A stretch of 64,000 bases of DNA from IMG/VR virus record IMGVR_UViG_3300046523_000117; one strand, written 5' to 3'. The position numbers and the translations under genes were made by a program. The notes beneath the pieces are model-generated. The model saw nothing but the letters and a program-made list of their open reading frames with translations, was not told the origin of the DNA and searched no databases. Positions 1-64,000 of the stretch are shown one piece after another; the stretch's first letter is position 1; each line of letters starts with the position of its first letter. Source of the stretch: a virus (taxonomy: Duplodnaviria > Heunggongvirae > Uroviricota > Caudoviricetes).

Positions 1-10561: not shown

Positions 10562-12184
10562 ATGGCACTACCTACATTCATCCAGAAAATGTTCGCACCG
10601 TTCGAAGACGAAACTAAACAGCTTCCGTCTATTGTTGGCCCTGCTAACGATGACGCGGCGATTGAACATGATGTTATGGATACTGGTGCATTTCAAAACT
10701 GGCGTGGTCACGGCATCGACCTTGAACCGTCATATAAGAATCTGCCAGACCTTATTGATATGTATCGCGACATTGCTTCAAATCATGAAGTGCTTTCCGG
10801 TATATCAGATATATGCGACCAAGCAATTGTAATGGATGAAGACCCGGCCTGCTTAAATCTGGACGGAACAGATTTCAGTGTTGCTATCCAGCTAAAAATG
10901 TCCGAAGAATTCAAGTTGATCCTGAAAATGCTTGATTACCGTCACAAGGGGTACGATTACTTCCGAGACTGGTATATCGATGGTCGGAAAGTTATGCTCA
11001 AGGTAATTGATCCTAACAACCCGAAGAAAGGCATTCAGGAACTGCGTATGCTTGAACCAAAACAAGTTGTTAAGGTTCGAGAAAATAGAAAATCAAATAT
11101 TGATGGTAATGAAATTGTCACTGGTGTTCACGACTTCTTTGTGTACCGCCCAGTAGACAAGACCGACCCTATCCATGTTGGATTCGGTATGCGTAAGGAT
11201 TATGTCCTACCGGTCGATATGGTCACCTATGCACACTCCGGCCTATTGGCACCGGATGGCAAAATGATCATTTCATATATTCACCAAGCAATCAAACCAG
11301 CCAACATGCTAAAAATGTTGGAAGACGCTGCATTGATTTACATGATCGTCCGTGCGCCGGAACGTCGTGTGTTCTATATCGATACTGGTAACCTCCCGAA
11401 AGCGAAAGCCGAACAATACGTTCGTGGGTTAATGACCGGTTTCAAGAACAAAATGTCATATGATGCAACGACAGGTAAAGTTAAAAACGGTTACAACACC
11501 CAATCCATGTTGGAAGACATGTGGTTGCCCCGCCGTGACGGTGGCAAAGGTACTGAAATTGATACCCTACCGGGTGGCAATAGCATGGACGCAACGGATC
11601 TGTTGAATTACTACAAACAGAATCTGTATGACGCCCTACAAGTTCCGGGTTCGCGTGCTGAATCGGGTGCAATGATCGACTTCGGAGCCGGTGGTACTGA
11701 AATCACCCGTGAAGAATTGAAGTTCGACAAATTTATCAAACGATTGCTACTGAAATTCTCTACCCTGTTGCTCGACCCACTTCGCACTAACTTGATTTTG
11801 AAGAAAATCATCACAGAAGAAGAATGGGAAGCGAACAAAAACGAAATTCTTGTCAAGTTTGCTGCTGACTCTTACTTTGCTGAGCGCAAACAAGCCGAAA
11901 TGATGCAAATGCGTCTAACCAACTATGCACAAGTACGTGACATTATTGGTGTGTATGTTTCGCATGAATGGGCTGCACAAGAAATTCTGAAAATGTCCCT
12001 CGAAGAAATCGAAGAACAGCGTAAGAAAATTATTGAAGAACAAAGCGATCCAATTTACAAACTTGCGGATCAACGTAACTTGGCAATGAACGGTGGTATC
12101 TCTGATACAGACCCATTTGCCCCAGCCCCGGACGGTATGCCCGGTGGTCAACAACCAAATCAACAAACTACCCCCGAGGTTTAA
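10562..12184 (+). CDS. gp20: Portal protein gp20
   Basis: WYIDGR..LKMLEDAALIY..RAPERRVFYIDTGNLPK.KAEQY..EDMWLPRRDGGKGTEI.TLPGG. Confidence 0.98.
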   Translation: MALPTFIQKMFAPFEDETKQLPSIVGPANDDAAIEHDVMDTGAFQNWRGHGIDLEPSYKNLPDLIDMYRDIASNHEVLSGISDICDQAIVMDEDPACLNLDGTDFSVAIQLKMSEEFKLILKMLDYRHKGYDYFRDWYIDGRKVMLKVIDPNNPKKGIQELRMLEPKQVVKVRENRKSNIDGNEIVTGVHDFFVYRPVDKTDPIHVGFGMRKDYVLPVDMVTYAHSGLLAPDGKMIISYIHQAIKPANMLKMLEDAALIYMIVRAPERRVFYIDTGNLPKAKAEQYVRGLMTGFKNKMSYDATTGKVKNGYNTQSMLEDMWLPRRDGGKGTEIDTLPGGNSMDATDLLNYYKQNLYDALQVPGSRAESGAMIDFGAGGTEITREELKFDKFIKRLLLKFSTLLLDPLRTNLILKKIITEEEWEANKNEILVKFAADSYFAERKQAEMMQMRLTNYAQVRDIIGVYVSHEWAAQEILKMSLEEIEEQRKKIIEEQSDPIYKLADQRNLAMNGGISDTDPFAPAPDGMPGGQQPNQQTTPEV

Positions 12185-12187
12185 AGC

Positions 12188-12715
12188 ATGAGCGAGATTT
12201 TGACCGCTGCCCTTGAACAGAATCCAATCGAGTTTCAAGCGAAGTTCGATGAAGCGATTAATGCCGCGATTCTAGCCACTGGCGCAACTGTTAAAGCCGA
12301 AATCCTGAAACCTTTCCAAGAAGCAAAGGGTGAAAACCCTTTTGCTGACAAGAAAGATGACAAGAAAGACGACAAAGACGAAAAAGATGATTCCGACAAG
12401 TCTGATAAAAAAGACAAGAAAGATGATGAAGACGAAGACGACAAAGACAAGGAAGACAAAGACTCAAAAAAGTCTAATCTGACCGAGCGTACACTATCTT
12501 TCGAAGTTGGGAACCCAGCAAGTGCATCTAAGCAACTTAGAAGCAAAGGAATTGCAGCGGCTTCCGAACCGGGTGATGGCAAGGTCGTCAAAGTTAAAGT
12601 TGCGACCCCAGAAGATGGCCGTAAAATTTCGGCTTGGCTTTTAGACCAAGGCTGGTCGGAAAAAGAAGTACATCAAAAGTATCCAGAACTGTCACGTCTG
12701 ACTAAGGGCAAGTAA
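12188..12715 (+). CDS. gp67: Prohead core protein gp67-like with C-terminal extension
   Basis: Follows gp20; helical N-terminus then D/K-rich tract as in T4 gp67. Confidence 0.7.
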   Translation: MSEILTAALEQNPIEFQAKFDEAINAAILATGATVKAEILKPFQEAKGENPFADKKDDKKDDKDEKDDSDKSDKKDKKDDEDEDDKDKEDKDSKKSNLTERTLSFEVGNPASASKQLRSKGIAAASEPGDGKVVKVKVATPEDGRKISAWLLDQGWSEKEVHQKYPELSRLTKGK

Positions 12716-13149
12716 TGTTCGAACTAGGTCTTCAAGATATTCTTGGGACTTTGTACGAGGCATCCGGTACTGGTTACAGATACAAATACGAGTTGGGGCC
12801 AAAAGAGCTAGCAATGGTTCTTACCCAACTCGATTTGACTTCTAAGCAGGTTGGGGATTCGTTGAACATTAGCGATAATGACGACGATGAAGACAATCAA
12901 GTATTGGGCAACTATTCCAACGGGGTTCTAAACACCGACATCAAGGTTCAAGATTACTTGGATCTGAAAGTCGTGAAGAAACTGGTTAAGGAATCGCACA
13001 TCAAAAAAGATGGTTCGCTTGATATGCGCAGACTGCTTGGCAAAGCCACTAAGAAGTATCAATCACTTGTCGCGCAAGGGACTTATGCAACTCCGGTCGC
13101 CGGGGATGTAGCGGGATCACCGACAAACCCTGATAGCTCCGAAATTTAA
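12715..13149 (+). CDS. Hypothetical protein at gp68 (prohead core) position
   Basis: Synteny only; no clear similarity to T4 gp68 recognised. Confidence 0.45.
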   Translation: MFELGLQDILGTLYEASGTGYRYKYELGPKELAMVLTQLDLTSKQVGDSLNISDNDDDEDNQVLGNYSNGVLNTDIKVQDYLDLKVVKKLVKESHIKKDGSLDMRRLLGKATKKYQSLVAQGTYATPVAGDVAGSPTNPDSSEI

Positions 13150-13152
13150 CGA

Positions 13153-13160
13153 TATAAATA
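13153..13160 (+). promoter_or_regulatory. Late promoter TATAAATA (gp21)
   Basis: Exact consensus. Confidence 0.85.
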
Positions 13161-13179
13161 CTATCAGATAGAGGTTAAC

Positions 13180-13968
13180 ATGACTGATCAACTGATCGTC
13201 GAGTCGCAAGAGTACCTGTTCACGGAAGTTGAAGACTTCAAAGTGGAAATGGTTACCGAAGTTTCTAAAAACGGCGACAAAAATTTATACGTCGAAGGTA
13301 TTGCTATGCAGGCCGAGACACTAAACGGAAATGGTCGGGTTTACCCAACTGCCGTTATGTCAGAAGCCGTACAACAGTACATCGAACGATATGTAAGCAA
13401 GAACCAAGCCCTAGGCGAATGTGACCACCCCCCACGTCCTAACGTGCTGCTCTCAGAAGCCAGTCACTTGATTGAAAAGCTTTGGGTAGACGGGAACAAC
13501 ATTTGCGCCAGAGCGAAGCTGCTAGGCACCGAGAAGGGGCTTACAGTCCGTGCTTTGATTGAGGGTGGCTGGACTCCTACGGTTTCAACCCGCGGATTGG
13601 GTAAAGCGGTTCAAATTAATGAATCCCGTTCCAAGTTCGGTCGTGCTTACACAGAAATTACGAAATTCCAACTAACTGCTGGTTTTGACTTCGTACACAA
13701 CCAATCTGCACCCGGCGCTATTATGGCTGGAGTATATGAGTCCAACGGACAAATCTATATTCCCCTAAAACAGAAAGCCACAACTGATTGGGATCGGGTG
13801 TCTTACGGACTGCGCAATTTAGCAGGACTAAATACACCGATGATCATTGAATCAACCACCGGTCAAGATGGAATGAAATTGTCCACAAAGGGCGGCGTTC
13901 TCATTATTGAATGCGATACCAGTAAATGGTCCGTTCCGGTAAAAGAACTTAAAAAATATCTAGGTTAA
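13180..13968 (+). CDS. gp21: Prohead protease gp21
   Basis: LYVEGIAMQAE..NGNGRVYP..ALGECDHP..SHLI..VSTRGLG..DFVHNQSAPGA. Confidence 0.95.
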   Translation: MTDQLIVESQEYLFTEVEDFKVEMVTEVSKNGDKNLYVEGIAMQAETLNGNGRVYPTAVMSEAVQQYIERYVSKNQALGECDHPPRPNVLLSEASHLIEKLWVDGNNICARAKLLGTEKGLTVRALIEGGWTPTVSTRGLGKAVQINESRSKFGRAYTEITKFQLTAGFDFVHNQSAPGAIMAGVYESNGQIYIPLKQKATTDWDRVSYGLRNLAGLNTPMIIESTTGQDGMKLSTKGGVLIIECDTSKWSVPVKELKKYLG

Positions 13969-13992
13969 GGCTGGAACGCCCAGTCCAATTGA

Positions 13993-14000
13993 TATAAATA
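13993..14000 (+). promoter_or_regulatory. Late promoter TATAAATA (gp22)
   Basis: Exact consensus. Confidence 0.85.
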
Positions 14001-14027
14001 CTTCAAACAATTCTTGGAGAGTCTTTA

Positions 14028-14831
14028 ATGACTGACAAAACTATTGGCGCTGAGCTTCTAAATACTGATGAAGTGAAGGCGCTGTTCGAAAGTGTTGGTG
14101 CCCCGGCAGATAAGATTGACGACTTCGTAGAAGTTTTCAATGCTGCGGTAGCTGCACAAACCAAAGCCGGTGTTGACTCGCTGGTAGAGGCAAAAGTTAC
14201 AGAGCTGGAAGCCAAAGCCCTTGAACACACCAACTTCCTAAACGAAAAGGCCGAAGAATATAAAGTTCTGGTCAAAGAAGAAATGGAAGCCAAAGTTGAC
14301 GCCTATGTTAAACATTTTGCCGAAGAATTCGTCGCTGACAATAAGCCAGTGGTTGAATCCAACGTTAAGGCAGCCCTGTTTAGCTCTCTGATGGCAGAAC
14401 TGATCGGTGTTTTCGAAAACCATAACATCAAACTGTCCGATGAACAAAAAGACGTTCTGAGTATCGCAGAAGCAGAACTTGTATCTGTTAAAGAAACTCT
14501 AGCCGAATCTCAAGCCAAAGTCATCGAACTGAGCAAGACTATCAGTGAAAGTAAGAAAGCAGAAATCCTTGATGCTGCTGTTGCCGACATGACCGAATCG
14601 CAAGCCGAAAAAGTTCGCGAATTAGCATCGGATCTGATTTTCAGTGAAGCCTATGAAGCAAAAGTTAAACGCATTGTAGAAGCCATTGCAAGCAAACCAG
14701 CCGCACCCGCTGCCGACAAGACCGACGTAGTTACCGAAAGTGCTCCGCTTGTTGATGAAAAGCCTGCTGTTAGTTCGCATATGCAGTCGTATCTAGATGC
14801 CGCTAAAGGCCAATCGCGCCGTCTAGCGTAA
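14028..14831 (+). CDS. gp22: Prohead scaffold protein gp22
   Basis: Acidic coiled-coil between gp21 and gp23; ends MQSYLDAA. Confidence 0.9.
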   Translation: MTDKTIGAELLNTDEVKALFESVGAPADKIDDFVEVFNAAVAAQTKAGVDSLVEAKVTELEAKALEHTNFLNEKAEEYKVLVKEEMEAKVDAYVKHFAEEFVADNKPVVESNVKAALFSSLMAELIGVFENHNIKLSDEQKDVLSIAEAELVSVKETLAESQAKVIELSKTISESKKAEILDAAVADMTESQAEKVRELASDLIFSEAYEAKVKRIVEAIASKPAAPAADKTDVVTESAPLVDEKPAVSSHMQSYLDAAKGQSRRLA

Positions 14832-14898
14832 ATAATAGCGAAAAAGTGATTTATTTTCAAAATAAATCACTTTTTTACGAAAATTTGAATTTGATCGA

Positions 14899-14906
14899 TA
14901 TAAATA
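14899..14906 (+). promoter_or_regulatory. Late promoter TATAAATA (gp23)
   Basis: Exact consensus in AT-rich leader. Confidence 0.85.
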
Positions 14907-14960
14907 CATATATCAGAAACATTTTAAACCTTTTTAACAATTTCCATTCTGGAGAATAGA

Positions 14961-16472
14961 ATGACTGCTCTTACTGACAAGTGGCAAGCCCTTCTGGAAG
15001 ACAAAGAACTGCCTGCAATTGCTACCGCTAAAAAATCGGAAATCATTGCAACAATCCTTGAGAACCAAGAAAAAGACTTGCGCGAATCTGGTCAACTGAC
15101 CGAAGCCCAAGTACAGGGTGATTATACTGGTGGTGCAAGTGGCGTAGCTGCTGGTACAACTAGTGGTGGTATCGTGGGTACAGCTCCTGTAGTTATGGGT
15201 CTGGTACGCCGTGTTATGCCACAACTGATGGCTTTCGAAACAGTTGGTGTACAACCGCTGAATCAACCATCGGGCCAAGTTTTCTACCTTCGTTCCGTTT
15301 ACGGTTCGAACCCACGCGCTTCCGGCTTCACCGAAGCTTTCGCTCCGCAAAAAGCACCAATCGCTGGTTGGTCTGGTTCGCTGGGTGATGGTTCGGGTAT
15401 TGGCGCACTGCAAATTCCTAACGCCGTAGCTTATGTTGCCGCTGCTGTTATTGTTCCGAACGACTTCGTGAAGTTCACCGGTGCAAACAACTCTACCGAA
15501 TACATGCAGTTCGTTGGCGTTGCTAACCGTACTGTTGGTTCTGATGCTGCTGCTGATTTCCAAGCTGCTGTAGTTGCTAACCTGCTTGTTCCAGTTGGTT
15601 CGGGTCTTCTGACTTCGATTGCTGAAACAATGGAAAACTTCAACGGTACTTCGGGTAACCCATACGCTGAAATGTCGTTCCGTATCGACAAACAAACTGT
15701 AACTGCAAAATCTCGTCAACTGAAAGCTCAATACTCTATTGAACTTGCACAAGACCTGCGCGCCGTTCACGGTCTGGATGCTGACGCTGAGCTGTACGGT
15801 ATTCTGGCACAAGAAATTCTGGTCGAAATCAACCGCGAAACAGTTAACACCGTTCTGACCCAAGCCCAAACTGGTGCTGCTGGTATGACCGCTGGTACTA
15901 CTGTTGCTGGTACTTTCAACTTGGCAGATGCTAACGACGTTAAAAACGCTCGTTGGGCTGGTGAAGCTTACAAGGCTCTGTTAATCCAGATCGAAAAAGA
16001 AGCAAACGAAATCGGTCGTCAGACTGGACGTGGCAACGGTAACTTCATTATCGCTTCCCGTAACGTTGTTTCCGCTCTGGCAATGACTGATTCCCTAGTT
16101 AGCTGGGGCCAACAAGGTCTGCAAAACGGTACTCTGCAAACTGACACAAACAACAGTGTTTTCGCTGGTGTTCTAGGTGGTCGTTTCAAAGTGTTCATCG
16201 ATCAGTACGCTCAATTCGATTACTTCGTAGTTGGATACAAAGGCCAAACTGAAATGGACGCTGGTGTTTACTACAGCCCATACGTTCCGCTGACTACTCT
16301 GCGTGGACAAAACCCTGCGAACATGCAGCCGGTTATGGCTCTGAAAACTCGTTACGCCATGTCGGTTAACCCGTTTGCTCTGCCGCAAGAAGCACAAATC
16401 ATCGACGGTTCGCCTCTGCGCACCATCGGTAAGAACCCATACTACCGCCGTGTACTGGTAAAAGGTCTGTAA
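14961..16472 (+). CDS. gp23: Major capsid protein gp23
   Basis: KWQALLE..GVQPLNQPSGQVFYLRSVY..EMSFRIDK.TV.AKSRQLKA.YSIELAQDLRAVHGLDADAEL..YYRRVLVKGL. Confidence 0.99.
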   Translation: MTALTDKWQALLEDKELPAIATAKKSEIIATILENQEKDLRESGQLTEAQVQGDYTGGASGVAAGTTSGGIVGTAPVVMGLVRRVMPQLMAFETVGVQPLNQPSGQVFYLRSVYGSNPRASGFTEAFAPQKAPIAGWSGSLGDGSGIGALQIPNAVAYVAAAVIVPNDFVKFTGANNSTEYMQFVGVANRTVGSDAAADFQAAVVANLLVPVGSGLLTSIAETMENFNGTSGNPYAEMSFRIDKQTVTAKSRQLKAQYSIELAQDLRAVHGLDADAELYGILAQEILVEINRETVNTVLTQAQTGAAGMTAGTTVAGTFNLADANDVKNARWAGEAYKALLIQIEKEANEIGRQTGRGNGNFIIASRNVVSALAMTDSLVSWGQQGLQNGTLQTDTNNSVFAGVLGGRFKVFIDQYAQFDYFVVGYKGQTEMDAGVYYSPYVPLTTLRGQNPANMQPVMALKTRYAMSVNPFALPQEAQIIDGSPLRTIGKNPYYRRVLVKGL

Positions 16473-16501
16473 TAGATCGTTTACCGGGTTCAAAACAAAT
16501 C

Positions 16502-16529
16502 AAGGGAGTCCGAAAGGGCTCCCTTTTTT
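16502..16529 (+). terminator. Rho-independent terminator after gp23
   Basis: AAGGGAGTCC-gaaa-GGGCTCCCTT + T-run. Confidence 0.9.
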
Positions 16530-16546
16530 ATTGCCTAAAATTTCGG

Positions 16547-16574
16547 TTGACACCCATTCTGTTTCGGGTATGAT
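16547..16574 (+). promoter_or_regulatory. Sigma70-like promoter TTGACA-16-TATGAT
   Basis: TTGACA 16547-52, TATGAT 16569-74. Confidence 0.75.
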
Positions 16575-16595
16575 GGCGGCATTCAGAACAGAACG

Positions 16596-16877
16596 GTGAT
16601 TCAGATGAAATTGTCAGAAGCGTTGGAATTGTGTATCGAAAAAGGGTATTACGGCACTCAAGGTTCTCGGTTCATGTGCCATGCATTAACGGAAGCTGGT
16701 CAGGACGAACATGAATCGGCTGTTATGGCGATGGTCAACTCCATCAATCCCGCTGGCTTTGCACTGGCGTCTGCATTAAAACTTGATGGTAAGGGGTTGT
16801 CTTCGATGGACATTTTCGACATCTGCAAAGCCCATTACATCAAATGGATTGCCGAACTGAAAGAACAGGGGCTGTAA
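16596..16877 (+). CDS. Hypothetical protein
   Basis: First ORF after the promoter. Confidence 0.6.
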   Translation: MIQMKLSEALELCIEKGYYGTQGSRFMCHALTEAGQDEHESAVMAMVNSINPAGFALASALKLDGKGLSSMDIFDICKAHYIKWIAELKEQGL

Positions 16878-16880
16878 TTC

Positions 16881-17222
16881 ATGAAAACTGTTTGGGGAAC
16901 GCTGCAATCCATCAAAACCGATGGTCCTGCTGAAAAATATTACGGGATCTGTTCGAACTTCGAGAATTTGTGTGCAACGTGGTCGAATGTTTGGGATGAT
17001 AACTACGCGGCGTGTTTCAAAGCGTGGGATGAATTTAGCGGTAGTATCTACTACCCGATCCCCGGATTTGAAGACCGACCACCGAATGAAGCGTTCGATA
17101 TTGCTTCCGGCGATATCATGTGGGACCGGGACCATGAATACGGAGCTGCCCGATGGAGATTGTTGGATCATTGCATCGAATGGTTCAAGAACTTCGAAAC
17201 CAATCCACAACCAATGGTGTAA
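16881..17222 (+). CDS. Hypothetical protein
   Basis: Tightly packed ORF, aromatic-rich. Confidence 0.6.
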   Translation: MKTVWGTLQSIKTDGPAEKYYGICSNFENLCATWSNVWDDNYAACFKAWDEFSGSIYYPIPGFEDRPPNEAFDIASGDIMWDRDHEYGAARWRLLDHCIEWFKNFETNPQPMV

Positions 17223-17223
17223 A

Positions 17224-17457
17224 ATGACAACGGAAATGGAAGAACTGTTCAAACGCTATCCACAATGTATGTCGGAGCTGCGATATAATATCATGGCTAA
17301 CGATCTGGAATACGCCGACAGTTACAGGATGTGTTTCATTGATGATGCATACCAGAAAGTAGATTACGACAACGCGATTAGCTGTTGTGGAACCTTCGAA
17401 TTCCGTATGCAGGTAGATGGTCGCGAAGTGCTTGTAGGTTGCAACTACGGACATTGA
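17224..17457 (+). CDS. Hypothetical protein (CCG...NYGH C-terminus)
   Basis: Internal ATG of track ORF 16921..17457 immediately after preceding stop; ends before terminator. Confidence 0.6.
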   Translation: MTTEMEELFKRYPQCMSELRYNIMANDLEYADSYRMCFIDDAYQKVDYDNAISCCGTFEFRMQVDGREVLVGCNYGH

Positions 17458-17463
17458 GACAAT

Positions 17464-17490
17464 AAAAAAGGGAGCCATTTGGCTCCCTTT
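17464..17490. terminator. Bidirectional terminator
   Basis: A6-GGGAGCCA-TTT-GGCTCCC-TTT between convergent genes. Confidence 0.85.
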
Positions 17491-17494
17491 CTTT

Positions 17495-17761
17495 TTAGAA
17501 ATTCACTAATTGCCAATCATCGGCAAGAATATCTGTTTGTGCTGCGGTCCAAACTGCGCATTTGCCATCGGCTGTACGCATATCAATGTGTGGACAGTAA
17601 TCAATCTCTGTGCCTTCCGGGAACAATCCCAATAGAGGCGCACGACTTACGGTAAATTTTGATCCTGAAACTAAATACAGGAACATTCCTTTACCATTCC
17701 AACCTGCTCGGCAGACTCTGGCACCGGCTTTCAATGCCGATAGTGCTTCACCAAAATTCAT
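17495..17761 (-). CDS. tad2: DUF2829 / Tad2-family (Thoeris anti-defence sponge-like) protein
   Basis: MNFGEAL..LK.G..V.RAGWNGKGMFLYL..TADG...W...QTDILADDW, as recalled for Tad2. Confidence 0.8.
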   Translation of the reverse strand: MNFGEALSALKAGARVCRAGWNGKGMFLYLVSGSKFTVSRAPLLGLFPEGTEIDYCPHIDMRTADGKCAVWTAAQTDILADDWQLVNF

Positions 17762-18297
17762 TATTTGGCTTCCGCGAATCTAGAACTGGATTGGCAACGA
17801 ACTTTTACAGTTCCGTTGATGTCTTGCCAGTAATGAATCGATTTCAGTCCGGCTTGCACATGGGCTGGGTGGTCTTTGATGCTGTGTTGCCAGCCTACAA
17901 TTTGAACCAACTCGAACACAGCTTTCGGGCATGGAATATGACCAGTCTGTGCATCACCAACCATCGTCGGCACTAGGATCGGTTTGTAGTCATCAACGAT
18001 GGTCAACCCAAATTTGGCTTCGAAATCATCTTGTTCAACCACAACTACTGGCTCTGGGGCTTCGTCAGCTTCGATTACAGGGGTTTTAGCCGGTGTATTG
18101 CTAACGTCGCCTAGGTCTTCGCCATCCGCGTCAACAGAGAGCGTTACAGGGGCTTTGGAAACAGGCTCTAGATCGGTAACGACCTTTTCACCATCGATTA
18201 CTTCGACTTTCGCCAGTTCTTGGGTTTGTGCTTGAGCGGCTAGGACTGCCTTTTCGGCATTCGACTTGCGGCCAGCTTTTTTGGTTTGGGTGGTCAT
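17761..18297 (-). CDS. inh: Inhibitor of prohead protease Inh
   Basis: C-terminus LKSIHYW..NGTVKVR..SSRF parallels T4 Inh; divergent from seg/uvsW as in T4; ACTAAATA late promoter at 18332-18339 (-). Confidence 0.75.
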   Translation of the reverse strand: MTTQTKKAGRKSNAEKAVLAAQAQTQELAKVEVIDGEKVVTDLEPVSKAPVTLSVDADGEDLGDVSNTPAKTPVIEADEAPEPVVVVEQDDFEAKFGLTIVDDYKPILVPTMVGDAQTGHIPCPKAVFELVQIVGWQHSIKDHPAHVQAGLKSIHYWQDINGTVKVRCQSSSRFAEAK

Positions 18298-18337
18298 TCA
18301 AGACTCCATAAATAAAGGATATTAACAACCATATTTA

Positions 18338-18970
18338 GTGCCCCAAATGACTGCTGGAATTTATCGGATTCAAAACCTTATCGACGGGAAGATGTATATA
18401 GGAAGCTCGAAGGATATGGAATTTCGTCGTAAAGAGCATTTCCGGTACTTGGCTGGTGGATATCATGCCAATCAAAAGCTGCAATCGGCATTCAATAAAT
18501 ATGGGCGTTCATGTTTCTCATTTCATTTCCTAGAAGAATATGAGGGTGATACACCCGGCTTGTTGGAGCTTGAACAGTCCTACCTAGACAAACTTGATTT
18601 CAGATCGAATTACAACATCGCATTGATAGCCGGTGCCCCAATGGCAGGACTACGCCATACAGACGATGCTAAATATCGTATGTCGGTTAACACCAGCGGC
18701 GAAAAGAATCCAATGTTTGGTGTTCCGTCTCCGATGGCCGGTAAAAACCATACCGAAGAAGTCAAACAGAAAATCTCAGACCACCATACCGGTTCTGGCA
18801 ATCCAATGTTTGGAAAATCTGGGGCATTAAGTCCGACCAGCAAGAAAGTTATTGTGGACGGTATTCAATATGATTCCTTAACCCTAGCCGGTCAATCGCT
18901 GGGTGTAACACGGAAAGTCGTTGAATACCGTATTAAATCTGAGAAATACCAAGGCTACCGTTATGCATGA
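18338..18970 (+). mobile_element. Free-standing GIY-YIG (Seg-like) homing endonuclease with NUMOD3-like repeats
   Basis: GIYRIQN...MYIGSS...R...H; SGEKNPMFG / HTEEVKQKIS repeats; T4 segE position; CATAAATA at 18307. Confidence 0.88.
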
Positions 18971-20435
18971 TATCACAATCAAAGAATTTAATCAGTCGTT
19001 CATATCTGTAACGGGTGACCCATCGGTTCGCTATGATCTAGCAGACCGATTCAAGTTTCATGTTGAAGGCTCCCAGTTCTCACCCAAGGTGCGCTACGGC
19101 GTGTGGGATGGTTTCATTCGGCTTTATAACATTCAAACCCAGTTGCTGCCAAAGGGTCTGTTCATCGAACTGCTGAAATATTGCAAACAGGAACAGTATT
19201 CAGTTAAGTGCGATCCATCCTTGATCCCTCAGAAAATCCAGAAACAGGATTTCGATGAATGGTTGGCAACCAAAAAGATTTACGCGAAAGGCAATCTGAT
19301 CAAACCACACTGGTATCAGTACGATACAGTATTGCACGCATTGAACAACCAACGCGGTCTGTTGAAACTTCCGACATCTGCTGGTAAGTCCCTGATCATT
19401 GCTCTATTGACTCGCTGGGAATATGAGGGTGAAGGCCGAGTGCTGATTCTGGTTCCGACCGATGTTCTAAGACAGCAAATGAACGAGGATTTGATTGAAT
19501 ACGGTCTGTTTACTCAAGACGAAATTCAAGTTCTAGATCCGAAGACCAAGAAAGGCCCATCGAGAAAGGTCGTTATCACCACATGGCAAACCGCTGCAAA
19601 GCAACCTGCTGAATGGATGCAACAGTTCACAATGCTGTTGAACGATGAAGTCCACCTTGCAACAGGCCAATCCCTGCAAACCATCAACGAAAAGTTGACC
19701 AATGCGGAATACAAACTTGGTTTGACTGGTACTCTGAAAGATACCAAATGCCATATCATGCAATTGACTGGTTTGTTCGGTGAAGTATTTGCCCCGATCA
19801 CAACCCGCCAGATGATTGATGAAGGTTCGGCCTCGGCTATCTCGGTTAACGGATTCATCCTGAAATTCTCGGATGCTGATCGTCAAGCGGTTAAGAAGGC
19901 AACGTATCAAGAAGAAATTGATTTCATCATCAAACATGAAGGCCGGAACAAGTTCATCACGAATTTGGCCTGCCACTTCAAAGATGAAAACACCATTGTT
20001 CTGTTCAATCGGGTAGAACACGGTAAAGAGTTGTACAAACAGATTGTCAAGAAATTAGAAGGGACTGGACGGAAGGTCTATCTGATCTTTGGTGGTACTG
20101 CAAAGGACCATCGTACCGAAGCCAAGAAGAATCTAGAGAACGAGGTGGGATCGGTCGTAATTGCATCATACGGCGTTTTCTCTACAGGCGTGAGTATTAA
20201 CAACCTGCACAACGCGATCTTTGCCCACCCGACAAAGAGTAAGATCATTTCCCTACAGAGTCTGGGAAGACTGCTGCGGAAACACATTTCGAAAGCCAAA
20301 GCCAGAATGTTTGACTTGGTAGACGATTTGTGCTGGAAGTCCCACAAAAACTATGCCTACGGTCATGGTGAAGAACGATTGAAGTTCTACGATGCCGAGG
20401 AACACGAACTACACATCAAAGAGGTCAAAGTTTGA
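18963..20435 (+). CDS. uvsW: UvsW SF2 DNA helicase
   Basis: PHWYQ..LPTSAGKSL..NDEVH..GLTGT..ASYGVFSTGVSI..LQSLGRLLR; start moved to ATG 18963. Confidence 0.96.
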   Translation: MHDITIKEFNQSFISVTGDPSVRYDLADRFKFHVEGSQFSPKVRYGVWDGFIRLYNIQTQLLPKGLFIELLKYCKQEQYSVKCDPSLIPQKIQKQDFDEWLATKKIYAKGNLIKPHWYQYDTVLHALNNQRGLLKLPTSAGKSLIIALLTRWEYEGEGRVLILVPTDVLRQQMNEDLIEYGLFTQDEIQVLDPKTKKGPSRKVVITTWQTAAKQPAEWMQQFTMLLNDEVHLATGQSLQTINEKLTNAEYKLGLTGTLKDTKCHIMQLTGLFGEVFAPITTRQMIDEGSASAISVNGFILKFSDADRQAVKKATYQEEIDFIIKHEGRNKFITNLACHFKDENTIVLFNRVEHGKELYKQIVKKLEGTGRKVYLIFGGTAKDHRTEAKKNLENEVGSVVIASYGVFSTGVSINNLHNAIFAHPTKSKIISLQSLGRLLRKHISKAKARMFDLVDDLCWKSHKNYAYGHGEERLKFYDAEEHELHIKEVKV

Positions 20436-20614
20436 TGGAAACATTTCTGGAGTATATCGGTGGGCAGACGCCTCCCGGTATGGACCAATGGGTTGCTTCA
20501 AATAAACAAGCGTTCGTAGATCAGCATGGTGATGAACACCAAGCCTTTCTATTGAGTGCCGCGTGGTCTTTGTACAAGAAGATTTATCGCGACCCAGAAG
20601 TCAATTCGCAATAA
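20432..20614 (+). CDS. Small hypothetical protein at uvsW.1 position
   Basis: Overlaps uvsW stop; ends at terminator. Confidence 0.5.
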   Translation: MMETFLEYIGGQTPPGMDQWVASNKQAFVDQHGDEHQAFLLSAAWSLYKKIYRDPEVNSQ

Positions 20615-20617
20615 AAC

Positions 20618-20644
20618 AAAAAGGGAGCCACTGGCTCCCTTTTT
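20618..20644. terminator. Bidirectional terminator
   Basis: AAAAAGGGAGCCA-C-TGGCTCCCTTTTT. Confidence 0.85.
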
Positions 20645-20645
20645 A

Positions 20646-20924
20646 TTAACTGATTGTTTTAGCCGCAAAATACTGCGACAGCTTCCGTTGTAATGGGGTC
20701 CGGTCGTCGTCCGGCATCCACATATTAGGTTCTGGTTCCGGCTCAGGGTTTGATGCAACCCAGTCTTCCCACTGTTCTTTGGTAACGCCCTTGCCTGTAA
20801 CCATCCCAGACACGTTGGAGCATCCCATACAGCCGCATGGACCACCGCCACACCAGCGATACCGCCACGACTCAGGCACTTCCATCATAATTTGATGAAC
20901 TTGATCCTTATCCATCACAGGCAC
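20646..20924 (-). CDS. Hypothetical Cys-cluster protein
   Basis: WCGGGPCGCMGCSN. Confidence 0.55.
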   Translation of the reverse strand: MPVMDKDQVHQIMMEVPESWRYRWCGGGPCGCMGCSNVSGMVTGKGVTKEQWEDWVASNPEPEPEPNMWMPDDDRTPLQRKLSQYFAAKTIS

Positions 20925-21127
20925 ACCTTGCAGATAGGCAATTGATATGGATCAGCCGTTGCCGGGGTTACAGTGCCACACTCGGCACAGTATTTGTGTT
21001 TTGGGTATCTCAGGAAATAGTATTTGGTTCTGAGAATACAAACCCAAACACCATGTCCATCACAAATACCACAATCGGCATTGCGGTTTTTAGCAAACCG
21101 CCACCACTTCCAGTCAAACGAATTCAT
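20915..21127 (-). CDS. Hypothetical zinc-ribbon-like protein
   Basis: CGIC, CAEC, CKVC pairs. Confidence 0.45.
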   Translation of the reverse strand: MNSFDWKWWRFAKNRNADCGICDGHGVWVCILRTKYYFLRYPKHKYCAECGTVTPATADPYQLPICKVCL

Positions 21128-22172
21128 TACGAAACGCCTTTAAGATCATTTGATTGATTTCACCCTGATCGGCATTGATTATGACCCAATCAAAGTGTTC
21201 CTGATTTTCTGGTAGATAGAAACTGTTCTTGAATTCTGTTATGAATCCACCCAATTCCTTACCTTCCAGCCCGGTTAGATCGCGAACGATTTCACCATTG
21301 AATTTGGACTTTACCAGTTTCTTACGTTGCAGTCTAGCCAACGCATCAATATATTCTAGTTTCGCGTCTGGGAAAGATCCCCAAATGATCGGATGCCACC
21401 ACGATTTGTCTTTCGGGAACTCAAATTGTTTGTCAACTTCCGGGTGTACCTTCAACCAATCCAGAAATGCGGTATAGGTCGGACGCTTTTTGTCACGAAC
21501 CCTAGCGGTATGGTTCCGGTTGTCGAGGTCATAGATCGCGGAATTAAACAAAGGGGTATCAATCGTGAACCTGAATATGTCTTCCATTGTATCAAATCCA
21601 CGCTGGTACTTGGTATCGCTGTACCCTAGGAACTCGATAGCGGTCTTGAAATCTCTGGTTAGGATGATTGTATCAAATAGATTATCACCATCCCGTAACG
21701 GCATCGTCAGGCCGTCATGACCGAACCGTAGACCCAGTTTATGGGCGATTCGTCCAATCAGGTTGCCAAGGTCGTTCCAAGAGTAGTATTCTACCGCGAA
21801 ATCAAAATGGTCTTCCGGTGTATAGATCAGATCCGCCTGAAACACACCACCAGATTCAAGCGGTAGACCGAAACTGGTCACCGGGCCATTTGGTTTGAAT
21901 GGAATCGATGGTAGTTTGGAATGAAAATTATATGCCAAAAGCATTGACAAATCTTTGTCGGATACCTTACGATGAAGCTCTCTAGGAACAACCACGTCGA
22001 TATCACCGAAACTTGGTTTGTTTCGATACGCACGGATGACCTTTGCTTCCCCTTCAACACCGAAATGTTCTAGGAATCGATTCAGAACAAGGGATAGGTG
22101 TGACGCAATTGCATCATATTCATCCCGGTCTAATCGCTTAGCCCCGTATTCCTTTAGTGCATTGCCGCCCAT
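21114..22172 (-). CDS. Pol-beta/PolX-like nucleotidyltransferase
   Basis: SFGDIDVVV (DxD), FQADLI third Asp, then YYSWNDLGNLIGRIAHKLGLRFGHDGL resembling the PolX thumb. Confidence 0.65.
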   Translation of the reverse strand: MGGNALKEYGAKRLDRDEYDAIASHLSLVLNRFLEHFGVEGEAKVIRAYRNKPSFGDIDVVVPRELHRKVSDKDLSMLLAYNFHSKLPSIPFKPNGPVTSFGLPLESGGVFQADLIYTPEDHFDFAVEYYSWNDLGNLIGRIAHKLGLRFGHDGLTMPLRDGDNLFDTIILTRDFKTAIEFLGYSDTKYQRGFDTMEDIFRFTIDTPLFNSAIYDLDNRNHTARVRDKKRPTYTAFLDWLKVHPEVDKQFEFPKDKSWWHPIIWGSFPDAKLEYIDALARLQRKKLVKSKFNGEIVRDLTGLEGKELGGFITEFKNSFYLPENQEHFDWVIINADQGEINQMILKAFRNEFV

Positions 22173-22174
22173 TA

Positions 22175-22603
22175 TTAATCACCGTTCTGGAATTTCATGA
22201 TATCGATCATGTTCTTGATCGCGAATCCACGATCCTTGAATAAATCACACGCCTTGGTATAGAATTCAACTTTGAGTTGAATCATCATATTACCCATCTG
22301 TTTCTCAATGACTAGTTTGTCACCTTCAACGTTCTTGGTAATACCGCCTGCACTCAGGTTGTAGCTATACACAGGTCCGTCGTGGGAGCCCGCGTAGTGG
22401 TTGTATCGTTCCTTGACCAACGCCAATAGTTCTAGGTCAGCCATTTTGGACTTTGCACGCCACCCAGCCAGCTTGTGGTAATAGGTCGCGTGCTTCGTGA
22501 TATTACTGGCAGCCTCAGACATCAAATGGCTAGGATCAATAATCAGATCCTTATCCAATTGTGCCTGTAGGTCTGTTAACTTTTCCGGTTGTTCGTTACT
22601 CAC
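22175..22603 (-). CDS. uvsY: Recombination mediator UvsY
   Basis: LQAQLDKDLIIDPSHL..EA..HYAG..KDRGFAIKNMIDIMKFQNG. Confidence 0.9.
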   Translation of the reverse strand: MSNEQPEKLTDLQAQLDKDLIIDPSHLMSEAASNITKHATYYHKLAGWRAKSKMADLELLALVKERYNHYAGSHDGPVYSYNLSAGGITKNVEGDKLVIEKQMGNMMIQLKVEFYTKACDLFKDRGFAIKNMIDIMKFQNGD

Positions 22604-22728
22604 ACATCCCTCCACGCCTTCCGGTGTTTCCGTTTGCCGCTTCGCTCGGCCTTTTTGCGGTCAACCATTGTCACGGGACGGTTGAAGTCCTCCATGAAAT
22701 TGGCGACCGGATTTCTGATACGTTTCAT
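22600..22728 (-). CDS. Small basic protein (42 aa) missed by ORF track
   Basis: MKRIRNPVANFMEDFNRPVTMVDRKKAERSGKRKHRKAWRDV; start and stop overlap both neighbours. Confidence 0.6.
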   Translation of the reverse strand: MKRIRNPVANFMEDFNRPVTMVDRKKAERSGKRKHRKAWRDV

Positions 22729-22910
22729 TAGTAAGCCTCTTGTGTTTTGAATGCGAATGATTCATCCCGCATCAACCGTACCTTACGCTTGTACACCTTG
22801 AGCTTTGCAGCTACCCGGCGATCATGCTTGGTTTTATTGGTTGGGAATCTCCCAATGTGATGCACTGGGATTACTACCAGATTGCCACGGCGGATGCGGA
22901 ACTTCATCAT
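22728..22910 (-). CDS. Small basic hypothetical protein
   Basis: Fills gap in packed operon. Confidence 0.45.
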   Translation of the reverse strand: MMKFRIRRGNLVVIPVHHIGRFPTNKTKHDRRVAAKLKVYKRKVRLMRDESFAFKTQEAY

Positions 22911-22916
22911 AATAAA

Positions 22917-23507
22917 TTACCTTGTCGGAACGAGTTGTTGGATCAAATTCGACACTTCTGCCCAGTCATGAGCGATAAATGATGGAATCTGATTCATTCT
23001 AGAATCACGGACCAGTCTAATGCATTGGTGCCCAGCCAGCAATCCCTCTTTCACATACCCCGGCGAATCATCGATCCAGACAGTGGGCTTGTATTTAGCA
23101 AGGATTTCCAGCTTGTTTCCATCTAATCCAACACAGTGCAATTTGGAGAAAGCACCGGGGAACCAAAACTCAAGGTTCTCCATTCTGTATTGAATGGTTT
23201 CAGGCGAATTCGAGATAGCCGTAACCGCCACGAAATCGTAAACGTTTTTCAGGTGGTTGACCGCGATCAGAGCGTCCTTGTAAGGCGTCAGGTACTTCAT
23301 AAACTTCGAACGGCTGTACTCGTCAACCAATTCGGCAGCTTCCGGCGTAGGGAGCCCTGTGAGGTCTTCAATCGTCTGCCAGTGGCTATGGGCGTACATC
23401 ATGATCGCCTTTTCACGCGGCATACCTTTTCGTTCCAGAAAGTATGGGAACCGGCTAAACCAGTCCACCAATACTCCATCAACGTCAACTAAAATTGTTG
23501 GTTTCAA
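22917..23507 (-). CDS. HAD-family 5'(3')-deoxyribonucleotidase-like phosphatase (T4 30.2-like)
   Basis: ILVDVDGVLVDW motif I; VWIDDSP motif IV. Confidence 0.8.
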   Translation of the reverse strand: MKPTILVDVDGVLVDWFSRFPYFLERKGMPREKAIMMYAHSHWQTIEDLTGLPTPEAAELVDEYSRSKFMKYLTPYKDALIAVNHLKNVYDFVAVTAISNSPETIQYRMENLEFWFPGAFSKLHCVGLDGNKLEILAKYKPTVWIDDSPGYVKEGLLAGHQCIRLVRDSRMNQIPSFIAHDWAEVSNLIQQLVPTR

Positions 23508-23917
23508 TGCTGATTCCTGTCAATTGATTCAATCCACGATGTAGCTACAGCGGAAATTTGAACTAATTCCATCCGCAACTTAGCATGATCACCCTTCTCG
23601 GCTTCCTCGGCGGCTTCGAATACTTCTTCCATCAAAATATCCAGCCATGACACAGTGCCGCCATCTGCCTTTTGGTCGCAATATGCCTTAGCCTTGGCAG
23701 CCCACCAATCATACTTGGTCATAACGCCGTCTGGGGTATAGCTCACATGGTTTTGAATACCCCATTTAGCAACCTGACGGCGCATTTCGGCTTGGACTTC
23801 ATCAACTGAATAGCCAATCTCAATTGGTTTTGATTCTATAGAACCCGGTGCGTATTTCTCACGGAATTCTTCGATTGGTAGAGCAACACGCTCTACCAGT
23901 TCTCTCAATACGCTCAT
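23504..23917 (-). CDS. MazG-like NTP pyrophosphohydrolase
   Basis: ILMEEVFEAAEE...ELVQISAVA all-alpha NTP-PPase pattern. Confidence 0.7.
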   Translation of the reverse strand: MSVLRELVERVALPIEEFREKYAPGSIESKPIEIGYSVDEVQAEMRRQVAKWGIQNHVSYTPDGVMTKYDWWAAKAKAYCDQKADGGTVSWLDILMEEVFEAAEEAEKGDHAKLRMELVQISAVATSWIESIDRNQH

Positions 23918-24177
23918 TCAGTTTTGAATTCCATCAATTTTTGGTATTCGTTATCGTCGCGATACATGATTTGATTACCATCGGCAAATTCGAAAATGTG
24001 AATCGCGGTGACAGGTTCAAAGTCTGGGGTATCTGCCAAGACCCGGAACCATACTTTGGACGAAACCACGTTATGATGGGTGACATTATGCACACCACCA
24101 TTAGGGAGTCGGAACCGCAACTGTGCGGTATGGGTTTTTACGGGGTTCTTCCCGAATAATTTTGTCCAGATACTCAT
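23914..24177 (-). CDS. Hypothetical protein
   Basis: ATGA-overlapped ORF in operon. Confidence 0.55.
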   Translation of the reverse strand: MSIWTKLFGKNPVKTHTAQLRFRLPNGGVHNVTHHNVVSSKVWFRVLADTPDFEPVTAIHIFEFADGNQIMYRDDNEYQKLMEFKTE

Positions 24178-25580
24178 AAACTAACTTCCGCCTTTTTCGC
24201 TTGGAGTTCTTCCAAGGTGTTTGCAACAGTTTTATCATCACGAATTTTTACGAATTGTGGTAGGAACAAACTGGAAACATCCGAACCACGACTCTTTACA
24301 ATCCCGTTATATTCAATTTCAACAATCATCCCATCCGCGACGATCTTGTCTTGATTCAGCCAGAACCATTCACGCTCTGCATCGGACATACCAGATGCAT
24401 CAACTTCAACCAAACGGCATTGAGTCGTACAGGTCAGAGTACCGGCGATTTCCGCGTATTTCTTACCGTCTTTACCAGCTTTCACACCAATAACCAGAAG
24501 GTCAGCGGTCATAACTTGTTTGAACTTAACCTGATCTTTCGAACGGGTATTAGTCCACAAGCCTTTCAAGTTTTTGAGGATGATACCCTCAAGATCCAAT
24601 GCGATATATTTCGAATAGATCGCTGTAGCTTCGGCCAAGTTATTGACGATATGGGTTTCAATAACCGACGTGAACACGGTATGTTTCAGTTCATTCAACT
24701 GAGCCAGTCGGGTTTGATAGTCGTTTGCAGATTTACCCGCTTGCCACTGATCGTATGGAATCAAATCCCATAGTACAAAGTGCAGTCCGGCTTCTTCGGC
24801 GGTGGAAATCGTACCCTTAACAGCTTTGTTATAGATCCCGTTACCGGTCGAACGATCCGCAATAGCTGGTTCGTCCTTGGTTTCCAGAACATCGTCAAAC
24901 GGTGAAGCTTCTTTTGCCGGTAGCTTGTAGATGATTTCACCATCAAGCACAACCTTACCAGTCCAATCAGTTCCATCAAATGTGGCAATGATTGCATCAA
25001 TCGAAACTTGGGAAAGCTCAAGAGGCTTACCGTTTCGAGTCCAGAAGCTGGCAGTACGGGTATCAAGGTCCACAATCGCTTGTGTACGGCTACCATCGGC
25101 TTTGAGTTGGGCTATGGCTGGGTATTTGATCTTAGCCAGAGCTTTGTCGCTATAGGCAGTCGCCAACATCACGTTGAACGATGGGACCAAACCGGGCCAG
25201 ACTTTTTCCGCCGAACCTTCGGACGCACCCATTCGCAGGTCACGACCCAGAACCCGGCGTATTACTTCGGCATCGCGTTCGGAAACGCTTTCCAGAATGG
25301 TTTTAACAAATGCGATTGCCGCATGTCCGGTGCGGACACGGTTCGACAAATCTTTCAATAGAAACATGCCATCACTCAGGGTCATATTCCCGGTGTGTTC
25401 TGTAACTACTGGCAGCTTTTTGATGTAAAACGAAATCAAACCATTGAGTGCCAAATGGATGGCCCGTTTCAGGTCTTCGTTGTCTTTGTTTGCTTCGAGA
25501 ATTGCGACTTTATCATTCTTGCCGGGAACATTCGCAACGGCTTCAATGATACTCAGGACATCAGGATATTTGTTTGTCAT
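24174..25580 (-). CDS. gp30: ATP-dependent DNA ligase gp30
   Basis: AQLKADGSR (KxDG), LDGEI, EGIILK, KFKQ, SLFLPQFVKIRDDK. Confidence 0.97.
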   Translation of the reverse strand: MTNKYPDVLSIIEAVANVPGKNDKVAILEANKDNEDLKRAIHLALNGLISFYIKKLPVVTEHTGNMTLSDGMFLLKDLSNRVRTGHAAIAFVKTILESVSERDAEVIRRVLGRDLRMGASEGSAEKVWPGLVPSFNVMLATAYSDKALAKIKYPAIAQLKADGSRTQAIVDLDTRTASFWTRNGKPLELSQVSIDAIIATFDGTDWTGKVVLDGEIIYKLPAKEASPFDDVLETKDEPAIADRSTGNGIYNKAVKGTISTAEEAGLHFVLWDLIPYDQWQAGKSANDYQTRLAQLNELKHTVFTSVIETHIVNNLAEATAIYSKYIALDLEGIILKNLKGLWTNTRSKDQVKFKQVMTADLLVIGVKAGKDGKKYAEIAGTLTCTTQCRLVEVDASGMSDAEREWFWLNQDKIVADGMIVEIEYNGIVKSRGSDVSSLFLPQFVKIRDDKTVANTLEELQAKKAEVSL

Positions 25581-25605
25581 TCAGACCTCTGTGTGATATG
25601 GGGCT

Positions 25606-25638
25606 ATCTTACCACTGTTTTGGGTCATTCTAAACAGA
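25606..25638 (-). promoter_or_regulatory. GTTTAGA-class promoter for ligase operon
   Basis: TCTGTTTAGA-17-TAAGAT with TG extension. Confidence 0.65.
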
Positions 25639-25646
25639 TTAAAAAC

Positions 25647-25671
25647 AAAAAACCCCGCCGAAGCAGGGTTT
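25647..25671 (-). terminator. Terminator after phoH
   Basis: AAACCCTGC-TTCG-GCGGGGTTTTTT on - strand. Confidence 0.8.
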
Positions 25672-25677
25672 GATGGA

Positions 25678-26514
25678 TTAACGTTGTGTGTTATAGGCGT
25701 GTACAACAGTGTACGCCAGTTCGGAACGGGTCTTGGAGTCTTCCAGCGGGAAGTCAAACCAATCTACGGTTGGGTAGAATGGAACACCGTCTGTGGCAAT
25801 GAACTTGGAACGTGCATTGGACAGGCCGTTACGGGTTGTATCGGTTACATACAGTTGGGTTGGGTCACCAGCTACAACGATTTTGGTATTTTTACCAGCA
25901 CGTTCCAGCAACAGTTTCATGATCATTGGTTGAATTTGCTGTGCTTCATCAATCAGAACCAGAGCGTTATCCCATGTACTGCCAAGGCAATAGTTCGGGA
26001 TTTTGAAATGGATTCGATCATCCATGTCAGATTCAACTTTACCTTTCCCAAGCAACAGATTCAGAGCGTCTTTAGCTGATGCAAAGTGAGGTTCGATCTT
26101 GTCACTCAATGCGTTCGGTAGGAATCCGATTTTATCGGAACCAGCCTCGACAGGGGTTCGAATGACAATGATTTGTTTTGTGCTGTCAGCAAGATATTGG
26201 GTAACGAATTCCGCTAGAATCCCCATAGTCTTACCGGCACCCGCAGCACCTTGGACAAATATCAAATCTCGGGACTTGATTAGATTGCCTACGGTCTTTT
26301 GGGATTTGGTCAAATCGAGTTTTACACCGACCATTACAGCAGGGGTTGGCTTAGAGCCTTTACCTTTACCGCGTGGTTTTGGATTCAGGCTTTGGTTTGG
26401 ATCAATTCCATCACCTAGTCCCTTATTGAACGCATCGATTGTCGATTTCGCGTCTCGACGTTCGGCTCTGGTTGGTCGCTTGTTACGATTTTGTTGATTG
26501 CCCATTCTACACAC
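25678..26514 (-). CDS. phoH: PhoH-like ATPase
   Basis: GAAGAGKT, IGFLP, LIDEAQ, VVAGDPTQ. Confidence 0.93.
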   Translation of the reverse strand: MCRMGNQQNRNKRPTRAERRDAKSTIDAFNKGLGDGIDPNQSLNPKPRGKGKGSKPTPAVMVGVKLDLTKSQKTVGNLIKSRDLIFVQGAAGAGKTMGILAEFVTQYLADSTKQIIVIRTPVEAGSDKIGFLPNALSDKIEPHFASAKDALNLLLGKGKVESDMDDRIHFKIPNYCLGSTWDNALVLIDEAQQIQPMIMKLLLERAGKNTKIVVAGDPTQLYVTDTTRNGLSNARSKFIATDGVPFYPTVDWFDFPLEDSKTRSELAYTVVHAYNTQR

Positions 26515-26518
26515 TGCC

Positions 26519-26983
26519 TTATTTTGTGAAGGTTTTCAGATACTTCTGATAGAGCTTCGTCAGGTCATTTTTTGTTGCCTTTTCATCAAAAGCAACGCCC
26601 AAAGACTTCAACCGTAATTCCTGTTCGGGTTTGGTCAAAGCCTTGAATTTTTTAGTTTGATCTAATACGTGTTGAGGGTGTATCGGGTTATGACTTGAAT
26701 CTTTTTGCAGGTAGACAGATAGCGAAGCAAGCCATTCAAAGTAAATTGATGGATCGCCGCCCATGCGTCTATAAACAGATTTCAATTTCCCTTCGGTGCG
26801 ATTGCAACTCGAATGCAACGCCCCTCGGACGTGGCCTGTCTCATGATCATGATCAAGGTGTATCTTGGATGTATCAGACGGCAACGGGTGCCCACACAGC
26901 CTACAGAGCCCTTTCTGATCGATAATCAATTGGGCTTTGTACTTCTTTGCGGTAGTCGGGGTCAGTTGTTTTGGGAAGCTCAT
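26519..26983 (-). CDS. gp49: Recombination endonuclease VII
   Basis: QKGLCRLC..HLDHDH..GHVRGALHSSCN; C-terminal TKNDL helix. Confidence 0.9.
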   Translation of the reverse strand: MSFPKQLTPTTAKKYKAQLIIDQKGLCRLCGHPLPSDTSKIHLDHDHETGHVRGALHSSCNRTEGKLKSVYRRMGGDPSIYFEWLASLSVYLQKDSSHNPIHPQHVLDQTKKFKALTKPEQELRLKSLGVAFDEKATKNDLTKLYQKYLKTFTK

Positions 26984-27009
26984 AAAGTACCTTCATTGTA
27001 TAAAGGTAT

Positions 27010-27471
27010 TTATGGTCTGTAGTTCTTGGCAATGCAGGCTTGCCGGATTTGATGATAATACTCGGTTATCCATTCATAACCAGCGTGCGTAGCTTTGTCA
27101 CCATAGACATAGTAATGTGTCAGTGGCAACGGATTATCAATGATCTGAGTCAATCGTTCCGGGTTGGCTATCAGCTTTGCACGGATAGCAGTTTTGATGC
27201 ATTGTTCGAAGTTCGGGTGTTCGATGATCGCGTATTTCTTACCCCACGCCTTGGCTCGAAATCCATGCAGATTCCGTAGCTTGTCGTATTGCATCCCGGT
27301 AGACAGCCAGTACCAATACCCTTCGATTGAATCAAATGATCCGTGCGTAGGATGGGTAAACGGGCTGTACGCGAAATTGGACAACCATCGGCCTAGATCG
27401 GTAGCACCTTTGCTATAAACGTTGATATGCGTCTGGCCGTCTTCCCACGGCTTCCAAATGGATTTCTTCAT
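27010..27471 (-). CDS. NADAR-like protein (T4 gp30.3-like)
   Basis: LSNFAYSPF...G.FDSIEGYW motif; near ligase like T4 30.3. Confidence 0.6.
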   Translation of the reverse strand: MKKSIWKPWEDGQTHINVYSKGATDLGRWLSNFAYSPFTHPTHGSFDSIEGYWYWLSTGMQYDKLRNLHGFRAKAWGKKYAIIEHPNFEQCIKTAIRAKLIANPERLTQIIDNPLPLTHYYVYGDKATHAGYEWITEYYHQIRQACIAKNYRP

Positions 27472-27683
27472 ATGTAGTACGGGGAGACGGTGTATTCGTA
27501 GACCATTCGATTAAAATTGATGGCTTCCAACACGATACCTTTGGATTTCATCCAATCGATTTCATGTCTACCATAATCCACCCCGTCCGAATCCACGTAG
27601 GTCAGGGATCGATTGGAGAAATACAAAGTCTTGCCTTGTATTTCTCCCAATTTTGATCTGATCGGCTTAGGCAGCGCTATCAC
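27468..27683 (-). CDS. Hypothetical protein
   Basis: Packed ORF. Confidence 0.5.
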   Translation of the reverse strand: MIALPKPIRSKLGEIQGKTLYFSNRSLTYVDSDGVDYGRHEIDWMKSKGIVLEAINFNRMVYEYTVSPYYI

Positions 27684-27945
27684 GGGGCGGCTCTTGTGTC
27701 TCTTTCAACACAACCAGCAGATTTCCTTTTGATACAATCGCCGCCAACCGGTCTTGAGCGTCCAGTGGGTCAAGCATTTGGTTGTTCTGGTCAATCATGT
27801 TGACAGACAATGGATCAAATACTACAACCAAACCGAGGCTTGACAGGATATGCGCAATGGATTCAATCACGGCAGTTTTACCCACATTGGTTTTCCCGGC
27901 GACTGTGATACGAATTTCGTTTACTTTTGGGGCTTCTAAGGACAT
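27667..27945 (-). CDS. Hypothetical protein with isolated P-loop-like motif
   Basis: ITVAGKTNVGKT in a 92 aa ORF. Confidence 0.5.
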   Translation of the reverse strand: MSLEAPKVNEIRITVAGKTNVGKTAVIESIAHILSSLGLVVVFDPLSVNMIDQNNQMLDPLDAQDRLAAIVSKGNLLVVLKETQEPPRDSAA

Positions 27946-28148
27946 TACAACACCTTGATGATAAGAGGGATTTGGGCAGCATCTTTTAAACAGATATTCC
28001 CCTGTTTTGCCAGACGTACAGGATTACCACCAGCCTCAATACATTGATTATTGAAGCGCTTGATGTCATCGCTTTCCGACTTTACCGCTAAACCGGCAGC
28101 AACAACTATCAGTGTGATAAAAAGCACAAATGAAAATTCACCCATCAA
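27945..28148 (-). CDS. Small membrane protein
   Basis: N-terminal TM, C..AGG....C motif. Confidence 0.55.
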   Translation of the reverse strand: MMGEFSFVLFITLIVVAAGLAVKSESDDIKRFNNQCIEAGGNPVRLAKQGNICLKDAAQIPLIIKVL

Positions 28149-28570
28149 AAGATACCTTTGTACAGTGGCAAATGCCCGGTGATTTTATCAATATCACCAC
28201 GTTCGGCAGGACCGATGGCAATACAGGTCAGATTGTGTTCGCCGTTATACACGGTACGACCAGAATCAATGATTTTGGAACACGGTAAACCAGCTCTTTG
28301 AGCTTCGGCGTATAGGATTTCGATTTCCATTTCGTCTTTACATTCCAGAACAGCTTTCGGAAACGAAACTTTCATCCAATGTTCCATCGCCGGGGTTGGG
28401 CTGATCTTAAAATCTTGGGTCTGTTCACCCACTTCAACCCATCGTCCCTGATTCAACAGAACAGCGATAGAGGCGTGGGCAACTTGTGCAGCCAGCTTAC
28501 CCGGTGGCATTTTTAGATCCAGTCGAGCAACAATTACTTGCTTCGGATCAGTGAAACCATTTCTACTCAT
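28145..28570 (-). CDS. pth2: Peptidyl-tRNA hydrolase, Pth2 family
   Basis: KQVIVARLDLKMPPGKLAAQVAHAS..KAVL..IIDSGRT..TCIAIGP..IDKITGHLPL; start moved to ATG 28570 (AAAGGA RBS). Confidence 0.93.
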   Translation of the reverse strand: MSRNGFTDPKQVIVARLDLKMPPGKLAAQVAHASIAVLLNQGRWVEVGEQTQDFKISPTPAMEHWMKVSFPKAVLECKDEMEIEILYAEAQRAGLPCSKIIDSGRTVYNGEHNLTCIAIGPAERGDIDKITGHLPLYKGIF

Positions 28571-28588
28571 GACAATTCCTTTAGTTAC

Positions 28589-28614
28589 AAAAAAGGAGCC
28601 TTTCGGCTCCCTTT
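28589..28614 (-). terminator. Terminator
   Basis: GGAGCC-gaaa-GGCTCC + T-run on - strand. Confidence 0.8.
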
Positions 28615-28623
28615 GCAAATCAA

Positions 28624-29148
28624 TTACGCTGCTTTACGCGGCGCTTTCGATTTCTTGGCCGGTTCTGCTTGCTTAGCCATCGCACGGGCTTTCGCCGCGT
28701 CACGATCAGCCTTGGTCATCGATGGTTTCGGGAAGGTTTTACCCTTCTTGTCGTACATCGCTTCGTTGCGAACAGCACGGCTATGACGCAGAGCCTGTGC
28801 AACGCGGTGACCGAATGCCGAAATACGGCCATTCAGCAGGTTCAACGAACGAGACTGGAAATTCAGTTCGTCGCGACCGGCTTGCTTCTCGCGGATCATG
28901 ATTTCCGCCAGAGCAATTTTGTCGATTTCACTGATGAACGGGTTCAACCGTGCGCCAGTACGTTTTGGAGCAGTACGACCTTTGTGTTCACGGGCACCTT
29001 TTACCGCAGCTTTCCCCTGTGCATCGTTCGGATGCTTTTTCAGGTGGCGAGCAAGCTTTTTAGCTTTGTTCAGACCAGCCTTGATCAGTGCCTTGTAACT
29101 AGTGGCTTGGGATTTCTTGCTTGCGTGGTTACCCTTGAGCTTTGCCAT
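28624..29148 (-). CDS. Highly basic Lys/Ala-rich protein
   Basis: K/R/A-rich ends, RHLKKHPND motif; own promoter at 29196-29227 and own terminator. Confidence 0.7.
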   Translation of the reverse strand: MAKLKGNHASKKSQATSYKALIKAGLNKAKKLARHLKKHPNDAQGKAAVKGAREHKGRTAPKRTGARLNPFISEIDKIALAEIMIREKQAGRDELNFQSRSLNLLNGRISAFGHRVAQALRHSRAVRNEAMYDKKGKTFPKPSMTKADRDAAKARAMAKQAEPAKKSKAPRKAA

Positions 29149-29287
29149 TCTTTGTATTCCTATTCGTTTAAGGTCAGCTTTGTGCTGATGGGATCATTCT
29201 ATCACGATTTGATTCAGTTTCAAACACTTTCTCAAATCTTTTTGTTTCAATTCGTTTTTGCTTTGTCTTCACTGGGGAAGTGAGATC

Positions 29288-29320
29288 ACTATACCCCAGC
29301 TTTCATCGTTTCTAAACAGA
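29288..29320 (-). promoter_or_regulatory. GTTTAGA-class promoter
   Basis: TCTGTTTAGA-17-TATAGT. Confidence 0.55.
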
Positions 29321-29330
29321 ATTCGAAAAT

Positions 29331-29648
29331 TTATTTCGATTCAGCTTTGATCACACCGTCGATGAATTCAAAACGGATGGATACGATCTTTTGATCCTTC
29401 GCCTTTTCAGGCCAATCGAAGGTGCGGAGGCTACCGGGCTGGGCAATCGGGATGATATCACCGACTTTCAGATCGACTGTTGGGTCACAGGCTACCACAA
29501 AGCCGTAGGTAGGCACTTCGGATTGGAACACCTTACCAATAACGATCCCACCTTGTACCAGCTCGTCGCCTTGCTGCTTTACATGGGATACGTCCAGAAG
29601 GACGGTTTTGTTGGTCAGGGTCACATTCAGTTCGGAAAGCTTGCTCAT
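29331..29648 (-). CDS. gp31: Co-chaperonin gp31 (GroES-like)
   Basis: GGIVIGK..PTYGFVVACDP..LKVGDII..IDGVI. Confidence 0.8.
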   Translation of the reverse strand: MSKLSELNVTLTNKTVLLDVSHVKQQGDELVQGGIVIGKVFQSEVPTYGFVVACDPTVDLKVGDIIPIAQPGSLRTFDWPEKAKDQKIVSIRFEFIDGVIKAESK

Positions 29649-29833
29649 TCGGTTCTCAGTTTGTATTTTTCAATTGTGGCTTGTCGTGCAGCGGTACGTT
29701 CGGCAATACCATCCAATACAGTCTGGTATTCGCCCATACGCGCACGCAATTCATGGTCGTAAACGTCAAATGGCTTGTTAGCCAATTGATCGATTTGTTC
29801 TTGGGTGAAGACTACCGGGAGTCTTTCACTCAT
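29645..29833 (-). CDS. Hypothetical protein
   Basis: ATGA overlaps on both sides. Confidence 0.6.
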   Translation of the reverse strand: MSERLPVVFTQEQIDQLANKPFDVYDHELRARMGEYQTVLDGIAERTAARQATIEKYKLRTE

Positions 29834-30132
29834 GCCTTGTCACCGATGTGGTAGACCGTAGCGACGTTGAAGGTACGCCATTCACGTTTTTCCAGATCGA
29901 ATACACGCATAGATGCATCGGTCATTTTGCGGGTGGATTCAGTTTTCAGGGTTTCGTCAGCTTTACCCAGAATCAGTTCAACCACGGCAGGGTCACGGGT
30001 ACAGTGCATAACACGGTCTTCGCCGTTGGACACTTTGGTGAATCGAACGTAGGCAGCACCGGCAGACAGGCGTTCAAGGAGAAATTCACGGCTGAATTTT
30101 TGGTCCGGGTTGGTGTTGTAAGTCTTGGTCAT
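29830..30132 (-). CDS. T4 gp31.1-like SH3/WYL-type protein
   Basis: VRFTKV.NGEDRVMHCTRD..ESTRK..VFDLEKREWRTF. Confidence 0.8.
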   Translation of the reverse strand: MTKTYNTNPDQKFSREFLLERLSAGAAYVRFTKVSNGEDRVMHCTRDPAVVELILGKADETLKTESTRKMTDASMRVFDLEKREWRTFNVATVYHIGDKA

Positions 30133-30142
30133 TCTATTTTTC

Positions 30143-30598
30143 TCACGATTTGATGATAATAAGTTCGATACCCAATTCCTTGGCTAAATCCACGGAATCT
30201 TGAGTAGGCCAGCGTGTTGCAAATTCTTCCCCGCCATCGTAGCAAACCACCCGGAACAGACGCCTTTGGCGCATTCTGGATAGGCAATTGACGCAAGGTG
30301 GATGTGTGATATAAATCGTGCATCCATCAAAATATTTCACATTCGCGAACGCCATAGCGTTGTCTTCTGAATGCAGTATGTGACGATACTTGAATTCTCG
30401 ATTATTCAAGCGCTCTGGGGTATCTGCCATACCCCTTGGAAACCCATTAAATCCATGACTTACGGGGTTTCCGTTTGGGTCCATAATAACGCTACCGATT
30501 TTAGTGGACGGGTCTTTCGACCATGATGCCACCAGTTTTGCCATTTCGAGGTATCGGTAGTCCCATTTTTCAACGAACAAACGACACCAGTAGCACAC
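30143..30598 (-). CDS. cd: dCMP deaminase (start uncertain)
   Basis: SKDPSTKIG..GFNGFPRG..HSEDNA..PCVNC. Confidence 0.93.
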   Translation of the reverse strand: MCYWCRLFVEKWDYRYLEMAKLVASWSKDPSTKIGSVIMDPNGNPVSHGFNGFPRGMADTPERLNNREFKYRHILHSEDNAMAFANVKYFDGCTIYITHPPCVNCLSRMRQRRLFRVVCYDGGEEFATRWPTQDSVDLAKELGIELIIIKS

Positions 30599-30692
30599 CG
30601 GCTACAAAAATCGGCATTGCAAGTTCGTTTAACATGTTGATCGTATTAGGGTACAGCGCGGCGTATTTCAGGATTTTCGTTTTCATGAAGCA

Positions 30693-30722
30693 ATCATACC
30701 ACAAATTATTTGGATTCTAAAC
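30693..30722 (-). promoter_or_regulatory. GTTTAGA-class promoter
   Basis: GTTTAGA-17-TATGAT with TG extension. Confidence 0.55.
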
Positions 30723-30993
30723 TGAATGCGGAAATTCTATCCCGATTCGCCTTATCAATTACATCAATTAAAACCCCTTGACGACCGATGCACTCTGAGA
30801 GTAAGGCCAGATTGTGACCGTCAACGGCAGCCACTACAGAAGGTGGTAGAGGGGTATTATCGGTTGGCACCGGCATTTTCATCAACCATTTGGTCGGACA
30901 CTTTTCCATCAAATTCGCGTCCACTTGGATTGGGGTTGCCTTGTATTGTATCGATGTACTGGTTATACACCCCAGCAAAGCCAGCGCCAACAT
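30706..30993 (-). CDS. o-spanin (Rz1-like lipoprotein)
   Basis: MLALALLGC lipobox, Pro-rich, CP motif; overlaps i-spanin; T4 pseT.2 position. Confidence 0.75.
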   Translation of the reverse strand: MLALALLGCITSTSIQYKATPIQVDANLMEKCPTKWLMKMPVPTDNTPLPPSVVAAVDGHNLALLSECIGRQGVLIDVIDKANRDRISAFSLESK

Positions 30994-31270
30994 CGGAACA
31001 CTTAGGTGCCACAATGGCCGGAGCCTTTTGAGTGATGTAAACAATTTTCTGTTTTGTGTCTTGAACATTCTGCATACCGCTCTGGGTTATGGTCTGGGAT
31101 GATTGCCATTCTGTTCGAGCAGCATTCACCGCAGCATCTGTTGCGATTTTGTTGTCATGGTCTACATCCGCCATCGCAGCGTCATAGCCGAGATTGTACA
31201 GCTTGTAGCCGCCAAAGATCAGAATCAGGGCAAAAACTGCCCCGATGATCCATTTTATTTCACTGGGCAA
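30857..31270 (-). CDS. i-spanin (Rz-like)
   Basis: N-terminal TM, coiled coil, C-terminal Cys; T4 pseT.3 position. Confidence 0.78.
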   Translation of the reverse strand: MPSEIKWIIGAVFALILIFGGYKLYNLGYDAAMADVDHDNKIATDAAVNAARTEWQSSQTITQSGMQNVQDTKQKIVYITQKAPAIVAPKCSDVGAGFAGVYNQYIDTIQGNPNPSGREFDGKVSDQMVDENAGANR

Positions 31271-31670
31271 TGTGATAGTCCTTTTTGTAATTCAGGAACC
31301 GGGCTACCGCACCAAGGGTATTGAAAACCTCTACCCCATTCACAGACGCCATCCGGCAAACCTGACTCATTGATTTGAACTGGTGTGGATTCCATACAAT
31401 CCCATCATCGTCTTCCAGAACACATAGGATGGTTTTGTAAGGTCTTTTGTTCGAATCATCAATCGCTTCGGCAATCGAAAACACCCCAGTCATTTTTGGA
31501 GTAATCACATACAGGTTGTAATCGGCCATCGCCCGTTGTTTCAATTCTTCTTCCATATGCTCTGGCTTCCAATCTGGAACAACCGGATTGTAGTAATCAC
31601 ATTTGAGCAGTGGGATCAGAGTTTCACGCCAATCGGAACCATTACAAGTTCCACCAAGAAATACTTTCAT
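31260..31670 (-). CDS. Nucleoside 2-deoxyribosyltransferase-like protein
   Basis: KVFLGGTC..DWR..YYNPVV.DW..E..YVITP..GVFSIAE. Confidence 0.75.
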   Translation of the reverse strand: MKVFLGGTCNGSDWRETLIPLLKCDYYNPVVPDWKPEHMEEELKQRAMADYNLYVITPKMTGVFSIAEAIDDSNKRPYKTILCVLEDDDGIVWNPHQFKSMSQVCRMASVNGVEVFNTLGAVARFLNYKKDYHIAQ

Positions 31671-31685
31671 TCAATTCTCACCAAT

Positions 31686-31710
31686 AAAAAAGGGGCCGAA
31701 ATGGCCCCTT
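31686..31710 (-). terminator. Terminator after nrdA
   Basis: AAGGGGCC-atttc-GGCCCCTT + T-run on - strand. Confidence 0.85.
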
Positions 31711-31716
31711 ATGAAA

Positions 31717-33411
31717 TTATGCTTCGCAGGCCGAACATACACTGTTCACAACCACACCCGAACGGGAGTAGATGTAATACAGGGATAGAATGTTTTCATC
31801 CAAGAAAGCTTTTGTGTGTAGCTCTGCAATCCGGTCTTCGTCGCCGTCTTCCGAAACAAAGAAGTTCAACGATTGACCCTGACACAGATAAGGCTGACGA
31901 ACCGACGCATAACGCAGGATTACGTCTTGATCAATTTCGAATGCAGTCTTGAAGACTTCCTTTTCATGATCATCCAACCATGTTACGTGTTGTACCGAAC
32001 CTACATGAGCAACGATGTCATCGCATGTCTCTTTCGAGTACACACCACGTTCAACCATTACATGGTAGATTTCAGGAACAATTTTGTGCATACCACCGGC
32101 AGCCGAACCCTGTTCGTAAACCATGCCCGGTTCTGGTGAAGTAGATTCACCAACGTTACCCATCAAACCAGCGGTAGACTTAGTTGGTGCAAGGGCTGTA
32201 CGGTGCGTATTACGCTCGCCACGGCCTTTAAGCCATTCAGGCTCACCAAGTTCCTTAGCCATCCACTGCGAAGCCGCCAGCGAGTCGTCATGCAGCTTCT
32301 TGAACATCGCAATATTCAGGAAGTGAGCATCCATCGATTCGAATGGAATACGGTTGCGTTGAAGGTAAGTTGCCCAACCCATCATACCCAGACCAATTGC
32401 ACGGCCTTTCTCGGTAAACTTACGAACTTTTTCCAGACCCGGAATGCCTACAGACTTCTCTAGGAAATCCGAAACAACACAGTCAAGGAATACGGTCGCA
32501 TCAAATACCGCTGATGTATCTTTCCACTCGTCCCACTTGTTAGCGTTCATCGAAGACAGTACGCAACTATAGGTAAGAGACTCGGAACTATGCAGCATAA
32601 TTTCGGTACAGAGATTGGAAGCCTTGATATCAAGACCTAAATCCTTGTACACCATTGGACGGTGACGGTTTGCTTTGTCGATGAAGAAGAAATAACCCTT
32701 ACCAACTACCAGCTTTGTATACAACGCAGCGGTAAAACGACGGTGGGCTTCTGCATCACCAGTTTTCAGTTTTGCAATAAAACCATCTGTAACGGTCCAA
32801 CCAATGTTCATGTTGTCTGGTTTAGCCAACAGGAAATCATTCATTTCATCGAAGTCTTGATGTTCGATATCAAGATACTTACCGATGGAACCACGACGGT
32901 TACCACCTTGAGAAATCAACGATGTGTCATCAGCCGCACGAATCATCCAAGGCACTGGACCTTCGGCAGTACCGCCTTTGCTGATTACCGATCCACGCGG
33001 ACGGATATCGCTGAAATCAGCCGAACAACCAAAGCCATACTTAGACAGCATTGCCCATTCGTGACGTGCTTTATAAAAACTATCAACAGAGTCGCCTACA
33101 TACTGACCAGAACAAGATACGGTCAAGCCTCTATCGGTGCCACAATTCGCTAGAACTGGGGTAGCCGGGGACAACCAACCTTTCCACATCAGATTGAAGA
33201 ACTTTTCTTCCCAGTAGACTTCATTACCAACCATGTGCTTAGACAGGGTTTTAGCAATTGTTTTGTGTCTACCGTATACAGCCTGTTCACCGGACACCGC
33301 ATACTTGGCTTTAAACATCTGCCATGATTGTGTGGTGTACCATTCAGGGAGCCAACCCTTTGCTTGTAAGTCTTTACGTTCCTGACTTAGTTCTTCGAAA
33401 CTCTGTGCCAT
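31717..33411 (-). CDS. nrdA: Class I ribonucleotide reductase alpha subunit, no ATP cone
   Basis: LSPATPVLAN, VSCS, SNLCTEI, ALAPT, QGQSLN, C-terminal CSAC. Confidence 0.95.
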   Translation of the reverse strand: MAQSFEELSQERKDLQAKGWLPEWYTTQSWQMFKAKYAVSGEQAVYGRHKTIAKTLSKHMVGNEVYWEEKFFNLMWKGWLSPATPVLANCGTDRGLTVSCSGQYVGDSVDSFYKARHEWAMLSKYGFGCSADFSDIRPRGSVISKGGTAEGPVPWMIRAADDTSLISQGGNRRGSIGKYLDIEHQDFDEMNDFLLAKPDNMNIGWTVTDGFIAKLKTGDAEAHRRFTAALYTKLVVGKGYFFFIDKANRHRPMVYKDLGLDIKASNLCTEIMLHSSESLTYSCVLSSMNANKWDEWKDTSAVFDATVFLDCVVSDFLEKSVGIPGLEKVRKFTEKGRAIGLGMMGWATYLQRNRIPFESMDAHFLNIAMFKKLHDDSLAASQWMAKELGEPEWLKGRGERNTHRTALAPTKSTAGLMGNVGESTSPEPGMVYEQGSAAGGMHKIVPEIYHVMVERGVYSKETCDDIVAHVGSVQHVTWLDDHEKEVFKTAFEIDQDVILRYASVRQPYLCQGQSLNFFVSEDGDEDRIAELHTKAFLDENILSLYYIYSRSGVVVNSVCSACEA

Positions 33412-33412
33412 C

Positions 33413-34432
33413 TTATTCTACCAACTCTGTTCTGAATGATAATTTACCTTTATTCCAATTCCGTACATATTGTACTTGGGAGTTTGCGAAGAAATCCGCA
33501 TACTTGAAAGTGCTTAGAGCCGAATAGAACCAGCCAGCAATCTTGCCCGGTGCATCACCAAAAATTGGTTTGGCTTTCAGATACGCACAAACATCGTCAA
33601 CACGATTGCGCACGAAATGCATCTGGTCTTCGAAGTTGGCAGTACGATTTCCACCCTTGGAGAAAATTTCAGTGTTGATCGCTTCTTCATGTTCGTAAAC
33701 AACAAGACCGAGTTTCTCGATTTCAGCGTACAACTTTTCAATTTCTTCTGGGGTAATATGACCAGCTTCAATCAATTCCGACAGGTACTGGTTAAACAAC
33801 CATGCCGCCGACATCGAGTGGAAGTTTTCATCTTTTGCACTTGCGTCAATACCAGATGCTACGTGAGCCATCATGTTGTAACCGCCAGTGTTGAAACTTT
33901 TCAGGTACGAGAACGCGGAGAACAGTACCGCACCTTCCAAGAAGGCGAATGCTGCCAGAGAAAGCAGGTCGTTATAACCATAACCTTCAAGTTCTGCATA
34001 CTTAGAAATAAACGCAATACGCTCAGACAGAATTGGATCAGACTTCCACTCATTGTAGAATTCTTCGGTCGCGATATTGAGAGTTTTGTTAATCAGGTCA
34101 TAGAACGGTGCATGAACTGCACGTTCAACCATCGAATACACAGCACACATTTGGCCGATGTCTTCGCGTGGGAACATTCTTTGAATCTTGCCACCCCAGA
34201 ATTCATTACCACCAAGCATTAGTTCATACTTGTTGAAAATTTTCAGAAGGTAGGTAATACCGTAGCGCTCGCCACTGGTACATTTGGTACGGATGTCGCT
34301 TTCATCTTTGTCTACGCCCAGTTCATCAGCGAACCAGAGAATAGAGAGTTGTTTCTGTGCTGCATCAACGGCTTGTTTATAGTCGATGATGTAGTTCTCT
34401 TGAGAAGTTTTAATTCGAACTAGATCGGGCAT
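33413..34432 (-). CDS. nrdB: Ribonucleotide reductase beta subunit
   Basis: ERAVHAPFY, LEGAVLFSAF, DENFHS, DFF near C-terminus. Confidence 0.95.
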   Translation of the reverse strand: MPDLVRIKTSQENYIIDYKQAVDAAQKQLSILWFADELGVDKDESDIRTKCTSGERYGITYLLKIFNKYELMLGGNEFWGGKIQRMFPREDIGQMCAVYSMVERAVHAPFYDLINKTLNIATEEFYNEWKSDPILSERIAFISKYAELEGYGYNDLLSLAAFAFLEGAVLFSAFSYLKSFNTGGYNMMAHVASGIDASAKDENFHSMSAAWLFNQYLSELIEAGHITPEEIEKLYAEIEKLGLVVYEHEEAINTEIFSKGGNRTANFEDQMHFVRNRVDDVCAYLKAKPIFGDAPGKIAGWFYSALSTFKYADFFANSQVQYVRNWNKGKLSFRTELVE

Positions 34433-34456
34433 TTAAAATATCGCTTAAAAAACAAG

Positions 34457-34479
34457 GAACTTCGCCAATCGAAGTTCCC
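34457..34479 (-). terminator. Terminator after td
   Basis: GGAACTTCG-5-CGAAGTTCC hairpin followed by T-rich run on - strand. Confidence 0.7.
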
Positions 34480-34524
34480 AAAATTGGTTTACTATTTAGT
34501 TAGGTGATAGCAGAGCAATGCCCT

Positions 34525-35478
34525 TTACACTGCCATCGGTGCGGTTAATGCTGGGTGATGTTCATACCCAATCAACAGGAAGTCATCAACTTTCGCATTC
34601 TCGAAGTCTTCGAGAGTTTGAAGGTTCGGATTAATCCAAAGCTTCGGTAGTTCAAGTGGTTTACGACCAATCTGTTCCAGTACCATTGTGGTATGGTTCT
34701 TATAGATATGGGTATCACCAAGTTGACCGGTCAAGTATCGCGGTGTCTTACCAAGAATCCGTGCAAAGATCGCCTGCAATAGAGCATAAGACGCGATGTT
34801 GAACGGTAGGCCCAAGAAAGTATCAACACTTCGTTGTGTCCACAACATATCGATATAGTCACCGGTAATACGGATTTGGAAACCGTAGTGACATGGTGGC
34901 AAGGTCATCAGATGTTGTTCTTCTGGGTTCCATGCATTGACAATCAGACGACGACATTCCGGGTTGGTCTTGGCTCGCTCAAGCAAGTTTCGAACTTGGT
35001 CGATACGGCGCTCATAGAAGTTCTCACCGATTCGAGTGTCATAGGCTATTTGTGTGTAGCCCATAGCTTCTAAAGCGTCTCCAGACTCGTCGTAGGAGTC
35101 TGTGTGAACGATATCCTTACGGTTCCTCCACTGACCACCATAAACCGGACCCAGTTCGCCGTCTGTATAACCCAGAGCTTTACCCTGTGCTTCGTAATTG
35201 GCATCCCAGATGGTTTTCTTAGCCAGATTGAACCGATGTTCTTCACCGTAAAGCAAAGCCCGCAGTTCATTGACGTTGGTTGAACCTTTCAGGAACCACA
35301 ACAGTTCGGATACAACCGACTTCCATGCGAGTTTCTTGGTGGTTACACCCGGAAAGCCTTCGGTCTGGTCAAATTTTAGTTGTTCACCGAAAATGGCAAG
35401 AGTGCCCACGCCGGTACGATCCACAACCGATTCACCGGTATTGAGGATTTTGATTAGAAGCTGGATATAAGGGGTCAT
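34525..35478 (-). CDS. td: Thymidylate synthase
   Basis: DRTGVGT, LPPCH, QRSVDTFLGLPFNIASY, GDTHIY; uninterrupted. Confidence 0.98.
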   Translation of the reverse strand: MTPYIQLLIKILNTGESVVDRTGVGTLAIFGEQLKFDQTEGFPGVTTKKLAWKSVVSELLWFLKGSTNVNELRALLYGEEHRFNLAKKTIWDANYEAQGKALGYTDGELGPVYGGQWRNRKDIVHTDSYDESGDALEAMGYTQIAYDTRIGENFYERRIDQVRNLLERAKTNPECRRLIVNAWNPEEQHLMTLPPCHYGFQIRITGDYIDMLWTQRSVDTFLGLPFNIASYALLQAIFARILGKTPRYLTGQLGDTHIYKNHTTMVLEQIGRKPLELPKLWINPNLQTLEDFENAKVDDFLLIGYEHHPALTAPMAV

Positions 35479-35975
35479 TGAATAATCTTGTCGTAAACTT
35501 CGTAAAGAACGCCGGGGGTATCCTCGGATTCGGGAAGGTGGCTTGAACTAACCAATTTGTAAGCTTGTTGGCAAAGGGCTCTGCAACTGAATTTCACATC
35601 ACCGTTGTATTCGGCTTGCACCAACGAGGAATAGATTCGGTCACACAACATCACATATTGCACATAAACCTGCATACCACCGATAACGATAATGTCTTTG
35701 CCGGGGTATTTTGATTGAATTGTCGCGATTACATCATAGGGTTCACCAGCTACGGTCAGGTCTGCGCCTTCAATTTCCTTTGAGCTGATAACCACATTAA
35801 TTCGGTTGGGAAGGTGTCGGCCAATAGACTCCCAAGTCTTACGGCCCATCAAGATAACTTTCTCATTAGTGTTGCGTTGGAACCACGCCATATCCGATTG
35901 GATATAGGGCCAAGGCAGACCACCATTCAAGCCAATGAAGTGATTCAGGCTTGTTGCATAGATCATTTGGATCAA
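35475..35975 (-). CDS. frd: Dihydrofolate reductase
   Basis: IGLNGGLPW..DMAWF..MGRKTWESI.RHLPNRIN..IGG..VY. Confidence 0.96.
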   Translation of the reverse strand: MIQMIYATSLNHFIGLNGGLPWPYIQSDMAWFQRNTNEKVILMGRKTWESIGRHLPNRINVVISSKEIEGADLTVAGEPYDVIATIQSKYPGKDIIVIGGMQVYVQYVMLCDRIYSSLVQAEYNGDVKFSCRALCQQAYKLVSSSHLPESEDTPGVLYEVYDKIIQ

Positions 35976-35994
35976 AATATATCTCCCGTAAAGG

Positions 35995-36014
35995 ATAGGG
36001 GCTTTCGCCCCTAT
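35995..36014 (-). terminator. Stem-loop after gp32
   Basis: ATAGGGGC-gaaa-GCCCCTAT. Confidence 0.65.
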
Positions 36015-36020
36015 TCACAA

Positions 36021-36974
36021 TTAGCTGTCTAGGCCATCCAAGAAGCTCTGGATGTCGTCAATGTCATCGCGTGCAGATCCGTTACCGGCTTTAGCATCGG
36101 TATCGAATGGCAGGCTATCGTCTTCAACTACAGCGTTCTTTGGGTTTTCGTAAACTTTGGTTGGTGTTTCTTCACGGGCTTCGCGCACTTCACGTTCACC
36201 GGTAGTCTCTTTACGAGCAGCGGTTCCGCCAGTTGCACGGGCATACGACTTGTCAAGCTCTGCTTTCGACTTGAATTGCTTTTCAGCAACAATCGGTTTC
36301 AGCGGATGCATGGCAGCCCAAGCTTTGTTCAGTTTTTCTTCGTCGCCGCCGAACAGCTCAGAAGTTTGACTAACAAATTTGGAATCATCGTAGTTCTGGA
36401 AGCCGGATACTTTCTTGGCTTTCAGGTGGAAGTTTGCACCTTCGTAAACGTCGGTTACCAGAATCGGGCTTTCTTCTTCCAGATCCGGGTTCAGAGCGGC
36501 TTCGATTTTCTCGAAGATTTTCTTACCGAAACGGTATTTGAAAGTACCACCAACGGCCTCGGGATTTGCTTCATCTTTGATTACAACGATGTTCGCCCAG
36601 TAAGACAGCTTACGGCTACGAGACGACGCATAATCTTTGATTGCTTTGTCAGTTTTGCCAGCTTCAAACAATGCGCTGTTACCGGAACAAACAGGGCAGT
36701 CATCGTAAGGCTTGCCAATGGTAGTTGGGCAGTTCTCGATGTACCACTTGTTGGTTTTTGGTTCTTTGAAGCTGTGGGAAAACATTTTGACGAATGGAAT
36801 TACTTCCTCGCCTTCGCCAGTTGCTGGCAAGAATCGAATGACCGCCGAGCCATTGCCTGCTTTATCAACAGTCATGGTCCATTCTGTAGGGTCTTTTTCA
36901 AACTTCTGTGAACCGGACAGTTCTTTCAGTTGTTCTTGAAGTTGGGCGGCAGATTTTTGATTACGCTTGAACAT
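36021..36974 (-). CDS. gp32: Single-stranded DNA-binding protein gp32
   Basis: MFKR..GNGSAVIRFLP..WYIENCPTTIG..CPVC..YRFGKKIF; acidic tail. Confidence 0.97.
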   Translation of the reverse strand: MFKRNQKSAAQLQEQLKELSGSQKFEKDPTEWTMTVDKAGNGSAVIRFLPATGEGEEVIPFVKMFSHSFKEPKTNKWYIENCPTTIGKPYDDCPVCSGNSALFEAGKTDKAIKDYASSRSRKLSYWANIVVIKDEANPEAVGGTFKYRFGKKIFEKIEAALNPDLEEESPILVTDVYEGANFHLKAKKVSGFQNYDDSKFVSQTSELFGGDEEKLNKAWAAMHPLKPIVAEKQFKSKAELDKSYARATGGTAARKETTGEREVREAREETPTKVYENPKNAVVEDDSLPFDTDAKAGNGSARDDIDDIQSFLDGLDS

Positions 36975-37065
36975 TCTTTTAAATTCTCGATTGTTTAATT
37001 TGTTTAGATTTGATTATTTGTTTAGTTTTACTAACTCGCCACACTCTGGTGACGTAGTATTTATA
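36975..37065 (-). promoter_or_regulatory. gp32 leader: late promoter, hairpin and AU-rich repeats (autogenous translational operator-like)
   Basis: TATAAATA at 37058-65 (-); CGUCAC/GUGGCG stem; about 3 x UAAACAA(A)U before AUG. Confidence 0.65.
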
Positions 37066-37257
37066 TCAGTCAAAAAATCAGATAACGCCCGAAAGTCTTT
37101 CCATAGTTCATCTAGCTCTAGATACGCAAACTCATATGGCACAAGAAATGAGTCATCGACCAGAAGTTCGATATACAAGAAGCTCTCTTTGGCGTACAGG
37201 TCGTGAACTTTGGTTGGGTTAAATCTGAATGGGGTTTGACAAGTCCCTAAGCAAATA

Positions 37258-37881
37258 TCAACTACATGCGGATTTAACGACATGGGACAGTATCTTTTTG
37301 TCAATACAGAATAACTTACTGTATTTGTGAATTTTCTGAGAAATCCCGCCGTAAACAATGGAATTGTTATTGGCTAAGAATGGTGAAACAGCGTCTAACA
37401 GAACAACAAACTCAATCGGATACACTTTCTGTTGCAATTGAGTGAATACCCAAGGGGTTTGGCCTGTTAGCGAATCGGTGAACTTCATACCCTTATTATG
37501 CAACGAAAGTAGGTATGATCTAAACAGATTCACGAATTTATTTTCCGCGTTTTCCAGAAATCCCCGTGATTCTAGGTATCTCTGTTCCGCGTCATCTGAC
37601 AATATGTCACGAACCCACCCGGAATTGATGCAAACCCGAGCGAATAACAAGGACCAGTCTTCACGCGGGTATCGTTTCGCGATTTTATCAAATGTGTATT
37701 TGTCTGGAAATGCATCCGGGGAGTGGGCAGCGTTGATTTTACGCTTCCACCGGTATTTCGAGGCATCGTATTTTGCTTGGGTGATATGCGAGGAAACCGC
37801 GACATACAGTTTGTATGCCTCAAAACCGTTGCGATATCCAGTTGGAATCGAATCTGGATCTATTTGAATCAAACTGGACAT
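37258..37881 (-). CDS. gp59: Helicase loader gp59
   Basis: AYKLYVAV..H..KYD..KYRW..FDKIAKRY; synteny gp33-59-32. Confidence 0.88.
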   Translation of the reverse strand: MSSLIQIDPDSIPTGYRNGFEAYKLYVAVSSHITQAKYDASKYRWKRKINAAHSPDAFPDKYTFDKIAKRYPREDWSLLFARVCINSGWVRDILSDDAEQRYLESRGFLENAENKFVNLFRSYLLSLHNKGMKFTDSLTGQTPWVFTQLQQKVYPIEFVVLLDAVSPFLANNNSIVYGGISQKIHKYSKLFCIDKKILSHVVKSACS

Positions 37882-37890
37882 ACAACACCA

Positions 37891-38121
37891 TCAAATAAAG
37901 TCGGTTAGAGAGCTTGAGCCAGCCGAGCTGCTGCGAAGGGTATTTTCTCGAACAGCTTCAATTTCGATCTTTTGTTTCAGAGATTCAGAAATGTATTTCG
38001 AGATTTTATCCTCGTCAATTTCCTGTTGGTCTGCGATATCCAGACACGCTTGGATATAGCTACATGCTGTATCACGGGCGTGGATTTCAACAGCGGTACT
38101 GAATTGAATGATTTTACTCAT
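37891..38121 (-). CDS. gp33: Late transcription coactivator gp33
   Basis: SYIQAC..ISESLKQKIEIEA..LR..SLTDFI. Confidence 0.88.
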   Translation of the reverse strand: MSKIIQFSTAVEIHARDTACSYIQACLDIADQQEIDEDKISKYISESLKQKIEIEAVRENTLRSSSAGSSSLTDFI

Positions 38122-38425
38122 TGGCGTCAGCTTCTGGATCGGCTTTTTTGCCTTCCGGGAATACCTTGTCGAACAATGCGTTCTGGTTTTCGCGCTTGGC
38201 GGTTACGGCTTCTTTGTCCTGACGATGGTAACGGTTTACCAGATCGTTGAAGTCAGATTTGCCGATTTTGAATTCTTCTTTGACCATCGCACTGATACCG
38301 TTTCGAACATCTTTTTCGGCATCACTACGCATCAGGGATTTAGCCGCTTCTTTGGCAGCATCTTGAACTGCTTTGAGTTCGGTAGGGGACAGGTGGTCGT
38401 AATTACCAGTTTCAATAACGCTCAT
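38114..38425 (-). CDS. dsbA: dsDNA-binding protein DsbA
   Basis: KEA....K.EF.I.K.DFN.LV..YH.Q; upstream of gp33. Confidence 0.85.
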   Translation of the reverse strand: MSVIETGNYDHLSPTELKAVQDAAKEAAKSLMRSDAEKDVRNGISAMVKEEFKIGKSDFNDLVNRYHRQDKEAVTAKRENQNALFDKVFPEGKKADPEADANE

Positions 38426-38488
38426 TCTTTTCTCTCACAATTAAACTTCAATGAAGTTGGGCTGTTACACCCAACTCATTATTAATTC

Positions 38489-39355
38489 TTAGGCCATTAC
38501 TTCCGCAATCATTTTCTTGACTGCTTCAATATTGACTGTTACGCCAGCTTCGATTTTGGCAATCTGTTCTTTCAGCGTTTCGGTTACCACAAACTCACCA
38601 ACTACAGCGTATTCACATACACGGGCTTTGGCGTTGTTGTAGTCCAATGGGAACGCAACAACGTTCTTCGGGTTAACCTTGACCACAACAATTTTGTTCT
38701 TGTTGTTGCCAGACCCGTAACCACCGCCGTATTGAGGTAGGTAGTCTTTAGAACAGATATGCAGGCCATGCGAGCAAGTCTGTTTCGGGTTGTCGTTAAC
38801 CTTGCTACGGTCCATCTTAACGACAGTACCGGGGCTGTTATCCATCTTGCCTGTATACAGGTCGAGGAAGTTAGGGCCAACGATCTTGTACGCTAGGAAA
38901 TGGCCGTCTTCGGTCATAGCCAAGTTGTTCACGATCAAGAAGTCATAGAAATCTTTGATCGAACGTGGGTTCGGGTTATCCAACAGATTATCGAGGAACT
39001 TAACCAATACGCCAGCATCAGCACCGGTACGAATCAATTCCTTGATTTTCGCGGTCAGCTTGGTATCAATCGGGTTCTTATCGCCGTCTTCGGTAACATA
39101 GAACAAATCACCATCGGTGAAGCCCACTTTGCCATCACCAAAGCTGTTGATAGCTTGGATCAGATCGAATTTCATCGAAACAAGTTCTTTGATTTTCTTT
39201 TTGTTGTCTTCTTTCAGTGCCTTTGCAAGTGTTTCAAAGGCTACTGGGTCTTCTGCGCGGAGGAAGGTGCCAGACATTTTCTGGCCCTTCTCGGTATTCA
39301 ACCAAACGTAAATCGTTTGTTCGTTGATAATAAACCGTAATTCTAGTTTCTTCAT
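38489..39355 (-). CDS. rIIB: rIIB
   Basis: FLDNLLDNP..EDGHFLAYK..TCSHGLHICS.DYL..VKVNPKNVV..DYNNAKARVCEY. Confidence 0.95.
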   Translation of the reverse strand: MKKLELRFIINEQTIYVWLNTEKGQKMSGTFLRAEDPVAFETLAKALKEDNKKKIKELVSMKFDLIQAINSFGDGKVGFTDGDLFYVTEDGDKNPIDTKLTAKIKELIRTGADAGVLVKFLDNLLDNPNPRSIKDFYDFLIVNNLAMTEDGHFLAYKIVGPNFLDLYTGKMDNSPGTVVKMDRSKVNDNPKQTCSHGLHICSKDYLPQYGGGYGSGNNKNKIVVVKVNPKNVVAFPLDYNNAKARVCEYAVVGEFVVTETLKEQIAKIEAGVTVNIEAVKKMIAEVMA

Positions 39356-41496
39356 TACTTCTTCATCAGAATGCTTTTCAGCTTTTGTTCGTCTATAATA
39401 CCACTGTTTACCATCGAACTAAACACAATCAAAGATTCTTTGAATTCCGTTTCAGGCCAATTGCTATAGTGGCGGTTAGCCAGTGTTTTCAACATACTCA
39501 TGCCAAAAACTTCTGTTGCAAATTTCGAGACATAACCAAACGGGTTGGCAGCTTTCGAATCGCCATAGACAGTCTTGATGAACTGAATCGTCAGATAGTC
39601 ATACGACGTGCCAAACTGAATACTACGGATTGCATCAAAATATTCTTTGAACAACGGGTTGACTTTAGGATCATTCACCGCCGCATCATATTTAGCCTGA
39701 TCCAGATTCAATGCTGTGCAGGCCCATTTGTGCTGGGATTCTACAAAGGATTGTTTCGACATCACGACCGCCAGCTTCGCCGGGATCAAATCTGCAATGT
39801 CTTCCCAGTCTTCCGGGATCTTGTCGTAGACCTTGTGAGTCGCAATGACAAGTGGTCGGCCTGTATCCTTGATGATTCCATCAATAATGTCCCAAATCAC
39901 TTGAGATACATCATCACCGGCCAAGATGCTGTTGCCGAACTGATAACGCTTAGCGCTGGTATCCCATTTGATGTAAAGGGTATCCGGGTTATCCTGTTCG
40001 ATACCATTGGTGTTCGTGTGCTGGCCTACTGCAATGATCCCACGGGCTTTCTGGTACTTGTAGAAACCGGAATAGCTGATCTTGGCACGGGCAGCGGCTA
40101 CCAACGGGTCAGAAGGCCCACGGGTCATTACCGGCGATTCATCCACGATATCGGAAATGAACTTGTACGGCGTACCATCAAGTTTGAACTTGGCGATCAC
40201 ATCATCAAACTGGTCCTGACCATCTGCACTATCCAACGCTTGCAGGAAAATGGTTTTGGTCATGTCTTCGCTTGTCCAGCGAATTTTCTTCTGGTACTTG
40301 CGTTTCACGTCGATCAGAACAAAATTGCCACCAGCCGCAGGACTGATCGCGATGTCATGAGCCTGACGATCTTTCAGACGCTCTTTGTACTTGGAATTGA
40401 TTTCCTTACACTGCCATTCAGCAATGTTTTTGTCATCCATGAAACGGTAATGCAGGGTGGCATTAATCGACTTGCCTTGGTATTTCAGGGCGAACAGGTT
40501 TTTCGAGTCATGACGGCAGTTGTAGACAATTGCATCATATACATTCGCACATGCATCAACACCGGCTTGCAGCTCTACCGACATTTCCGAACGAATGTTC
40601 TTCACACCGTCGATTAGGTTGGCAATGGTGTCTTCGTCATACGACAGACCTTCACGACCAGCGTTTACATCCAATCGACCAATGCCGAAATCGATCACAA
40701 AACCGCCAAGGCCAGCATCCATGTGTTTCTTCATGAAGCCGTCTGTTTCGAATTGGCTCAAATCCAGAGGATATGCAACCGGACCCATCAGAGCGAAACA
40801 CTGTTTCGAACCCTTGAGAACCTTGAAATTCGAACCTTCGTAGCCGTAAACCGGTTCATCCCACTCGAAGTTTTTGCCGGTCACACCAACCAATGGCTTG
40901 ACAGGGAAGAACTTGTATGCTTGCAGGGCAGCGGTACGGAACAGATTGTAATCGTTGGCCTTGATCGGAACCTTGATGGTTACACCGTCAACGAATTCAA
41001 CGCCATTTTCAGGATCGTTTTTGTTCGTTTCCAATAGGAACAGCTCAGGGGCACCGGACTTGTTTAGGAAACATGTATAGGTGTTCTGTACGCCGTTCTG
41101 ACGGGCATAGACTTCGAACGCATCGGTGTACGAGAACGGCGATTTCGAGCCAAGACCCATCGCACCAATGTAATCGTTACTGGTGGTTTTGGTGGATTCG
41201 AAATAGGTCGTGAATATGTTCTTGACCTGATCGTCATCCAGACCGGTTCCGTAGTCTATGATTTCGAGCCACGGATGAAGGTCGGCTGGTAGTACCAGTT
41301 TGAACGGTACAGATTCCTTACCAGCGGCTTTATGAGAATCGAGTGCGTTACAGCCGATTTCACGTAGGATTGCCAGTGGCTTGTTCGAATATAGGTTAGA
41401 ACTCAAGAGCTTGAACGCTTTTGCGTTAGCTTTGATGGTGAATGCGTGGCGGTCTTCGATGTTGCTGACAGCGTTGCTACCTTGGGTTACGATCAT
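39355..41496 (-). CDS. rIIA: rIIA (N-terminal GHKL-like domain)
   Basis: LSSNLYSNKPLAILREIGCNALDSH..DYGTGL..GAMGLGSKSPFSYTD. Confidence 0.95.
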   Translation of the reverse strand: MIVTQGSNAVSNIEDRHAFTIKANAKAFKLLSSNLYSNKPLAILREIGCNALDSHKAAGKESVPFKLVLPADLHPWLEIIDYGTGLDDDQVKNIFTTYFESTKTTSNDYIGAMGLGSKSPFSYTDAFEVYARQNGVQNTYTCFLNKSGAPELFLLETNKNDPENGVEFVDGVTIKVPIKANDYNLFRTAALQAYKFFPVKPLVGVTGKNFEWDEPVYGYEGSNFKVLKGSKQCFALMGPVAYPLDLSQFETDGFMKKHMDAGLGGFVIDFGIGRLDVNAGREGLSYDEDTIANLIDGVKNIRSEMSVELQAGVDACANVYDAIVYNCRHDSKNLFALKYQGKSINATLHYRFMDDKNIAEWQCKEINSKYKERLKDRQAHDIAISPAAGGNFVLIDVKRKYQKKIRWTSEDMTKTIFLQALDSADGQDQFDDVIAKFKLDGTPYKFISDIVDESPVMTRGPSDPLVAAARAKISYSGFYKYQKARGIIAVGQHTNTNGIEQDNPDTLYIKWDTSAKRYQFGNSILAGDDVSQVIWDIIDGIIKDTGRPLVIATHKVYDKIPEDWEDIADLIPAKLAVVMSKQSFVESQHKWACTALNLDQAKYDAAVNDPKVNPLFKEYFDAIRSIQFGTSYDYLTIQFIKTVYGDSKAANPFGYVSKFATEVFGMSMLKTLANRHYSNWPETEFKESLIVFSSMVNSGIIDEQKLKSILMKK

Positions 41497-41529
41497 TAAA
41501 TTAATTACTCACTATGTTTTGATATGCAA

Positions 41530-41562
41530 ATTCTATCACGATTCGGGTTTGATCTAAACAGA
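41530..41562 (-). promoter_or_regulatory. GTTTAGA-class promoter for rIIA operon
   Basis: TCTGTTTAGA-17-TAGAAT with TG extension. Confidence 0.7.
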
Positions 41563-41585
41563 ATCAAACCCGAATTCGAAAATTT

Positions 41586-42122
41586 TTAGGCCACTAGACC
41601 CAAGGCATTTTTGCCCGCGATGTGTTTGCTGTAGGTTGCTGCGATTGCTTCTGGCGTGGTCAACGTCTCTAGCGCCTTGGCGTGGAACAACTCGTCTTTG
41701 AGGATTTTGGTGAACACCGCTGCGATGTCCTCGAATCGTTCATCAGCCGCGAGCAGTTGGATACGATCCAAACGCATGGTTTCCGCGTGATAACCGATTG
41801 CACACGCCAATTCGAACGTTTCCGGCAATTCTTCCATTGCAGCATCCCAGTAGCGTTCATCACGCTTGAGAAGTACATCGTCAATGCCGCGATTAAGAAG
41901 CAAACTCTTAACCCACATGGCATGGTTGCGTTCGTCGGCTGCGATCTTTTCCAGCAACAGCTTGTTCTTGCCTGTTACGTTGTAGATTTCTATCAGTTTC
42001 AGAACACGATCCACGGCAGTTGATTCGCCGTAGTATTGGCTCTTGAGCCATTTGATCATTTTTACAGGATCGCTAGAGACATCATCCCACCATTGTTCGG
42101 TGGTGCGTAGTTCTTGGGTCAT
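41586..42122 (-). CDS. Ferritin-like di-iron protein
   Basis: GE..A, ADERNH, AE..R, KDELFH four-helix ExxH pattern. Confidence 0.75.
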   Translation of the reverse strand: MTQELRTTEQWWDDVSSDPVKMIKWLKSQYYGESTAVDRVLKLIEIYNVTGKNKLLLEKIAADERNHAMWVKSLLLNRGIDDVLLKRDERYWDAAMEELPETFELACAIGYHAETMRLDRIQLLAADERFEDIAAVFTKILKDELFHAKALETLTTPEAIAATYSKHIAGKNALGLVA

Positions 42123-42220
42123 ACAAATTCCTTAAATTTGATAATCATTCGATCTTTTACCACCAACCTTGCTGGGGTACTGGCATTTTTCATACAGACC
42201 AGCACCGTATACCAATTTCA

Positions 42221-43123
42221 TCAAACGAATTCGCCAATCCGACCAAGCATTTCCTTCAAACGATGTTTGATGAAATAATTGAAAATTCCAGCGCCATTTG
42301 GTCTTGGCTCGTTAAACGCGGCCATGATTTTGTCCTGAATCTCTTGAGGAATCATCCCCAGATCCAGCATTTTCTGGTTTTCGTAGAAGCGCTTGATCAT
42401 GAATTCATCGCCCCATTGTTCAATAGGTTCATGCATCCATATATCCAATTCTTTTTGATAGATGGATTTCTGTCTTGTATCACGGAAATTCATCAAATGA
42501 TCGGACACAGATTTGATGCTGGCAATGCAATCTTTAGGATCGCCTTTCAAGATTTTTTCCATCAAATGCAAATGCGCAGAACCATGCTTCGGTTCAACCC
42601 ATTTCTTCTGGATCGGTGACCATTGTTTCACGTTCTTGAATTTCGATAGCTGAGCCCAGTCACTATCAGACGAAACCAGAAGGATTCGATCATATTTGTG
42701 CCAAAGCTGGTGGGTCAGAACCCCGGCGATGTCATCCGCTTCGATACCCTGAATCTGAATCGTCCGGTAAGGAAATATCAAATGCAGTTCTTCGCGAACC
42801 TGATTCATCGCTTCAAAGATCACTTTCCAATCCCAACCGGAATTGTCCCGTTGGTCTTTTCGGTGCGCCTTGTAATATGATGCAAATTCTTTTCGCCAAT
42901 ACGGCCCACGGTCACACGCCAGAACGATATCCGGGTATATTGACTTATTGGTTAGAACGTTGAAACGAATCGAGTTCAAAGCAACGTGACGTATCAAATC
43001 AACTGATAGTTCTTCGGTTGGTCGGAATGTCGCGTTGATTGTACTGATTATGATTTGGGAGAAATCGACGATCATCAAACCTGATTTTCGTTCTTCTTCA
43101 CCCAGAAATTCCGCTAGACTCAC
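42221..43123 (-). CDS. rnh: RNase H / 5'-3' exonuclease (T4 type)
   Basis: IVDFSQII..LACD..YWRK..YYKAHRK..EADDIAG..SSDSDW..KILKGDPKDCI. Confidence 0.96.
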   Translation of the reverse strand: MSLAEFLGEEERKSGLMIVDFSQIIISTINATFRPTEELSVDLIRHVALNSIRFNVLTNKSIYPDIVLACDRGPYWRKEFASYYKAHRKDQRDNSGWDWKVIFEAMNQVREELHLIFPYRTIQIQGIEADDIAGVLTHQLWHKYDRILLVSSDSDWAQLSKFKNVKQWSPIQKKWVEPKHGSAHLHLMEKILKGDPKDCIASIKSVSDHLMNFRDTRQKSIYQKELDIWMHEPIEQWGDEFMIKRFYENQKMLDLGMIPQEIQDKIMAAFNEPRPNGAGIFNYFIKHRLKEMLGRIGEFV

Positions 43124-43449
43124 GCTTTCTTTTTACCTTTTGTTGATGCTCGATGTTGGATCAAATTTTTCTGCATTTGAATCCAACCATAGACATACGC
43201 CGCAGAACAGCGAACCACGTTGCTACCACCGACTGAGATTTCGGCCATTCCACCTTCTATGAATTTGGTGGTGTCTGTGGCACTGATACGGGAAATCGGT
43301 CGAATGATCATTTGATCAGGCATCATTGGGTTGTTACCCATCCTGACAAAGACCCCTACACCCGTCTCCCAACCCTGTGTGTAAAACACAGTGTCTTCTA
43401 CAGGCCCGGTCGGCTTGGCATTGGCTTTCGTTTTCTTCAAATTCGCCAC
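43120..43449 (-). CDS. Hypothetical protein
   Basis: First gene after GTTTAGG promoter; overlaps rnh start. Confidence 0.6.
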   Translation of the reverse strand: MANLKKTKANAKPTGPVEDTVFYTQGWETGVGVFVRMGNNPMMPDQMIIRPISRISATDTTKFIEGGMAEISVGGSNVVRCSAAYVYGWIQMQKNLIQHRASTKGKKKA

Positions 43450-43486
43450 CTACTAAATACTCGTTTGGGTTCGTTCATTTGGTGCC

Positions 43487-43519
43487 ACTTTACCACGGGA
43501 TCGGTCGAACCTAAACAGA
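43487..43519 (-). promoter_or_regulatory. GTTTAG-class promoter for rnh operon
   Basis: TCTGTTTAGG-17-TAAAGT with TG extension. Confidence 0.6.
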
Positions 43520-43563
43520 ATCCCAACAATTTTGTTTTGATTCGTTGCATCAAATTTTTCGCG

Positions 43564-43571
43564 TATAAATA
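43564..43571 (+). promoter_or_regulatory. Late promoter TATAAATA (long fibre)
   Basis: Exact consensus, divergent from rnh as for T4 gene 34. Confidence 0.85.
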
Positions 43572-43638
43572 GACATATCATAGCAGATTTACGTCTGCTT
43601 CTAAACACAAACCGGTCGATAGTGACACCGAGGTAATA

Positions 43639-46600
43639 ATGAGCGGACCACAAGCAAAACCATTCAAAGCCAGATTGGGTATTGATGCAAACAATGAAAA
43701 AGTCATCAATGTCAAAGATCCATCAGACAATACAGACGCGATAAACGTACAGTATTTGGTTGCAAAAAACACTGTACCACAATTTGATGCAACAAGGGCG
43801 TACCCAACCGGGTTCATCGTTGAGCGTTCTGATCGTTTATACAAAGCTAAAGCGGCCATTTCAGTCGGGGCATTTGATCTAAACGCATGGTCTGAAATTC
43901 ATGCATTCAACCTATGGCAACGGATCGCGGGTGCTTATACAGCAGAACCCGGCGACTGCCTACTGTTGAACACAGCATCCAGTTCTGTAACGATTACTCT
44001 ACCAGTGGTCGTGGAAGAAGGTGATATGGTCTATATCATCGATGAAGGTACGGCATCAACCAATCCGATCATTTTGAGTGCTGGTACAAACACATTTAAC
44101 AACAGCGGTGTGTCAACCTATTCAATCAATTCGTCTGATACAACTCAGGTTGTGTTCTTGGGTGGTACATGGCGTGTTATTCGTATTGCACGACCACAAT
44201 ACCAACTGATTAACTCAAATCAAACTGTTGCACCAAACACATTCAACTATGTTCAACTGGCAGCAACTCCGATTACAGTTATCCTACCGATTAACCCGAT
44301 TCAAGGTCAATGGGTGGTGGTTGCAGATGGTGTATCCAATGCATCGAATTATAACATTACTATCAACGGTAACGGTAAGACGATCAGCGGTTCTGCATCG
44401 TATGTAATCAACCGCAGTGGTAGTATCGTTTCGATGTTATACGATCAACCGTCTGGTGAATGGAAAGCTGTTAGCGTAGCCAGTACCGGGCGTAGAATGG
44501 AAACCCTGACCCCGTTGGTCAACCAAAGTGTATTTGTTACATTGGATGGCACGGCCAAAACTTTGAACCTACCGGTTTCAACTTCGGTATCCGATGGTGA
44601 TTGGGTTGAAGTAATTACTAAGTTCCAAGATACAGTAGCTACAGGATCGTTGGTAGTAACAGCATCTGGTGGTGGGTTCTTCCGTATGAATGGTGCGGCT
44701 CAAAACACCACAACATATAGAATCAAGCAACGTAGTAAAACATTGTTCCTATACAAAGGTGGTGAATGGTCGATATTCACAACTAACGACACAACAGCGG
44801 TTCCTGCAATTTCTACCGGATCGATGATTTCAAATTCCTTTGTCACCCTTACAGGTGCATCAGGTCAAACCATCCTGTTACCGCAAAATGATCAAGTGAG
44901 AATCGGTGACACCGTTACGGCTGTTATCAACTCGACATCGTTTTCTGTTAACGTTGGTCTGCAAAACACATCCACCCAGATTCTGGATGGTGGGGTTGCT
45001 AACCTGACATATACCGCCGCTGATAACGGTCTGATGGTTACTTACATCTATCGTGGTTGGAATGGGTCCAAATATGTTTGGGAAAGTATCGTTCATGGTT
45101 CGCCATATCTGAAAAAGACTTCGAATCTATCTGATCTGCCGGACCCTAGTGTGGCACGTACCACGTTAAACGTTTACAGCAAATCAGAAGCTGATGCCAA
45201 GTTCCTAGGAGCATCTGGGTCAACCGCTGCTATGGCATTGGATACCGTTAAAGTTGGTGGTGTAATCGCCGCTCAAATGGCACAGAACACGGCAACCGCG
45301 TTGGTTGGTGACGACCCTAATACTACAGGGCTTAACTTGATTGTAACCAATCATATTAATACACCAAATGCCGGTGCAACATACTGGTATATTAACACCG
45401 TATGGACTGGATCGATTTCGAATACTTCGGCTCGATTCCAAATGGCGTATCAATACACTGGTAACCCAGCGATTGAATTTAGACAGTATAACCCAGCCGG
45501 TGGCGGCACTTGGTCTGACTGGATTACAGTTTCGACTATTGTTGATGGGTCAACATATAACATCAATATCCTTGGGTTGGCATCAACCGCATCTAAACTT
45601 AACATCGCCCGTACCATTAACGGTGTAAATTTTGATGGTACTGCGAATATCACAGTAGCTGATGCAACCAAACTGCCAACAACTGGTGGTCTAGTAACTG
45701 GCCCGATTTCCAGAGCTGGTACATCGGTTAAAGTGTATGATCAGGTTCTGTCTAAGTTTGTTGGTGGCGGTAGTGGTACAATCACCGGTACGTTGAAGGT
45801 TGTTTTACCGGTTGGTTATAATAGCACCATGATGAAAATGCATATTGGTATTTTCGATTCTGGAACTGATAAATCCAATACTGAGTTGGTGGTGGGGGGT
45901 TATAATTACTCCGGTACACCGGCATGGACTAACGTATCTGCCAGTACAAACGGTGGGCCTACTTCTGCGATTGGTCAGACTGTCCGATTCGCATTTGATG
46001 GGGTCAACAACTGCATTCTGATCGGTACTACAACATCGGTTTGGGCATACCCATCTGTAACGGTTAAAGATGTCAATCTTAGTTTCACCGGGGCCAGCCT
46101 ATCGGGTTGGGATACTGGTGCTTGGGATGCGGCTGTAATTACTAGCGAAACCGGTATTACAGTTACAGCGACCGCTGCAATTGATGTGAATATTGCGAAA
46201 CTAGATAGATCGGTCAACCTGTTTTCCGGTGAAGTTCAATCTGGTGGGATCAATAGCTACCGCCAAGTTCAGGGTAACTATGGTACGTTCTGGCGTAACG
46301 ATGGTGCTAACCTTTATCTGATGCAAACTGCGTCTGGTGATGCATACGGTACATACAACAGTTACCGTCCACTTATCATGACGTTGGCAACTGGTGCGAT
46401 GCAATCTAGCTCCAACTGGACATTTAACGCTAACCTATCGGTATTGGGTGCATTAACCGCGTCTGGTACAGCGACGTTCAGCGGGACTCATACCTTCGCA
46501 GGAACAACTACTCATAGTAACTGGTGGCGTTCTAGTGGGTCAACCGGATGGATGAGTCAAGATTTTGGTGGTGGTATTTTCATGCAGGATACAACTTGGG

Positions 46601-47034
46601 TTCGTGTATACGGATCTAAAGGGCTCTATGTATCGAACGATATCGCATCAACCGGTAACGTAATCGCGTATTACTCCGATAAACGCCTGAAAGAGAACCT
46701 GAAACCAATTGCTAATGCATTGGATACTGTAAGGTCTTGGACTGGTTACACCTATAACGCTAACGCTTTGGGTGCCTCGTTCGGATATGATCCAGAGAAA
46801 CAAGAAATTGGTCTGTTGGCTCAAGATGTTCAAGCAACTACCCCACAAGCGGTAGAACGCGCACCATTTGATACATCTGATGTTAAAGGTGGATCGCTAA
46901 CAGGTGAAAACTACTTGACCCTGAAATATGAGCGTCTAGTACCTGTATTGGTCGAAGCAATTAAAGAGCAGGATAAGGAAATTCAAACTCTAAAACAACA
47001 AGTCGCGGCACTGATCGCAGCAATTAGCAAGTAA
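43639..47034 (+). CDS. Long tail fibre: gp34-like N-terminus, gp37-like distal part, C-terminal S74 intramolecular chaperone
   Basis: FKARLGIDA..KVINV..NTVPQFDATRAY (gp34-like); NYGTFWRNDG..LYLM..G.YN..RPL (gp37-like); SDKRLKENL..LKYERLVPVLVEAIKE (S74). Confidence 0.9.
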   Translation: MSGPQAKPFKARLGIDANNEKVINVKDPSDNTDAINVQYLVAKNTVPQFDATRAYPTGFIVERSDRLYKAKAAISVGAFDLNAWSEIHAFNLWQRIAGAYTAEPGDCLLLNTASSSVTITLPVVVEEGDMVYIIDEGTASTNPIILSAGTNTFNNSGVSTYSINSSDTTQVVFLGGTWRVIRIARPQYQLINSNQTVAPNTFNYVQLAATPITVILPINPIQGQWVVVADGVSNASNYNITINGNGKTISGSASYVINRSGSIVSMLYDQPSGEWKAVSVASTGRRMETLTPLVNQSVFVTLDGTAKTLNLPVSTSVSDGDWVEVITKFQDTVATGSLVVTASGGGFFRMNGAAQNTTTYRIKQRSKTLFLYKGGEWSIFTTNDTTAVPAISTGSMISNSFVTLTGASGQTILLPQNDQVRIGDTVTAVINSTSFSVNVGLQNTSTQILDGGVANLTYTAADNGLMVTYIYRGWNGSKYVWESIVHGSPYLKKTSNLSDLPDPSVARTTLNVYSKSEADAKFLGASGSTAAMALDTVKVGGVIAAQMAQNTATALVGDDPNTTGLNLIVTNHINTPNAGATYWYINTVWTGSISNTSARFQMAYQYTGNPAIEFRQYNPAGGGTWSDWITVSTIVDGSTYNINILGLASTASKLNIARTINGVNFDGTANITVADATKLPTTGGLVTGPISRAGTSVKVYDQVLSKFVGGGSGTITGTLKVVLPVGYNSTMMKMHIGIFDSGTDKSNTELVVGGYNYSGTPAWTNVSASTNGGPTSAIGQTVRFAFDGVNNCILIGTTTSVWAYPSVTVKDVNLSFTGASLSGWDTGAWDAAVITSETGITVTATAAIDVNIAKLDRSVNLFSGEVQSGGINSYRQVQGNYGTFWRNDGANLYLMQTASGDAYGTYNSYRPLIMTLATGAMQSSSNWTFNANLSVLGALTASGTATFSGTHTFAGTTTHSNWWRSSGSTGWMSQDFGGGIFMQDTTWVRVYGSKGLYVSNDIASTGNVIAYYSDKRLKENLKPIANALDTVRSWTGYTYNANALGASFGYDPEKQEIGLLAQDVQATTPQAVERAPFDTSDVKGGSLTGENYLTLKYERLVPVLVEAIKEQDKEIQTLKQQVAALIAAISK

Positions 47035-47038
47035 TTTC

Positions 47039-47074
47039 AAGGGGCCAATTGGCCCCTTTTTTATTTGATAAATA
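47039..47074 (+). promoter_or_regulatory. Terminator followed by late promoter variant GATAAATA
   Basis: AAGGGGCC-aatt-GGCCCCTT-TTTT; GATAAATA 47067-74. Confidence 0.75.
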
Positions 47075-47106
47075 CTATATAATATTCACCTTATTGAGTA
47101 ACAATC

Positions 47107-47967
47107 ATGACTACACCTGCTGGTCAAATTGCGATGTCTGATGTCAACGTCGAATTGGGCGCTGCATACAACCGTGCCAATACATCGTTAAACCTTAGTG
47201 CGGTTCGGACTCTGGCACAAGTATCGTCCGGTCAGATTTCGATGGCAAACCTCCGCAGCAAATCAAACACATTTACATTAACCATCAGTGGTGTGCAAAA
47301 CGGTAACCTTCGTAATATCGCCAACTCCAATGGTTATTCTGGTCAACCTAAAGTTTATCTAATCTTGATTGGTAACTTTTATTCTTATAATGCTGGTATA
47401 CCAGCATGTGTTGTTGGGTTCTGGCCGAATTACACACAACTTACAATCGAACTTCGCGGATCTATCCAAGCCTATGGTGGTATTGGAGGTGCTGGAGGTT
47501 ATCAGGGTTGGGGTTCGTCCGGCACTGCCGGTGGGTATGCACTTCAATTCACTAACAACATTGCCGGTGGGTCTATCACACTTTATATAAACGGTGGATG
47601 GGTTTATGGAGGCGGTGGAGGTGGAGGTGGCGGTGGGGGCGGTGTTGTCCAAACCGGTACATTTAATAACCCATCATGTTCATGGAGCACTGGTGGATGG
47701 GGTGGTAACGGGATGGGATACGGTATATTTCAATCTGGTGGTGGGTCTGGAACTAACTCCGGTGGGGATGGTTACGGCGGTACTGGTGGTTGGGGTGGTG
47801 GTTGGGGTGGTGCCGGTGCGGATGGTTCTGCCGGTGTGCAAGGCAGCCAATGTTCTGGTGCTTGGCCCGGTGGTACGGGCGGTTCCGCTGGATATGCATA
47901 CCTTGGCTGGGGTAACGTAAATAGTTACATCGGTAACACCGGCAACTATTCTGGGTTGGTGGGTTGA
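47107..47967 (+). CDS. gp38: Gly-rich receptor-recognition adhesin (gp38-like)
   Basis: Follows S74-bearing fibre; GGGGG-rich motifs separated by aromatic loops, typical of PGII-sandwich adhesins. Confidence 0.8.
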   Translation: MTTPAGQIAMSDVNVELGAAYNRANTSLNLSAVRTLAQVSSGQISMANLRSKSNTFTLTISGVQNGNLRNIANSNGYSGQPKVYLILIGNFYSYNAGIPACVVGFWPNYTQLTIELRGSIQAYGGIGGAGGYQGWGSSGTAGGYALQFTNNIAGGSITLYINGGWVYGGGGGGGGGGGGVVQTGTFNNPSCSWSTGGWGGNGMGYGIFQSGGGSGTNSGGDGYGGTGGWGGGWGGAGADGSAGVQGSQCSGAWPGGTGGSAGYAYLGWGNVNSYIGNTGNYSGLVG

Positions 47968-47999
47968 TACCACCAACTATGAACAATGAGAGTATATAG

Positions 48000-48965
48000 A
48001 TGACATATAGATACCATAGCAGATGGCGTTACGGCGACCATTTCCGAATGGCGGTCACACAAGTTACCATGAATGAATTTGCCATCCCAAGAGCTGGTAG
48101 GCTATATTCTGGTATTAGTACACCAATCGCACCGCCATCATCGATCAGTTTAAAACAATCATGTATCAACCGGGCAGTTGAAATTCTGGCAAAATATGAT
48201 GAAATCTATATCATGTTTTCCGGTGGTATTGACTCGACCCTAATTGCGGTGTACCTATGCAGTTTGGCGCAACCACACCACAAGATTACAATAAGCCAAT
48301 CCACCCAAGTTGATGAAGCCTGCGACCCAAACGTGGTAGAATGGTTGAAACAGTATTCAGTGTTCGAAGATTTTTCGATTGATACAATGAAAGCCGTAAC
48401 CGCTAGAGGTGGGATGGTTGTTACCGGTACACACGCGGATTCTATCTTAATTGGTAAACTTCTGGATGATATCGATGATCCAGCGATTTATACCGATATT
48501 TGGGATATGACCCCACACGATTTGATTGTCAAATTCACCGGGCAATCTGACCTATGGGTGGATGTTCAATTGAAGAAAATCAAACCACTAACCGATCTAA
48601 TGCCGGTTGCAATGAATGCACCCAATTTAGCATGGTGGTTGGACTTTTCTTGCCTATGGGATATGGATGAAATGAAATTCCCAATCAAATTGGGGTTGAA
48701 TGCACCGGGCAATGGGTTTATATCATTCTTCAATACCCAAGAGTTTGAAGGTTGGGCGCAACAGGATGCTAGTCAAAAGGCTGGAATCGGAATCGACCTA
48801 TATAAATATCAGTACAAAGAATTGATTATAGACATTATCAAGTTTGAACCGGTATGGCCGGGTAAAACTAAATCTGCGTCTTTACAAGAATATTCCGCTG
48901 ATACTAAGAACATTCTACAGAATATTCTGCTTGTTAATGAAAACTGGGAAACTGTTTGGAAATGA
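48000..48965 (+). CDS. Asparagine-synthetase-like PP-loop ATP-pyrophosphatase lacking glutaminase domain
   Basis: IMFSGGIDST PP-loop; VVTGTHADSIL aligns with AsnB xSGEGADEL. Confidence 0.7.
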   Translation: MTYRYHSRWRYGDHFRMAVTQVTMNEFAIPRAGRLYSGISTPIAPPSSISLKQSCINRAVEILAKYDEIYIMFSGGIDSTLIAVYLCSLAQPHHKITISQSTQVDEACDPNVVEWLKQYSVFEDFSIDTMKAVTARGGMVVTGTHADSILIGKLLDDIDDPAIYTDIWDMTPHDLIVKFTGQSDLWVDVQLKKIKPLTDLMPVAMNAPNLAWWLDFSCLWDMDEMKFPIKLGLNAPGNGFISFFNTQEFEGWAQQDASQKAGIGIDLYKYQYKELIIDIIKFEPVWPGKTKSASLQEYSADTKNILQNILLVNENWETVWK

Positions 48966-49252
48966 ATACATTTAAAGTAACCAATGTTAATTTTGATTTG
49001 GGGACGGTATCCGTTGATATCAACGTAGACCCCCATGCGATTGATATTACCCTGATGGATGTAGAACCCTATACCATCCAGCGTACATATTACATGGAGA
49101 CAATTACACCGTCTGCTGCTGCTACAGCTTCGATGCTACAGATTTCAATTGGCACATTGGTAAAACGAGAGTTGGATAAATTGTATCCACCTCCTACCCC
49201 AAAACCAATGGCACTGAATGAGTTGGTCGGTGTTGTTTGCAATATTAATTGA
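48962..49252 (+). CDS. Hypothetical protein, last in adhesin operon
   Basis: ATGA overlap with PP-loop gene; ends at terminator. Confidence 0.6.
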   Translation: MNTFKVTNVNFDLGTVSVDINVDPHAIDITLMDVEPYTIQRTYYMETITPSAAATASMLQISIGTLVKRELDKLYPPPTPKPMALNELVGVVCNIN

Positions 49253-49255
49253 TAT

Positions 49256-49285
49256 AAAAAAAGGGAGCCATTGGCTCCCTTTTTT
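49256..49285. terminator. Bidirectional terminator
   Basis: A7-GGGAGCCA-T-TGGCTCCC-T6. Confidence 0.88.
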
Positions 49286-49286
49286 A

Positions 49287-50009
49287 TTAGTCTTTTTTGA
49301 ACAACGCTGATACATCAACAGTCGGACCTTTTGCCCGCTTCATTGCTTTAGTAACACCTTCCTCTGTATACGGTTGGTCAACCTTTCTAGCGTATTCTTC
49401 ATCCGTGGTATTTTCTATCAAAATGCCAGTCTTCGCGACGTTACCATGCCCTTTGGTGCGTACCGCATCATATGGTGCGTTCTCAAGCATTTCAGCCGCA
49501 ATCTTAGTGTTCCGGTACTCTTGCTTCTCCAATCGCCCCAGATCGCCGTTGATGTCCCGTAGGATAGTCTTTGAGAATCCTTTGTGGGCTTTGATGTAAT
49601 TTAGAATCAAATTGGTCAGGATTTCGTTACGGTTAAGCGGAGTGTCTTCTAGAATGTCTTGGAATTCGGCGTGTAGATCAACCGGGATGAAAACATGGAT
49701 ACCGATCTTATCGGATTTTGACGGGGCTTTCTGTTCGGCCATCTTGTTAATCGCATTGGTTAGTAATCGAGCGGAGGTTTTCCGGTCGGCAAAGGATCGA
49801 GCGTATTCATTGGTCAGGAACCGCAGCCGTTCGTTATCGGTCTGGAACTGGGCAATTGAATCAATTAACGCTTGAGTAATGTCAGGGGCTTTCTTCGCGA
49901 TACCATCAAGGGCGATTTGGATTTCAGACCGTCTAACTCGCTTCTTGTTGGTTCCACCCTTCGGGCGTCCGGCTGATCGCTTGACTGGGATTTCTAGTTC
50001 TGTCTTCAT
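49287..50009 (-). CDS. Putative DNA-binding protein (AT-hook-like GRP motif, possible RHH)
   Basis: KRSAGRPKGG; IHVFIPVDLHAEFQDIL..NRNEILTNLILNYI. Confidence 0.5.
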   Translation of the reverse strand: MKTELEIPVKRSAGRPKGGTNKKRVRRSEIQIALDGIAKKAPDITQALIDSIAQFQTDNERLRFLTNEYARSFADRKTSARLLTNAINKMAEQKAPSKSDKIGIHVFIPVDLHAEFQDILEDTPLNRNEILTNLILNYIKAHKGFSKTILRDINGDLGRLEKQEYRNTKIAAEMLENAPYDAVRTKGHGNVAKTGILIENTTDEEYARKVDQPYTEEGVTKAMKRAKGPTVDVSALFKKD

Positions 50010-50026
50010 AATAGAAAAAGCCTCAA

Positions 50027-50296
50027 TTAAGAGGCGTTTTTGATGTTCCGTTGTTGTCGTTTTAATCGCTTGGCTTCTGCCGCCGAAAGTTTGGCGTCAT
50101 AGTCAACCGAAAGTAAATTCTTGGGCTTGTACTGGGGCTTCGCGTGGTTCATTGGCATGAAGGTTTGAGCCAACATTGCAGCGATTTTTGCCATTGATGG
50201 AATCTTTCCACCACCGCCGACAATCACCGGATTCGGTTGAATTACTTCTGCATCAGCCAGCGTCAGTTTTGGATCTTGATCTTGCATACATGTCAC
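50027..50296 (-). CDS. Hypothetical protein
   Basis: Packed ORF with basic C-terminus. Confidence 0.5.
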   Translation of the reverse strand: MTCMQDQDPKLTLADAEVIQPNPVIVGGGGKIPSMAKIAAMLAQTFMPMNHAKPQYKPKNLLSVDYDAKLSAAEAKRLKRQQRNIKNAS

Positions 50297-50372
50297 CTAG
50301 TACATTCCCGATAAGGAATGAGAAAATTGAGATATAGAAACCGTAAATCAGTGCGTGTTCGTATGTAATCAT
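50253..50372 (-). CDS. Possible 39 aa single-TM protein (not in track)
   Basis: MITYEHALIYGFYISIFSFLIGNVLGDMYARSRSKTDAG starts right after upstream stop. Confidence 0.4.
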   Translation of the reverse strand: MITYEHALIYGFYISIFSFLIGNVLGDMYARSRSKTDAG

Positions 50373-50374
50373 TA

Positions 50375-50593
50375 CTATTTAATCGGGTCAGCTTCCGATA
50401 CGATGTGAAGAACCCGCATGTCACCGACAATACGGACATCATGGATTTTCAATGCTTTGGTAAGTCTATTCAAAGCTTCTTGTTTGGCGCTGGCATGGAC
50501 GCTTTCTAACGTTGCTTCCATGCCCCATTGGCTCATTCCACAAACTTCCACCATAACTTGTACTCTGGTGGTATTGGTCAGCTTAACACCCAT
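50375..50593 (-). CDS. Hypothetical protein
   Basis: Internal ATG (MGVKL) of track ORF. Confidence 0.5.
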   Translation of the reverse strand: MGVKLTNTTRVQVMVEVCGMSQWGMEATLESVHASAKQEALNRLTKALKIHDVRIVGDMRVLHIVSEADPIK

Positions 50594-50789
50594 ACAGTTC
50601 ATCCAGTCGGTCGGCTTCCGCTCGAAGTTCTTTTGCGCGGTTGCTGTGAAAGGTGATTGCATTTGCAAACAATACATTGTCCATTGCATCAGCTTCTAAC
50701 CCAGAACAATCATGGTCGTTAGCTACGGCCCGAAGTACATCGGGGTTATCAACCATCCGCTGTACTTCGCTTGGGGTGAATTCGATCAT
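50583..50789 (-). CDS. Hypothetical protein
   Basis: Packed ORF. Confidence 0.55.
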   Translation of the reverse strand: MIEFTPSEVQRMVDNPDVLRAVANDHDCSGLEADAMDNVLFANAITFHSNRAKELRAEADRLDELYGC

Positions 50790-51004
50790 CAGCAGACCTG
50801 AATTTCAACGTGAAGGAAACCGATATATTGCTGATAACCGTTGTTATCGTTCCGCAGCTTGTGAGTAACCATACTAACAATATACGGTGTTCCGTCCGGG
50901 TCTTCCAATACCTGATTGGCTATCGGGTGGGTACATGCGGCGTATTCAAACAATACATTACCGCGCATATTCACCACTTTGATTTTATACATTCCGTGGG
51001 CCAT
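50789..51004 (-). CDS. Hypothetical protein
   Basis: TAATG overlap start at 51004. Confidence 0.55.
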   Translation of the reverse strand: MAHGMYKIKVVNMRGNVLFEYAACTHPIANQVLEDPDGTPYIVSMVTHKLRNDNNGYQQYIGFLHVEIQVC

Positions 51005-51465
51005 TAAACAGCTTCCGTTTCGCAAAGTGTATAAAACTTGCTGGTCAATACAACCGCTGCAATCGATAGCAGGGTCAACAGGACCGCAAACACCGGGAAC
51101 CCACAAACAACCAGAGTCCACACAAACGCAACCATACCGATGATATGAGCCGATATATTCGTTCTGCTACCCATCAGGGTTCGTTGCATCTTACGGATAT
51201 CGGTCGGCATTTTTTCCATCAATTGCATTCCGTATGCCAGTACGCAAACTTCGCCAATCCGAATCAATACCAACAGAACCAACATGGTATTGGCGAGGAA
51301 CATTGCACTTGGGTAGAACACCGCCATGATCGGAAACAGCGCAAAAATCGCCAGCCCCAGACATACATTGGTCAATCGATCACCAAAGGACAACTGCACA
51401 TAATCTTTGAGCTTTTCCAACAGTTTTGCACGGTGGATCTTGATATTTTTCTCTGTAAAAACCAT
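51004..51465 (-). CDS. Four-TM membrane protein
   Basis: Four hydrophobic segments. Confidence 0.65.
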   Translation of the reverse strand: MVFTEKNIKIHRAKLLEKLKDYVQLSFGDRLTNVCLGLAIFALFPIMAVFYPSAMFLANTMLVLLVLIRIGEVCVLAYGMQLMEKMPTDIRKMQRTLMGSRTNISAHIIGMVAFVWTLVVCGFPVFAVLLTLLSIAAVVLTSKFYTLCETEAV

Positions 51466-51881
51466 TAACTGAATTCCTTGATGAATTTGATTTGACCAAC
51501 TTCCAACAACCGAACGATTCGTTTGATAACGTCACTTTCGGTATCGTAATAATTGCTGTTACCGGTATGTTTCATGAACAACAGTTCGGATACATATTTG
51601 TCGATACCGAAAAATTCGCGAACCGCTGTCCAGTCTTGGAAGGTTTTGTAGTACATGGTGTTATCACGCATGGTCAAACCCTGTTCGATAAATCGAGGGT
51701 CCAATCCTGCATGACCACACGCACACGCTGAATAACCACAATCGGCATATTTGTCTTCAATGCCCCACCAACTGAGATTGAATTCTGGTGTGACTGAGAT
51801 AGCTTCACGGTCAGGTGCCCACTGTTTGGTGATAACTTCGGTCAACATAGTTACCATCAATTCTAAACGTTTACGATTCAC
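51465..51881 (-). CDS. Hypothetical protein (CGYSACACGH)
   Basis: Cys/His cluster. Confidence 0.6.
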   Translation of the reverse strand: MNRKRLELMVTMLTEVITKQWAPDREAISVTPEFNLSWWGIEDKYADCGYSACACGHAGLDPRFIEQGLTMRDNTMYYKTFQDWTAVREFFGIDKYVSELLFMKHTGNSNYYDTESDVIKRIVRLLEVGQIKFIKEFS

Positions 51882-51936
51882 GATCTAATTCCTATTAATT
51901 GATCACTTCGGCCTGTTACCAGAGACTGTATGGGTC

Positions 51937-52986
51937 TTACCGCCGACTAGAAGAACGGCTAGGGCTTGCGGAGCGAGACGGGGTATACGACGACCGGCTA
52001 GGGCTCGCAGAAGGCTTGTAGCCGCTCGAAGAACCACCGGAGCTGTAACCACTCGAACTCGCCGGTTTCGCGGCCTGTGTAGTGTTAGCGGAGCTTCCCC
52101 AGTACGAATTAGTCTGAGCCGCTGGTTTCGGTTGTGCAGCCGGTTGCGCCTTCGGTTTTTCGTTCCAGTAGGAATTAACCTGTGGGTTGGTCAAAGGTTT
52201 TGCCGCTACCTGTTTCGGTTGCTGGTATTGCGCAACTTGTCGGTTAGCAGGACTCGCCAATGTTTTGGGTTGATTATATGCAGACGGTGCAACCACCCGA
52301 GGCTTGTAGCCGGTCTGAGCCTGATAGGCTTTCGCCGCAGGGCTTTCAGGGTTTTTGTATACCTGTTTCACGTTACGAACATTGGTCGTGTGATACTGAT
52401 TCACGACGGTTGTACGTTCACGGCGATAATCGTTGTCATCGTTGTAGTAACGATTGCTATAACCCGGATGGGAATCGCGATAGCGATCATAGCCACCATT
52501 GTTGTTCATAGCGTTCGCCAGCAACATACCGGCACCGGCACCAGCCACCAAAGGCCAAATGGTTTCAGAAACGCCGCTAGACGCCGCCTGAGCCGGTTGG
52601 TTGTTGATGATCACCGGTTGACCATTCGGACCCTGTTGATACTGGGGCTGTTGTGGTTGTACCGGTTGTGGTGGGTTGTCACGAACAACGTGAAGAACCC
52701 GATCACCCTTTTCATTGAACCCGTAATAGGCATCACGAACCAGTGGGTCACCCTTTTTCAGTTCGGTAATGACACCAGCCAACTCTTTGTCATCAGCCGC
52801 AGCCTGTTCAGCCGCCAGCTTTTCGGCCTCGGCTTCTTCCTGTTTGGCCTGTTCCTGATCAGCTTGCAGCTTCTGAAAGGCCGCTGCCTGAGCTTCCATT
52901 CGCAATTGTTCATCACTCTTACCACAACCGGTCAAGCTGGTGGCGAGGATTGATGTAATCATGAGTGCAATCAGTGTCTTTTTCAT
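51937..52986 (-). CDS. Lipoprotein with coiled coil and low-complexity Ser/Arg/Pro/Gln tail
   Basis: MKKTLIALMITSILATSLTGC lipobox; PLVAGAGAGMLL segment; SSSR-rich end. Confidence 0.75.
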   Translation of the reverse strand: MKKTLIALMITSILATSLTGCGKSDEQLRMEAQAAAFQKLQADQEQAKQEEAEAEKLAAEQAAADDKELAGVITELKKGDPLVRDAYYGFNEKGDRVLHVVRDNPPQPVQPQQPQYQQGPNGQPVIINNQPAQAASSGVSETIWPLVAGAGAGMLLANAMNNNGGYDRYRDSHPGYSNRYYNDDNDYRRERTTVVNQYHTTNVRNVKQVYKNPESPAAKAYQAQTGYKPRVVAPSAYNQPKTLASPANRQVAQYQQPKQVAAKPLTNPQVNSYWNEKPKAQPAAQPKPAAQTNSYWGSSANTTQAAKPASSSGYSSGGSSSGYKPSASPSRSSYTPSRSASPSRSSSRR

Positions 52987-53240
52987 TGTGTGTACAATTC
53001 CCGTTTGTGTAGGTCGCGAAGGTCTTGGACGGCTAGTTTGTTGGCGGTCATCAACCCTTCACCTTGAGAACGATAATGCGCCATTCTGTCACGAATGTAA
53101 AGCGTATTTTGTTCTTTTCTTGTAGCTTTCCATCGGTCGAAGGAAATACCGCTGACATCCTGCAATTCCTTGATGTCGGCTTGCATCTTGGCAAGTGTTT
53201 CGGTCAGTTCCTTTACCTTATACATCAAATCGGTAATCAT
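52983..53240 (-). CDS. Hypothetical protein
   Basis: ATGA overlaps. Confidence 0.6.
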   Translation of the reverse strand: MITDLMYKVKELTETLAKMQADIKELQDVSGISFDRWKATRKEQNTLYIRDRMAHYRSQGEGLMTANKLAVQDLRDLHKRELYTQ

Positions 53241-53713
53241 CGATATTCTACCAGAATTAATTCAGTCCCTTCCATACCATCAAATTCATCTTTGATGATT
53301 TCACTGATCACATTCCAGCTACCACCACCCAAACCAGCCCCAATCAATGGGAAATACAGGCGTTTTGGTGGCTCAAGCATGACTTTGAAGCCTTCACGGA
53401 TTTGACGGCAGCACTCGGCTACAGCGTCATACTTCACGTAACGTTTACCGTCTTTGCCATAGAAGTTCTGAGTTATAGCGTTGATTATGATCACGCCGGT
53501 TTTATCAAAATAGGGAATGATTTCCCCCAATACCAACCCACCATGTAGGTCGTATTTGTTTCGATAGACGGTATAGGCACCCGGATAACGGGTCTTGACT
53601 TCTAGTGCGATACCAGATCCCATCACTCCAAGGTTGTTACAGCCATGCATCATGGCATCACCCGGTTTCATAAAATCAAATAGGTTGCCGAATACAGTAC
53701 GATATTCCATCAT
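53237..53713 (-). CDS. Macrodomain ADP-ribose hydrolase-like protein (T4 tk.4-like)
   Basis: GNLF..MHGCNNLGVMGSGIA..K.RYP..PLIGAGLGGGSW. Confidence 0.9.
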   Translation of the reverse strand: MMEYRTVFGNLFDFMKPGDAMMHGCNNLGVMGSGIALEVKTRYPGAYTVYRNKYDLHGGLVLGEIIPYFDKTGVIIINAITQNFYGKDGKRYVKYDAVAECCRQIREGFKVMLEPPKRLYFPLIGAGLGGGSWNVISEIIKDEFDGMEGTELILVEYR

Positions 53714-53725
53714 ATTACCTCAAAG

Positions 53726-53748
53726 AAAAGGAGGCTTGCGCCTCCTTT
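53726..53748 (-). terminator. Terminator
   Basis: AAAGGAGGC-gcaa-GCCTCCTTTT on - strand. Confidence 0.8.
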
Positions 53749-53771
53749 ATTGGATCAATTACGGGTTGGGA

Positions 53772-54449
53772 TTAGATAACAACCCAATGGCCGTTGGTTT
53801 TGGCATGACGCACGATCACGATTGCAGCGGTAGACTTGATGGTCCACTCACCGGAATTGAAGCTTGGAACCTTACCTTTGATGGCTTCGGCAACCGCATT
53901 CGGCATCGAAACGCTTTCCGGGGAATTGGTATTCAGGTTCACCATGTTGACGATTTGGATCTTCGGCTTCTGGTCTTCGGTAACGATTGCCTTGATTCGA
54001 TCAGCGGCTTCCTGAGACACATAACCGAGGGACACACCGGCCAGCGTAATCGAGGTAGAACCGTTGTAAACCGGTACAGTTTGTTGCAGGCCGGAAACCA
54101 GTTTGTTCGCTGGGGTAGCTACCTTGGCTTTCAGATCAGCGGTGATTTGCAGTTGTTCGATTTTGAATCCAGCTTCGGCGTAATCGGATGTGGTCAGACG
54201 TGCCTGAATGGTCAGACCGGCCTTAGCTGCAATAGCTACCAGAGTTTCGGCGGTTCGAACGTAGCGGGCACCACGGACCTTGACAGACAGACTGCCTCGG
54301 CGTGAATCCATCTTAGTATTGATGGCTTCGAATTTGCCGGAATCTGTCAGCGCCTTGGCGAGCAGATGGCGGATGGAAAGATCAACGACTGGGGTAGCGG
54401 TGGTTTGTGTTGCTTGGGCTTTCAAAGTTTTAATAGCGCTCAATTTCAT
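53772..54449 (-). CDS. Hypothetical protein (own promoter and terminator)
   Basis: Start at MKLSAIK, downstream of GTTTAGA promoter 54487-54519. Confidence 0.65.
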   Translation of the reverse strand: MKLSAIKTLKAQATQTTATPVVDLSIRHLLAKALTDSGKFEAINTKMDSRRGSLSVKVRGARYVRTAETLVAIAAKAGLTIQARLTTSDYAEAGFKIEQLQITADLKAKVATPANKLVSGLQQTVPVYNGSTSITLAGVSLGYVSQEAADRIKAIVTEDQKPKIQIVNMVNLNTNSPESVSMPNAVAEAIKGKVPSFNSGEWTIKSTAAIVIVRHAKTNGHWVVI

Positions 54450-54529
54450 TCTCACGATGGTTGGTTTGTGTTGCTTCGATGTGCCTATAATACATCTGTT
54501 TCGAGTCATTCTAAACACAATCACAAATT

Positions 54530-55123
54530 TTATTTTGAATCGAATCTGTGGTTGATCATAGCTTGGTAAACCCTTGGGTCTATCCGACCCTTCCAGATTT
54601 CAGCATGACGGGCTATGTCGGCTAGCTTTGCAACCTTATAGGCTTCGTGGGCAGCTTCTGGGGTATCAAAATAGCCTAGGGTCTTGGTCTTACCATCAAT
54701 CCCTATCGCGGCCTTGTACTTGCCATACCGTGGATACGCACAAACCCCCGGTGGATATCCGCCTAGGTTCTTCTGTTTATAGGTAAACAACATATTCACG
54801 GTTGATGGGACGAAAACGCATGTATCAGGCCCATAGACCTTATTGCCGGTGACTAGAATGTCCTTATCCAATTGCCAATCCGAATGGTCGAACCCAATTT
54901 GAGTCTGGCACCATTCACCGAACCACTGGTAATTGATGAAATTCTGATGGATTGAACAGCCTTCGTAACTGGTGTTTCTGATTCGATGATGGCTATTTGG
55001 ATCGCACCGCTGTAGCATGTGGTTCCACAACGCATATTCTCTGGTCATTCGACCGTCTATCGTGACCTTGTAGGTTCCTTTCTCATAGATACCTACGCCG
55101 CGTGTTAATTTTGTTTTATTCAT
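54530..55123 (-). mobile_element. HNH-type homing endonuclease with AP2-like DNA-binding domain
   Basis: YALWNHMLQRC..YEGCSI..WQLDKDIL..YGPDTCVFVP; YKAAIGIDGKTKTLGYFDTPEAAHEAY. Confidence 0.8.
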
Positions 55124-55163
55124 CGTTCGATCATATCATGACCGACTCAAAATATAAACAGAA

Positions 55164-55229
55164 TCGGTCGAACTACTTTTGGTGAAGGGTCTTTTCGGTC
55201 AAAGGAGTTTCGGTCGAACTACTTTTGGT
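55164..55229. repeat. 20-bp direct repeat x2 (TCGGTCGAACTACTTTTGGT)
   Basis: Identical copies at 55164-55183 and 55210-55229. Confidence 0.9.
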
Positions 55230-55550
55230 CGAGTTTTTTGCCAATGTGTTTAGAAATCCGAAAAAGTGTGATATTTTGAATACATATTCGCCAACCCGAC
55301 AATATATACCAACCCAACCAAGCCTCTATCAAGCCCCTTCGGGTCTACAGTCTCGCCTACGGCTCGCCTGTATATCTAATCCTTCTATATAGTAGAAGAG
55401 AATCGGTCTAGAAATAGAAGCTTGCTTCTAGCCCCGCATGGGGCTTCTATAGAAATTTTCAGAACAGATTCCAAATTTGAGAAAATCCAGCCCAGAAAAA
55501 CGTCCAAATGCGAAAAATTCGCAAAAAGTCGAAAAATCGAGAGGGCAGGG

Positions 55551-55846
55551 CGCCAAAATTTTGGCGATGTCAAATCGCAGGCACCATGCCTAGTATAGCA
55601 CGCCTCCGACCCCCTGTCAACCCCATTTTCGAGATTTTTCGAAAAATTTTCGCGAAAAGTGGCACGGAAAATGCAAAGCAAATACCATGCCAACTCAAAT
55701 CGCAGGCACCTCCGGTGTTTTCCTCTGAGCCTCCCCAGTAACTATAGAATAGCACAGCCAGAACCGAAGTCAAACGATTTTGATGCAATTTCAAAATTAT
55801 TTTCTGGCATGAATCCTGCAAAGCAAAAACCGTGCCAACTCAAATC
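55551..55846. repeat. Palindrome and direct repeats in non-coding region
   Basis: CGCCAAAATTTTGGCG perfect palindrome 55551-66; CAAATCGCAGGCACC at 55571 and 55696; 30-bp near-repeat at 55672 and 55817. Confidence 0.85.
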
Positions 55847-55951
55847 TCGGGTTCCCTCCCTGTTTATCTCCGAGTTCAAAACCCCGCTAACCTCATAATC
55901 AAAGTCTAGCCCCTTGTCGAATCAACGTCAAGGGGTTGGATCAAATAAAAT

Positions 55952-56614
55952 TCAGGCGGCTAGACCTAGACTTTGACGCAATTTGATGTTATAGGGCTCT
56001 ATCGACTCGGCACTATAGGCAATCGGGTCATTGAGTACAAGACAATCCCCGCGTTTCATCAAATTGCTAAACCCGGCATTGTCGGAAAAGTCAATAGATA
56101 GCAGTTTGCACAACAGATTAGGGTTAGGGCCATAATCATGTTCGGGGTTGGCTACCTGTACAATCTGATATGCCAGATCGATAGCCCCGACCAAATCCGG
56201 GAACCTTTCGACATATGCCGCCAGCATATTGACAGTGGTTTGATTCAATGCATCAGCACCCATCAACCGGGCGTCGGTATCGTCCAGAGGGGTCAGGGGT
56301 TCTAATTCGATGCAATAGCGTTCATCATCGACAGCGATAGCCCCAACCCTAGGCAAGTGAGGGTTAGCCGAATATCCCCGGATACCATCAACCCAATGCA
56401 CAAACCCATCACGCCCGCCGTTCGATCCTGAGTTGATCTTATAGACCGAATCGCCCACGGCCCATACGGTGGAATACCAGCCAGCCCCTAGCAGGGTAGC
56501 CCCGGCCTTTTCCATACCATGCCAGAAAGCGGCCTTTAGGGCTTTGTAGTCGGTTAGGTTGCGGTCTTGATGATAGCGAAACAGCTCTAGGATTGTGTTT
56601 TGATTCATGGTCAC
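55952..56614 (-). CDS. T7 gp0.7-like Ser/Thr protein kinase domain
   Basis: LLGAGWYSTVW Gly-loop, VYKI Lys, NPHLPRV, D..N..LM catalytic loop, LVLNDPI. Confidence 0.75.
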   Translation of the reverse strand: MTMNQNTILELFRYHQDRNLTDYKALKAAFWHGMEKAGATLLGAGWYSTVWAVGDSVYKINSGSNGGRDGFVHWVDGIRGYSANPHLPRVGAIAVDDERYCIELEPLTPLDDTDARLMGADALNQTTVNMLAAYVERFPDLVGAIDLAYQIVQVANPEHDYGPNPNLLCKLLSIDFSDNAGFSNLMKRGDCLVLNDPIAYSAESIEPYNIKLRQSLGLAA

Positions 56615-56687
56615 GGCCTAATTGAAACAGAATGGCGCGAACTATACACGAATCAGAACATAGGTCAAACACTTTTTTGAACCCAAT

Positions 56688-64000: not shown

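Follow-up and report, generated by a model that had tools for sequence, protein, structure and literature searches.

A phage adhesin cassette with a stand-alone AsnB-type enzyme that may mature the receptor-binding tip

We found that a gp38-type adhesin gene of a T4-like tailed phage (Caudoviricetes; IMG/VR record IMGVR_UViG_3300046523_000117; 64,000 nt analysed, hereafter the window) is followed by genes for an enzyme and a small partner protein, and that this pair travels with one structural class of adhesin, here called class IV. The fold of its predicted structure makes the enzyme an AsnB-type synthetase domain that stands alone. Receptor-binding proteins determine the host range of phages, and phage engineering is aimed chiefly at them. 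We tentatively propose, at somewhat less than an even chance, that the enzyme activates a carboxylate by adenylation and that the amide formed is on the adhesin or made for it; the adhesin is a candidate substrate, and where and how it would be modified is likewise inferred. The cassette suggests that a phage finishes its host-recognition protein chemically, which has not been described before. In agreement with the sequence-only reading of this DNA, whose author knew of no such system, no description of an adhesin-linked AsnB-like cassette was found in the searchable literature.

Layout of the three-gene unit

Upstream of the unit lies the gene for a one-piece long tail fibre of 1131 aa (43639-47034, plus strand) with a C-terminal Peptidase_S74 intramolecular chaperone. 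The fibre matched Pfam Gp34_trimer (1.3e-20), Peptidase_S74 (8.5e-13) and PHROG tail-fibre families, and its closest relative was the fibre of Pseudomonas phage Milchi (31-53% identity). It presumably serves as the platform to which the adhesin attaches. The adhesin gene begins 73 nt past the fibre stop, and it holds the equivalent position in all related loci.

Positions 47107-49252 form a three-gene unit between two terminator-like hairpins, one 3' of the fibre gene (47039-47058, plus strand) and a strong one of 13 pairs at the unit end (49257-49285, plus strand), which is common to the cassette and the convergent minus-strand gene 49287-50009. Rechecking of the ORF positions placed all three genes on the plus strand exactly where the sequence-only reading had put its gp38-like adhesin, 321-aa PP-loop protein and coupled small ORF: the adhesin ORF (47107-47967; 286 aa, 27% Gly), the enzyme (48000-48965; 321 aa) and the small partner ORF (48962-49252; 96 aa), whose start codon, the ATG at 48962, is conserved. 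The gap from the adhesin stop to the enzyme start is 33 nt, and the ATG of the small ORF overlaps the TGA of the enzyme as ATGA, an arrangement for translational coupling. A hairpin scan of the unit found no terminator between the three genes, and the single closing terminator claimed earlier is the hairpin behind the small ORF.

A late promoter had also been claimed at 47067. A box is present there (GATAAATA, 47067-47074, plus strand, 33 nt 5' of the adhesin ATG), but it departs at one position (7/8 matches) from the late consensus of T4, TATAAATA, which occurs exactly at 43564, 5' of the fibre gene, and within the enzyme gene (48801-48808, plus strand), 160 nt 5' of the small ORF. Exact boxes were enriched in the window (8 observed vs 1.9 expected), and the internal one could be a putative late promoter for the small ORF. 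Judged from these motifs, late transcription and co-expression of the cassette are plausible.

Fold and motifs of the enzyme and its small partner

The enzyme carries SGGIDS at residues 74-79 (nt 48219-48236) and TGTHAD at residues 142-147 (nt 48423-48440); these are the SGGIDS and TGxxAD motifs noticed beforehand, and both proved to be conserved in homologues. Across 63 homologous sequences S74, G76, D78, D147 and K269 (nt 48804-48806) were invariant, and a second enzyme paralogue, present in some cassettes, retains the PP-loop, D147 and K269 motifs. D147 and K269 lie where the motifs lead one to expect them, and by motif order they are the putative equivalents of D351 (second metal/ATP-binding Asp) and K449 (catalytic Lys) of AsnB. 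In the close enzyme clade (27-sequence alignment) His145 was invariant as well, and the position of AsnB Glu348 was variable.

The structure search that the sequence-only reading had called for was carried out with an AF2 model (pLDDT 94). Results showed that the top five solved matches were all AsnB-family synthetase domains, aligned over 184-238 residues (VIA Z 12.1 for TsnB9, 11.8 for human ASNS, 11.6 for beta-lactam synthetase (BLS), 11.6 for carbapenam synthetase (CarA) and 10.2 for AsnB), whereas other PP-loop families, including GMP synthase, LarE, NAD synthetase and TilS, reached Z 6.6 at most among the matches listed. The top AFDB matches were 'asparagine synthetase domain' proteins (TM 0.63-0.75), and the Atlas neighbours were 'asparagine synthetase domain' and viral clusters. 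The family is divergent: PF00733 scored 13.5 bits against a gathering cut-off of 21 with the PP-loop as the only aligned part, and neither Pfam nor PHROG holds a dedicated model for it. An N-terminal Ntn glutaminase domain (Cys1) is absent, as had been stated, and only about 50 residues precede the synthetase-aligned region. In most structural alignments the reference chain is matched only from about residue 160-210 onwards, so a protein of 321 aa has no space for a glutaminase domain.

AsnB-family enzymes adenylate carboxylates, and some of them use peptides, for example the lasso cyclases and the thiostrepton C-terminus amidotransferase. Given the AsnB-type fold together with SGGxDS, TGxxxD and the late Lys, adenylation of a carboxylate and formation of an amide are expected of the phage enzyme by analogy. 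Two homologues in Pseudomonas phage Cygsa01 are annotated in GenBank as tRNA 2-thiouridylase MnmA. At E up to 1 neither Pfam nor NCBIfam gave the enzyme a match to an MnmA or tRNA_Me_trans model, no MnmA structure was among the 50 structural matches listed, and the likeness to MnmA is confined to the PP-loop ATP-binding motif; the annotation looks like a motif-level mislabel. Identity with MnmA, LarE, TilS or QueC was rejected, the PP-loop alone being in common and the fold being AsnB-type.

The small protein belongs to a family of 21 proteins among 5.8 billion, 85-110 aa in length, and adjoins the enzyme in every context examined. Its alignment and AF2 model (pLDDT 80) show a beta-hairpin, a long helix, a Pro-rich linker (YPPPxPxP) and an AL..LVG tail. 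An RRE/PqqD-like or ubiquitin-like fold was matched neither among its Atlas neighbours nor PDB-wide (best Z 3.3), and a weak structural resemblance was seen to a Phage_tail_APC cluster (TM 0.49). A profile comparison of the small protein with the 128-aa genes that follow class III adhesins aligned 26 N-terminal columns only (probability 14%), and no relationship was established. Complex prediction with enzyme, adhesin and small protein, the last being the partner, gave a score of 0.07, which counts neither way on binding.

Linkage of the cassette to class IV adhesins

The adhesin starts with an N-terminal adaptor domain of about 55 aa (...SGQISMANLRSKS; 47107-47271, plus strand), delimited by alignment and found with many unrelated tip modules. 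The domain was present in at least 110 viral loci, nearly all immediately 3' of an S74 fibre gene, and also in the non-Gly adhesin of Milchi and in HTVC008M. Behind it follows the Gly-rich gp38-type receptor-binding module of class IV (47272-47967, plus strand), recognised by alignment and by similarity to GP38 (PF05268) clusters. Class IV modules have a poly-Gly tract and keep their C-terminus to the final residue (Y-x-G-x-V-G/A). The Atlas features of the adhesin scored 0.97 to PF05268 GP38 clusters, which held 94/100 matches, and PF05268 was present in the adhesin homologues of loci L003, L005 and L167-L170. The window adhesin itself had no Pfam match at E up to 10, and no Pfam match to the attachment domain Gp38_N (PF21721) was obtained. 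Its profile aligned with PP01 gp38 in a co-linear but weak manner (E 0.52), and a viral scan with its sequence was swamped by Gly patterns.

The close enzyme clade is rare, with about 20 proteins among 5.8 billion, and no close homologue of the enzyme or the small protein was found in cellular genomes. Scans of metagenome and genome contigs were dominated by PP-loop patterns and had only distant relatives among the matches listed; megablast against phages gave no match. About 12 distinct cassettes were recovered on at least four phage backbones, with the enzyme and small protein directly 3' of a class IV-type adhesin wherever the upstream DNA was readable; there, each close enzyme homologue also touches the small ORF. 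The trio was located in the window, L001, L003, L005, L006-L010, L078-L080, L133 and L167-L170. L001 is the cultured Pseudomonas phage Cygsa01 (host Pseudomonas syringae JD03), which makes the question directly testable.

The neighbourhood survey proposed by the sequence-only reading, on linkage to Gly-rich adhesins, found the close homologues strictly linked. Among 84 viral loci sharing the adaptor domain, which are not phylogenetically independent, the enzyme and small ORF occurred in 5/5 class IV loci and 0/79 others, the latter being 78 class I-III, non-Gly or incomplete adhesins and one locus in which no adhesin ORF was called. In Milchi the same adaptor stands on a non-Gly module, and the enzyme and small-protein genes are both absent. 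Class III adhesins, which are homologous and end in a similar C-terminal motif (...G-x-I-S), do without the enzyme.

These counts bear on the idea that cargo unrelated to the adhesin ('morons'), namely the enzyme and small ORF, lies behind the fibre genes by chance, which was already unlikely and which we hold to be very improbable. In T4-like genomes the stretch 3' of gene 37/38 is known to vary, and distant members of the enzyme family do occur in non-fibre contexts, adjoining radical SAM and thymidylate synthase genes. Cargo of this kind is hard to reconcile with a trio that is found again, in conserved gene order and with its overlap, on four or more unrelated backbones, and that is missing from the equivalent position in the 79 loci with other tip modules.

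Restriction to one adhesin class would also suit a factor that uses ATP to fold or assemble the polyglycine module non-covalently, comparable to the gp57A/gp38-type fibre chaperones, in which case the enzyme and small protein would leave no chemical mark. Phage fibres often require dedicated chaperones, and the resemblance of the small protein to the Phage_tail_APC cluster, weak as it is, points the same way. We nevertheless regard such a factor as quite unlikely: the adenylation motifs are all invariant, the second paralogue included, which argues for catalysis; the modules of class III, which are homologous, fold with no such enzyme; and we know of no chaperone from the PP-loop or AsnB families.

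Two other Gly-rich adhesin classes, I and II, are followed by PF13640-type 2OG-Fe(II) oxygenases, in 35/36 loci of one class and 10/13 of the other. It is conceivable, though on balance we doubt it, that Gly-rich phage tips are enzymatically tailored with a maturase for each structural class, namely the AsnB-type enzyme and its small partner for class IV and prolyl-hydroxylase-type 2OG-Fe(II) oxygenases for classes I and II. Were this true, host recognition would rely on RiPP-like post-translational chemistry hidden from genome annotation, and Gly-rich adhesins would not be transplantable without their enzymes.

Three cassettes (L003, L133 and L170) additionally hold an exported SBP_bac_3 amino-acid-type binding protein with a signal peptide, which hints at a small-molecule substrate, and distant enzyme relatives have a radical SAM enzyme and a binding protein of the DctP type as neighbours. 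Both observations would fit an enzyme whose substrate is a small molecule or a precursor of the host envelope, for example an enzyme that amidates or acylates a surface structure recognised by the adhesin, or makes a ligand. The effect would be to mask the receptor or to spare progeny from loss on debris, and the enzyme would travel with the adhesin because both specificities must match. AsnB-like and PP-loop enzymes amidate cell-surface carboxylates such as peptidoglycan mDAP and O-antigen uronic acids, and in T5 the receptor-blocking llp is linked to the receptor-binding pb5. We consider such a substrate unlikely. Enzyme and adhesin are closely joined in an apparently late unit, and a cytoplasmic enzyme that worked on envelope precursors would have little time to alter the surface minutes before lysis; the window cassette itself has no binding protein; and, as far as the hosts are known, the enzyme tracks the structural class of the adhesin rather than the host group.

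Proposed maturation of the tip and comparison with known systems

In the amide-forming reading that we prefer, the three genes would make up a mobile cassette for host recognition. Through its adaptor domain the adhesin presumably attaches to the fibre tip once S74 processing is done. The enzyme would bind ATP via its intact PP-loop, adenylate a carboxylate and form an amide by acyl transfer to an amine; aided by the small protein, it would act late in infection on the adhesin, or join a small molecule to it. The receptor-binding tip would thereby be covalently matured before or during fibre assembly. The sequence-only reading had likewise envisaged a late, fibre-linked enzyme that may cross-link, cyclise or amidate the adhesin or fibre tip, or modify a surface molecule; fold, motifs and linkage came out in its favour, and the chemical step stays a candidate. 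In the adhesin alignments the Gly-rich module showed no Lys, Asp or Glu that is invariant, so a side-chain isopeptide within it is unsupported. The most constant carboxylate of the module would be that of its strictly conserved C-terminus, which is a candidate by default only. A covalent bond between the adhesin and the fibre end cut by S74 is unlikely as the product of the enzyme, because Milchi combines the same adaptor with an S74 fibre and has no enzyme.

If a class IV adhesin does need a dedicated enzyme that forms amides at the expense of ATP, a swap of the adhesin gene alone would fail, and prediction of structure or host range from sequence would miss a covalent feature of the tip. AsnB-type tailoring, known for peptides and small molecules, would then extend to a virion structural protein.

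The closest known counterparts of the adhesin are the T-even gp38 proteins (T2, T6, S16 and PP01; PF05268), which share with it a Gly-rich receptor-binding module encoded right after the distal fibre gene. The Gly-rich motifs of the window adhesin are co-linear with those of PP01 gp38, and its homologues match PF05268. However, its N-terminus is the adaptor that follows S74 fibres rather than Gp38_N, and T-even gp38 has no linked enzyme; to our knowledge, T-even gp38 proteins fold without an enzyme of this type. With AsnB/ASNS, BLS, CarA and TsnB9 the phage enzyme shares the PP-loop SGGxDS, a TGxxxD motif where AsnB has SGEGSDE, and the conserved late Lys. BLS and CarA both keep a vestigial glutaminase domain, whereas the phage enzyme has just a conserved extension of about 50 aa, and unlike its AsnB relatives its family is phage-restricted, with the close clade linked to adhesins.

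Lasso-peptide systems consist of an AsnB-like cyclase, a PqqD-like RRE and a leader peptidase. A leader peptidase or other lasso-like accessory gene was not found in the unit, which has three genes only; the small protein has no detectable RRE fold; and the putative substrate is a structural protein of 286 aa without a conserved acceptor Asp or Glu. A complete lasso-like system was rejected for its missing peptidase and acceptor residue, and the comparison holds as analogy only. What the two have in common is an AsnB-like enzyme beside a partner of about 90 aa, with the putative protein substrate encoded just 5', which is the logic of a RiPP operon.

The adhesin unit and its signals

The fibre gene at 43639-47034 (+) encodes an 1131-aa protein with a Gp34_trimer domain and a C-terminal Peptidase_S74 chaperone domain, joined to a gp34-like N-terminus in one chain, and full-length relatives occur in Pseudomonas phages Milchi and Astolliot (35-37% identity). 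It ends at a hairpin terminator (47039-47058) and is followed, after a GATAAATA box at 47067, by a compact unit at 47107-49252 (+) that encodes in order a 286-aa adhesin (27% Gly; 47107-47967), a 321-aa PP-loop protein (the enzyme; 48000-48965) and a 96-aa ORF (48962-49252). The sequence-only reading had described a late operon with a coupled small ORF and a single terminator. Its late promoter holds in part: the box is present but is one match short of the T4 late consensus. Closure and coupling were confirmed by a 13-pair hairpin at 49257-49285 and by the ATGA overlap between the small ORF start (48962) and the enzyme stop, and the motifs SGGIDS (residues 74-79) and TGTHAD (142-147) are present in the enzyme as it had reported. 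The closing hairpin is shared with a convergent 240-aa gene (49287-50009, -), for which PHROG gave no more than a weak match, to a transcriptional repressor (E 9e-4). Exact copies of the T4 late-promoter box TATAAATA number 8 in the window (1.9 expected), among them those at 43564 and 48801-48808. The latter lies within the enzyme gene, 160 nt 5' of the small ORF, and to judge from its sequence could provide extra late transcription of the small protein.

The adhesin has two parts, an adaptor domain (residues 1-55; 47107-47271) and a gp38-like C-terminal module. Adaptors of this kind (~55 aa, ...SGxISMSDLxGKS) are common to many unrelated fibre-tip proteins behind S74-chaperone fibres. At least 110 viral loci encode the domain, in nearly all cases immediately 3' of the S74 fibre gene and joined to many different C-terminal modules (other examples, L070:8077-8634 and L081:7001-7894). 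Milchi, the closest fibre relative, carries it on a 186-aa non-Gly protein, and Pelagibacter phage HTVC008M on another Gly-rich type. The adaptor looks like a plug that allows tip modules to be exchanged. In keeping with the gp38-like nature proposed for the adhesin, homologues of its C-terminal module carry PF05268, language-model features place the module in GP38 clusters (0.97), and its profile aligns co-linearly but weakly with PP01 gp38. The C-terminus of the module is conserved through its final residue (Y-x-G-x-V-G/A).

Fold of the enzyme and the small protein

Profile libraries matched the PP-loop of the enzyme alone (Asn_synthase, E 0.056; LarE, E 3.7e-4), and no PHROG match was found. 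An exhaustive HMMER search of 1.8 billion proteins returned 180 cluster representatives at E <= 0.001, 36 of them at E <= 1e-10, and none of ten representatives scanned rose above the threshold of any Pfam family. S74, G76, D78, D147 and K269 are invariant in a 63-sequence alignment; R31, H145, W213, W220, D223, W252 and K260 are additionally invariant in the 27 closest sequences. The AlphaFold model (pLDDT 94.4, pTM 0.92) was compared with 48,161 solved chains in a Foldseek-independent scan. Results showed that the top five matches were AsnB-family synthetase domains, from TsnB9 (Z 12.1), human asparagine synthetase (11.8), beta-lactam synthetase (BLS, 11.6), carbapenam synthetase (CarA, 11.6) and E. 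coli AsnB (10.2), with the remaining PP-loop families at Z <= 6.6. AFDB clusters, BFVD and the ESM Atlas were consistent with this fold, and the closest ESM Atlas clusters were mostly viral. Because the alignments start at about residue 160-210 in most reference chains, the enzyme corresponds to a bare synthetase domain without the glutaminase domain, as first read from its motifs; it bears a conserved ~50-aa extension. These results are best summarised by calling it a stand-alone, carboxylate-adenylating enzyme of AsnB type that is divergent and specific to phages.

The small-protein model comprises a beta-hairpin, a long helix, a Pro-rich linker and an AL..LVG tail, with no recognisable fold among its structure matches. 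Its strict adjacency and translational coupling to the enzyme lead us to guess at a specificity or adaptor subunit.

Linkage to one class of Gly-rich adhesin

Close relatives of the enzyme number only 18, and members of the small-protein family only 21, among 5.8 billion proteins. No close enzyme homologue was found in 185,579 cellular genomes, where the sole relative found is distant (24% identity; L165, CP066682.1, a Candidatus Kaiserbacteria MAG of a CPR bacterium, 6001-6789). We surveyed the window, Pseudomonas phage Cygsa01 (L001), loci L002-L010, L078-L080, L133 and L167-L170, and one contig without DNA. At all of them the adhesin came first, in some cases with a paralogue A behind it, and the small ORF and enzyme B followed in either order, often with overlapping stops and starts. 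The anticipated linkage was recovered, with a Gly-rich adhesin at every surveyed locus that has upstream DNA. The backbones are T4-like (window group), Cygsa01-like myoviruses with gp6-type baseplate genes, and further, different ones (Phage_fiber_2 type in L003; L133/L170; L169). The catalytic motifs are intact in both paralogues. In GenBank, the two paralogues of Cygsa01 (PP179332; L001:6799-7707 and L001:7992-8948) are labelled MnmA, tRNA 2-thiouridylase; this annotation is probably wrong, because the PP-loop is its sole support and the fold is AsnB-type.

Distant AsnB-like members occupy another conserved block (L047, L048, L058, L062 and similar loci, ~1200-7900), which runs from an S74 fibre through a 122-aa gene, a ~310-380-aa gene, a radical SAM protein (~490 aa), a ~105-aa gene, a DctP-type binding protein without obvious signal peptide and the enzyme to large Gly-rich fibre proteins. 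Others (L022:2225-8563, L020, L023) adjoin a radical-SAM-like gene and thymidylate synthase, remote from fibre genes, so that the family at large is mixed in function.

In a reciprocal survey the query was the adaptor domain rather than the enzyme, and 84 viral loci were grouped according to their tip module; at an additional locus no adhesin ORF had been called. The AsnB-like enzyme with the small ORF was present in all 5 loci of class IV, the window's type, and in none of the other groups. A 2OG-Fe(II) oxygenase was encoded at 35 of 36 class I loci (ending ...IIRYKFQ) and 10 of 13 class II loci, against 2 of 15 with non-Gly modules, which points to a pairing of Gly-rich tips with enzymes particular to their class, although many of the 84 loci are related and the counts overstate independent events. 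It occurred at 1 of 9 class III loci (gp38-like, ending ...G-x-I-S), at none of class IV and at none of the 6 with an adhesin ORF truncated where the contig stops. These oxygenases belong to the PF13640 (prolyl-hydroxylase-like) type and lie 3' of the adhesin gene in one or more copies (L083-L164; for example, L107:7082-8975 and L102:3359-3955); three were confirmed by Pfam and the others counted by a profile made from those three. By these counts it is one structural adhesin class that the enzyme tracks, rather than genomic position, fibre or adaptor domain.

Candidate substrates and related systems

Motifs, fold class and linkage were observed, and from them we infer all further mechanism. 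In AsnB-family chemistry a carboxylate is adenylated and then attacked by an amine; an enzyme without a glutaminase domain has to use free ammonia, a substrate amine or a second substrate as nucleophile. In adhesin alignments no Lys, Asp or Glu is invariant within the Gly-rich module, and the conserved C-terminus is the only carboxylate in every copy. Compared with enzyme-less class III, class IV has an insertion (GGS-IT), Y167, Y281 and a terminal Gly/Ala in place of Ser. On these grounds we tentatively favour adhesin maturation, at a little under an even chance: the enzyme would adenylate a carboxylate, the candidate being the adhesin's conserved C-terminus, and the adhesin would be amidated at that end, ligated or joined to a small molecule. 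Three cassettes encode, directly 3' of enzyme B, an exported binding protein of the amino-acid type (SBP_bac_3), which bears a signal peptide (L003:8999-9751; L133:8523-9248; L170:4992-5723); the window has none. For this reason a small-molecule or envelope substrate stays the main rival, though an unlikely one. Less likely than either are a non-covalent chaperone role, which we consider improbable, and carriage as unrelated cargo, which seems very improbable. As for adhesin maturation, there is some chance, though well below even, that class-specific enzymes mature Gly-rich receptor-binding tips as a general, so far unrecognised principle.

No account of a cassette like this one turned up in full-text literature searches. 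The phage enzyme is predicted to work like the synthetase domains of AsnB, BLS and CarA, but differs from them in falling below the Pfam threshold and in having no N-domain. The cassette lacks the defining peptidase, a detectable RRE and the acceptor residue of lasso-peptide clusters, yet its operon logic is reminiscent of theirs. Set against these systems, the finding would be a case in which AsnB-type tailoring acts on a virion adhesin or next to one.
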